Shown here piece by piece: positions 1 to 64,000 of a stretch of DNA of 64,000 nt (its first letter is position 1; each line of letters begins with the position of its first letter). The notes under the pieces are model-generated. The model was given only the letters and a program-made list of their open reading frames with translations, was not told the origin of the DNA and did not search any database. Source of the DNA: Octopus sinensis (taxonomy: Eukaryota); contig NC_043022.1 of the NCBI RefSeq assembly GCF_006345805.1, positions 22,134,001 to 22,198,000 of the forward strand, written 5' to 3'. Both the position numbers and the translations under genes were made by a program.

Positions 1-245
1 AATTTCAACCAATCAATGACGTCTATTGAGGTAAAAAAACAACATTCTGTGCCGTATGAATATGTCCCTCGTTTAAGAAACAGATTGGGTTTATTTACAT
101 TTGTGAAGAAAAAAAAGATACCCTTCCCCCACTCCTAACCCTAAAAGAGATTGAAATGCAATAGATCGATTCTAGGGTCATAATTATGGGTGACAATTTC
201 ATATAACACCGCTAGAAAAAACTGCTGTTCAAACCGAAATGATCC
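1..245 (-). mobile_element. Same TIR element, inverted, cut by the window edge
   Basis: Reverse complement of 6990-7235, ending aaaccgaaatgatcc. Confidence 0.85.
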
Positions 246-334
246 AGAAATGTAAATGTTGCTCTTCATGGGATTTATTGACTTCTAACTTAAGTAGAAG
301 GTCACACATGTTGAAGAGGGATTTAGCTACATTA

Positions 335-630
335 ACTGACTGCCTTGTACTTGTGGCGACATTCACCCTGGGTGGGTTGAGTCGGCTTCTTCTACCACCC
401 TCGAGGCATCTCGAACCATGGCAGCCCACGCATGACAGTCCTGCATCAGTTCACTGGAGATAGCGTGCCAGTCACGGTTCCATCGGCGCAGGCCGACCAC
501 CTGTGGTCCGTGAGCAGAGAGATCCTCCTTGATTTTTGTAACCCAGGTCTTCAGCTGCCCGCCCGCGCGTTTCCGCCAGTTGGGAAGTGGAGATGGGAGG
601 ACATCATGGCTCAGTTCAACCACCGGAGTG
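335..630 (-). mobile_element. RTE LINE 3' end (second lineage)
   Basis: PLPNWRKRAGGQLKTW..EDL..GPQVVGLRRWNRDW..QD..AWAAMVRDA..EADSTHPG* followed by a CAAGTA-like tail. Confidence 0.75.
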
Positions 631-1196
631 CCCCCACCACCACCACCGGACTGTCTCCCCCCCACCAGACTGCCCCCACCACCGGACTGCCTCACCCCCA
701 ATCTCCAAATACTCTACTGGAAATTATATTAAACAGCTCATATACTGCAAGGAGATGTGAGTTGTTATGTTTCAGGTAGGGCTCTTTTGTACCACAAGAT
801 AAGTGACCTGGTGCTTCAGACAAGACAGAGTCCTTCTGATCTGTCAGGAGAGGTTAATTTTGATTATTCAGACAGAGCAGAATCCTCCTGTGCCATGAGG
901 AGAGCAGTCAGGCAAGATTGGTGAGACAAATGTTTTCTCAAATGGAACCATATAGAAAATTTGTAATGTGATGACAATGCCAAAACTGTTACACATGTAT
1001 CATACCATAGAAGTGTAATATGGTAGCAAGGCAGTGATGATTTTAGATTATCAGTTGGGGGTGTTTACAAGAACAAGTGGTTTATGCAAAATCTTTCTTC
1101 AAATATTTAGGAATTTTATGAATTTGGCTGTTTTACTTACTACTGGAGACCTGTAAGTAATCTCCTCAGATTTTAGGCTATATTTCTTTAATATGT

Positions 1197-1494
1197 GGAG
1201 GCGCAATGGCCCAGTGGTTAGGGCAACGAACTCGCGGTTGTAGGATCACGGTTTCGATTCCCAGACCGGGCGTTGTGAGTGTTTATTGAGTGAAAACATC
1301 TAAAGCTCCACATGAGGCTCTGGCAGGGGGTGGTTGCGATCCCTGCTGTACTCTTTTGCCACAACTTTCTTCTGTTGGCCTGCTCGCTTAGCCAGCAGGT
1401 GGCGTCATTTGAAGGCTAAAACAATGCGAAGCGCATTGTGACCAGCGATGTGTAGCAACATCTGATAGCCTGGTCGGTCACGGTGATCACGTGA
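1197..1494 (+). mobile_element. tRNA-derived SINE family A (second copy 29626-29930)
   Basis: A box TGGCCCAGTGG and B-box-like GTTTCGATTCC, non-tRNA body, near-identical copy at 29626. Confidence 0.85.
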
Positions 1495-2789
1495 TTTCTT
1501 TAATATAGTATTGACTGGAGGAGATACAGTGATGCCGACTTCAATTAAGTGGTGGTGGTAATTATATCAAAGATTGGTAGTAATATCTGGGGCAATGATG
1601 TAATGTCAATGGCTTTAGTCGTCACAGTGAGTACTGTTGTGATGGTGGAAGATGAAGTGGTGATAGTGAACTGAAGGGGTGGGGGGTATTGCAAAATGTA
1701 GTATTACTAGTTTTCTACTGTACCATGGCTCAAATACTGAAGAACTTTTTCATACCACTTAGTATCTCGCATGTCATCATGTAGTGTGGGGAGGGAGAGA
1801 CTGACTCAAGAGTGGACACTGACAAGTAGAGTAAGAGAGTGACGCCTCTCACCTCATTATGAACAAATAAAGAATTATATATGCGTATGTCAGAACATGC
1901 AAATGACTAATTGATGGACACACACAATATGTATGTACGCTATCTCATAAAAATGGAAGATTGAATCTGATTTGTTACTTACATTCATCATCATCATCAT
2001 CAGCGTTTAGCATCCGCTTTCCATGCTAGCATGGGTTGGACGGTTCAACTGGGGTCTGGGAAGCCAGAAGGCTGCACCAGGCCCAGTCTGATCTGGCAAT
2101 GTTTCTATGGCTGGATGCCCTTCCTAACACCAACCACTCCATGAGTGTAGTGGGTGTTTTTTATGTGCCACCGGCACAGGTGCCAGACGAGGCTGGCAAA
2201 CGGCCACAATTGGATGGTGCTTTTTACGCCAAGAAGCTTGCTTCTTAACCATGAAGCTTTCGGTTCAGTCCCACTGTGTGACACCTTGGGCAAGTGTCTT
2301 TTACTATAGACTCAGGTCAACCAAAGCCTTGTGAGCAGATGTGGTAGCTGGAAGCCGAAAGGAGCCCATCATATACACAGGCACACACTGTGTGTGTGAG
2401 AGAGTGTGTTTGTGTACCTTTGTATCGATAATGTGTGATGACTGTAAATGGACATCACTGTGGTACTAGTTATGTTGTTCATAAGAAGTCTTCCATGAAA
2501 AATATGTCTGGCCAAGAGAAATATTACTTTGAGTGGAAGCAGGTAACAGTTGACAACAAGAAAGGTTTCTGGCTGTAGATAATCTGCTTCAATGAATTCC
2601 ATCTGACTCATGTAAGCATAGAAAAGTTGATGTTAAATACTAAGATGATGACACATACCACATTCTTTTACAATTTTCGGTTGCTCAAACACTACTTTGA
2701 AAGGTTTAGTTTATTAAATAGGTCCCAGTACTTCAATTTTTGAAAACACAAGATACAGAGACAAGTACAAAGATATGCATACATGCACA

Positions 2790-3203
2790 GCCGTAGGAGT
2801 GGCTGTGTGGTAAGTAGCTTGCTTACGAACCACATGGTTCCGGGTTCAGTCCCACTGCGTGGCACCTTAGGCAAGTGTCTTCTACTACAGCCTCGGGCCG
2901 ACCAAAGCCTTGTGAGTGGATTTGGTAGGCGGAAACTGAAAGAAGCCCGTCATATATATGTATATATATATATGTATGTATGTGTGTATATGTTTGTGTG
3001 TCTGCGTTTGTCCCCCACAACATCGCTTGACAACCGATGCTGGTGTGTTTATGCCCCCGTAACTTAGCGGTTCGGCAAAGAGACCAACAGAATAAATACT
3101 AGGCTTACAAAGAATAAGTCCTGGGGTCGATTTGCTCGATTAAAGGCGGTGCTCCAGCATGGCCACAGTCAAATGACTGAAACAAGTGAAAGAGTAAAGA
3201 GTA
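2790..3203 (+). mobile_element. SINE family C (tRNA head, CORE-like ACCTTGGGCAAGT, internal (TA)n(TG)n, GAGTAAAA tail); representative copy
   Basis: Other copies at 14114-14497(-), 25874-26258(+), 33216-33608(+), 44706-45147(+), 57007-57414(-), 59347-59754(+). Halves at 2240-2365, 4000-4228, 4300-4525, 57557-57720, 57895-58095. Confidence 0.9.
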
Positions 3204-3871
3204 TATATGTAATGGGTTTCTGCACAATTTTTGTCTACAAATTAATTCACAGCCCAAGATTATGATAGAAGATACTTGGGTCAAGATGCCACACAGTGGA
3301 ATTGCACCCAATATTTCAGTTTCCTATAGGCTTTCTTAATGCATAAAGACATCAATATTGGAATATACCACTACATATGTGTATGTGTGTAATGTCAAAT
3401 GTAGAAATGTGATCGTGTCGTTACAGATTAATATATGTGCATGTTTAGTACACACAAACACACGGAATATATATTAGGAACAAAAGCAGTGCATTATTAT
3501 TTTCGATAAATAGTACCCTCCCCTTGAACTGGTAATCACTATGCAAAACAAATTAACATAGACCCATACATACACGTGAGTGTACCTGTGTGTGCGTGTG
3601 TGTGTGTGTCCTGTCATGACTCCATGTCGAAAAACCATTCTCCGGGACATTTTTGAAAAGGGAGAAGCAATAAAGGAAAAATGCCCGTCTAACATTCCCA
3701 AAGACAGGTGTCCAAATGTACATAAATATCGTTATATATATATATATTTATTGGTAAAAACGATAAGATAACAAAAGAAAGAAAGAGACCTCAATATTAT
3801 ATAAACAGAGGAAATTTATCTGTAAAATAATATGTTACAATTATTCAATAGCCAAGATAAATAGATGGCCG

Positions 3872-3932
3872 GATAACCGAAGAGATGGCGTTGTGGATTT
3901 CCACCTCGGCATCCGAAACTCAGAGTTTTATC
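3872..3932 (+). ncRNA. Hammerhead-like motif in fold-back element 3750-3970
   Basis: GATAA-CCGAAGA-GATG..CATC-C-GAA-ACTC(A)GAGT-T-TTATC. Stem I GATAA/TTATC, palindromic stem III. Confidence 0.6.
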
Positions 3933-3966
3933 TTGGCTACCGAATAATTGTCACATATTATTTTAC

Positions 3967-4006
<40 letters not shown>

Positions 4007-4850
4007 GTGTGTGTATATGTTTGTGTGTTTGTGTTTGCCCCCCCCCCCCTCCAACATCGCTTGACGACCGATGCTGGTGTGTTTACGTCCACGTAACTTG
4101 ACGGTTCGGCAAAAGTGACCGATAGAATAAGTACTAAGCCTACAAAGAATAAGTCCCGGGGTCGATTTGCTCGACTAAAGGCGGTGCTCCAGCATGACAA
4201 CAGTCAAATGACTGAAACAGGTAAAATAGTAAATAGTAATAGTAGTAGTTTGGATCATTATCAGCAAAAACCTGCAGTCCTTCCTCGATAAGCGCCATAT
4301 ATGTATATATATATATATGTGTGTTTGTGTGTCTGTGTTTGTCCCTCTAGCATTGCTTGACAACCGATGCTGGTGTGTTTACGTCCCCGTCACCTAGCGG
4401 TTCGGCAAAAGAGACCGATAGAATAAATACTGGGCTTACAAAGAATAGTCCCGGGGTCGATTTGCTCGACTAAAGGCGGTGCTCCAGCATGGCCACAGTC
4501 AAATGACTGAAACCAGTAAAAGAGTATGTATATGCAGGTGTAAGACTATGTACGTACACACACCTTTATCGATTCTGGATCCTGGATAAACAGAAATACT
4601 TTAGACACATGTAGAGCAATACAAATCAGTGTATACAAACATGTACATACACCTGCTTCCGTACACATACTTGCAGACACAATAATTTTCTCTCTCTCTC
4701 TCTCCAGATTCTACATCATCCCGTCACATACACATTTAACGAAAACTCATCAAGTTCCCTGCAGAATTTTAGCTAACACCTACGACTGCCGATTTCCTGG
4801 AACTCATTTTTTTTTTCTTTCTTCTTTAACCATACATACACACACGAAAT

Positions 4851-4923
<73 letters not shown>

Positions 4924-5692
4924 CACTTTCCTATATACTATGTTCCAATGGAATGACTGAAAGGAAGGAAGGTATTTTTTTTTTACCTAGTTTCAATGAG
5001 TTTAGAAGGGGTAGGGTGTTCGAATTTATTATTTTAGGAATTTTTTTTTCCTTCTCTATAAATTCAATCAGGAATAAGGGATATTACATTCATGACCTCT
5101 ACTAGTCTTTCCTTCCAAATTAGCAGGATTGCTGCGACCGACCGATGTTCAATTTAAAAATGCGGGTGGGTGTGGGATTAGGAATTTCAAAGGGCTGCCG
5201 TCTACGGAAGAGATGGGTACAATCATTAGAGTGGAGTGGGGTGGTATTAGTGATGGGTTGTGTCATTGAAGAGGAATGCAAGTGGTAGTGGTGGTGATGA
5301 GGAAGTGAATCAACAGACTAAAGAACGATTGATCACTGAAAGATGAAATAGTAAACAGATATGCAAAGTGAACAAACAGGTTTGCAAATAATATAACGAA
5401 CAAATCTACAAAATAATGAAGTGAGTGCATTTACAAACGGATAAATTAGTTATTATAAACGAAGAAATATAAACAGCATAAAACTGCTTCACACCTCCAA
5501 AAGATAAACAATATAAAACAACAGAAATACAACAAACGCAATGTATTGTTTTGGCAGTAAAAATAATCAAATATGAAATGCATTCAAAAGAGAAAGAAGA
5601 ATGAAGATAAGATTGTAAGGAATTAGAGGAAAATGATAATTAGTGAGATAAAAAAAAAGAAGCAGGTGTGGTGCGTCCACTGAAAGACTAAC

Positions 5693-5902
5693 CCATTGTA
5701 TTGGAATCGGGTGTTTGTAACAGTGCACATGTTCTAGGGTGCTGTAAAGTGGCAGTAGGTAAGGGGTCTGAGAGAGGGCAGCAGCCTGGTAGAACTGCTC
5801 CTCGTCACCACTGTAACACTGTGATCTCGTCTCAAGGGCACGCCGGCCACGCTGGGACCTCTTCACCGCGGACGGTGTCGTCTCCTCCACCGAGACATCC
5901 AT
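5693..5902 (-). CDS. Candidate alternative first coding exon (70 codons, MDVSVEETTPSAVKRSQRGRRALETRSQCYSGDEEQFYQ...PIQW), probably a PDZ-less myosin-18 isoform
   Basis: Strong Kozak context (aagATGG), non-repetitive GC-balanced ORF, phase-0 donor TGG|GTTAGT at 5692, low-complexity UTR-like leader to about 6450. Link to MYO18 is inferred only. Confidence 0.5.
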
Positions 5903-6989
5903 CTTGAGTGAATCATCCAAGTGCAAGGAGCCAAAGACGACGACGACGATAATAACGGGAGCAAGATGTAGCGGCAACGGAACCGCAGCAGCAGCAGCAG
6001 CAGCAGTTGCTGAAATGGTTGGAGTGGGAGTAGACAACAGACAGTAATAGATAACGGTAGTAGGTAGGAGGGGTTGGAAAAATAATAATAATAAAGAGGC
6101 GAGGGAAGAGAGAAGTCGAAAGAGGCGGTAGGCGATAGTAGAGAGAGGGGCGGGAGGTACAGAAAGTGAAAGAGATAATAGAGATGTAGTGGAAAGTGAA
6201 AGAGAGAGTAAGGAGACGGGATAAGGAGGAAGCGGGAGAAGACGAGGAGGAGGTGACAAAGCGAAGAAAGTGAAAGAGAGGAAAAGAGAGAGTGGACAAG
6301 AGGGACAGGAGGAGGAGGAGGAAGAGAGAAACAAAACAAGAAGCAGATGGAGGTGGTGTGGAAGTGAAGTATGGACAACGCTAGGGATAACACAGGAAAT
6401 TGTGGTCAAGCTATCAACTAGAAACAGTAGCCAAACCTCCTTCAAACGGATAGGAACTACACTGAATAATGCAATTCGCTATATATATATATATATATAT
6501 AAAATATACACACACGCGCGCGCCAAGGGGGGATGGTTACACCTTTGATCATTTGCATGCTGAATCAGGGCTAAGACGGGGGTTAAACAACGGAGGAACT
6601 AATGAATACATGGGCATTTCCATTTAAAACACATAAAGAGATACATGTACACACATCAGCCTTCACATACGCATACTAACGGTAAAACATATACGAAACG
6701 ACAAACGCAAAAATTACGACAGGTAAATACAGAAGATACACAACACGTGTGAATGTCTGTTGTGTTTGCGTAAAATACGTAAGAAAAAACTTTCATACAC
6801 ACACGCAGACACAACATATTCACAGACACACTGCACTTATAGATTGAGTGAAGTTGTAATTTCCACGAAGTGGAGTGGTGCTTCGAGTGTTCCTGATCAT
6901 GTGAAGCGAGCTTATGGAAACATTAAGGTATGGGGGTGGAGCTTACAGAGCGAGGTGAGGTATTCTATCCGTCTGGAATAGAACGTACC

Positions 6990-7399
6990 GGATCTTTTCG
7001 GTTTGAACGGCAGTTTTTCTAGCGGTGTCATATGAAATTGTCACCCATAATTATGACCCTAGTATCGATCTATTGCATTTCAATCTGTTTTAGGGTTAGG
7101 GGTGGGGGGAAGGGTCTTTTTTTTCTTCAGAAATGTAAATAAACCCAATCTGTTTCTTAAACGTGGGACATATTCATACGGCACAGAATGTTTTTCACCT
7201 CAATAGACGTCATTGATTGGTTGAAATTGCAGAAATCGAAGTAAAAAAACAACAAATATCTTACAAACTATAGAATTTTCTCAATAAAGCCAAGAGAAAA
7301 AGATGTTTTATAAACACATTCTACCAGTATACGAAGTTTAAAAGTGTTTAGTTACGTGGAAATTATTTTAAAAAACTGCCGTTCAAACCGAAAAGATCC
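6990..7399 (+). mobile_element. Non-autonomous TIR element (GGATCTTTTCGGTTTGAACGGCAGTTTTT TIRs), flanked by ~100-bp direct repeats
   Basis: ~29-bp TIRs at both ends. 6885-6989 is repeated at 7400-7498, abutting both termini. Confidence 0.9.
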
Positions 7400-7650
7400 G
7401 AGTGTTCCTGATCATATGAAGTGAGCTTATGGAAACATTAAGGTATGGGGTGGATCTTACAGAGTGAGGTATTCTATCCGTCTGGAATAGAATATACCTT
7501 CTTATATCGTTGCATACGTGTGTGTGTGTATGTGTATACATATTAGCCGAATATTGTGTTGTTGGTGGATAATTCTCACAATATTGCTATGTGGGCGTGC
7601 TATTTCGAAAGTCCTTGGCAGACCTTCGGAATAGCACACCTGTATAAGTT

Positions 7651-8013
7651 GGATTTTCTCCGCTTTGACGGGGATTTTTCAGATTTGTTTGTTTGTTTTT
7701 TTATTTTATTTATTTATTTATTTTTTATATCAAAACCTTGCAAATTTTGAAAATTATAGAATTTTCTCAAACCTCACTCAGTAATGATTTTGGCCAATGG
7801 TTTTTTCGGAAAAAAGATTTGGAAATCAGTAAACACCATTACAACCTCAACTTCATTTTCAAAACAGAAAATAAAACGTAATTAAAAGCAATTGTGAGAT
7901 GAAGCCAAGAGAAAATGATGTTTTATAAACACATTCCACCAGTATACGAAGTTAAAAAATTTTTAGTTACCTAGAAATTATGTTAAAAACTGCCGTTCAA
8001 ACCGAAAAGATCC
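7651..8013 (+). mobile_element. Diverged relative of the GGATC-TIR element
   Basis: Right 110 bp (about 7903-8013) match the family end ...aaaccgaaaagatcc. A degenerate left TIR ggattttctccgctttgacggggattttt may start at 7651. No TSD seen. Confidence 0.5.
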
Positions 8014-8354
8014 CATTTTTCATTAAAAAATAAATCTTAAAATTTCGGCTTTTTCGGTTTTTTTCTCCTTTTTTTTTTACGAAATACGGACAGTCCGAAT
8101 CTGCAATATCTTTCCGTTTACAATTTTCAGACGAAAAAGTGATTTAAGGGCGATTTAGCTGTTGTATCTAGCGCATCTCACGCCCACCAGGTACCTTCCT
8201 CGTTTCTTTGTCACTCTGACAATTATTGATGTTTTTGAATATTTTTCTCTCCATAAACACAGTCTGATGAAGTGGTCCATTGCTGGGACACCATAAAAAA
8301 AATTTGAGTTATTTCTCAGAGGAAATTATATTTTTTCTTATTATTTACGAACAA

Positions 8355-9560
8355 CTTTTTCGGTAAAAATAAACCTCTGTATCTGGTTTTGTTGACATGA
8401 AGAAAGCCTTTGATAGGGTCTCCCGCTCCCTTATCTGGTGGGCTAGGTATAGATGAGTGGTTAGTGTGAGCGGTACAAGCAATGTACAGGAATGCTGTTA
8501 GTAAGGTGAGAGTCGCCAATGAGTATAGCATGAAGCTTAGTGTACAAGTAGGAGTCCACCAAGGTTCAGTTCTTAGCCTCCTCTTATTTATCATGGCCAT
8601 CCAAGTTAAATCTGAGGAATTTAAGATTGGCTACCCCTGGGAGATCCTCTTTGCTGATGACATTGCTCTAATCGCTGAATTACTACCAGAACAAGAGGAA
8701 AAATTTAGGACATGGAAACCTGGACTGGAATCAAAGAGCCTCATAGTTAATTTAGCAAAGACTGAAGTCATAATAAGTAGGAAAATAGACAAATCACAGA
8801 TCCCTCAAGGAGATGGCCCAACTCAATATGTAGAAAAGGTGTTGAGAAATTTCATACAGTGTACCCAGTGCAAGCTATGGACACATAAGAGGTGCAGTGG
8901 TATCACTTGAAGACTATCAGAGAAAGTAGTCTTTACATGTGACAGATATGCAGGTACATCAAACACCAGGAATATACAAAAAATAGACTCCCTCAAATGT
9001 CAAGGGGTATCCTTAAAAGTAATTAACAGTATTTGTTACTTAGGTGACCAAGTTAGTAGTGGGGGAGGTTGTTCAAAAAGCATAGCTTCTAGAATAAGAA
9101 TAAGCTGGGTAAAGTTCGGGGAACTACTACTTCTGTTAATAATGAAGGGCCTCTCCATCAGAGTCAGATTGCATGATGCCTGTGTATGAACAGTGACACT
9201 ACATGGCAGTGAGACATGGGCTGAAGATTTGTGAAGGCTTGAAAGAAACGAAGTCAGTATGCTCCACTGGGTAGGTAATGTCAGTGTGCATATGTGACAG
9301 AGTGTAAGTTATTTGAGAGAAAAACTGGGTACACGAGGTATCAGATGTAGCATGCAAGAGAGAAGACTGCACTGGTATTGTCTTGTAATGCATATGAATG
9401 AAGACAGTTACATCAAGAGGGAGCATGTGGTAGGGGTAGACCCAGGAAGATATGGGATGGTGTGATGAGGAAGGATCTACAGATGTTGGGATGCACAGGG
9501 AGGATGACAGGGAAATGAAACTCCAGGCAGTTTGCTGTGCTTGAAAAGACCCATCAAGGT
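8355..9560 (+). mobile_element. RTE-clade LINE, RT and 3' fragment, decayed
   Basis: FVDMKKAFDRV, VGVHQGSVLSLLLF, WEILFADDIAL, VNLAKTEV, CTQCKLWTHKRCSGI. Many stops further 3'. Confidence 0.88.
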
Positions 9561-10295
9561 AAGTAAAAGTGTGGTTGTTCTTGCATACAACTGCATCCCT
9601 TTCCAGCTGAGCATTGCTAACTTGTGGGTTCATGGGTACTGGTGCCACATAAAATGAACCCGCTCCAGTGCTGTGTAAAAGCACCAAGTACATTCTGTAA
9701 AGTGGTTGGCATTAGGAAAGGCATGCAGCCATAGAAACCAAGCTTAAAACGAACATGAAACCTGGGCAGCTCTTCAGCTGGCCAACTCCTGTCAAGCCTT
9801 CCAGCCCATACCAGTATGGAAAACAAACATTGTATATATAAAAGGGGTGAGGACCAAAATCCTTCAAAGAGATATCAAACATCCAAGTCCACTGAGATGA
9901 TTTGAAAACATAATACCTAATAATCTAACAGTATATCTTTTCTACTCCTCTGAGATTTGCCTAAGGCAATGATTTAATTATTGTAATTTAATCCTTTAGG
10001 ATAAACTGAAACAGCTGTAAGAGAATATGTCGTGTTTTTGTAGATAAATTATATTAATGCTACGTTTCCATTTTCTAAATATTCTTTTGAATACTTATAA
10101 ACCAAGATTTATATTTAGACCTATTATTTTATGAATATTATTATTCACAAAAAATACTAGTCAACGAACCAGTAATTAATTGGATATTACTATCCCTTAA
10201 TGAGACTATTTTAACCTCTGACTGAATACACACACACACACATGTATATAAATGATATAGATATATTAAAATGTTTTTATATATATATATATAGT

Positions 10296-10548
10296 GGAGG
10301 CGCGTGTCTTAGTGGTTAGGGTGCCATCACCATGATCGTAAGATTGTGGTTTCGATTCCTGGACCGGGCGACTAGTTGTGCTCTTGAGCAAAACACTTCA
10401 TTTCACGTTGCTCCAGTCCACTCAGCTGGCAAAAATGAGTAACGCTGTGATGGACTGGTGTCCCATCCAGCTGGGGAACACATACGCCATAGAAACCGGG
10501 AAACTGGGCGCATGAGCCTGGCTAGGCTTTAAAAGGGCGCATTTATTT
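10296..10548 (+). mobile_element. tRNA-head SINE with CORE-like segment; relatives at about 24005-24394 (-) and 16535-16690 (+)
   Basis: tRNA-like head, cttgagcaaaacacttcatttcacgttgctccagtccactcagctg, (ATTT)n-like tail. Confidence 0.75.
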
Positions 10549-11269
10549 ATTATACACACACACACACATTTATATAAATTATAATGAAAAGGGTTCTTAG
10601 TCTAAAGTAACTTCTTGCCTCTAAAATCTCAAATGTAAGATCTCTTCCCTGAAGACAGAGGCTCATCTCACCCTCTGATGGAATCCATCTACAAACATTA
10701 TTATGGACCACCAAGCCTCCAGAAACTATTGTTGGATTTGTAATACTTTTCCTCAACCCCTTCAATTCTCTATATCATTGGTATTCTGTGTAAGTCAGGC
10801 CCTTTTATCATCATCATCATCGTTTAACATCCACTTTCCATGCTAGCATGGGTTGGACGGTTCAACTGGGGTCTGGGAAGCCAGAAGGCTGCACCAGGCC
10901 CAGTCTGATCTGGCAGTGTTTCTACAGCTGGATGCCCTTCCTAATGCCAACCACTCCGTGAGTGTAGTGGGTGCTTTTTACGAGTCTGGCAAACGGCCAC
11001 GATCAAATGATGCTTTTTTATGTGCCACCGTATAAAGCACCATCCGATCATGGCCGTTTTTATATACGTATATACATTTTTGGTATTTCATGTATTTAAT
11101 ATAATTTATTGATCTGTGTAACTTGTTTATCCCTACATTTACTTCTGTACCCCCTCAAGTTTAAACCTCTTGAGCACCACTAAGTGTATTCTATATGGAG
11201 AATATCTGGATCTAATCTATGAACTAAACACCTTTTGCTCACCCAAGTGCTACTTATTAATTACACTCA

Positions 11270-11497
11270 TGGACAACGAAAAACCTGGCTGATGACAGTC
11301 AAGGCTGATCTGGAACCCAACCTAGGCCCCCATATCTACGGCATTCGCCACTGGAATAAGGAGTGGTTGGAGATCACGCGGTCATTAGCCTCAAATCGCC
11401 AGGCCTGGTCGGTGTTTGTGAGAGATGCAGCATTGAGGATGAATGAAGCCAGCTCAACCCACCCTGGGTGAATGCTGTCAAGTTAAGTCAAGTCAGT
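11270..11497 (+). mobile_element. RTE LINE 3' end related to 335-630
   Basis: GQRKTWLMTVKADLEP.LGPHIYGIRHWNKEW..ASNRQAWSVFVRDA..EASSTHPG* then a (CAAGT)n tail. Confidence 0.75.
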
Positions 11498-12087
11498 CTC
11501 ATGTACAAGCAATTCTTGGTCACATCTACAAAGAATATCCCAATCACAGATAGGGATCTCTACATAGAACTTTTAATACAGAAAACTAAGGACTTTTATG
11601 TTTATATGTTCTTCGTTTACCATTTGGTTGTCTTTATATTTATTCTGTAGCTGATATATTCCCCAAGATATAATATATTGACCTAATGCGTTGTGAGTGA
11701 CATATATGTGTTTTTCATTTAAAACTAATTTCTTTCATACTTGTAGTTGGTAAAATGACAAGTGTCGTCAAATACATTTTGAGGAGAATTGTCAAAGCAC
11801 CAATTCCAAAGATATTTTCGTTTGATTCTCGTTTAATTTACTAAATTCAATTGACATTACATATAAATACAGGGGAGTAACCTCCCTTCGTTAATTAAGA
11901 CAGGCGCAAGAAAACATGAGTAAGGAGGTCAATTCTAAATTTTGGTCTAAAAGTTATCTGTCCCAAAGAGATGACAAGAATTAAATTTCTTATCTATTTC
12001 ATTTTAACTAATCTAAAGGAAGTATTCGATTTATGACTTAAGGTCATTGTGGAGGAAAGCAACGTCTTGTATCATTACAGCAAAGGG

Positions 12088-12617
12088 ATGAAGTCGATTA
12101 CATCGACCCCAGTGCGTAACTGGTACTTATTTAATCATCCCCGAAAAAGCAAAGTCGACCGCAACGGAATTTGAATTCAGAACGTAACGGCAGACGAAAT
12201 ATCTATTTCTTTACTACTCACAAGGAGCTATACACAGAGGGGACAAACAAGGACAGACAAACGGATTAAGTCGATTACATCGACCCCAGTACGCAACTGG
12301 TACTTAATTTATCGACCCTGAAAGGATGAAAGGCAAAGTCGACCACGGCGGAATTTGAACTCACAACGTAAAGACAGGCGAAATACCTATTTCTTTACTA
12401 CCCACAAGGGGCTAAACACAGAGGGGACATACAAGGACAGACATAGGTATTAAGTCGATTATATTTACTCCAGTGCGTAACTGGTACTTAATTTATCGAC
12501 CCCGAAAGCATGAAAGGCAAAGTCGACCTCGGCAGAATTTGAACTCAGAACATAACGGCAGACGAAATACGGCTACGCATTTCGCCCGGCATGCTAACGT
12601 TTCTGCCAGCTCGCCGC
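12088..12617 (-). repeat. SINE family B, one head plus three tandem bodies (period ~183 bp)
   Basis: Repeated CTATTTCTTTACTACYCACAAGG junctions near 12200 and 12385. Head ends at 12617. Confidence 0.85.
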
Positions 12618-13249
12618 TTTCACTGTTTTTAAAAGTATTGATTATAATAGACTAGATAAACTGCGAATATATCCCAGAAAAGCAGTCGAGTTTCGATGAT
12701 TATCCATTATTTGTTTTCGTTTTTTTTTTTATGACTGAGAATTAGTGAATTAGGTAAGACAAACTGAAATATTATGTAAGACAGCAGAAATATTATGCCT
12801 GATTCATGAATCATCTTCGAAACTTTGCAATAAGAAACGGTGAAGAAATAATTCTAAAAATTTATGAATTACACACGATAAAGGGAAACAATTACGAAAA
12901 AATGACCCATTTAATATTTCGTGATTCAACACTTGATAATTACGAAAATAGTCGAGTTACGTCCCTTGCACGGTTGTATCCTATTTTAATGTTATTTCCA
13001 GATGGATTTAACCACACACATCTTACTAATTTGGAATTTTAGAATAAATTCGACCGTATTGGGTTAATTGATGCTGTGGTGTAGTCTTAGCTTCACATAA
13101 ACTTCTAAAAAGACAGGGTTTCATCTGAACTGCATTCAGAAGATAAAAGTCTTTTTAAAAATTTTTTTTCAAAATATTTTACAATGATTGAGAAATTATT
13201 TTAAATTGTATGTTCTCGTTCTCTGACTAAATATATCAGTAATTAAATA

Positions 13250-13660
13250 AATCTGAACCTACGCAGGCGTATGCGTTACGAATATGTTGCGAACTCTAGA
13301 GATCGATCACTGCATCATAAAACCTTTGTTTTCGTACTTAATATATTTTCCGGTACAGTCAACGTGGTGCAGCACATTAATTGCAAAACTGCACCAACAG
13401 GAAAAGTTGAGTGTAAATGAAACTGCACCACACACACACACACACGCCCGTCACTACTGATTTATGTGAGTCAGGATGATGGCATTGGAAGGGGTGGGAG
13501 TGATAGCGTAGGTGGCAGGTGGTTAGCCTTTTATTGCCTCTCCATCTGAATGAAGAAATTTCTGTTCGTTTTTGCTTGCATGCGTGCTGTCCGCACGTGC
13601 GTATGCGCATACGCACAACTGCACGTATCTTAACAAGAGAGATCTATTTATAGACGTTTA
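13250..13660. promoter_or_regulatory. CpG-retaining non-repeat segment, candidate promoter or enhancer
   Basis: Many CpGs, TGAGTCA (AP-1 consensus), palindrome TGCGTATGCGCATACGCA. Confidence 0.3.
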
Positions 13661-13746
13661 TAATCAAATAGTAATTGCTCTGAAAATTAGTTGATCCCAA
13701 ACTCACTACAAATGGTATGTCCTCTATTGTTATTGAAAGGGCTCTG

Positions 13747-14663
13747 GGATCTTTTCGGTTTGAACGGCAGTTTTTTCTAGCGGTGTCATATGAAATTGTC
13801 ACCCATAACTATGACCCTAGTATCGATTTATTGCATTTCAATCTGATTTAGGGTTAGGGGTGGGGGGAAAGGTATCTTTTTTTCTTCACAAATGTAAATA
13901 AACCCAATCTGTTTCTTAAACGTAGGACATATTCATACGGCACAGAATGTTTTCACCTCAATGGGCGTCATTGATTGGTTGAAATTGCAGAAATTGAAAA
14001 AAAAAAACAACAAATATCTTACAAACCATAGAATTTTCTCAATAAAGCCAAGAGAAAAAGATGTTTTATAAACACATTCTACCAGTATACGACGTTTAAA
14101 AGTGTTTAGTTACATACTCTTTTACTTCTTTCAGTCATTTTGACTGCAGCAAATCGACCCCAGGACTTATTCTTTGTAAGCCCAGTACTTATTCTATCGG
14201 TCTCTTTTGCCGAACCGCTAAGTGACGGGGACGTAAACACACCAGCATCGGTTGTCAAGCAATGCTAGGGGGACAAACACAGACACACAAACACATACAC
14301 ACACATACATATATATATATATATACATATATACGACAGGCTTCTTTCAGTTTCCATCTACCAAATCCACTCACAAGGCATTGGTCGGCCCGAAGCTATA
14401 GCAGAAAACACTTGCCCAAGATGCCACGCAGTGGGACTGAACCCGGAACCATGTGGTTGGTTAGCAAGCTACTTACCACACAGCCACTCCTGCGCCTATA
14501 AAAGAATGCTTACAGCACCTAGGTTTCCCAAGCGGTCACCCATCTAAGTACTAACTAGGCTCGATTTTGCTTAACTTCAGACGAAAACCAGTGCTTTCAA
14601 TGTGATATGGCCGTAAGCCATGGAAATTATTTTTAAAAACTGCCGTTCAAACCGAAAAGATCC
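13747..14663 (+). mobile_element. Same TIR element with 8-bp TSD GGGCTCTG, interrupted by a SINE + 5S insertion (14114-14618)
   Basis: TIRs at 13747 and 14663. GGGCTCTG at 13739-13746 and 14664-14671. Confidence 0.9.
14508..14618 (-). pseudogene. 5S rRNA pseudogene with ~7-8 nt internal deletion
   Basis: Minus strand GCTTACGGCCATATCACATTGAAAGCACTGG...GAAGTTAAGCAA...TAGTACTTAGATGGGTGACCGCTTGGGAA...GGTGCTGTAAGC followed by ATTCTTTT. The CGATCAC segment is missing. Confidence 0.9.
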
Positions 14664-15489
14664 GGGCTCTGTCCTAAAGGCATTACAATAAATACATCTC
14701 CCACACACTCTGTGCATGTGTGTGTATACACACATACACGCCACAGAGAAAAATTACAAAAAAAGAAGAAAATGACATGACAGTCTTTTATTAATGGGAT
14801 CACCTCAAAAATATGAAACTCTATTGTCTCCAACAACCCTTATCCCTTTCTATTATAGGCACAAGGCTCGAAATTTGGGGGAGGAGGATAGTTGATTACA
14901 TCGACCCCAGTACTCAACTGGTTCTTATTTCATCGACCCTGAAAGGATGAAAGGCAAATTTGAACTCAGAACGTGAAGACAGACGAAATACCTATTTATT
15001 TACTACCCACAAGGGGCTACACACAGAGGGGACAAACAAGGACAGACAAACGGATTAAGTCGATTACATCGACCCCAGTGCATAACTGGTACTTATTTCA
15101 TCGACTCTGAAAGGATGAAAGGCAAAGTTGACCTCGGCGGAATTTGAACTCAGAACGTAGCGGCATACGAAATACTGCTAAGCATTTCGTCCAGTGTGCT
15201 ACCGATTCTGCCAGCTTGCCGCCTTTCCAACAACCCGTATCATTAATCAGATTCTCTCCGATGGAGTCATACCTAAAGATTGGTGTAGCATGGTTATTTC
15301 AACTGCTACAAAAGCAAAGGTGATGCCTTAGACAGAAATAATTTCAGAGGCATCAAATTGCTGGACCAGGTGATTAAAGTTACCAAAAAAGTCACAGCTC
15401 AATTAATTAGGAAGGGAGTTAGTCTCAATGAGATGCAGTGCAAGGAAGAAGCATTGGTGGTTTTGTGCAAGGAAGAAGCACCACCAATG

Positions 15490-15712
15490 CTATCTTCTTA
15501 ATGAGGTAACTGCAGGAGAAATACTTGGCCAAAAATGAACCTCTGTATTTGACTTTTGACATGGAGAAAGCCTTTGACAGGGTTCCCTGATCCCTTATCT
15601 GGTGGACAATACGGATGCTAGGTACAGATGAGTGGTTAGTGAGAGCTGTACAAGCGAGGTACAGAGATGCTATAAGTAAGGTGAGAGTCACTAATGAGTA
15701 TAGCAAGGAGTG
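15490..15712 (+). mobile_element. RTE LINE RT fragment
   Basis: QEKYLAKNEPLYLTFDMEKAFDRVP..IWWTIRMLGTDEWLVRAVQARYRDAISKVRV. Confidence 0.8.
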
Positions 15713-15859
15713 GTTGGCATTAGGAAGGGCATCCATCTGTAGAAACTTTGCCAGATCTGATTGGAGCCTGGTGCAGCCATCTAGCTCGCCAGCCCTCAGT
15801 CAAACTATCTAACCCAAAACAGTATGGAAAGTGGACGTTAAAGGATGATCATGATACAG

Positions 15860-15933
15860 ACACACACATATACATAAACATATACATACACACACATATG
15901 CATAATTATACACATGCACATATGCATAAGCAT

Positions 15934-15966
<33 letters not shown>

Positions 15967-16098
15967 CATACACACATATACATACACATGCATATATACA
16001 TACACACATATACACACATGCATATATATACACACACACACGCATATATACATACACACATATACATACATATACATACACACACATATACATACACA

Positions 16099-16140
<42 letters not shown>
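15860..16140. repeat. Compound (AC)n/(AT)n microsatellite; similar tracts at 22370-22890, 38340-38680 and 38770-39000
   Basis: Alternating purine-pyrimidine runs, source of the HTHT/VCVC pseudo-ORFs. Confidence 0.95.
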
Positions 16141-16142
<2 letters not shown>

Positions 16143-17120
16143 CTTAGTTTGATTTGAAAACCCCATTAGAATGGGAGAAAGCGCTAATGATCTAAGTGAT
16201 ATACAAATAAATATCTGTAAATATAAACCATCCGATTTTCTGAGTACCTCATTTCTTCTAATATATATATATATATACATACATACACAAACCTACATAC
16301 ATACAGTCAGTAATTCCCAGTGCTGTGAATAACAACATGGGGGATGACTACATGTTCTATATATAGAATGTTTTAATGCAAAATATCCACTGACTTCCCA
16401 GGTAACATACAAGTCAATGTAACTGATTCTTCACCATAAAACTCTGCCTTTTGGCAAGATCTTTATAAATGCAATCCTTTCTTAGTGCAAGTTAGAGATG
16501 TGTATGTATGTGCGTATATATGTGCTTGGAGGTGGTGCATGTAGCATAGTGGGTGGTTTCCAGGGCTCAAGCTCATAAGGATGTGGTCTCAGTTCCCAGA
16601 TCAGGCAATATACATATGTCTATGAGTAAGGCACATCATTTTTATGCTGTTCCAGTTTACTTGGCTGTAAACGATGACCAGCCGGGCATTAGCACAGCCT
16701 TCTCAACGTCCAGCTGTCACATCCTCGATATTTTAATGGATCGAGTGACACTGCTGAGAGAGTTATATGTCTGCTCATGACTACATAGATATCTACAGTA
16801 ATTAGCAAAACTATGGTACAAACTCCAAGGTCATACTCACTAACATGTATACACATACACAAATATATATATATATATACACATACATATATACATATAC
16901 ACACACACACATGTGTATGGGTGTACATATATATGCAGCTGTATACAGTATGTACATGTGTGTGTGGATAATATATATATATATATATACTTTTTTTAAT
17001 CCGAGGGGAGGCAATGTGAGCAGCAACTAAAGGAACATTACAAAATCCACAGAAAGATCAAACACATACATATATTCATATATATCTTCAGAACAGATAT
17101 ATATATAGGGATGGTATTAT

Positions 17121-17166
<46 letters not shown>

Positions 17167-18237
17167 TAGGGATGGTATTATTAAAATACCATCGCAAGTG
17201 GTAACCGAATTATCAGCTGTACAGGCAAATTAATAAAATATATACATACAATATTAGATATGTAAAAAGCACCCACTACACTCACGGAGTGGTTGGCGTT
17301 AGGAAGGGCATCCAGCTGTAGAAACATTGCCAGATTAGACTGGAGCCTGGTGCAGCCTTCTGGCTTCCCAGAACCCCGGTCGAACCGTCCAACCCATGCT
17401 AGCATGGAGAACGGACGTTAAACGACGACGACTTATCAATTTCTACAACTCACACCATCTGAAAATGACATTTTTCACAAAAATCATTATCACCCTCATT
17501 TAATGTCCGTTTTCCATGCTAGCATAGGCTGGACAGTTTGACAGGAGCTGGCCAGCTGAGGAGTTGCCCCCAGTTTCCATGTCTCTTTTGGCATGGTATC
17601 TATGGCTGGACGCCCTTCCTAATCCCAACCATTTTACAGAGTGTACGGGGTGCTTTTATGCAGCACTGGCACAGGTGCTCCGCCTTTGCCACAGGTTGGC
17701 CTGGTATAGCAATCTTCCAGGATTCAGCCCATCTCCCACCTGGGAGATAAAAATAAACTAGCACAGGTGTATTTATATGGCACTAGTACAGGTGCTTTTA
17801 ACATGACACCAGCACCCACAGCCCACAAGATTAGGAATGCTCAGCTGGAGAGGAACGCAGAGGATATGCCTGTATGCAAGGACAACCACAATTTTACTTT
17901 GCTTGGCGTTCTTCTCAAGCACAACTAACCACCTGGAATCCCAGACCCCTGTCTTCACCTCTGTGAGTCCCAACGTCTGTAAATCCTTTCACACCTATTT
18001 CTTTACTACCCACAAGGGGCTAAGCACAGAGAAGACAAACAAGGACAGAAAAACGAATTAAGTCGATTATATCGACCCCAGTGCGTAACTAGTACTTATT
18101 TAATCGACCCCGAAAGGATGAAAGGCAAAGTCGACCTCGGCGGAATTTGAACTCAGAATGTAACCGCAGACGAAATGCCGCAAAGCATTTCGCCCGGTGT
18201 GCTAACGTATCTACCAGCTCGCCACCATTTCATCCCA

Positions 18238-18470
18238 TTTCTACCTGGGCCTACCCCTTCCACCTGTACCCTCCACAATGAGAGAGCAACACCTCTTGAT
18301 GCAACTGTCTTCTTTCATACACATTACATGACCATACCAGCACAGTCTTCTCTCTTGCGCAGTACATTTGATGCCCTGTACACCCAGTTTTTCTCTCGAA
18401 TCACTTACACTCTTCATATGTGTCAATCACTTGTTACATATGCACACTGACATTACCCATCCAGTGGAGC
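18238..18470 (-). mobile_element. RTE LINE 3' fragment
   Basis: LREKLGVQGIKCTAQERRLCWYGHVMCMKEDSCIKRCCSLIVEGTGGRGRPR. Confidence 0.8.
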
Positions 18471-18476
18471 ATATTG

Positions 18477-18710
18477 GCGGCGAGCTGGCAGAATCGTTAG
18501 CACGCCGGGCGAAATGCTTTGCGGTATTTCTTCTGCCGTTACATTCTGAGTTCAAATTCCGCCGAGGTCGACTGTGCCTTTCATCCTTCCGGGGTCGATT
18601 AAATAAGTACCAGTTACACACTGGGGTCAATATAATCGACTTAATCCGTTTGTCTGTCCTTGTTTGTCCCCTCTGTGTTTAGCCCCTTGTGGCTAGTAAA
18701 GAAATAGGTT
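18477..18710 (+). mobile_element. SINE family B (GGCGGCGAGCTGGCAGAA head, GTCGAC..GCCTTTCATCCTTTCGGGGTCGA central domain); representative copy
   Basis: Other copies at 17995-18224(-), 31240-31425(-), 55999-56232(+), 56448-56665(-), 14880-15223(-), plus the arrays listed separately. Confidence 0.88.
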
Positions 18711-19869
18711 TCATTTCTTTCAAGCCTGCACATACCCTCAGTATTCACAGCCCATGTCTCACTGCATGTAGCATAGCTGTTCATACACAGGCATCATACA
18801 ATCTGCCTTTCAATTTGAGGGAGACACCCTTTGTTACTAACAGAGGTTAAACGTTAAATAATAAATGAAAAGTGCATTAGGATATGACAACAATGTTAAC
18901 ATGAAGAAAATAGAACATAATTTAATGAAATCTCAAATATATGACAGAAATGTATAAATGACCTTAACCCAGATATATAATATGTAGTTCCTTTCTTCTT
19001 TTATATGGTACAAAATCATAAATAAGGACAGTACACACTTGTAATAAAACAGTGTGTGGTAATTACTATTATTATTATAAAGTCACACCTAATACTTTCT
19101 TACAAGCAGTCATGTATAACAGGCAGTAATCGGCTGTCCTTTCACTTGATTCATGATTAGTCAGTTAGGCATGGTTGGCTACGAGACATACAGGTATGGT
19201 TTTGTAATATCTATTAACAGATACATTACCACTCGTCCCTCTCTCTCTGCACACACACACACACACACACACACAGAAATCCTGTCCTTTACCTGTTGTT
19301 TCTAAGACAGTAATTTAAATACAAATATATCAGTGTATTATCACACTTTGTTCAACATTCTACCACTATATTATTGACAGACATAATTAAGACAAATGTT
19401 GAAACAAAAGAAATACTTCATGATAAATTCTGTAGAATCTATCATGAGGCTTGCAACAGAATTTATCTTCAGTAGGCTTTGGCCTTGGTCATTCCTCAAA
19501 AATAAATCTATATGTACATATAGATAAAAACTGTAAAACAGTAGAATCCAGGGAAACTGGTGATGGTCTGCTTTGGCAAATAGTAAGCACAAGAAGTTTA
19601 CAGAGTGGAATTAATGTATATTCCATGAAAAAGGAAGTGTCTGACATCTTTGTTAGAACACTTCGTCAGAAAGTGAGTAATTATTGTAAACAGTTCATCT
19701 CTGACAGAGGGTTGGACTTAAAATGTTAGACTTCTCTTCTTTGTCACAACAATAAACATTTATTCCACTCTGTGAACTTTTCCTAGATGTGTCAAGCAAT
19801 TCTACAGAGGTTACTAACCTGCCTGCAGTTCCAATAGGAAATCAAAGTAGGAGATCAGTCCAAAATATA

Positions 19870-19900
19870 AAGAAATTCTTACCTGCAAAGAGAAAGAAAT
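19870..19900 (-). promoter_or_regulatory. Candidate recursive splice site (AG|GT ratchet point)
   Basis: Minus strand atttctttctctttgcag|gtaaga on the host gene strand, inside an apparently tens-of-kb intron. Confidence 0.45.
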
Positions 19901-20187
19901 ATACATTTAAGATTGCAAGCAAGCTAAATATGAAATGATATTTAGTCAAAGAAAAAATCTAATACATGATTGCTAGACCTGCAAGAAACAGCAGATAAAT
20001 TTCCCTCAAACTAAATAATAAATCTTAAATAATACATTCCAAGATATGTCAAAAAACAAAATGAGATGTCCACAGGTGTTTCAGAATTGACCTTGGGCTA
20101 AACAACAATTAAGCAAACAAAATACAGCTTCTATTATATAATAATTATAATATATATGCAACATGTGTTTGTGTGTGTGTGTGTGTG

Positions 20188-20232
<45 letters not shown>

Positions 20233-20329
20233 TATATATATAGTTAATCCAAACATGAAAGCACAAAAAACACAACAACGCGAGGACGTGGAACAATATA
20301 GTATTATTGGACGCTCAGGAAAGAAGGAG

Positions 20330-20365
20330 GGTTTAACGTTTCGAGCGGAGCTCTTCGTCGGAAAT
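20330..20365 (-). ncRNA. Hammerhead-like motif in short Penelope-derived element 20242-20441
   Basis: Minus strand TTT-CCGACGA-A-GAGC(TCC)GCTC-GAAACGTT-AAA. Flanks are homologous to 21218-21420 and 28860-29115. Confidence 0.55.
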
Positions 20366-20696
20366 ATAGGAGAAGGAAAGATCCAGAGAAGGGAAGACAG
20401 AGAGAAAAAAATCGCCAACGATACACATGCGGTCACATTTTCTCCTACTTTGATTTTCTATTGGAACTGCAGGCAGGTTAGTAACCTCTGTAGAATTGCT
20501 TGACACATCTACAAAAAGTTCACAGAGTGGAATAAATGTTTATTGTTGTGACAAAGAAGGGAAGTCTAACATTTTGAATATATATATATATTTTATATAT
20601 AGAGATATATACATATATGTATATACATATATGTATATATATATATAACCCGTGCTAACACAGAAAACGGATGTATGATGATGATGATGATGATGA

Positions 20697-21170
20697 TATA
20701 TGGAGAAAAAAGTCAAGGTAGAAAATGCTAAAATAATTTTATAAACAACATTTCAGTACCGGTTTCAGTCATTGAGATTTTTTCAACTGTAAGTATGGAA
20801 AACAATTAAATTTTGGAAAAGTTAAAAGAAAAGTTTTTTTAAAGGAATATAGTGTTCAAATACAAGAGGCATTTTCCTTGTTTCTGCCTGTCTCTGTCTC
20901 TCTTGTTTACTCTTGTGGGTTCAAGATTGTTGTGACAATGGCCTCAAACCCACAACAATAAACAAGAGAGACAGAGACAGGTAGAAACAAAGAAAATGTC
21001 ACTTGTATTTGAATACAATGCAAATATTCTTTTAAAAAACTTTTCTTTTAATTTTTCCAAAATTTAATTGTTTTCCATACTTACAGCTGAAAAAGTCTCA
21101 ATGACCGGTACTGAAATGTTGTTTATAAAATTATTTTAGCATTTTCTACCTTGACTTTTTTTTCCATATA
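20697..21170. mobile_element. ~230-bp-arm fold-back element, probably Penelope-derived
   Basis: tatggagaaaaaagtcaagg... pairs with ...ccttgacttttttttccata. A hammerhead-like motif lies in each arm, and the right-arm copy lacks the GAAA core. Confidence 0.75.
20754..20790 (-). ncRNA. Hammerhead-like motif (U3-A8 variant) in left arm of fold-back 20697-21170
   Basis: Minus strand CAG-TTGAAAA-AATC(TCAAT)GACT-GAA-ACCGGT-A-CTG. The opposite arm gives AGTC for stem II. Confidence 0.55.
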
Positions 21171-21290
21171 TATCAACTCATGTGTTCCTTTTCAACCTTC
21201 TACATATACATACATTCATACATATATAGTCGCCATGATAGATCGTTAGCCATTACACACATTTTTTTTCTCTCCTTGTTTTTTCTGTGT

Positions 21291-21330
21291 CCCTTTCTGT
21301 AGAAGAGCATAGGCTCGAAACGTAAAAGAC
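21291..21330 (+). ncRNA. Hammerhead-like motif in short Penelope-derived element 21218-21420
   Basis: CTTT-CTGTAGA-A-GAGC(ATAG)GCTC-GAAACGTA-AAAG, same family as the pLTR at 28860-29115. Confidence 0.55.
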
Positions 21331-22930
21331 TTTTTCTATTCCTGAGCGTTATACTAATACATCTGCTTGTTTTGTACACCACCTGTCTTCGTCTTTTGTT
21401 TTTTCCGTAAACTCTCCCTATACATACATACACATATATATATATACATACATACATACATACATATATATATTACACACATACATACACACACACATAC
21501 AAACATCTATATTTCTCAATGACAACAAATATAGGCCATACAAGATTTGTATCTATCAAAAAGTACCATTTAAATCTGTTTCTAGTTCTTTAAAGTAACA
21601 AGCAGTTGCTGCTTGCTCTAGAAGCATCAGTCAGACAGCTTGCAGTGATGCAGATGGAAGGACTAACAAACAGAAACACATCTGCAAGAAACAGGGTAAA
21701 GTATTCTTAATACGTCAGCCAACGCATTGAAGGGTGTGTTGAGACCTTTTACAAACTAAACTAGCACTGACCTCTCCCTTGTGACACAGAAACTTAGTTA
21801 CTGGTTAAAGAGGAGTATATCATCACACCCACAGACAAGGACACCCTCCACCGACCCAACATACTCCCTTGCTTCTGTGCTTACTCACTCAGAAAAACAC
21901 TTACACTGACCCAGAATGTTTTCTACTTGACCTATCTCCCCCACCCCGTATAATCCCCATCACCACAATTACCAACCCTTCAATACTTTCACTGCCACTA
22001 CCAACCTCACATTCACCTCTACTACCACTATTACCACCACCAATACCATACAATCAACACAAACACTACCATCACCACCATCACCGTTGCCTTCATTACC
22101 ACAACGAGCCATCACATTAGCCTTGCTGTCTCACAAGTGATCCTCTACCAAGGTCCATGTAAGATCTTTTGGGGGCCCATGCAATAAAATAGTAAACTAG
22201 GAATCCATAATAATATTTTCAGGGCCCATGAAAAAATTTTGCTTTAGATGTATGTATTGGTATATACTTGCAAGGAACGACTAAGTTTCTTTCTCTAACA
22301 TTTTATAAAGTTCAACCTACACAAGTTAATATGTCATAAACAGAATAAGAATTTTGAAAAAAGTATCTATAAACTAGTTTTGTATGTGTGTATATATAAG
22401 TGGGTAAATGGATACACATATGGACAGGTAAATATACAGATAGATGGGTAAATAGGTAATATGGACAGATGGGTACAAACACATACATACATACAAACAA
22501 ATGAAGACTGAAACATGACCATATATACACACACACACACTTCACAGAAGGATTCATATGGAGACACACATCCATACATAACAGACACACAATCATAGCC
22601 ACACAAACCCATACATAGATAGTCAAACATGCACACACAAGGAGACAAGGGTACAAACACAAATACACACACACAAACACACAGATATGCAGAATACACA
22701 CATACAAATGCACACACATACACACACACACACACATATATATATATACACACACACATACATGCATACAAACATGCGGAGTACATACATACAAACACAC
22801 ACACATGCATACATATGTATATGCATACCATATATATGCATACACACACATACATATGTGTATGTGCATGTACACTGATGCACATGCATACAAAAAAAAG
22901 AACGCAATTCTGATAACAGCCAGAGTCAAT

Positions 22931-22970
22931 GACTCTTGAAAAGGTTGCAAGTCGCAATGAAAATTTTAGT
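22931..22970 (+). ncRNA. Hammerhead-like motif (U3-A8 variant) in short element ~22915-23065
   Basis: GACTC-TTGAAAA-G-GTTGC(AAGTC)GCAAT-GAAAATTT-TAGT, homologous to the arms of the 51634-52335 palindrome. Confidence 0.5.
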
Positions 22971-24396
22971 AAAAATAAATACGTAGATGAGTGGAAATCG
23001 GTGAGTGTGTTAAATTAATAAAGCACTAAAAGAGAACAACTGTCCCCAGACACACTAAAATAAAACTAATTGTTAATCAGCAAATGACTATAGGGGGCCA
23101 TCAGAATGAAATAGTAATTAAAGGAGGTCCATAGATAAAAAAAAAATGGTTGAGAACCCTTCTACACTACAGCCCAACCTGCTAGAAATACCTGGAAAAT
23201 CAGACCCTACCATCTTTGATAAGAACACGTTGGATAATGTCCTATATACATTATAAAGACAGAATGGTCAGGGTAGGAATGTCTGATCATAGGACAGCTT
23301 GATCAGGGTTGGCCTGTGGTTAATGAATAATGACCACCCCTACCATCTTCACAACCACTAACACCAACTCAGGAAGTTATGCAATCACTCAGTCTACTAA
23401 AAATAGCAGCCAAAGTCCCCTCGATTAAATAAAGAAGTTTACAATGGATAATATAAGCCCTAATATACAAAACGGTCAACATTGGCACGGGCTGGAGTAC
23501 CCTTTGGTCAAAGATCCACTCAATCAGGATCAACCTGGGGCTAGACAACAATATGAACACTATGATCACCACAACACCCACCACTACCATAATCCCTTCA
23601 GCACCATCTACTCCCTGCCTAGCAGGCGCCAAGCCAGTGTCTCTATATTAAATTATTCCAGCAGCTGCTAAGGAGGGGTACATTATTTTGCTGCAGTGGC
23701 CCAGAGTAGGGTGGTGTGGTAATGGTGTAGTAATGTGTGGTAATGGTGCAGTAGCAGAGAGATAGTGTGGTATGGTGAAGTGGGGGTATAATGGCAGTAT
23801 AGTAATTTGGGAGGACGGTGTAAGCAGAGTGTAGCTGCATGGTGTGATTTGAGAGAGATTTAGGTGCTACTTCAAGCAGGTCAAGCTACTGTATAGAGTA
23901 GACACAGGTAACCTTTTTCTATAAGCAGGCCACATGAGACATTGCTCACCATCAAGCAGGGCACATTACTAAAGAAATTCAAAGTAATTTTTCTTTAGTT
24001 GTGCCATTCACAGAGTCACAGTTTACCTATGACTAGTATACAAGCTTCCTCTTGTAAGAGAGAATTGTATAGTAGTGCAGAGACCACCTTCGGTCCCGAA
24101 TGACCATGGGATTGCACCTAGAAAGTTACCCTCTGAGGCACAACTCCAGGCAAGGTTATGAAAGACCAACAATCGCCCATGCATACCTCTCTCCATGCCA
24201 CTGATGTCATCCAAGGGAAAGGCAAAGGGGCCGATACAGCTTGGCACCTGTGACATCGCAACTCATTTCTACAGCTGAGTAAACTGGAGCAATGTGAAAT
24301 AGAGTGTCTTGCTCAAGAACACAACACGCAGCCCAGTCCAGAATTCGAAATCACAACCCCATGGTCGTAAGTTTGACGCTCTAACCACTGAGCCAT

Positions 24397-24947
24397 ATAA
24401 TAATAATAATAATAATAATTGTGTACAGTGCTCAGGTGCACTACAACTCATCTAAAGTGTATATATAATCAGGTGAAGTTTCGGCGGATTTCGGAAAGCA
24501 TGAGGGCCTTAAAAGATGCAGTGTCATGGCAGTCAACAACTGACGCAGGCAGTTTATTCCATGCTTCAGCAACTCTGAGCGTGAAAAAATGTTTCCGAAA
24601 GTCATGGGAGCTGTATTGTTTTCTGACTTTGTAGGCATGTCCACGTGTGTTAGACACATGGAGATCAAAAAGGTGTTCAGTGTTGTTGTTGGTGAGGTGG
24701 TTGATAACTTTGTGGGTGTTTACCAAGTCCGTCGCCAAACGCCGGAGCTTCAGTGAATCCATGCCCAGGGAAACAAGGCGCTCAGAATATGGTAGGTGTC
24801 TGATGGAGGGTATGCGTTTGGTTGCACGTCTCTGGACAGATTCCAGGAGGTCAATGTTCTGTGCAAGATAGGGGTTCCAAACTGATGATGCGAATTCCAA
24901 GTGTGGTCGTACCATAGCTGTATACAGTTTTAAATAGATGCGGCCTT
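24397..24947 (-). mobile_element. CR1/L2-group LINE 3' fragment
   Basis: VRPHLEFASSVWNPY..LLESVQRRATK..YSERL..NTRGHAYKV..RKHFFTLRVAEAWNKLP, with an (ATT)n tail at 24397-24419. Confidence 0.9.
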
Positions 24948-25785
24948 CAGTATAGTATACTGTATAGTAGTACTGTCTGCATATTTATATTATAATAGGT
25001 CAGATCTTATTATTCCAATGTGTTTGACACCAGAAATTAAGAAGCCAAAACAGATACATATAGTGATTAACCCATTAGTGTTCACATTATTCTACCAAAA
25101 TTAATGCTTCTTTATCCACATTGTTTTGAACTAATCATGTATTATCTTGTAGCTATGAGATTTTGATGAGGTAGCTGTTAGTTTTTAAAACGATATTGTA
25201 GGGTTGGTGTGAGAGACCAGATCTGGCCTGTTTGAACATAAAACAGGCAGAATACTTTTGGCCGGATATGGCCGGTTTAAATGCTAAAGGGTTAAGGAAA
25301 AAAATACATATATACAAATACATATACATATGATGGCTGATCAATAAGTATCCAGACTGTTGCCATAGTAACGAAGCTAAAACATGGGTGCACTTGACTT
25401 GATGGGTCTTCTTAAGCAGAGCACATCGCTAAAGGTCTTGGGCACTAGTCATTGCCTCTGTGAGGTTCAGAGTTCGAAGGTAATGCTTCACTGCCTCATC
25501 CCAGGTCTTCCTGGGTCTATGTCTACCACAGGTCCCCTCTACGGCTTTACTCTACATGCTTTACCTTCGTTACTATGGCAACAGTCCTTCTGGCATACAT
25601 ATCTTTTACTTTTACATATATATATTATTTATATCTAAATCTTATCTATATTTGTAAATCACATGTTCCATGTCAGATACTGGAGTGATATTTGATCACA
25701 TATCTCTCTCTCTCTCTCTCTCTCTCTCCCTACATATATACATATATATATATTATATATATATATATATAATATATATATATAT

Positions 25786-25838
<53 letters not shown>

Positions 25839-26268
25839 GTCTGGAGCCTCACAGCTCAATAAATTTTTTACACGCAGGCGTGGCTGTGTGGTAAGAAGCT
25901 TGTTTCTCAACCACATGGTTCTGGGTTCAGTCCCACTCTGGTGCACCTTGGGCGAGTGTCTTCTATTTTAATCTCAGGCCGACCAAAGCCTTGTGAGTGG
26001 ATTTGGTAAGACTGAAAGAATCCTGTTGTACATATATATATTTGTGTGTGTGTGTGTGTGTATCTGTCTCTGTCTCCCCGCCATCGCTTTGACAACCGAT
26101 GTTGGTGTGTTTATGTCCCCATAATGATTCGGCAAAAGAGACTGACAGAATAAGTACTAGGCTTACAAAGAATAAGTCCTGGGGTCGATTTGTTTGATTA
26201 AAGGTGGTGCTCCAGCATGGCCCCAGTCAAATGACTGAAACAAGTAAAAGAGAAAGAATATACATACA

Positions 26269-26315
<47 letters not shown>

Positions 26316-26342
26316 CACACAACACACACACACCATATATAT

Positions 26343-29115
26343 ATATTGAGCTTGGCTCTTCGTCCCTCCAACGGCGCGCTGACATTATCATCAAACCGGC
26401 TGACAAGGGTGGAGCTGTAGTGGTGTGGCGCGCGGACCTCTATAGGGCCGAGGCTTTCCGCCAACTCAATGACACCTCCTTCTATTCCCCTCTGCCCTCT
26501 AACCCCACACGTAGCTACCAACAGACGGTATCCTCTACCGTCCAAGACCTCATCTCGTCCTCCCGTCTCCCCCCGCACCGCATCCAACCTAATTGTGCGA
26601 ACCCCACGTACCCCCACCATTTACTCCTCCCCAAAATCCACAAACCCAAAACCCTGGCCGCCCCATCGTCTCCGCCTGTAACTGCCCCACGGAGCTCATC
26701 TCTAAATACCTTGACCGTGTCCTTGCCCCCCTAGTGGCATCTCTTCCCTCCCACATCCACGATACCAACCATGCTCTCCGGCTTTTCAACTCTTTCTCCT
26801 TTCCTCCCGGCCTCCAAAATCCTTTTTACTATGGACATCCAAAGCCTCTATACTGTTATCCCTCACCACGAAGGACTGCAGGCCCTTCGACACTTTCTTG
26901 ACCTCCGCTCTAACCCTGTACCTGACACCTCCACACTCATTGTCTGGCCGAACTTGTCCTTACTCTGAACTGCTTCTCGTTCGCGGGCGAGTTCTACCAT
27001 CAGGTCTCGGGAGTGGCCATGGGAACGCGAATGGGCCCCAACTATGCGAACCTGTTCGTTGGCTATGTTGAGGCCCAAATATTCTCTAATTTCACTGGTC
27101 CCACTCCTGAACTATATGGTCGTTATATTGACGACATTATCGGTGCCACCTCACTCTCCGCGAGCATCTAGATTCCTTCCTCTCTTTCGTCCAATCTTTC
27201 ATCCAGCCCTCCACTTCACTTCCACTATCTCCAACACCTCTGTCTCCTTCCTCGACATTCGGTTAGCATTCTTCACTCCACTCTTACCACCTCCATTCTC
27301 TACAAACACACAGACTCACACTCATACCTCAACTTCTCTTCCTCCCACCCAGAACACACCAAGCTTTCCATCCCCTATTCCCAATTCCTCCGTCTACGTA
27401 GGCTCTGTAGTGACGACCATGACTTTGAGACTCAGTCTCAACGTATGGCTCACCACTTCACCCTACGTGGATACCCCCTCACCACTATCCACACCGCCCT
27501 TGCCAGAGCACGGTCCGTGGACCGTGTATCTGCTCTCTCTCCCCGAACCCGCCCTGTAGTCTCCCGCCTCCCTTTTCCCCTCACTTACCACCCCACGACC
27601 TATACGTCTCCAACGCACCATTCTTCGAGCTTTCCGTCATCTCCAGTCCGACCCGTCCACTTCACACCTCTTCCCTAACCGACCCCTCCCCTCTTTCAAA
27701 CGAGCCCACAACCTTCGAGACCTTTTGGTCCATAGCTCCTTCCCTGACCCTACCTCCCAACCCGGCTCGTTCCCCTGCTCCCGCCCACGTTGCCGCACTT
27801 GCCCTTACCTCTCCAACACCACCCGCCTCACTAGCACCCACCATCGACCCTATCCCATCATCCACTCCTTCACCTGCACCTCCAGCAATATTATCTATTG
27901 CATCTCTTGCTCTCTCTGCAATTCCTTGTACATCGGACAAACGGGACGCCGCTTGGCTGACCGGTTCGCGGAACACCTTCGTGACATCCACCTTGCGAAC
28001 GACACACGGTCTCACGCCATTTCCGCTCCACCGGTCACTCCTTGCAACACCTATCTGTGTTCGGTTTGTCCTTACACAGAGGCCATCCGGATTCCCGTTT
28101 GCGCCGTGAACAAGAATTAATCTTCTCTCTTCGCTCTATACGCCATTTGGTCTCAACTCTCCCCCCTCCTCATCTAACTCCCCTCCTCCCCCCTCCTCAC
28201 CTATCCTTTCCCCCCGACCCCTACTTCTTCAGTCCTTCATCCTTTCACCCCTACTCCCTTCCCTTCTTCCCTTTCTCCCTCCCTCTTCCCCTTCCTCTGC
28301 TCCCTCAATCCTCCTCTCCCCTCTCCCTCTTTCCTCCTTCATCCCCCTCCTCCCCTTCCTTCTCCCCCATCCTCTCCTCTCCCCTTCTCTCCCTCTTCTT
28401 CCCCTCCCCTTCTCTCCCCCCCTTTTCCTCACTACACCACATGACCTTACACATCACATCACATATGATGTGCCATACTAATACATACACCAACGAAAAC
28501 ATATAATACGTACTAATACATACTAGTACATACTAATACTTACACCAACCCTATACATACACATGTCCAGACCCCGCATACGCACTTATACTCTCTCACA
28601 CACACACACACATACCTATACATACCAATACGTACTAATACATACTAATACATACTAATACATACACCAACCCCATACATACGCACGTCCAGACAATCTT
28701 ACGCACTAATACTCTCTCATACACACACACACACACACACACCCTTATACATACTAATACATACACCACCCTATACATACACACATCCAGACCCCTCCCA
28801 CGCACTTTTAGCTGGTCCCTCAACCCTTTTATCAACCCTATTATCTCCCTTATTTCGCTCTCGCGTCTCATGTTTGATCTTTGACCTCTGGCCGAAATCA
28901 GATCGCCATGTTGATTCGTTAGCTACTGCACGCATTTTTTTTCTCTCCTTCTTTCTGTGTTTTTCTCTCTCTGTGTATCTTTCTGTTGAAGAGCGTAGGC
29001 TCGAAACGTTAAAGACTTGTTTTATTTATATTTCCTGAGCGCCATACTAATACAATTGTTCGTTTGTTTTCCACCTGCCTTCGTCTTTTGTTTATTTTCA
29101 TAAAGCTTCCCGTTA
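26343..29115 (+). mobile_element. Penelope-like retroelement (RT + GIY-YIG), 5'-truncated and frameshifted, with 3' tandem repeats and hammerhead-bearing pLTR-like end
   Basis: Stitched frames give IIKPADKGGAVVVW, LLPKIHKP..PGRPIVS, TMDIQSLYTVIPH, GVAMGTRMGPNYANLF, YGRYIDD, SIPYSQFLRLRRLCS, SNIIYCISC..C..LYIGQTGRRLADRFAEH. C/T-rich tract 28150-28430, ~110-bp tandem units 28480-28810, hammerhead-like motif 28978-29015, flanked by (TA)n. Confidence 0.93.
28978..29015 (+). ncRNA. Minimal type-I hammerhead-like motif in Penelope 3' pLTR
   Basis: TCTTT-CTGTTGA-A-GAGC(GTAG)GCTC-GAAACGTT-AAAGA: stem I TCTTT/AAAGA, stem II GAGC/GCTC, palindromic AACGTT. Core A6 is replaced by U. Confidence 0.65.
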
Positions 29116-29548
29116 TATATATACATACATATATACACATAATTACATGTTTATATATATATGTATGTATGTATCTTTGGATGATGATGATGATGACGAC
29201 AGGAGAAGATAAATTTTCAAAAAACAAAGGCACAAATTTAACTACAAAAAATATCATTTCATTTAAATACCAGAAATAAATACTGAAGTAATTAAACAAA
29301 TAATATTCAAAATTACTTATTAAAGGACAATATATGGCTTGAACACAATAGCAACACAATTTATATTATGCCATTATATGAACATGAAGAAAAAAAAAAA
29401 TTACATTTTATTCAATGACTTGGAACAATGAAATGAAAATAAAAGCGTTAAATCAGTCATTTAATGAAGTTTCTTTGGAAATATATATAAGTGTATAGTC
29501 AAAATTTACAGAAAACAAAAATACACATAACTCTCTATCTCTCTCTCT

Positions 29549-29625
<77 letters not shown>

Positions 29626-30365
29626 GGAGGCGCAGTGGCCCAGTGGTTAGGGCAGTGGACTCGCGGTCGTAGGATCGCGGTTTCGATTCCCAGACCGGGC
29701 GTTGTGAGTGTTTATTGAGCGAAAACACCTAAAGCTCCACAAGGCTCTGGCAGGGGATAGTGGCGATCCCTGCTGTACTCTTTCACCACAACTTTCTCTC
29801 ACTCTTTCTTCTGCCGGCCTGCTTGCTTAGCCAGCGGGGTGGCGTCATTTGAAGGCTAAAACAATGCAAAGTGCATTGTGACCAGCGATGTGTAGCAGCA
29901 TATGATAGCCTGGTTGTTCACGTGACGTGACATGACATATATATATATTGATAGAAATGGTAAGACAACAAAAGAATGAAAGAGGCCTCGATATAATGTA
30001 AATAGGGGAATTTATCTGTAAATATAATATGTGACAATTATTCAGTAGCCAGGATAAAACTCCGAGTTTCAGATGTCGGGGCGGAAACTCATGCCGCCAT
30101 CTGTCCAGTAAGAGAGTAAAAATGTTCATAGTATTCGTGTAAGCATACATGTCCATACATACACATGCGTGCCTGTACACCCACATGTGTATGTATGGAC
30201 ATGCGTGCTTACGCGAATACAATGAACATTTTTACTCCCTTACCTTTACTCCCTCCCCTAATTTAGCGGTCATTCTAATAGCTCTTTTGTCTTAATAACG
30301 GTCAATCACACAGTAATTTCCCTTTGCTTAAAGGTCATTTTCATAGCATTTTTTTTCGATGGCCT

Positions 30366-30426
30366 GATAACTGAAGAGATAATGGCATGGGTTTCCGCCA
30401 CGACATCCGAAACTTGGAGTTTTATC
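30366..30426 (+). ncRNA. Hammerhead-like motif with canonical core in inverted pair 29950-30455
   Basis: GATAA-CTGAAGA-[stem II with TGGC/GCCA hairpin]-C-GAA-ACTT(G)GAGT-T-TTATC. A partial minus-strand copy lies at about 30055-30100. Confidence 0.6.
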
Positions 30427-30499
30427 ATGGCTACCGAATAATTGTCACATATTATATATATATATATATATATGTGTGTATGTATGTATGTATATATAC

Positions 30500-30549
<50 letters not shown>

Positions 30550-33500
30550 CGGGAAGCTTTACACACATACATACATACACACATATATGTATATACATAC
30601 ACACATGTAGTCAATACATAGAGTGCTTATATTTTATTTCAAGTTGAAGCCTCTTGAAACATAACTTAGTTTCATATTCCATTTGGTTCAAATTAAATCC
30701 TTTGCACAGGTTATCAAGTTATGAGCTACAAAGTTATTCAGAAGTTTAAACTTTACACACACAGACACACACAACCACAAACACACATGTTGATTGCCAT
30801 TGCTTATCAGAAGAGTGCCTCTCTTCACTGGACATTGCACAATCATGTACATGCAGGTGGCTCTTCAGCCCAGATTTCTGTTCTGCAGGAACATTCACAG
30901 ATATGACACTTGTTTCTCTTTCCAGTACAAGTGTACCATAGAGTGTGTTACAGTAGAACTATTTCACAAGCAGCTTGATTCCTACCTGGCTCATGTGACT
31001 TCAGGTTGCAGAAAAAAACTCAGCTCTTGAGAAGATAAATTGTTCACATATATTGCACCTGTAAATTTGAACTATATACATTCCTGCTGGGTTTCTTCAG
31101 GTATTGTACTTAAGATAAGGTCTACTATCAAAGAGATAAGTATAAGAAAATCTCGTGGTTTGGATAGAACACCAGTTGTGCTGATTTGCTTTGAAGGAGA
31201 TAATGTTGCTATATACTTTTCTACGCGAGGCACAAGGCCCGAAATTTTTGGGAAGGGTGCCAGTCGATTAGATCAACCCCAGTACACAACTGGTACTTAA
31301 TTTATCAACCCCCGAAGGGAAGAAAGGCAAAGTCAACCTTGGTGGAATTTGAACTCAGAACCTAAAGACAAACGAAATACCACTAAGCATTTCGCCCGGT
31401 GTGCTAACGTTTCTGCCAGCTCGTCAATAATGTTGCTATATAACCAGTTATATCTGGAAGGCATAACAAATCTGTCCTATAAGATTGGGTAGATGTAACT
31501 ATGCTTTCCATTTACAAAGGCAAGGGCTCCGAATGTGGTGGTTATTGAGGTATAAAATCGCTCAAATTGGTAATTTTCGTTATCCCAGAAACAGCTGTAA
31601 GACTTCAAATTCACCTTACTGTAACTGAATTATTCTAAATGACTTGAGACACACACATACTCTACATGCACATGTGCATACAAACTTTCTGCCTTGGTTT
31701 TGATGTTCCCTCTAATAATATATATATACATGGTATAAAGATCTCTAACATGGATCCCTAGATCCACCCTTAGCTGTGATCTTAGAACCTAATGGTTGAC
31801 CAACTATAGCACTTACCCAGCGTATCTATTCATTTAGATCACAAGTGAACTAAAGCCCCTCATATTCTTGATACATACATACACACACACACACATACAT
31901 ATATATATCCGAGAGTGATCGTTGCCAGATCAAGATTGAAGCCTGGTGCAGCCATCTGGTTCGCCAGCCCACAGTCAAACCGTCCAACCCATGCTAGCAT
32001 GGAAAGCAGACGTTAAACGATGATGATGATGATATATACACACACACACATATGAATATACATATATATATGCAGGTTCAAGATTCATGTAATTTTAAAT
32101 TACTTGTTGAGGACTTTAATTGATTCATAGTTAGTTAATTTAAGATGTGTTTTGTGGAATCCATGTGTGTCTAGTTAACACACATACGGACATATAGTTG
32201 AACACACAAACAGATAATTTGTATTGAAAAAATGTCAGTCAACATGATGCAAGCAACTAAAACCACATCAATATAGCGTTCTGCCATATGACTTTCATGT
32301 TAGATAGACATATACATACTCTACATGCACATACAAACATATGTACATACACAACACATGAATATATGTGTACATGTATATGTACACACACACATGCATG
32401 CACACACACACATGTACACTCACACCTTACTTTGTGAGTCAACAAAGAAGCCTTTATGTATTGTTCACTTGCTGAAAACAGTTGGCAAATCTCCCTCATA
32501 ATCAGTCTTATCTCGTATATAACACAACTGTCTTCAACAAGGAAGGATATATTGGGTGGTGTCCTAGATAGACAATGCCTGAAAAGAAAACAAAGCTGCA
32601 TGCCTACATACATCAATACACATGCCTACCTGTACTAACATATGATTAACCCTCCAGCATTTAAACCAGCCGTGTCTGGCCCAAATATTCTACCTGTTTC
32701 GTGTTCAAACTAACCATATCCAGTATCTCACACTTACCCTGTAATGTCAGCTTTAAAATAAACAATTACGGTGGCACGTTAAAAGCACCAACCGATCGTG
32801 GCCGATGCCAGATCCCCCTGGCACTTGTGCAGGTGGCACGTAAAAAGCACCCACTACACTCGCGGAGTGGTTGGCGTTAGGAAGGGCATCCAGCTGTAGA
32901 AACACTGCCTGATCAGACTGGAGCCTGGTGCAGCCCTGGCTTCCCAGACCCCGGTCGAACCGTCCAACCCATGCTAGCATGGAAAACGGACGTTAAACGA
33001 TGATGATGATGATGATGAATTACATCTTCAAAATCTCTAAGCTACAAGATAATACATGATTAGTTTTGAAAAATGTGAATAAATAAGCGTTACAATTGAT
33101 AGAGTAATCTGAATGCTAAAGGGTCAAACTGGGTTTCTGTTAGTTTCAACAAGGAGTGTCATCATTTTAAAATCAATTGAAGTATATAACTGCAAATGCC
33201 CGAGTATTCCACAGACAGGAGTGGCTGTGTGGTAAGTAGCTTGCTAACCAACCACATGGTTCCGGGTTCAGTCCCACTGCGTGGCATCTTGGGCAAGTGT
33301 CTTCTGCTATAGCCCCAGGCCGACCAATGCCTTGTGAGTGGATTTGGTAGACGGAAACTGAAAGAAGCCTGTCGTATATATGTATATATTTATATATATG
33401 TATGTGTGTCTGTGTTTGTCCCCCTAGCATTGCTTGACAACCGATGCTGGTGTATTTACGTCCCCGTCACTTAGCGGTTCGGCAAAAGGGACCGATGGAA

Positions 33501-34440
33501 TAAGTACTGGGTTTACAAAGAATAAGTCCCGGGGTCGATTTGCTCAACTAAAGGCAGTGCTTCAGCATGGCCGCAGTCAAATGACTGAAACAAGTAAAAG
33601 AGTAAAAAGAGAGAAAGAGACACATGTACCTGTAACATTATTCTGTGGTAGAATCACTGGGATACATTTTTTGACAACTCTAACAGTTTGAATTCTGAGT
33701 TCAGTCCTGGTGAAAGATGCCACACCTTAGGATGGAACATAGGGATTCATGACTGCAAACGAAGCTTCTCAACCACAGGCCCATGCTTGGGTTCATTTCC
33801 AAAGTCTACTCTGGAGGTAAGTTCACAGTTTGATCCTACTGCATGGAATTTTGGAAAGTGTCTTCGATCATAGAACTAGATTGACTCAAATCTTCTGAGT
33901 GAAATTAGATGGAAACTGAGTGGAAATTAAATAGATGGAAGCTGATGGAGTGTACCTGAAACACAAAGATCCAACCCTGTCACATACAGAGAACCACATT
34001 GAACCGATTCTACCAGAAAAATGTTAAGAGTTTGTAGAATACTCAGTCAAATGCATTTAATTGAGGAATTTAAATAATCAAAGAATTGGAATATACTCAA
34101 CAATGAAGCCAACAGAGGATTCATTTATTAACAATAAACATGCCTAGATACATTGACAAACACCACAACACTGAATCCATAAGCCTGTTGTATGTATATG
34201 TATATATATATATATATATATATACCGGAGTAAACACATAAACAAGGTGGAAAAAAAGAGTACTCAAATACCAGGGGGAGAGTAATATTTTTATTTAAAA
34301 GCAGCAGAAATTCAACAAAACTGAATTGAATTTCTGCTACTTTTAAATAAAGTATATATATATATATATACCGGAGTAAACACATAAATGTGAAACAAGG
34401 TGGAAAAAAGAGTACTCAAATACCAGTGGTATAGTCATGC

Positions 34441-34624
34441 TTTATTTAAAGCAGCAGAAAATTCAACAAAACCTGTTACTCTGAGTTTCCCGTTGCCGTT
34501 CGTCGGACAGTTTTTGCTAGAATGGAACCAATATCGGTTCCATTCTAGCAAAAACTGTCCGACGAACGGCAACAAGAAACTCAGAGTAACAGGTTTTGTT
34601 GAATTTTCTGCTGCTTTAAATAAA
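34441..34624. mobile_element. Near-perfect 89-bp-arm palindrome carrying opposed hammerhead-like motifs
   Basis: Arms 34441-34529 and 34536-34624 with 2 mismatches. Motif GCAAAAACTGT-CCGACGA-ACG(GCAA)CGG-GAA-ACTC(A)GAGT-A-ACAGGTTTTGT. A shorter sibling hairpin lies at 34290-34351. Confidence 0.75.
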
Positions 34625-34658
<34 letters not shown>

Positions 34659-35269
34659 TTGTATGTGATGTGTTGTGAATTTATGGAAAGAAATCCCATA
34701 AAACTCAACAATTTTGTTAAAAATGGAGAAGAGAAGATGTTAATATATATAAGAGAATTTTAATTCTTGCAGGTGATCATTTCATAAGTTTGTAGAGAGA
34801 AAAACAATAAAGACTTGATGTTCCAAGATTGCCTTTACATCTCATCAGAAAAAAATAAATATCCAATTGGAAAACATGTTCTCCCTCAGAAGAAGTCAGT
34901 CCTAAAATGTCATATTGAATTTTCCCTCCCACATGGCACAGAAACTTATCTCCACATTCATTAATTTTGTTGCATAATTTCTGATGATGCACAAACCACT
35001 ACCAGTTTCCTAACACATGCTTACATACATTGATACATCAATACACGTGCTTATATACACAAACATATTTACTACATACTTACACATGCATACTAAATAC
35101 ATAAACACACACATAGACAGTGGAAACAGTGAGTAAAACTTAAAATGCTAAGTCATGTAAATGCCCATCTCAATTATGTAAATACCCCCTCTGTGATGTA
35201 AAGTATCCCCTCAGTTACATGATGCACCTCATTCAGTTATGCAAACGACAAGTGATCTAGTTGATCAGA

Positions 35270-36060
35270 CAGGCAGTTCCATTTCATCCAGTGTTCTCTT
35301 GAAGTTGACATTTTTGAGTACTTCTCTAATTTGGGATCTGACAGAAATACCTTCTTTTGACTTCGCCTGTGTGATTTTGGGAAACTCTTTTACAATGCAG
35401 TCAAACCCTCTGGCATTTCTCTTCCCTAGTTTCTTTACAAACTGTTTCATCAGTCGAAGCTTTATATACAAAGGAAGCAATAGGACATTACATGGATCTA
35501 CAAGAGGTGTATTCTTGACACTAGACAGTCCTGGCTGGTATGGTGTTCTTGTCAGCCAGTTTGATTCCAAATAATGTCTGTCAGTTGCCCAACTATCCCA
35601 TAGACACAAGAAACAACAGTATTTTGTGAAACCTGACTGCATTCCCATTAACATTCCAATGATTTTTTAAATTTCCACACATTTTCCATGAGTATCTTTC
35701 ATAGGCAAATGACACGAAGTAAAAGTTCCATATTCTCATATAATTCACGAAGATGAATTGAGTGTGCAATAGGAATGGAGGGTTTCAAATTACCATTATG
35801 GAGAAGTACAGCTTTTAAACTTCATTTTGAAGAGTCAATAAACAAATACCACTCTGCAGGATCATGATTTTGTAATAAACATTCAAAAAGTCCGTTGATG
35901 TTACTGCAAAAGCAAAGTGGGCCTTCGACAGAAAAACACGTTTGTAGAACCACAGTTCTCTACTGAAAATAGGTTACACGAACACTGTGCTCTAGCAGAT
36001 GCTTTTCCTTCAGTCTTGTTGCCAACAGTTCTGCTTTATCTTTTGAGAGGGCTAGAATGT
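35270..36060 (-). mobile_element. Chapaev3-like (CMC superfamily) transposase relic
   Basis: KAELLATRLK..; HDPAEWYLFIDSSK*SLKAVLLHNGN; LMGMQSGFTKYCCFLCLWDS; LLPLYIKLRLMKQFVK; FPKITQAKSKEGISVRSQIRE. Confidence 0.8.
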
Positions 36061-36759
36061 ACAATGCTAGAAATGATTAGAGTGAGGTTGGCACCAGACA
36101 GAGGGTTTGGTAGGATGAGGTTGGCACCAAGGGAGAGAGAGGGAGTATATGCTGGTGAGATTGGCACCAACAGACTGCTGGTACATACAGGTACGCTGAC
36201 AATATTTCTCACAGAAAACAATTGTTTGGTTAAAAGTTCCAACAAAGAATTCAGATAAATATTTGTTATTTAACTTTACTAAACCTACAAACTCGCTAAA
36301 CCATTGTCAACTAATCTGACCTGAAATTCACACACACACACAGGTATGTGTGCAGGTATGTGAGATGTGTCTTTTGTTGTACATACACACATAATACATA
36401 GAATACACAGCCACTTGATCTACTGGAAATATCAGTCAAATCTCACTCATTTCACATCCTGTCACCTTAAAAAAGGAAGGACACATTGGATAATGTATTC
36501 TCAGTGAAAAGATAGGATGATCACAATTGAAACTGCTTCAAACACAAGTTTGCCTGTTTGAGACTAACTTTGGAATACTCAACCACATACAGAGCTGTCT
36601 TGATCTGTATATGTGTGTGTGTGCTCATGTATGTGCATACTACATAAATGAGTCTTTGTGATTTCATTTGTTAGAGGACAAAAAGGCTTTTGGAGACATT
36701 GCAGGTTATTACAAAGTCCATCCAACTCTTCACCGTAGTGGGGACGCTGGCAACGGGTA

Positions 36760-36827
36760 GTGTCAGAGCTATTCTGTTGGGAACTTTGGTTCCTGGTAGG
36801 GCCACCCAAGGCAGATTGGTCTGACAC
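36760..36827 (+). ncRNA. Structured RNA motif resembling RTE-clade LINE 5' ends, in a ~270-bp GC-rich element (about 36725-36998)
   Basis: GTGTCAGA/TCTGACAC outer stem, CTGTT/GGCAG inner stem, GGGAAC/GTTCC hairpin, GGTAGGGCCACCCAAGGC core. Similarity to Expander/Rex3 and BovB 5' regions is from memory. Confidence 0.5.
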
Positions 36828-37033
36828 AGAGTGGTATTAGGGCCACAATCCGGCAGATGGGGCTCTGGTGAAAATCCTCAGAGTGTCTGCTTTGGCAACC
36901 GGTGGCTCCTCGGTCATTCTGTCCCTGCGTCTGCAGACAATCTGCGGCAAACAGGATGTCTCTACATGCGGGATTGTTGGGGACCGCTTAATGATGACTA
37001 CATTATTTTAATAATTCTTCGTTATATTTAAAA

Positions 37034-37332
37034 CTAGCAGTATCGCCCGGCGTTGCTCAGGTTTGTAAGGGAAATAACTATATAAGCATTTTTAGAGAGT
37101 TATTTCCCTTATATAATAGCAAAAAATGCATTAAAAGTTGGAAAAAATTATGGTAAATATTTTTTTTAAATCGTAGACTCATCGTAGACACGTGCTAATA
37201 CCCAGAAGGGCTCGATATGAATCACGACTATAAGATACCCGCTTTTGGTTATACTGCACCGCAAAATGTGGGAGTAGTTAGGAATCTAAATCGTAGGAGA
37301 CAGACACACAACTTAACTTTTATATATAAAGA
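37034..37332 (-). mobile_element. Non-autonomous Helitron
   Basis: Minus strand A|TCTTTATATATAAAAG ... CCTGAGCAACGCCGGGCGATACTGCTAG|T, with no TSD. Confidence 0.85.
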
Positions 37333-37384
37333 TTAATTGAAAGAAACACAGAGTATCTCAACAGAAATATGGTAATGAAAGGTT

Positions 37385-38092
37385 TAAGCAGTTGCTGTCT
37401 GAAAGAACCTATTCAACATTTGAAGGCAGTCTGCACTAATCCCAAGCCTCCTCCCCCTTTATCTCTTCTTAGGTAGAACCTGTCAATATCATTTTTGTGG
37501 AAGTTACTACTTGATGTCAGGATCTTGTGTATTTGAATGTATACATATTTTAATGTATACAGAATGGATTTCCTCTACAGACCAGTCAAGTATCCCAGAT
37601 ATTGGAATCGGCACTGGTACTGTCTTGTTGCAAGAGAAGAGTTCTGGTATAATATTCTTGGGGCACTGTCTTTATTCATAAACTGTCTTTATTCATAAAC
37701 ATTAACAGGTTTTGGAAGAGAGTGCTGCTTAAGGAGCTCACCGCCAACACATACTCTGTTGTTCTCTTCACTTTTCAGTGCTATGTTTATAAATTTATTT
37801 TGTTGCTAGTATTAAGCGGTTGCTGAGAGAACCTATACAAAATTTGAAGGCAGTCTACACTAATCTCCTTTTATCTCTTCTTAGGTAGAGCCTGTTAATA
37901 TCATTTCTGTGGAAGTTACTACTTGATGTCAGGATCTTGTGTATTTGAATGTATACATATTTTAATGTATACAGAATGGATTTCCTCTACAGACCAGTCA
38001 AGTATCCCAGATGTTGGAATCGACACTGGTACTGTCTTGTTGCAAGAGAAGAGTTCTGGTATAATATTCTTGGGGCACTGTCTTTATTCATA
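37385..38092 (+). repeat. ~290-bp direct duplication (37385-37680 and 37814-38092)
   Basis: Near-identical blocks ...gatgtcaggatcttgtg...ggggcactgtctttattcata. Confidence 0.85.
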
Positions 38093-39527
38093 GAACCTTC
38101 ATAAGGGGAGAGAAAGAGAGAGAGTGTGTGTGTTTTCTCACATTGCTGTCTGCTATAGCCTGAGATGACATAGTTGTTGAAATCTCTTCCTCAGTTTAGA
38201 AATGTGTCAGGCAAAGGCTTGACATACTTCTGAACAGACAAAGAAATGGAAGAAGCAAAAGATAAGAGATAAAAATAGGTTTGATGATTTAAGCTGTTGG
38301 TGGGAGAAAGAGAAACACAGACAGACAGACAGAGATTTATCACCTACAACTCTGTGTGTGTGTGTGTGTATGTGTGTGGGTGTGTATGTGTGTGCATGTG
38401 TGTGTGTATGTGAGTGTGTGTGAGTGAGTGTGTGTGTGTGTGAGTGAGTGTGTGTGTGAGTGAGTGAGAGTGTGTGTGTGTGTGAGTGTGTGTGTGAGTG
38501 TATGTGTATGTGTGTGGATGTATGCATGTGTGTGTGTATGTGTGTGTATGTGTGTGCGTGCATGTGTGAGTGTGTGTGTGAGTGAGAGTGTGTGTGTGTG
38601 TGAGTGTGTGTGTGTGTGTGCATGTGTGTGTGTGTGTGTGTGAGTGAGTGTATACACCCACACAAACACACACAAAGTTGTGTAGACAGAAGTTCATATG
38701 TTTAGATGACTTTATTATCCTCTAAGCAACAGCAAAAAGAACCTGAGGTTTCTGGGACTGCCCCTTTGTGTGTGGGTGTGTGTACATACATATGTGTGTG
38801 TGTGTGTGTGTGTGCCTGCATACACACATGTATGTATCTGTACATATATATGTACACACAGATACATACATGTATGTATGCAGGTGCACACACACATATA
38901 CACAGATACATACATGTATGTATGCAGGCGCACGCACACACACACACGCACGCACACGCACACACACACACACCACACACACACACACACACACGTATAA
39001 ATTGATAGAGGAGGGCGGGGAAGACCTGAGTATTATTCAGCAGCTGACTTTTTAAACAAAAACAAGGAAAAGTTGCCTTTGATAATAATGAGAACATTTC
39101 CCTCACACTTCCACATTCACTCTCTTATGACCTAATGTCTAACTACCAGCAAACCTACACATATCTTTTCATTTTTTTTTGTATCAGAATTTTCATCCTC
39201 TGCACCCAGATTGCAATTTGAGGGATATTTGGCTACTATGTCTAACTGCTTGAGCAACCACATATACAGTGCCTCATTGATCCTAATGTTTTATTCTACT
39301 GCTGTTGCTTAACTCCAAGCCAGCTCTGTCTGATAGAGCAGTCCTATGACCAAACGGAGCCTCAGATCAGCTCTGATTGAGCAAACCTTTAACCCTAATA
39401 CGCTGATTATCTGTCAAATGTAATGCTTAATCAATCATACTGCTTTTAAATTAATTATGCAATATCTTATAACTTTGAGATTTCAGTAATGCAGTCATTT
39501 TTTTAAAAATGACATTGTAGGGTTTAA

Positions 39528-39746
39528 CCCTTTAGTATTTAAACCGGCCATATCCGGCCAAAATAGTTAATCTGTTTTATGTTCAAACTGACCAGATCCA
39601 GGCTCTCACACCTACCCTACAATGTTATTCTACATTAGGTAATTACACCATCAAGATCTTGAAGATATGAAATAATGCATGATTAATTCAAATCAATGGG
39701 AATCAATAGGCATTATGTTTGATAGAATAATCTGAACACTAAAGGG
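39528..39746 (+). mobile_element. piggyBac-like MITE family 2; other copies at 32650-33123 (+, SINE-interrupted), ~25000-25291 (-) and ~55597-55750 (-)
   Basis: TTAA|CCCTTTAGYATTTAAACCGGCCATATCCGGCC ... TAAAGGG|TYAA. Confidence 0.75.
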
Positions 39747-39804
39747 TCAAACATAAAATAAGTAAAATGTTTGAGCCAGATATGGTTAGTTTAAATAATA
39801 AAGG

Positions 39805-40222
39805 GGATCTTTTCGGTTTGAACGGCAGTTTTTTCTAGCGGTGTCATATGAAATTGTCACCCATAATTATGACCCTAGTATCTATCTATTGCATTTCAAT
39901 CTCTTTTAGGGTTAGGGTTTGGGGTGGGGGAAGGGTATCTTTTTTTCTTCAGAAATGTAAATAAACCCAATCTGTTTCTTAAACGAGGGACATATTCATA
40001 CGGCACAGAATGTTGTTTACCTCAATGGACATCATTTATTGGTTGAAATTGCAGAAATTGAAGAAAAAAAACAACAAATATCTTACAAACTATAGAATTT
40101 TCTCAATAAAGCCAAGAGAAAAAAGATGTTTTATAAACACATTCTACCAGTGTATGAAGTTTAAAAGTGTTTAGTTACGTGGAAATTATATTAAAAAACT
40201 GCCGTTCAAACCGAAAAGATCC
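39805..40222 (+). mobile_element. Same TIR element with 20-bp direct duplication
   Basis: GTTAGTTTAAATAATAAAGG at 39785-39804 and 40223-40242. Confidence 0.9.
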
Positions 40223-40504
40223 GTTAGTTTAAATAATAAAGGGGTAATCTAAGGGAACTCCAGGTCAGTTTTGAATAAACATGCCTATGATCTGTCTACA
40301 CATTATCAAGTTTTGGTGAACTCAACTGGGATAGCAGTTTCTTATTTTAGACATCAATTTTAAGAGGAGAGGATTATTCAGTGTCATTGACCCCAGTAAT
40401 TGACAGGTGGCTTTAAAGGGTGAAATAATTCTTTCTAATACAAGTCCAAGGCTTGAAATTTTGAAGAAGGGGGTTAGTCAATTACATCATCCCCAGTGCT
40501 CTGC

Positions 40505-41048
40505 TGTTACGTTCTGAGTTCAAATTCTGCTGAGGTCAACTTTGCCTTTCATCCTTTCGGGGTCGATTAAATAAGTACCAGTTACGCATTGGAGTCAATG
40601 TAATCGACTTAATCCGTTTGTCTGTCTTTGTTTGTCTTCTCTGTAATTAGCCCCTTGTGGGTAGTAAAGAAATAGGTATTTCGTCTGCCGCTACGTTCTG
40701 AGTTCAAATTCCACCGAGGTCAACTTTGCCTTTCATCCTTTCGGGGTTGATTAAATAAGTACCAGTTACGCATTGGGGTCAATGTAATCGACTTAATCCA
40801 TTTGTCAGTCCTTGTTTGTCTTCTCTGTATTTAGCCCCTTGTGGGTAGTAAAGAAATAGGTATTTCGTCTGCCGCTACGTTCTGAGTTCAAATTCCACCG
40901 AGGTCGACTTTGCCTTTCATCCTCTCGGGGTCGATTAAATAAGTACCAGTTACGCATTGGGGTCAATGTAATCGACTTAATCCATTTGTCTGTCCTTGTT
41001 TGTCTTCTCTGTGTTTAGCCCCTTGTGGGTAGTAAAGAAATAGGTATT
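40505..41048 (+). repeat. Tandem array of SINE family B bodies, period 184 bp, 3 units
   Basis: Junction AAAGAAATAGG|TATTTCGTCTGCC at 40675, 40859 and 41043. Confidence 0.9.
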
Positions 41049-41763
41049 TATTTTATCAACCCTGAAAGGCTGAGAGGCAAACTTGATCATGGCAGAATTT
41101 GAACTTAGAACATAAAGACAGGCAAAATGCTACAAAACATTCTGCCTGGCATGTTAACAATTCTGCCAGCTCACCACCTTAATAATAACAATGATTTCAA
41201 ATTTTGGCACAGGGCCGGCAATTTCAAGGGATTAAACTAACTCCAGTGTTCAACTGGTACTTATTTTATCAAACCTGAAAGGATGAAAGGCAAAGATGAT
41301 CTCAGTGGAATTTGAACTCAACATAAAGACAGGTGAAATATCATTAACTACTGCTGATGAACATTTCTTGTCTGCTACTGATACCCCTGTGATTTTATGC
41401 ACCTGATCTCTGAGAGACTTTCTTGGGGCTAGTACTGCAGTATTAGGCACTCCTATAATACACCCACATTAAGTCGGATATAAAGGTTGCTTTTCAGTAA
41501 TAATGTTACATCATCGCTAATGGCTAATAATTATTATTGTTTCTAATTTAAGCATAAGGTCAACAATTCTAAGGGGAGGGATAATCAATTAAATTCATTC
41601 CAGTACTTGATATGTACTTTTATCTACTCCCCATAAAGGATTTGAACTCAGAATGCAACGAGCTGAAAGAAATATCGCTAAGCATTTTATTCATAATGTT
41701 GTTGTGTAGGTGTCCAAGTCAACCCTGACTATTCCAGGAGCCCTATAATCAAAAGGCATTTAA

Positions 41764-41970
41764 CCCTTTCGTTACCGTATTTATTTTGAGATGCTCTGTG
41801 TTTCTTTCAATTACTTTAAATATAACAAAGAATTTAGTTAACATTCAGCTAGTGTTGGGAACATAAATTGTGACAAAGGTTTGGTGGAAGATTTTAATTC
41901 AAAACTTATGAAAACAAGACATTTGTACTCAGTGCCAGAGCCGGTTTCAGCCAGGTTGGTATCGAAAGGG
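41764..41970 (+). mobile_element. piggyBac-like MITE
   Basis: TTAA|CCCTTTCGTTACC ... GGTATCGAAAGGG|TTAA. Confidence 0.85.
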
Positions 41971-44241
41971 TTAAGCCACGAACATCCTATAGCTTTAAGC
42001 ATAGAATATCTTGGACTACATCATCCAATGTATCCTTCCTATTTTAGGAAGGATAAGCTTAAGGAGATTTGGCTGTTATTTCTAATAGGTTAAAGAACCC
42101 TATAGAGGCTCACCTGTAATAAAAGTGATAAGCGGTGATGAGGATGGTGGTGGTGATGACAGTGGCAATGATAATAGTGGTAATAACAGAGGTGATTATA
42201 TGAAGTGCAAACAATAACATTAATCTTTGCAATTTAGGTTAAAAATAAACTGTTAACACTTGAATAATTTATAAATAGCAAAATATTTTACTGCCTAATA
42301 TCAGTTTGACAAATTAACAATGAAATAATGTTAAATTATCCCTTTAATTACTGTAAACGGTACCAATTGAGATTAACTTCAGTTTAATTCTGACATTTAA
42401 CAATAAGTATTAATCTCATTAAAGATGACCTGTAATTAAATTTAATCTTTGATAAATGAAAGAATTCGCAATAGCCAAGGGGTGAAAATGAACCTGATTC
42501 TTTTTGTGGCCGTAACAATATTGGGATTAACTGCACAAGATGAAGAGGCATAGCTTGTAAACTGCACTAAGCCCCATCTGTAGCAGTGAGTACATGTTCA
42601 CTAACTCTCAAATACATCTACAGCACTACTTTAACACCATCCTAACAACACTACTATAAACAGTCCAAATACATCTATAACACTCCAGAACACTAGCAGA
42701 ACACTATCCCTGCCACTCAGTCCAGTCACATACTCAACAACTCTGAGAGCACTACTATACCATTTTAACAACACTATCTCCTCTTACTCAGTTGAGACAC
42801 ATCCACAACAACCCTAATAAATTCTATATCTCCCTTGCAATTCAGACACCTGCAACACCCCTGAACAAGACATGCACAACACCATTCTCATACCACTATC
42901 TGATGCTGGTATCATGTAACCAGCACCCATGCAGGTGACATATAAAAACCACCTTTCAAGCATCGAGTCTTATGGAGACAAAGTGGTTGAGATCCTTTCA
43001 AGTGTTGCCTCACAGAGGCCTTTGGCATTATGTTGTGCTTGAGAAGTAATATCGTAGTCGTGGCAGATACTGGTGTCACACAAATGGCACCTGTACCAGT
43101 TGCACATAAAAGTATCTTTCAAGATTTGTACCTCATAGAGGCAAGGACCGAGACCATTTGGCATTATGCTGTGCTTCAGGGCAAAAACAGAGTCTATTTG
43201 GCATTATGCTATGCTCAAGAAGAAGACCCATCAAGCCAAGCAAAACCACAGTTGTGGCAGATAACGGTGTCATGCAAATGGCACCCGTGCCAGTGGCACG
43301 TAAAAACACCATTTACACTCTTGAAGTGGTTGGCATTAGGAAGTGCATCCAGCGATAGAAACCACACCAGAACAGATTAGAGTCTGGTGAGCCTTCCAGC
43401 TTGCTGGCCCTGGTCAAACAATCCAACCCATGCCAGCATGGACAACAGACGTTAAATGATGATAATGACGATGATGATCAACATAGAACCCAAGATGCAA
43501 AGATATCTTAGTTTTGCTGGGTTCAAGACAACCTTCTTAGTGTTGGTGTTATGATAAAATGCACCGAGCATACTTTCTATTGTCAAGTGGAGAAAATTTA
43601 GAGTCAAGAACACAAGAAGACAACATGCATATCAAAGATTGCAAGGAGTAGCATTTAAAGGTAGATTTCTTGATAGAAAAAATTCTTTCAAAATCTCTCT
43701 TTCTCCTGCTATGTGTTTCAGTCTACTAACCAGGTCAGTGAACTTCATTATACCTATTCTCACAGGTATATTTTTATACCTGTGATAGTAGGTATCAGTT
43801 AAGTTTCTAAAGCCATAGCTTTACAAGCTAAGGTTTTAAAAACGTTCGTTTGAAACCATTGAATCTTTTTCTCTATTTCACTGTGACCTATTTCACACAA
43901 GTATTTGTAGAAAGAATGAAAAATTATTGCGACCTAGTTCAAGGTGACATAAAGTTATATTTATACAACTGTGTATTTGGTAAAAACTTTTCTGTCTGTT
44001 TCATCATTATTATTTCAACTTCTACTTTTTTGTGCTTGTGTGGGTATGATTGAGTATACTGAGACAGATTTTCTATGCCCAGATGCCCCTCCTGTTGCTG
44101 ACCATTATCTTGTACCAAGTAAGGTCATATTTCCTTCCCCATGGCCCAACATGTTTTTGCAGAATATTGGGAATGAATGACACTCTTTGTATGACAGTGA
44201 CACTCAATTTACAACTGTCGTGTCGTCAAGACAAGCAAACA

Positions 44242-44279
<38 letters not shown>

Positions 44280-44882
44280 CAAGCACATATATGATAGTCT
44301 TTTTTCAGCTTCTATCTACCAGATCTACTCACAGGACTTCGGTCAGTGATGGACTATAGTGCCACACAGTGGGACTGAACCCAAAACCATATGGTTTGGA
44401 AGCAGATCTTTTTAACCACACAGCCATGCCTGTGCCTATTTGTGTAAAATATAAATCTGATTTATATTTTGAAATGGACAAGAGAAGCTATAATTTAGTA
44501 CAGTTTTCGTGTAGGTTGTGCAGCCACATAGTTCTGGATTCAGCTCCACTAGTAAGACACTTTGAGCAAATCTAAAGGTTAGCTATTTTAAGTGGAATTT
44601 TTCGTGGACTGAATCTGAATGTAGATGATTTAGCACAGCCAACTGGACATTCAACTTTTTTAGTGACAGTAGCTTTTTTGCACTGGAGGCAAACAGTCTC
44701 ACATACAGGAGTGGTTGAGTGGTAAGTAGCTTGCTTACAAACCACATGGTTCCAGGTTCAGTCCCACTGCGTGGCACCTTGGGCAAGTGTCTTCTGCTAT
44801 AGCCTCGGGCCGACCAAAGCCTTGTGAGTGGATTTGGTAGAGAGAAACTGAAAGAAGCACGTCGTGTGTGTGTGTGTGTGTG

Positions 44883-44917
<35 letters not shown>

Positions 44918-45737
44918 CATACATGTACGTGTGTGTATATGTTTGTGTGTCTATGTTTGTCCCCCCAACATCGCTTGACAACCGATGCTGGTGTGTTTAC
45001 ATCCTCGTAACTTAGCGGTTCGGTAAAAAAGTGACCGACAGAATAAATACTAGGCTTACAAAGAATAAGTCCTGGGGTCGATTTGCTCGACTAAAGGCAG
45101 TACTCCAGCATGGCCACAGTCAAATGACTGAAACAAGTAAAAGAGTATATCAAACTATGTATATGTTTGTGTGTATGTATATATGTATACATACATATAT
45201 ACACACACAAGCATACATATACATAGACATGTGCATATACTAAGGGCTACATGTGTGTGTGTATGTGTGTGGGCATACTTAAAATCCTTAAAAATGTTTC
45301 AGCCCGAAGACTGCGGCCATGCTGGGGCACCACTGCTGAATGAGCTACACTAATATGTGAATCCACCTCTGATACGTGGCACTTGGTTAACAAGGGAGTT
45401 CAATGCCACTGGCCGCATCTGTGTCTCCTGCCGTGAGGTAGGTTCATCTGGGACCCCCCGACAAGAAGAGATATTGGTGAGATGATAAACATGTTAGTAA
45501 GAAACTTGCTGATAAATAGGTGTAGTAAACAGAAACACTTTGCATTACTTATTCTTCCAATGTTTCAAAGACACACGTCATTCCCTTGGTGCTCTTACCA
45601 TCAAAAATGCAACAAATCAGCAGAGACAAGCATCCATTTAATTTTGTACAAAAATAACACAATAGATTCACAAATACACAACAAAATAATTTTAATTTTA
45701 ATAATTATCGAAATCAAAATCGATCAACATCAATGGA

Positions 45738-46136
45738 AATTGCAGCTGTGATACCAGTGCCGGTGGCATGTAAGCGAACCATCCGAACATGGCCGTTGCC
45801 AGCGCCGCCCCGACGGGCCTCCATGCCAGTGGCACGTAAAAAGCACCATCCAATCATGGCCGTTGCCAGCCTCGCCTGGCACCTGTGCCGGTGGCACATA
45901 AAAAGCACCATCCGACCGTGGCCTTTTGCCAGCCCCGTCTGGCACCTGTGCCGGTGACATGTAAAAAGCACCCACTACACTCACAGAGTGGTTGGCGTTA
46001 GGAAGGGCATCCAGCCATAGAAACATTGCCAGATCAAACTGGGCCTGGTGCAGCTGTCTGGCTTCCCAGACCCCAGTTGAATCGTGCAACCCATGCTAGC
46101 ATGGAAAGCGGACGCTAAATGATGATGATGATGATG
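45738..46136 (+). mobile_element. SINE-like family D ((GAT)n tail, GGCGTTAGGAAGGGCATCCAGC body, upstream ~58-bp tandem units); representative copy
   Basis: Other copies or fragments at 1985-2228(-), 9590-9830, 10808-11045(-), 15710-15850, 17262-17432, 17490-17690(-), 31915-32033, 32770-33018, 42905-43475, 47328-47515(-), 57725-57891, 58437-58806, 63382-63540(-). Confidence 0.85.
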
Positions 46137-46587
46137 AATTTTGCTTCCTTTAATTTTGTACAAAAACAACACTATAGATTCACAAATACACAACAAAATA
46201 ATTTCAATTTTAATAATTTTGCTTCCTCTATCTCCAATGTCACCACAAACATGCAGTTACAACAAGAATACAACATGGGTTTCCATCATTGTTACCAAAC
46301 ACCAGCACACAGGCTACTGGCTGATGACAATAGAAAAGTTGAAACAATTCTTTTCCTCAAGACAGTAAAGAACACACCAAAAGACATAAATAAATAAATG
46401 AAATAAATCCGGAAACAGTATTTGGTAAAAACCTGAAAACTAATAAACCAAAATGTGGGTAATGTCTAAAACAACTAGTGCAGGTTGGTTTCTACAAATA
46501 ATGTTCAGTGACAAAATAAAAAAGGAAGGAAAAGAGCAAAGAGAAGTGCTGGGTAATGTTTGTCTGGGGTCTGTGAGTAAAACTTAC

Positions 46588-46614
46588 CAAAATCTCATCA
46601 TATTGTTTAGAGAA
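46588..46614 (-). CDS. Candidate 27-nt microexon of the myosin-18 gene (FSKQYDEIL)
   Basis: Minus strand ataactttttcag|TTCTCTAAACAATATGATGAGATTTTG|gtaagt: 9 codons, no stop in phase 0, consistent with the upstream phase-0 donor. Confidence 0.5.
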
Positions 46615-48973
46615 CTGAAAAAGTTATAATTTTTTTTTAAATAACAAAAAACTTTTTTTTACAGTCTATGTTTATGTATATAAAATTTTTTAAAAGAAAA
46701 TATTTAATTTACAGAAATATTTGAGGATTAATTTATTTTAAAAGACAACAATAACAGTAACAGCATAAAACAGCTTCTTGTCCCTTCTGTGTGATATTCA
46801 TTTAACTTGTGTATGTGTGTATATGTATTTAAGTCATTCAAAGATACCAAATATGAACTAACGGCAAGAGCAACAACTACATAGATCTATATGTGTAAAT
46901 GCATGGTTCTTTGAGATCGGAATTTTGCATTGCAGAATTCAAGTTGGTCACCAGCAAAATGGCAAAGCTGATTATGCTTATATCAAGAGAGTTCTTGCAG
47001 GGTTTGTGGTTATCTGAATTGGTTGGTGTGTGTGTGTGAGTGAGAGAGAAAGAGAGAGAGAGAGAGCGCATGTCACATTAGAATACATGTGAACATTCTC
47101 TGCTACTGTTTATGTCTGTGTATTCTATATATGTATATATATATTGGTAAAAACGCTAAGATAACAAAAGAAAGAAAGAGACCTCAATATTATGTAAATA
47201 AAGGAAATTTATATATATATATATGTGCGTGTGTGTGTGTGTTTGTGAGAGAGAGAGTGTGAGAGAGAGCGCATGTCACATTAGAATACATGTGAACATG
47301 CTCTGCTACTGTTTATGTCTGTGTGTATCATCATCATCATCTTCGTTTAACGTCCGCTTTCCATGCTAGCATTCGTTGGACGGTTTTGACTGAGGGCTGG
47401 CAACCAGATGGCTGCACCAGGCTCCAGTCTTGATCTGGCAGAGTTTCTACAGCTGGATGCCCTTCCTAACACCAATCACTCCGAGAGTGTAGTGGGTGCT
47501 TTTATGTGCCACCTGCACGGATATGTGTGTTCTGTATATGTATATGTGATTGTGTGCATATGTTCACTCAGGGACCTCAACTGGAAAGCCCTGAAATGTT
47601 TTACAAATTTTTGTTGTACCTCTACTCAAATATATTTGGAGAATGTGAATCAGTCTGCTTTTTTGGAGATGGGGGACCCTAAACACTTCTCTTGTTACAC
47701 AGCCAAGTGCATCTGTGAATATCTTTTATCTTTGTTTCATCACTGGACTGCAGCCATACCTTGAAGGTGACACCAGTACTTTTTCTAAAAGCCTGGTACT
47801 AATTCTATCAATCTCTGTTGACGAACTGCTAGATTATGGAATGTGAACAAACCAACACTGGTTGCAAAGCATTGGTGGATTACAAACACAAATACACAAT
47901 GGACTTCTTTCAGTTTCCATCTACTAAATCCACTAACAAGTTTGGTCAGCTGATGGTGATAATAGAAGACACTTTCCCAAGGTGCCACACAGTGGGATTG
48001 AACTTGAGACTATGTGGATGGGAAGCAAACCTCTTACCAGAGAGCCATGCCTGGAACAAATGTAAATCTATACCATGGATATAAGAGCTGTAGGTTTCTC
48101 ATTAATTGTCCAGAGATGTTCTTTATTTTTGATGCATGTGTATACACACATATGCATGCATGTGTATATATATTTCTTTGTTGCTTGTAGATGTGTGTAA
48201 GTATATCAATATGAATGCATATTTGTTTGCATTGCATGTTTGTATTGTCGGCATATATGTGCATGCTTGTATATGTATGTGCATACATGTTAAGAAGGCA
48301 ATGAGCACAAAAAAGGCAACATGGGAGAGACAATATGTACATGCATAAAACTTTAAATTTATCAAATAAAAATTAATCTAATTATTGAGGAGACAGAAAG
48401 AAAGGCAGAAAGAAAGGAAGATGAACAGAGAAAGACAGATGGACAGAAAGTTTGACTAGAAATCTTCACAATTTTTAATATATACATTTCTAATATCAAT
48501 TTTAGATCCGTCTGTCTATCTGTCTGGATGTTTGTCAATTTATATATCTAATTGTATTTTTCAACATTAGGAAACACTGTCACCTATTAACTCCATTCCA
48601 ATCCAATCCCAGCCTTGAGAATGCTGTCTCCATGTCTCAACTTAAACTAGAAGATTCTATGACAGAATTAAAAAAAAAAAAAAAAGGAAATTAAGGGACT
48701 CAAAAGTTATCCAGTCAAGATGAAAAGAAATAAATTTGGAGCTTTTCTTTTTTAAAATAAAAGGGACCTTTTCATATTGAAACCCATGCCTATTTGGTCA
48801 ACATTGAAAAGGGACAGATGTTTGACATGAAGGATTAACCAATTTCATTGGTCTCTGAGAGTCTACTAAGCTCATGAGCAAGGCTCCTTACTCCATAGCA
48901 AAAAGGAAAATGAAAAGCTTTATAAAACACTATGGATTAAACTGAAAGTAAGCATAAATAGAAGAAAACTTAC

Positions 48974-49497
48974 CGTTTTCTTGTAACGGACACTGCCACT
49001 CCTTTTAAGTGTACCTCCTTTCACAACATCAGCTTGGACTTCAATTTTAACTCCATCAGCAGCAGTACGAACACTAAGTTCCAAAAGTTCTGGAACTGGT
49101 TGAACCTTCAATACAACAGTGTCTGAAGATGTACGAATCAATTCAATTATTTCCTCTCTCTTGGCCTTCTCCACATTTTTATCATTAACTTCAATCAGAC
49201 GGTCTCCGGGCAGTAAACCGGTCTCAGTAGCTTTTGGTCCCGTGCCAGGTTCTGCAAAGATCACAGTTTGCTTTGAACCAAAGCAATCTGTGTTAGTTCG
49301 TTGCATGATGACTCCTTTACGAAGAGAGAAACCAAAATCACCTCCAGGTTGCCGCCGCAGGGTTAGGGTCCGGATACGTCCAGGCCGGGGAGGAATTATG
49401 GAAGGTAAGTGAAGATCAAAATCGAATGTCTTTTCGGCAGGGCTCAAAGGAACGGGTCCAGGTGTTTCTTCTGGTGGTGAGGTCATTTTTGGGTGTT
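48974..49497 (-). CDS. MYO18A: Coding exon of unconventional myosin-18 (MYO18A-like), N-terminal PDZ domain
   Basis: Translation contains RRQPGGDFGFSLRKG...VIFAEPGTG...GLLPGDRLIEVN..NVE..KREEIIELIR.S.DTVVLKVQPVPELLELS, matching the MYO18A PDZ as I recall it (GDFGFSLRR..HFAEPGAG..GLVPGDRLVEING..LKVQPIPELSEL). Acceptor ttttcttattttatcatag ends at 49498 (phase 1). Donor ACG|GTAAGT at 48973 (phase 0). Confidence 0.92.
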
Positions 49498-49934
49498 CTA
49501 TGATAAAATAAGAAAATACAAAACTCAGTCAATACTCTCTCTCTTTTTTTTTTTTCTTTTTTTTTTTTACAGTGTTTAAAACATCTCCATATTGGTTGTG
49601 CTGTTTGCAAATAATAAATTCTGAAATTTATTAGGATTCAATAGTCATGCTATATTCCAAAATATTCCCCAAGATGAACAAATATTTTATTACCTCTGTG
49701 AACAATGAAATATTAAGCTACATAGTACAATGTGAAAAGATGACACAGAAAGCAGCAGCCATCTGCAAATACATCATGTGACAATTCAGACACTCCACCC
49801 CATTCTATATATTACAACAAGATATACAATTTGCCTTGTCCTGCACTGTAATTCTTTTTCCCTGACACTGTTTACTAAAGTGAAACTAACTTTATCAAAT
49901 CAGATGGAGAGAGAAATAACTTCAAAACTATCCA

Positions 49935-50085
49935 TAAGTACCAATATTGACTAGGTATACTAATATTGATTAGATATACCAATCAATGATACCAATAATG
50001 ATTGCAAATATCAATACTGATTAGGGATACCAATATTATTACAAATACAAGTATTGATTAGACACATCAATATTGTTTAGAAACC
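49935..50085 (+). repeat. Degenerate ~19-20-bp minisatellite (ACCAATATTGATTAG-like)
   Basis: About 7 imperfect units visible. Confidence 0.6.
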
Positions 50086-51633
50086 CTTACTCGAGTTATT
50101 GACTAGCACTACATCAGCCTTGATTGAGTAGATTATATGATCAAGGGCATTCCAGCCATGACCATATTTTTGTTTTTCAAGCAATCTGTACTTGGAGCCA
50201 CATTCTATAAGTACAGTGTTCTAGTAAACTGGGACTTTCTTCTTTCAAGGAAGTAGAGTGTGACAAGTGAGATTTGGTTGCTGTTTCTAGCAGATTGAGT
50301 AACCACATAGAAGCATCCCCCATTGGTTCACTGCACTGAGGTGTTAATTCTCACAATGATCACTAAATTCTCTTGCAGAAGGGTGTCAAAATCATGATGT
50401 TAAGTTAGCAAGAACTGAAGTAAACATTGGCTCTTGTTGACAACAACATAGAGGTCCCTCAAGAAGATAGCAACCCAAATGGCGCAATTTGACAGATTTT
50501 CACAGGAGGCCATCATTAAAGTGGTTGGAAGAAATGTACTAAAAGAGATATCCCTTCCTAGCAACAGTTGAATGAAAAACTCCACAGGCAAAGATTTTTT
50601 TGTTAAGCAACACTTTATGAATATATATACGTTTGAGCTAGCTGTAAAAAAAAAAAATAAATAAAACAGCAAAAAAAAAAGAAAAATTGAAAAATCTGCC
50701 ATTACAATGGTAAAAGAAATGGAATTTCTGTTTTTTAAAATTAATGAGTGAAAGACCATAACAGTGTTCATTCTAAACTTTAATTATGTTCAGAAAGAAC
50801 TCTGTTGAAATAAAACATTCGGCTTTTTTTTTTTTTTTGTGTGAATTAGTTTTTAGCATCAACATCACTAGCATCATGTGAAGCTAATAAATGAAGATCA
50901 TAGATTCCTCGGTGGTAGGTCAAGGTAAAAATAACTCTCACATGGTACTGATAAAAAAAAAAGTGAACAAACATGCCATTGTTTTGGTTAAATGGAGGGG
51001 CAGAAGCAGGGGAGAGAAGTAGGGATGGAAGGATGGGTAAAAAAAAAAAATTTCATTGTAATCAGCTGTCTTTAGATGTCACTGAAAAGAACATACAAAA
51101 TCCAAACATTCCAATCTAAAAAGCCTTTCATAGTTTAACATAGCTGTATTTTTAACAAACAAAACATTAAAACGCCATGAAAACAAAACAAATGCCAGAG
51201 AAAAACAAAGCTAGATAATAAATCAAATATATCTCAATTGTTTTTCAAAGATCAATATAAACAGGTTTAATAAATTCTTTTTCAATAGGCATATTTGTGC
51301 TAGACAGATTGTTTGGCCTAGTTCTCCTTATATAACATACTACCTAGTCTTAGAGCACAACCACAGATCAACCAGACAGACCCCCAACTCTTATGTGATT
51401 AACTTCTACCTCCAATTTTCCCTCTCCAGGCACTGACCTACAAAAGTTAATCTGGATAATCTTACTAGTTCACTCTTTTCCCTCTCGTTAATTTATCGTC
51501 AAAATATTTACTTTGATTAACCTTGTTGATCTCCAGTCACAGTTTGGCACTGATCCAGCAGACCCATAATCACAATTAAGTCATGACCATTCCATATTTT
51601 ATCCAGAAAATATGTCTAGGACTACATTAGTTA

Positions 51634-52335
51634 ATTCTGTTGTGTCTGGGGAGAGTCATTCTCTTTTTGTGCCTTATAATTTAATATATTTAATAACAGC
51701 ATTTTTTTTAGAGCAAGTTTGAAAAGGAGCTAGAGTAGGTGATACATGTATTTGGTCAGTATAATAACTCCTTCATATGCACAAAAAAAATTTAGATTGA
51801 GTATTCTTAAATAGTTATTTATAATCTATTGTGTCTGGGGAGTGTCATTTTCTTTTTGTGCCTTATAATTTAACACACTCACCAGTAAAATTTCCACTTG
51901 CTATTTTTATTTTCCTAAAATTTTCGTTGCATCTTGCAACCTTTTCAGTAGTCTTGACTCTGTCCGTTATTTACACTGCATTCCTTACAATGCAGTGTAA
52001 ATAATGGACAGAGTCAAGACTATTGAAAAGGCTGCAAGACACAATGAAAATTTTAGGAAAATAAAAATAAGAAATAAGTGGAAATTTTACCGGTGAGTGT
52101 GTTAAATTATAAGGCACAAAAAGAAAATTACTCTCCCCAGACACAACAAATTATAAATAACTATTTAAGAACACTCAATCTAAATTTTTTGTGCACATGA
52201 AGAAGTTATACTGACCAAATACATGTATCACCAACTCTAGCTCCTTTTCAAACTTGCTCTAAAAAAATGCTGTTATTAAATATATTAAATTATAAAGCAC
52301 AAAATGAAAATGACTCTCCCCAGACACAACAGAAT
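51634..52335. mobile_element. ~350-bp-arm palindrome with opposed hammerhead-like motifs (51915-51953 minus, 52018-52057 plus)
   Basis: Arms read as reverse complements across a 6-nt loop (51983-51988). Motif GACTA-YTGAAAA-G-GTTGC(AAGAT)GCAAC-GAAAATTT-TAG. Confidence 0.8.
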
Positions 52336-52916
52336 ATGCTTCAACACACGAACTCACATAAAGAATCTTGCAAAGCAAATCCAAAAACGAAATACATGAA
52401 TTAATATATCCTTCTTTGTTGTATACACACACACACATATCTATACACACATATATATATACACACACACACATCTATACACACACACATACATGCTTTC
52501 GGTGTGAATGGTTTTGTTATATGGCACTGTGTTTTACAATCCTGAAAAAATAATAATGGTATTTTATAAAAGCTTAAAGGTTATGGTGATCACTGTGCAA
52601 TGACTAAGGAAAATAGTCTAATAAAGGGGCATATAAGCCCTCGACAGAAAAAGAAGGCTTTCCTATCTGCAAAAAATCTCTCACAGCTGCAGTAAGTGCA
52701 TTTAATATACACTGACAGGGGAGTCGACCATCCCACAGCAAGCATGATCATCACTATACTGTAGTTTCGTTTGAAAATTACAAATTCAGTAGTGTCAACT
52801 CTGTCACCAGATGGCTAAGTGAAATCCCAACTGTCAGCATATATATTTACCATATCAATTTATGAGTAGTTTAGCAAAATGCTAATGTGAAAATTATAAA
52901 ATAATGAAAATGGCTA

Positions 52917-53259
52917 TCTCTATATATATAAATGGCAATATACAAATCCACAATTTTTCAGTTAGAGGGATCGCACTTTCTATGGTCATTCAAAACCATC
53001 CAAGGGTGGTCATGCACATCCTTATATTTCCCCAGTCACCCTGTAAAGCCATTAAAAAATCAATAGAAGTGACTTTTTTGTGAATTTTCTATCCAAAACC
53101 CAATCAAAATGCCCGAAACTTGATACGCCAATTGAATGCCAGCTAGCTGTATGTGATTGGTCGGAGATTTGGACAGTACTCGCGTGTATGTGTGCACGCA
53201 CACAGCTGTATATGCTTGCACTAGCACTATGACCTGGCGTTGCCGGGTCATAGTGCTAG
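52917..53259 (+). mobile_element. Non-autonomous Helitron
   Basis: A|TCTCTATATATATAAA 5' end, 19-bp 3' hairpin ending CTAG|T. Confidence 0.7.
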
Positions 53260-53266
53260 TATGCAA

Positions 53267-53426
53267 TATAAAGCCAAAAAGGAAAATTTAATTAGCTGTG
53301 ACTGAGGGTGCAGGGTAGCACCTACTGCAGCTGGAAGAGCTTTTTAGCTCTTATTTGTAGCAATCTAGGTACTACCCTGCACTCTTAGTCACAACTAGTG
53401 ACAAATTTTTCCTTTTTGATTTTATA
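53267..53426. mobile_element. Short fold-back MITE
   Basis: tataaagccaaaaaggaaaattt..tgtgactgagggtgcagggtagcaccta pairs with taggtactaccctgcactcttagtcaca..aaatttttcctttttgattttata. Confidence 0.65.
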
Positions 53427-53534
53427 ATTTGTATAGCCACCTTCATTATTACAGTTCCCATCTTTCAAATCCACTCACAAGGTTTTGGTCAACCTGATGC
53501 CATAGTAGAAGACACTGCAAGTCAGTCCTCTTAA

Positions 53535-53862
53535 CCCTTTCATTACCAACCCAGCTGAAACCGGCTCTGGTTCTGAGTACAGATGTCTTGTTTTCATCAT
53601 CATCATCGTTTAACGTCCGTTTTCCGCGCTAGCATGGGTTGGACGGTTCGACCGGGGTCTGGAAAGCCAGGGGCTGCTCCAGGCTCCAGTCTGATCTGGC
53701 AGAGATAAGTTTTAAATTAAAACTTTCCACCAAACCTTAGTCACAGTTTATATTCCTAAAACTAGCTTAATGATAAACAAGTTATTTTACTAAATTCTTT
53801 GTATAGTTAAAGTAATTGAAAGAAACACAGAGCATCTCAAAATAAATACAGTAACAAAAGGG
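53535..53862 (-). mobile_element. piggyBac-like MITE (same family as 41764) with nested SINE fragment at about 53597-53703
   Basis: TTAA flanks, CCCTTT/AAAGGG ends, reverse-complement homology to 41764-41970. Confidence 0.8.
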
Positions 53863-55432
53863 TTAATCCAGCAGATATATATAAAAGATAATTAAGCGGT
53901 AATTATCAGTTTTAATTTATTTATACAGCAAACAGGGTATATGAGAAGATACTATAGAATGTTTCCTTCTTACTTTTTTTTTTGCTCAACTTCAGTGTAT
54001 GAGTTGAGCAACATTTGGTGGAATTTGAACTCATAATATAAGGAGCCAGAATAAATACTGCAAGGTATTTTTAGGATATTCTAATGATCGTGTCAGTTCA
54101 CTTAGCTCAAGGTCATAAATCTGGGCACCACAGAACTCAAGTGGTACTTTATTTTATTGGCTCTGGAAGGATGAAAGGGACAGTTGGGTTCAACAACATT
54201 TGAATTCAGAAAGTAAACAGCCAGAACAAATACAACAAAGCACTTTGTCTGATGTTCAAACAAATTGCCAACTCATTGTTCTCATAATAATAATTTTTAA
54301 TGTATACAAAGACAAGATATTGTTCTTGGTGAAAATAGGAAAAGTCAATGAAATTATCCCTAGTACATGATAAATACTTTATTTTATCAATACCCAAGAA
54401 GAACAAAAAGTTAAATTGATCAAGATAATATTTGGAGTCAGAATATAACAAGATAATTAGATACTGTAAAATACTTTGTCCAGGGCTACTGCACCTACTC
54501 TGTACAATATATTGGACACACAAGTAAAAGAGATAAAATTAGGTAAACAATAGTTTTCTATATTTTTTTTTATTCATATTTAAAATAGAATCTTTTAAAA
54601 ACTTTCCAAGGAACATGCAGCAGTAATTTCTTATGATCCACATTTCCTATGTAATGAGTCAATCTGCTAGAAATAACAACTAAATCTCCAAGTCACATCC
54701 TCATGTCTTAGAAAAAAGAGGACACATTAGATATTCTGGTCCTAAATACACTATATCTAAAAAAATACGTTATGGTCACAACTGGAACACCTCAATCCTA
54801 GATTAGCAAGATCAGAGCTGATTAAGGTTAAAAAATAATAATGAATAGATTAGATAATGTAGTCCTATGTACACTGTGTCTGAATAAAAGACAGGATGGT
54901 CACTTCTGGAACATCATAGTTCTATTAGATTAGAGTGGACTTAGAGCTAAACCATTACAAAAAAGAACATCACATCAAATAGTGTAGCCATAGATATATA
55001 AAAGATGGGATGGTCACAACCAGAAAACCTTTGATCACTGACCTGCTGGAACAGGAGTAACAAGGAGCAACCACAACATACGTATAATCTATAATCGCTA
55101 AATTACATTCAGGAAATAAAATGATCAACACTAGTTTTTATCTTCCAAGGTTTTCATCCCTATAGTCTCAACTCTATTAATATCACTACTACTACTACTC
55201 ACACACTAAAAGTAATTTATTTCCCACATTGCTCCCACCACTGCTTTTACCCACCCCCACCACACACAGCCTGAGCCTAATCATTCTTATCAGCGACTAT
55301 CAACCATCTCCCAACACCAGACATTCTAGTAACACACCCTTTGATTTACCATTTCATTATCTGAAGAACCAATCTATGAAAAATAAATAAGTAAAAAATA
55401 GTTACAGAGGCCAGAGCCTTTTAAATACATAT

Positions 55433-55467
<35 letters not shown>

Positions 55468-56960
55468 CATACATGATGATTTTCACTTCTTTACAGAAGA
55501 AGGTCATCTCTTTAATTAGCAAATGCCATCATGAGATCTCATGTGACTAGCAACTCTAGCTTTGGACAAACAGACTCTGTTGCAGATATTACAAATACTT
55601 ATTTATTCACATTGTTTTTTAATTAATCATGCATTATCTTGTAACTTCAGGAGTGTGGGCACGAGAGACCGGATCTGGCAAGTTTGAACATAAAACAAGT
55701 AAAACACACATTTTAGGCCAGATATGGCCAGTTTAAATGCCACAGAGTTAAGGTTGCTTTTCATGGCATCCCTAAAATGTTTCTTAAGTTTATGTCTTGA
55801 ACATTTACCATGTGGCAACTCTCCATTAAAAATTTGTCATCCAGCATCGTAGTAAGGTGTCCAGCCCAGTACATCTGACATCATATGAAAAGAATTTCAA
55901 TGTGTTGGCCCACTCAAGATCAATGGTGTCTGGTGTTAGAAACTGCGTATATACATACAACACACTCATTCATCCTCATTTATATAGAAATACTATCAAA
56001 GGCAGCGAGCTGGCAGAATCGTTAGCACGCCGGGCGAAATGCGAAGCCGTATTTCGTCTGCCGTTACATTCTGAGTTCAGATTCCGCCGTGGTCGACTTT
56101 ACCTTTCATCCTTTCGGGGGTCGATAAATTAAGTACCAGTTTCGCACTGGGGTCGATGTAATCAACTTAATCCCTTTGTCTGTCCTTGTTTGTCCCCTCT
56201 ATGTTTAGCCCCTTGTGGGTAATAAAGAAATATATAGAAATACTATCAAATGAATACACAAACACACCGATTGCTGTGATACCAGATTCAAATCTATTGC
56301 GCAGTACCTTAGGCTAATGCCTTCTACTAGAGCCTCAGGCCAAGGAAAGCCTTATGATTGAAGCTGAGTAACTGGGAACTGTACAAAAGGTTGCAGGATT
56401 GGTTGTAGCTGTTCTGGAATAATCTGTCATTTGATGTAAAACTACCCGTTTCTTTACTACCCACAAGGGGCCAAACACAGAGAGGACAAACAAGGACAGA
56501 CAACGTCGATTATATTGACCCCAGTGCATAACTGGTACTTATTTAATCGACCCCGAAAGGATGAAAGGCAAAGTTGACCTCGGTGGAATTTGAACTCAGA
56601 ACGTAGCAGCAGACGAAATACTGCTAAGCATTTATCCTTGCGTGCTAATGTTTCTGCCAGCTCGCCTACCACCTGGCTCTTGGGCCCCTGACTGACATCA
56701 GAGTAGAGCCCCCTATCATATCAGAGCTCCAGGTCTAGGGTTAACTCAATGAATAGACGTACTGCTTCTTCCTACAAAGTAACTTCGAGTAGCTATAGGA
56801 GTTGTGATTTTTTCTTTTTGTCTTCTTCACTCCAACTGCCTCAAAGGCCATGTAGAGAGGAATCATGAGCACTGGGTTGGCTTGTCTCAGTCAGCTTCTC
56901 TTTCTGTGCATGTGTGTATGTGAGTGTATGTTTATTTTTTATATATATGTGTGTGTGTGT

Positions 56961-56999
<39 letters not shown>

Positions 57000-57522
57000 G
57001 TATATATACTCTTTTACTCTCTTTTACTTGTTTCAGTCATTTGACTGCGGCCATGCTGGAGCACCACCTTTAGCCGAGCAAATCGATCCTGGGACTTATT
57101 CTTTGTAAGCACAGTACTTATTCTATCGGTCTGTTGCCAAACCGCTAAGTGACAGGGACATAAACACACCAGCATCGGTTGTCAAGCAATGCTAGAGGGA
57201 CAAACACAGACACACAAACATACACACACATACATATATATACATATATACGACAGGCTTCTTTCAGTTTCCGTCTACCAAATCCACTCACAAGGCATTG
57301 GTCGGCCCGAGGCTATAGCAGAAGACACTTGTCCAAGATGCCACGCAGTGGGACTGAACCCGGAACCATGTGGTTGGTAAGCAAGCTACTTACCACACAG
57401 CCACTCCTGCGCCTATATATATATATCATCATTATTGTTTAATGTCCGCCTTCCATGCTGGATGTTAAACAATGACGATATATAGATATATATAAAAAAT
57501 AAACATACATACACACACACGT

Positions 57523-57553
<31 letters not shown>

Positions 57554-58094
57554 CACGCAGGCATTGCAGTTTGTAAGAAGCTTGCTTCCTAACCACCTAG
57601 TTCTGGGTTCAGTCTCTCTGTATAGCACCCTGGGCAAGTGTCTTCTATCATAGTTTCAGGCTGTCCAAAGCCTTGTGAGTGGATATGGTAGATGGAAGCT
57701 GAAAGAAGCCTGTTGTATATACGGTACTACACTCTTGGAGTGGTTGGCGTTAGGAAGGGCATCTAGCTGTAGAAACTCTGCCAGATCAAGACTGGAGCCT
57801 GGTGCAGCCATCTGGTTTACCAGTCCTCAGTCAAATCGTCCAACCCATGCTAGAATGGAAAGCGGACGTTAAACGATGATGATGATGATGATCCATGTGT
57901 GCCTTTGTGTCCATGTTTGTCGACTGGTGTTAGTGTGTTTACATACCTGTAACTTAGCAGTTTGCCAAAAGTGACTGATAGAATAAGTACTAGGCTTTAA
58001 AAAAATAAGTACAGGTGTTGATTCATTCAACTAAGAGTTCTTGAAGGTGGTACCCCAGGATGGTTGCAGTCTAATGACTGAAACAAGTAAAAGG

Positions 58095-59270
58095 GGATGG
58101 CTGGTGATTTCAATGGACATGCTGGACAACACCTGAGTGTCTTCCATGGGGTACATGGAAGTCATGAAATTTGTTCCGAAATGAGGAGGGAACAAGGCTG
58201 CTGGAGTTCTGTGATGTGAATGACCTAATGATCTGCAACACTAACTTCAGTAAACCAGGCAGTTACCTGATAACCTATAAATCCGGTGACCATGCTAGCC
58301 AGATTTACTACATTCTCACCAGAAAGCAAGATTTATGGTTGCTCATAAATGCAAAGTCCTTTCCTGGTGAAGAATGTACTCCTCAGCATAGGTGACTCGT
58401 TAGTGACTTCAAACTACAGACATGAAGGATTTCAAGAAGTGGCACGTAAAAAGAACCATCTGATTGTGGCCGTTGCCAGCGTCGTTTGGCCTCCGTGCCG
58501 GTGGCACGTAAAAAGCACCATCCAATTGTGACCATTGCCAGCCTCGTCTGGCCTCCGTACCAGTGGCACGTAAAAAGCACCATCTGATTGTGGCCATTTG
58601 CCAGCCTCATCTGCACCTGTGCCGGTGGCACATAAAAAGCACCCACTACACTCACGGAGTGGTTGGTGTTAGGAAGGGCATCCAGCTGTAGAAACACTGC
58701 CAGATTAGACTGGGCCTGGTGCAGCCTTCTGGCTTGCTAGACCCCAGTTGAACAGTCCAACCCATGCTGGCATGGAAAGCGGACGTTAAACGATGATGAT
58801 GATGATGTATCTGGAATCTTAAGGATCCTTTCCATAGTCAGAGGTTTAGAGGTGTCCTACAGAAGCATTTAATGAAGAGGAAGAACTACAGACATGTAAC
58901 ATAGAGGATAACTGGAAGTTCCTACGTGTCAACTTACTGTGAGCCACAGACCAAATTTGTTGTTGGTGCAAAGTCCCAACTAGACCTAGGGTGAGATGGT
59001 GATGGAACAGTGTAGTTGACAGGGTCATTAGAGCAAAGAAACAAGACTGAAAGGGTTGCAGAAGCAAGGAGCTGTATCAGGCATCTAGAAGGGGAGCTAA
59101 GGGTGAAGCAGAAAGGGATAAGTTTGCCAATGTTCTGTAGCATGAGGACCAGCAGCTTGAAATGTCTTGATTTGCAAAACAGGGCACTCTGATACCTTCA
59201 CCAAGGACCAAGTCAGCTGGGTAAAGAGTGGCTATAAGGGGAAACCAAGTGAACAGATATGGAGACAATG
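58095..59270 (+). mobile_element. RTE LINE endonuclease/linker fragment interrupted by a SINE at about 58437-58806
   Basis: RNEEGTRLLEFCDVNDLMICNTNF..ITYKSG..QI.YIL..GEECTPQHR, resuming WNLKDP..RWWWNSVVDRVIRAKK. Confidence 0.8.
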
Positions 59271-60339
59271 ATGTAAATAAACAGATAAAATTCCTCAGGT
59301 CTGATATATAGAATATGTATACATGGTAGAGTCCCTTGCCCTACATAGGCATAGGAGTGGCTGTGTGGTAAGTAGCTTGCGTACCAACCACATGGTTCCG
59401 GTTTCAGTCCCACTGTGTGGCACCTTGGGTAAGTGTCTTCTACTATAGCATCGGGCCGACCAAAGCCTTGTGAGTAGATTTGGTAGACGGAAACTGAAAG
59501 AAGCCTGTTGTATATATGTATGTATATATATTTATATACATGTTTGTGTGTATGTTTGTGTCTGTGTTTGTCCCCCACAACATCGCTTGACAACCAATGC
59601 TGGTGTGTTTACGTCCCTTTAACTTAGCAGTTCAGCAAAAGAGACTGATAGAATAAGTACTAGGCTTACAAAGAATAAGTCCTGGAGTCGATTTGCTCGA
59701 CTAAAGGCGGTGCTCCAGCATGGCCACAGTCAAATTACTGAAATGAGTAAAAGACAAGTGAAGGAACAACAAACAGGGTGTGTTAGTTTGAAGTTCAGGA
59801 AAAATGGAAGAAGTCTTTGATATTTCACGTCTATGCTCTCCTACAGAAAGGGACGAGGAGAGAAAACAAATATAGAGAGGAAAAAATGTGTCTGGATTAA
59901 TAGTTGCACATATTGAATTCACCAGAAGGAAGGAAGTGGTTGGAGGTGTTAGTGGCAAATGAGACAGCAGTGACCTGGCTGAAGTTTTGCATGTGCTATC
60001 ATGTATGTACGATGTGTGGATAAGCATATGTGTGAGTATGAGAGTCCACCCAAAAAATAAATACACACTTCAAGGAAAGGAAAACACGTAGAAATATTTT
60101 AATTCTAAATTTATTCAGTTACCTTTAAATTTTACGATCTTTTTTTGACTGTTATCAAGTGTATGACATTAAAAAAAAATTTTTTTTTTTTAATTTTAAT
60201 GAAAAATTTCAAAACATTTTTTGTTTTAAAAAGACCATAATTTTTACTGTTGGTAAGGTGTGATACTGAAAAAGTTAGGTTACACCTGGTGAATTGAGTT
60301 TTATGTGTTACTTTAACACATGGTAGGTAAGGATGAAGA

Positions 60340-60870
60340 GTTTGTGAGGACAATTGTGTGATCTGATGAAGTACAATTTAAGCTAAATAGAACAGTGAAC
60401 CAACATAATTGTATTTACTGGGTACCAGAAAATCCTTGCTTGCATGTGGACAAAGCTGTCAATTTACCAGGGGTCAATGTCTAGTGCTGAGTATCATCAA
60501 GAGGTGTGACAGGACAATTTTCCTTTGAATATACAAGCTCAATTTACCTGCCATACATGCACTTTAAGGAAATAATGAATTTTTCTTTCAACAAGGACAG
60601 CACACTGCCACACTACTGCCAAGACATGCAAGCTTATTTGGATAAGAATTTACAAGGACGCTGGACAAGATGAAATGGTGCGGTTATGTTTCCCACATGT
60701 TCTCATTTAACATCTGCACACTTTTACTTACGGGGCACCCTAAAGGATATCAGGTATCACAGAAAACCAGCTTCACTGATGGCTCTTTGGGGAGAAATTG
60801 AAATGACATGTGCAGCAATCCCACAGGACACTTTGGCCAATATTTGCCTGCTCTACATTGATAATGGGCA
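60340..60870 (+). mobile_element. Tc1/mariner (DD37D/rosa-like) transposase relic
   Basis: Stitched frames: [69 protein letters not shown]. Confidence 0.75.
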
Positions 60871-61540
60871 AATATCCTGAACCTAGTCTGTAGATGTCAG
60901 ACCAGAAAGGGGAATTAGCTGACCTTCCCTATTCAAAGGTTATAATGGACACAGGCTCATGTGTCACATAGCTAGCTAGAGGAGATGGCCTCTTGGAGCT
61001 AATCAACGGCAGCATTCGTCCTATTTATCTGGACTGCCATGTTAGCTTGGCAATAACTATTAATACAATATTTTTTTTCATCTATGGAAGAGCTCCATCC
61101 AAAATATCAGAATTCACCTCTCACACAACACAGGAACTTGATCAAATTTGTGTCCTTTATTAACTTACTTTTACAAAAGCAAACTATCCCTCTACAATTT
61201 TAAGTTTAATGCAAAGCAGGGTTTAGGTTACACTAAGCATATATCATATGTCAAATTTTTTATATATGTCATGTGTGTGTGTGAATTTTATATAAGTGTG
61301 TCCATTATATGAGATACTTGTATATAAGGTATACATTACATACAAGATATGTCATACATGTAACTTATGTCCGGTATCCTTTAATGTAAGATATATCCTT
61401 TATATAAAGTATGTCCCATATGCAAGCTATGTCCTTTATGCAAAGATGATTTAAAATGTGTTTAAAGAAGTATCTGTTATAAAAATATTCTTTATATAAA
61501 GACATCGTTTGTACAAAAGTGTGTCATGATGTATTTTGTA

Positions 61541-62746
61541 TTGGGTTGGTAACTAAGTTCCCACCGTTTTTTTTTAATTTTGGAATCTATTTTGTTTTTT
61601 TTCTAGCTAATTTTAGTTAATTTTTGTTTATTTTAAGATCATTAAAACGGAATGTCAAGTTAAGAAAAATGAGCATTTTTGACACCTCTTTCTTTTTGCT
61701 TTTAATTAAATGCTCATGACATTTGTGCTGTGTATGGAGAGGGTGCAATAGCTGAAAGAACCGCTCGTGATTAGTATGCCAAGTTCAAAAATGGAAATTT
61801 TGACCTCAAAGACACACCTCGTTCTGGCCATCCAGTTGAGTTCAATGAAGAGCGATTAAACCAACTTTTGCATGAAAATTCTTGTCAAATGACAAGGGAA
61901 CGGGCAGAGAAAATAGAATGCTCCACACTGCTATAGAAAAGCATCTTCACTTGATGGGAAAGGTTCAGAAGTATGGAGCATGGGTTCTGCATGCTTTAAG
62001 TGACGACAACAAAAATCAACGAGCCACAATCTCCGCTGGTTTGCTTGCTCATCACTGCTCAACTCATGGACACAAGCAACAATTTCTTTACCGAATCATT
62101 ACTGGCGACGAAAACTGGTGCCTGTACATCAATATGAAGCAGCATAAGGAATTGCTTAGCCCCAGTAAACAAGCGACACCATGTGTGAAACCAGATCATC
62201 ATCTGTGTAAAACAATGTTGTGTGTATGGTGGGACTGGGAAGGGATTATCCATTACGAATTGCTTGAACAGAACCAAACAGTCAATGTAGAACTCTATGT
62301 TCAACAGATGGAACGACTCAACATGGATATTCAAGAGAAAAGACCTAATCGGCAGTATGGAGTTCTTCTGCTGCACGACATCGCCCGCCCTCATATCGCC
62401 AATATGACCAAGGAAGCCATTCAAACGCATGGCTGGGTAGTGCTGCCACACCTGCCGTACTCTCCTGATTTGACGCCAACGGATTTCCACCTCTTTCGCT
62501 CTCTTTCAAATGCTGTGCGTGGAGTTTCGTTCAATATTGATGCAGAATTGAGAGCTTGGTTGGATCAATTTTTCAAGTCGAAATCGGGTGATTTCTACCA
62601 ATAAGGTAGTGAAAATCTTGTTGAATGTTGGGAAGAAGTTGTAAACAACAAGGGTGAAAACATTATTGATTAATTAGTTATTTTTTATTAAACCTTTAAA
62701 AAAATTTAGATTTAAAAAAACAGCAGGAACTTAGTTGCCGACCTCA
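61541..62746 (+). mobile_element. Mariner DNA transposon, decayed D,D34D transposase
   Basis: ~28-bp imperfect TIRs with TA flanks. WVLHALS (WVPHEL), ITGDENW, HDIARPH, YSPDLTPTDFHLFRSL. Stops and frameshifts present. Confidence 0.93.
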
Positions 62747-64000
62747 TATATATTAAATAATGTTCTGTATGTAAACAAACTAAATTTATTAGTATTTAAG
62801 TCCATGTTAATATAATTAATGCATAATTAATACCGCTAACCATTTCGCCTGGTGTGCTAACATTTCTGCCAGCATACACATGTCAGTTTCTGCCAACCAA
62901 CATCACACACACATACATATAAACTCAAAACAGACCAGGCACACATTACAAAAGGTTTGTATACTTCAGCAGATAAACACACATACACGCTTTACAGGTA
63001 AGATAAGTTTCTTTGAATAAATGATACATTCTGACAAACACATATATATATATATATATATATACACAAACATACAAATACACACAGACACATAAACAAA
63101 AACACACCACAGGAAAAGAGGTGACAGTTTTTCTAAATTCCAGAGTGTTTAATTTCATATGTGATGATGTAGAAATAGCGGTGAGTTCATGAAGCATGAG
63201 AAAACAAATGAGTCCATGAAGTGTGAAACACCAGCAGTAATAGTAAAGCATGATAACTACGTACTTTTACCCAAATCTTCAGCAATTCCAGCCATCATCT
63301 CTGACAAAGATAAAGCCAAGTGTGTGACATCTAAAGTGGTCAGAACTAGAATTGTGCTTGTGTGTATGTAGGTATATATATCATCATCATCATCGTTTAA
63401 CATCCGCTTTCCATGCTAGCATGGATTGGATGATTTGACTGAGGACTGGCGAACCAGATGGCTGCACCAGGCTCCAATCTTGATCAGCCAGAGTTTCTAC
63501 AGCTGGATGCCCTTCCTAAAGCCAACCACTCTGAGAATGTATAGTGTGTGTGTGTGTGTGTGTGTATGTGAACTTTAGGTTAGTTAAAATATGTTTGTGA
63601 TATATTTCACCTTCTAAAGGCAAATTCACTGCAGTTTTTGTGGAGAAAAAAAAATTTCTCTCTGATGATAAAAGGTTTAAGAATACCATCTCTGCCCAGT
63701 GTTGCCTCTGTCAGATTCCCAGAAGCAGCGATTCTAGCTCTTTAGCTGTTATCAATGTGAAATACTGAAGAGAGGTAATCCAAGATAGATTAAAAGCTGC
63801 AGCTTTAACTAAAACAAAGTCAACATTGAGTGAGCTGTGCCATTATTCCACCAAGCACAGATAACACACTGGGCTGCCAGTCAGGCCATAAGGGTGCAAC
63901 AAACATGTACCACTTGGTTTTGTGGCACCTCCATTGATAACATGTCTGGTCACATACTTACACATGAATTAGTGTACAGGTACATATTAACATGCTCCCA

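Follow-up and report, generated by a model that had tools for sequence, protein, structure and literature searches.

Direct repeats of 8, 20 and about 105 bp abut the termini of a MITE family in Octopus sinensis

Introduction

Each eukaryotic TIR superfamily is assumed to have a characteristic, fixed length of target-site duplication (TSD), which serves in classification, and software for finding MITEs usually limits the duplication to about 10-11 bp. Merlin, for example, is defined by TIRs of 24-462 bp that begin 5′-GG, duplications of 8-9 bp and a DDE_Tnp_IS1595 transposase (PMC8101967), and Merlin families have been annotated in Octopus vulgaris (PMC8101967, PMC13282606).

Long flanking repeats of variable length have been described in other types of element. 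The prokaryotic insertion sequences IS1549 and IS1634 are flanked by repeats of 8-514 bp depending on the copy, for which there is no accepted mechanistic model (PMC2266710). The endogenous retrovirus HERV-K (HML-2) normally makes a duplication of 5-6 bp and occasionally one of 13-450 bp; such long cases account for 8 of 451 sites (about 2%), and for those of 111 and 250 bp the empty allele has been verified (PMC5488345). Among non-LTR and Penelope-like retroelements, duplications reach 126 bp for rotifer R9 and a median of 900 bp for Chlamydomonas Dualen (PMC9977147). Here we analyse a 64-kb stretch of the Octopus sinensis genome, referred to below as the window, in which a family of short TIR elements is flanked by direct repeats of strikingly different lengths.

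Results and discussion

Five copies of one MITE family in the window

We found the 29-nt TIR GGATCTTTTCGGTTTGAACGGCAGTTTTT 8 times in the 64-kb window against 0.00 expected, with 7 of the 8 instances identical. These instances define five copies of one octopus MITE family, which are 91-95% identical overall and, for the complete copies, 94-96% identical to one another. Three copies are complete, carry perfect TIRs and lie on the plus strand: one of 410 bp at 6990-7399, one of 418 bp at 39805-40222 that is 94% identical to the first, and one at 13747-14663 that is split at about 14114-14620 by a nested insert. The other two are a partial copy on the minus strand at 1-245, which is cut by the window start and has its left end at 245 and a TIR with 2 mismatches, and a solo right-end fragment on the plus strand at 7899-8013, which corresponds to element positions 295-410 at 91% identity and ends in a perfect right TIR. 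This fragment of 116 bp is an older truncated MITE copy, 500 bp downstream of the copy at 6990-7399. A further 27-bp match is possible at 7744-7770, separated from the fragment by 128 bp of unrelated sequence.

The TIR starts GGATCTTTTCGG and reads GGATCNTTTCGGTTTGAACNGCAG, with its reverse complement at the opposite end. Its arms measure 29-30 nt and are 100% complementary in the 3 complete copies; in the 410-bp copy they occupy 6990-7018 and 7371-7399, or reach 6989 and 7400 when counted as 30 nt. GGATC/GATCC is the common stop of all 4 left and all 4 right ends, beyond which the flanks differ. Unlike the TIRs, the interior differs by 4-6% between complete copies.

No coding or structural RNA signal was evident in the element. 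The longest ORF in the complete copies is 63 amino acids, and six-frame ORFs had no match in a set of 5.8 billion proteins. Neither an Rfam match at E≤1 nor a tRNA-like match (ARAGORN) was obtained, and the complete copies have no poly(A) or simple-repeat tail at either end. The element is thus a non-autonomous class II TIR element (MITE) of the octopus genome: perfect TIRs, identical termini, the lack of a long ORF, of an Rfam or tRNA-like match and of a tail all fit a cut-and-paste MITE. A retrozyme bearing a hammerhead or other ribozyme was considered and dropped, given the absence of any Rfam match. Near element position 100, every copy carries a telomere-like (TTAGGG)2 followed by a G-run (7090-7106, 13849-13866, 39908-39930 and the matching part of 1-245), with an additional GGGTTT unit in the copy at 39805-40222.

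Flanking repeats differ in length and abut the termini exactly

Direct repeats flank each of the 3 complete copies and measure 8, 20 and about 105 bp (105/99 nt). Around the copy at 6990-7399, the left repeat of 105 nt spans 6885-6989, its last base directly before the left TIR, and the right repeat of 99 nt spans 7400-7498, its first base directly after the right TIR. A preliminary description of this locus had given these boundaries and their exact abutment to the TIRs, and every position holds. It had also counted 5 substitutions and 2 indels between the two repeats, which our alignment confirmed, the indels being of 1 nt and 5 nt; the pair is 89.5% identical over 105 columns (BLAST, E=2e-34), and 3 of the 5 substitutions are CpG-to-TpG/CpA changes in the right copy. 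The shorter duplications that it reported for sibling copies were recovered as perfect repeats: GGGCTCTG at 13739-13746 and 14664-14671 on either side of the copy at 13747-14663 (8 bp), and GTTAGTTTAAATAATAAAGG at 39785-39804 and again at 40223-40242 around the copy at 39805-40222 (20 bp). The latter would measure 22 bp if the next GG, which also matches the first two bases of the element, were counted.

In 3 of 3 complete copies, the inner edges of the repeats coincide to the base with both element termini. An alternative boundary shifted by one base (GATC...GATC) was rejected, as the repeats would no longer abut. The 105-bp repeat was not found elsewhere in the 64 kb, the 20-bp sequence occurs exactly twice, and no flanking repeat recurs anywhere else in the window. 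When the window was scanned de novo for TIR pairs with an abutting repeat of at least 6 bp, only the octopus MITE family was returned, so the window offers no control family.

A fixed, family-specific TSD length is expected of MITEs; here the lengths were 8, 20 and 105/99 bp, values that rest on 3 informative copies in a window picked for looking odd, so that a look-elsewhere effect applies. A helical-phase pattern in 8, 20 and 105 was considered and dropped, three values being too few.

We asked whether the repeats might be unlinked to the element, arising by chance, from a pre-existing tandem duplication split by the insertion, or from faulty assembly of a heterozygous insertion. None of the three repeats can be due to chance: the probability of an exact abutting match is 1.5e-5 for the 8-mer and 9e-13 for the 20-mer, and the E value of the 105-bp pair is given above. 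In favour of a split duplication, the 105-bp pair is more diverged than the age of the element predicts, and on its face would be an older duplication. However, for such a split the insertion would have had to hit the unit boundary precisely and to make no duplication itself, twice in three copies. Insertion with an 8-bp duplication into an older tandem repeat would need a third partial unit or an extra 8-mer; no 8-bp repeat is present at the junctions of the 20-bp and 105-bp cases, nor is a third unit, and this route is therefore excluded by geometry. As for an artefact, the junction of the right element end with the start of the repeat can be assembled only from reads that contain it, and with such reads the structure is real. 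An origin of the repeats independent of the element is thus highly improbable, and the junction geometry links the duplication causally to the element termini.

In maize, Zhang and Peterson reportedly described alternative transposition of Ac/fAc, in which a full element and a nearby fractured one generate direct duplications that flank the element; these duplications are said to be kilobases to megabases long and to need two elements. The octopus locus is similar in having a solo right end 500 bp from the 105-bp case. Unlike Ac/fAc, the 20-bp case has no second element nearby, and the composite 6990-8013 (full copy plus solo end), which we tried as a candidate element, has no flanking repeat of its own.

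The 105-bp repeats appear older than the element between them

The copy at 6990-7399 looks young. It has 2-3 private substitutions in 410 bp relative to its sibling copies and keeps all of its about 12 CpGs. Its flanks differ at 5 sites plus 2 indels in ~100 bp, against an expected 1-1.5 differences. The divergence of flank versus element gave Poisson P=0.003-0.016 and Fisher P=0.04-0.12, and the 105-bp repeats thus appear somewhat older than the young element between them. This tension might stem from a higher CpG density in the flanks, from a consensus built on few copies, from gap filling that was error-prone or from later gene conversion of the element.

The age comparison bears on the reading in which a fixed 8-bp duplication is canonical and the 20- and 105-bp repeats are secondary. 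Two routes could produce them. In the first, transposase cuts one end of an inserted copy and excision is left incomplete; the broken flank pairs, by way of the 8-bp duplication, with the opposite flank on the sister chromatid or homologue, copies a stretch of it and is rejoined to the intact element end. In the second ('pseudo-TSD'), crossing-over takes place within the element between same-orientation insertions lying a few to about 100 bp apart on homologues, a model proposed for the long HERV-K duplications (PMC5488345). One of the 3 copies does have exactly 8 bp, which is what Merlin, hAT and P-type elements would be expected to make (PMC8101967), and the presence of an older family member 500 bp away from the 105-bp case indicates that repeated hits at this locus do occur.

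Against this, secondary extension predicts repeats younger than the element, whereas the 105-bp pair appears older. Extension might explain one locus, but both routes are rare and long repeats flank 2 of 3 copies; both element ends are also perfectly intact in every copy. The pseudo-TSD route in particular needs two independent insertions 12 bp apart (20-bp case) and 97 bp apart, with misaligned crossing-over inside a 410-bp element each time, which is very improbable. We consider secondary extension, by either route, unlikely.

Proposed joining of element ends at variable spacing

We favour the interpretation that the flanking repeats are target duplications produced by joining of the element ends at variable, sometimes very wide spacing, and give it a probability of about one half. 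Anatomy, exact junctions and membership of a multi-copy TIR family can be read directly from the DNA; we infer that the duplications date from the insertion, that their length follows from a spacing determined by the transposase, and that such spacing is typical of the family. In this scheme, a high-copy MITE would be mobilised in trans by a transposase encoded outside the window. Both 3′ ends of the excised element would be joined to opposite target strands, with the joints or nicks 8, 20 or about 105 bp apart, and filling of the single-stranded gaps would duplicate the sequence between the nicks. The spread of lengths implies a loose spatial coupling between the joining of one end and that of the other, similar to IS1549/IS1634, and not a stagger of constant width.

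Several observations argue for end joining at variable spacing. Because the repeat edges meet the termini in 3 of 3 copies, a process that ignores the termini is an unlikely source. The long HERV-K duplications indicate that the background rate in eukaryotic integrase-type elements is not zero, but at a HERV-K-like background of ~2%, long duplications in 2 of 3 copies would have a probability of about 0.001. The precedent among DDE-type enzymes (IS1549/IS1634, HERV-K) also counts for this explanation. On the other side, full-text literature searches returned no report of a eukaryotic TIR superfamily with long variable duplications; such absence is not proof, and it makes the prior low. Independent attack by the two ends should also give target deletions about as often as duplications. 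None of the 3 copies shows a target deletion without duplication, a sample size that is uninformative on this point.

A stronger form of the same idea, namely that an animal cut-and-paste transposase, possibly Merlin/IS1595-like, routinely joins its ends tens to more than 100 bp apart, is put forward tentatively, and we would not bet on it.

No candidate for such an enzyme lies in the window. The MITE TIR is absent from the 64 kb outside the five copies, and no autonomous partner is present there. A mariner-type remnant at 61882-62604 (PF01359, E=3e-21), the sole transposase remnant in the window, is unrelated to the MITE. The search for further copies and empty sites of the MITE brought up neither: the ORF spanning the left flank of the copy at 6990-7399 is not on record, and a 303-amino-acid ORF 400 bp upstream of this copy had no match. 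Searches with the TIR pattern gave 0 matches in metagenome contigs and viral contigs. Across 596 Gb of sequence from bacteria and archaea, an 18-nt TIR core had 50 matches, all single and scattered, with ~17 expected by a rough estimate, and no paired matches; we treated the matches as noise. The TIR strings were found neither in the literature searched nor in the supplement of the O. vulgaris repeat paper.

These results bear out the preliminary description in placing the autonomous partner outside the window, and it is right that long repeats of variable length have been described for IS1549/IS1634 (PMC2266710). Its central proposal, a eukaryotic TIR transposon with variable, staggered target cleavage, stands in part: the octopus element is a non-autonomous TIR element with abutting repeats of 8, 20 and ~105 bp, but cleavage as their cause is not established; extension after insertion or capture at host-made breaks gives the same end product.

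Exact termini weigh against capture by the host and against retrocopying

Capture at host-made breaks would have the excised element re-inserted by host end-joining into breaks with long 5′ overhangs, formed by two nearby nicks, so that fill-in of the overhangs and not the transposase sets the duplication length. This would give variable lengths without a preferred value, and no target consensus is visible at the eight MITE junctions. End-joining, however, usually nibbles or adds bases, whereas 6 of 6 junctions of the complete copies keep exact GGATC/GATCC termini with no filler. Nor do the MITE ends of the three complete copies share any consistent microhomology with their targets, an observation that speaks against joining mediated by microhomology. 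Accidental capture, moreover, would hardly build up a family to 5 copies per 64 kb, and we regard host capture as quite unlikely.

A retrotransposition origin was weighed on the same evidence. Here the copies would be retrocopies made by target-primed reverse transcription, the endonuclease coming from a LINE or a Penelope-like element. In both types of element, duplication length varies as a rule, with the R9 and Dualen lengths cited above as examples (PMC9977147), and depends on how far apart the nicks in the first and second strand lie. The window does contain LINE reverse-transcriptase fragments and, from a weak GIY-YIG match, a probable Penelope-like element, and the fragment at 7899-8013 keeps one end only, as a 5′-truncated retrocopy would. 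Non-LTR and Penelope-like elements, however, lack TIRs, have a defined 3′ tail and are often 5′-truncated, whereas the octopus MITE is tailless and ends on either side in the same sequence, inverted. All full copies have exact termini and perfect 29-30-nt TIRs, no poly(A) or simple-repeat tail follows either end, and there is neither a tRNA-, 5S- or 7SL-like head nor an Rfam match. T-runs terminate RNA polymerase III, and those lying directly inside both MITE TIRs would stop the polymerase in either orientation. Described 'retro-DNAs', for their part, are without TIRs and carry poly(A) (PMC11195612). Taken together, we hold a retrocopy origin to be very unlikely.

Comparison with described systems

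Similar to Merlin, the octopus MITE has a TIR that begins 5′-GG, and its 29-30 nt fall within 24-462 bp. Its duplication is 8 bp in 1 of 3 copies, with 20 and ~105 bp in the other two. hAT and P elements also make about 8 bp, so a Merlin assignment is not specific, and the window has no DDE_Tnp_IS1595 transposase to link with the element. Judged by its sequence features, the octopus MITE is best kept as an unclassified TIR/MITE family for which Merlin is only a lead, given by the GG termini and one 8-bp duplication.

IS1549/IS1634 are the closest functional analogue, being TIR elements whose copies carry direct repeats of varying length. They differ in being prokaryotic, autonomous and 1.5-2 kb long, with an IS4-related DDE transposase, whereas the octopus MITE is 410 bp and non-coding; there is no sequence relationship between them, the TIR core matches being scattered and single. 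Most members of the IS1634 family, moreover, make 5-6 bp. The octopus MITE thus resembles IS1549/IS1634 in behaviour only and is not a member of that family. HERV-K offers the eukaryotic parallel of a DDE-integrase element with occasional long flanking repeats, but it is an LTR retroelement and not a TIR transposon, and its long cases make up ~2% against 2 of 3 in the octopus MITE.

If end joining at wide, variable spacing is routine, every insertion of this abundant octopus MITE would also make a small tandem duplication of host DNA; the family would then be the eukaryotic equivalent of IS1549/IS1634 and would generate short segmental duplications as a matter of course. Were the pattern to hold genome-wide, the family would be a eukaryotic TIR transposon without a fixed target-duplication length. 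A family ranging from 8 to more than 100 bp would break the fixed-length rule, and standard pipelines would under-detect or misfile it. With up to about 100 bp of host DNA copied at each insertion, such a family could affect the duplication of exons and regulatory sites in cephalopods, whose genomes are roughly two-thirds repeats (PMC13282606). Should the long cases be rare accidents, the finding shrinks to an ordinary 8-bp MITE with two curiosities.

Other features of the window

The nested insert in the copy at 13747-14663 (14114-14620, ~507 bp) combines a 5S rRNA-like and a SINE-like part. The 5S rRNA-like part, at 14507-14618 on the minus strand, scores 80 bits over the full model length and is fused, head-to-tail, with a SINE-like body that includes a tRNA-type B-box region. 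The edges of the insert show no duplicated MITE sequence, and its make-up resembles that of a chimeric 5S-SINE retrocopy produced by template switching.

Another MITE family, unrelated to the first, is represented at 39524-39755; its flanks are TTAA and its inverted ends start CCCTTTAG, and we take it to be piggyBac-type. Relatives lie at 25064-25295 (minus strand), 32646-32747, 33018-33129 and 55594-55751 (minus strand). The copy at 39524-39755 ends about 30 bp to the left of the duplicated 20-mer of the copy at 39805-40222, and its paralogues are therefore not usable as empty sites for that insertion.

A GC-rich (51%), strongly C-skewed block with ORFs spans 26000-28500 and includes a weak GIY-YIG endonuclease match at 27725-28120 (21.4 bits, just under the Pfam cut-off); it is probably a Penelope-like retroelement. 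A repeat of ~180 bp occurs in tandem and inverted pairs at 12077-12617, 14890-15223, 17993-18709, 40500-41320 and 56005-56665, with arms of up to 235 nt that are 90-92% complementary, and is either a high-copy SINE-like element or a satellite-like family.

An exon-like ORF at 48920-49486 on the minus strand corresponds to the first coding exon, with a PDZ domain, of a myosin-18-like gene. Its product shares 96% identity with an O. bimaculoides protein that likewise reads into the intron, and the cluster of that protein contains one short Logan contig only, from a third octopus species. The MITE copies are downstream of this exon on the minus strand and may sit in introns of the myosin-18-like gene.
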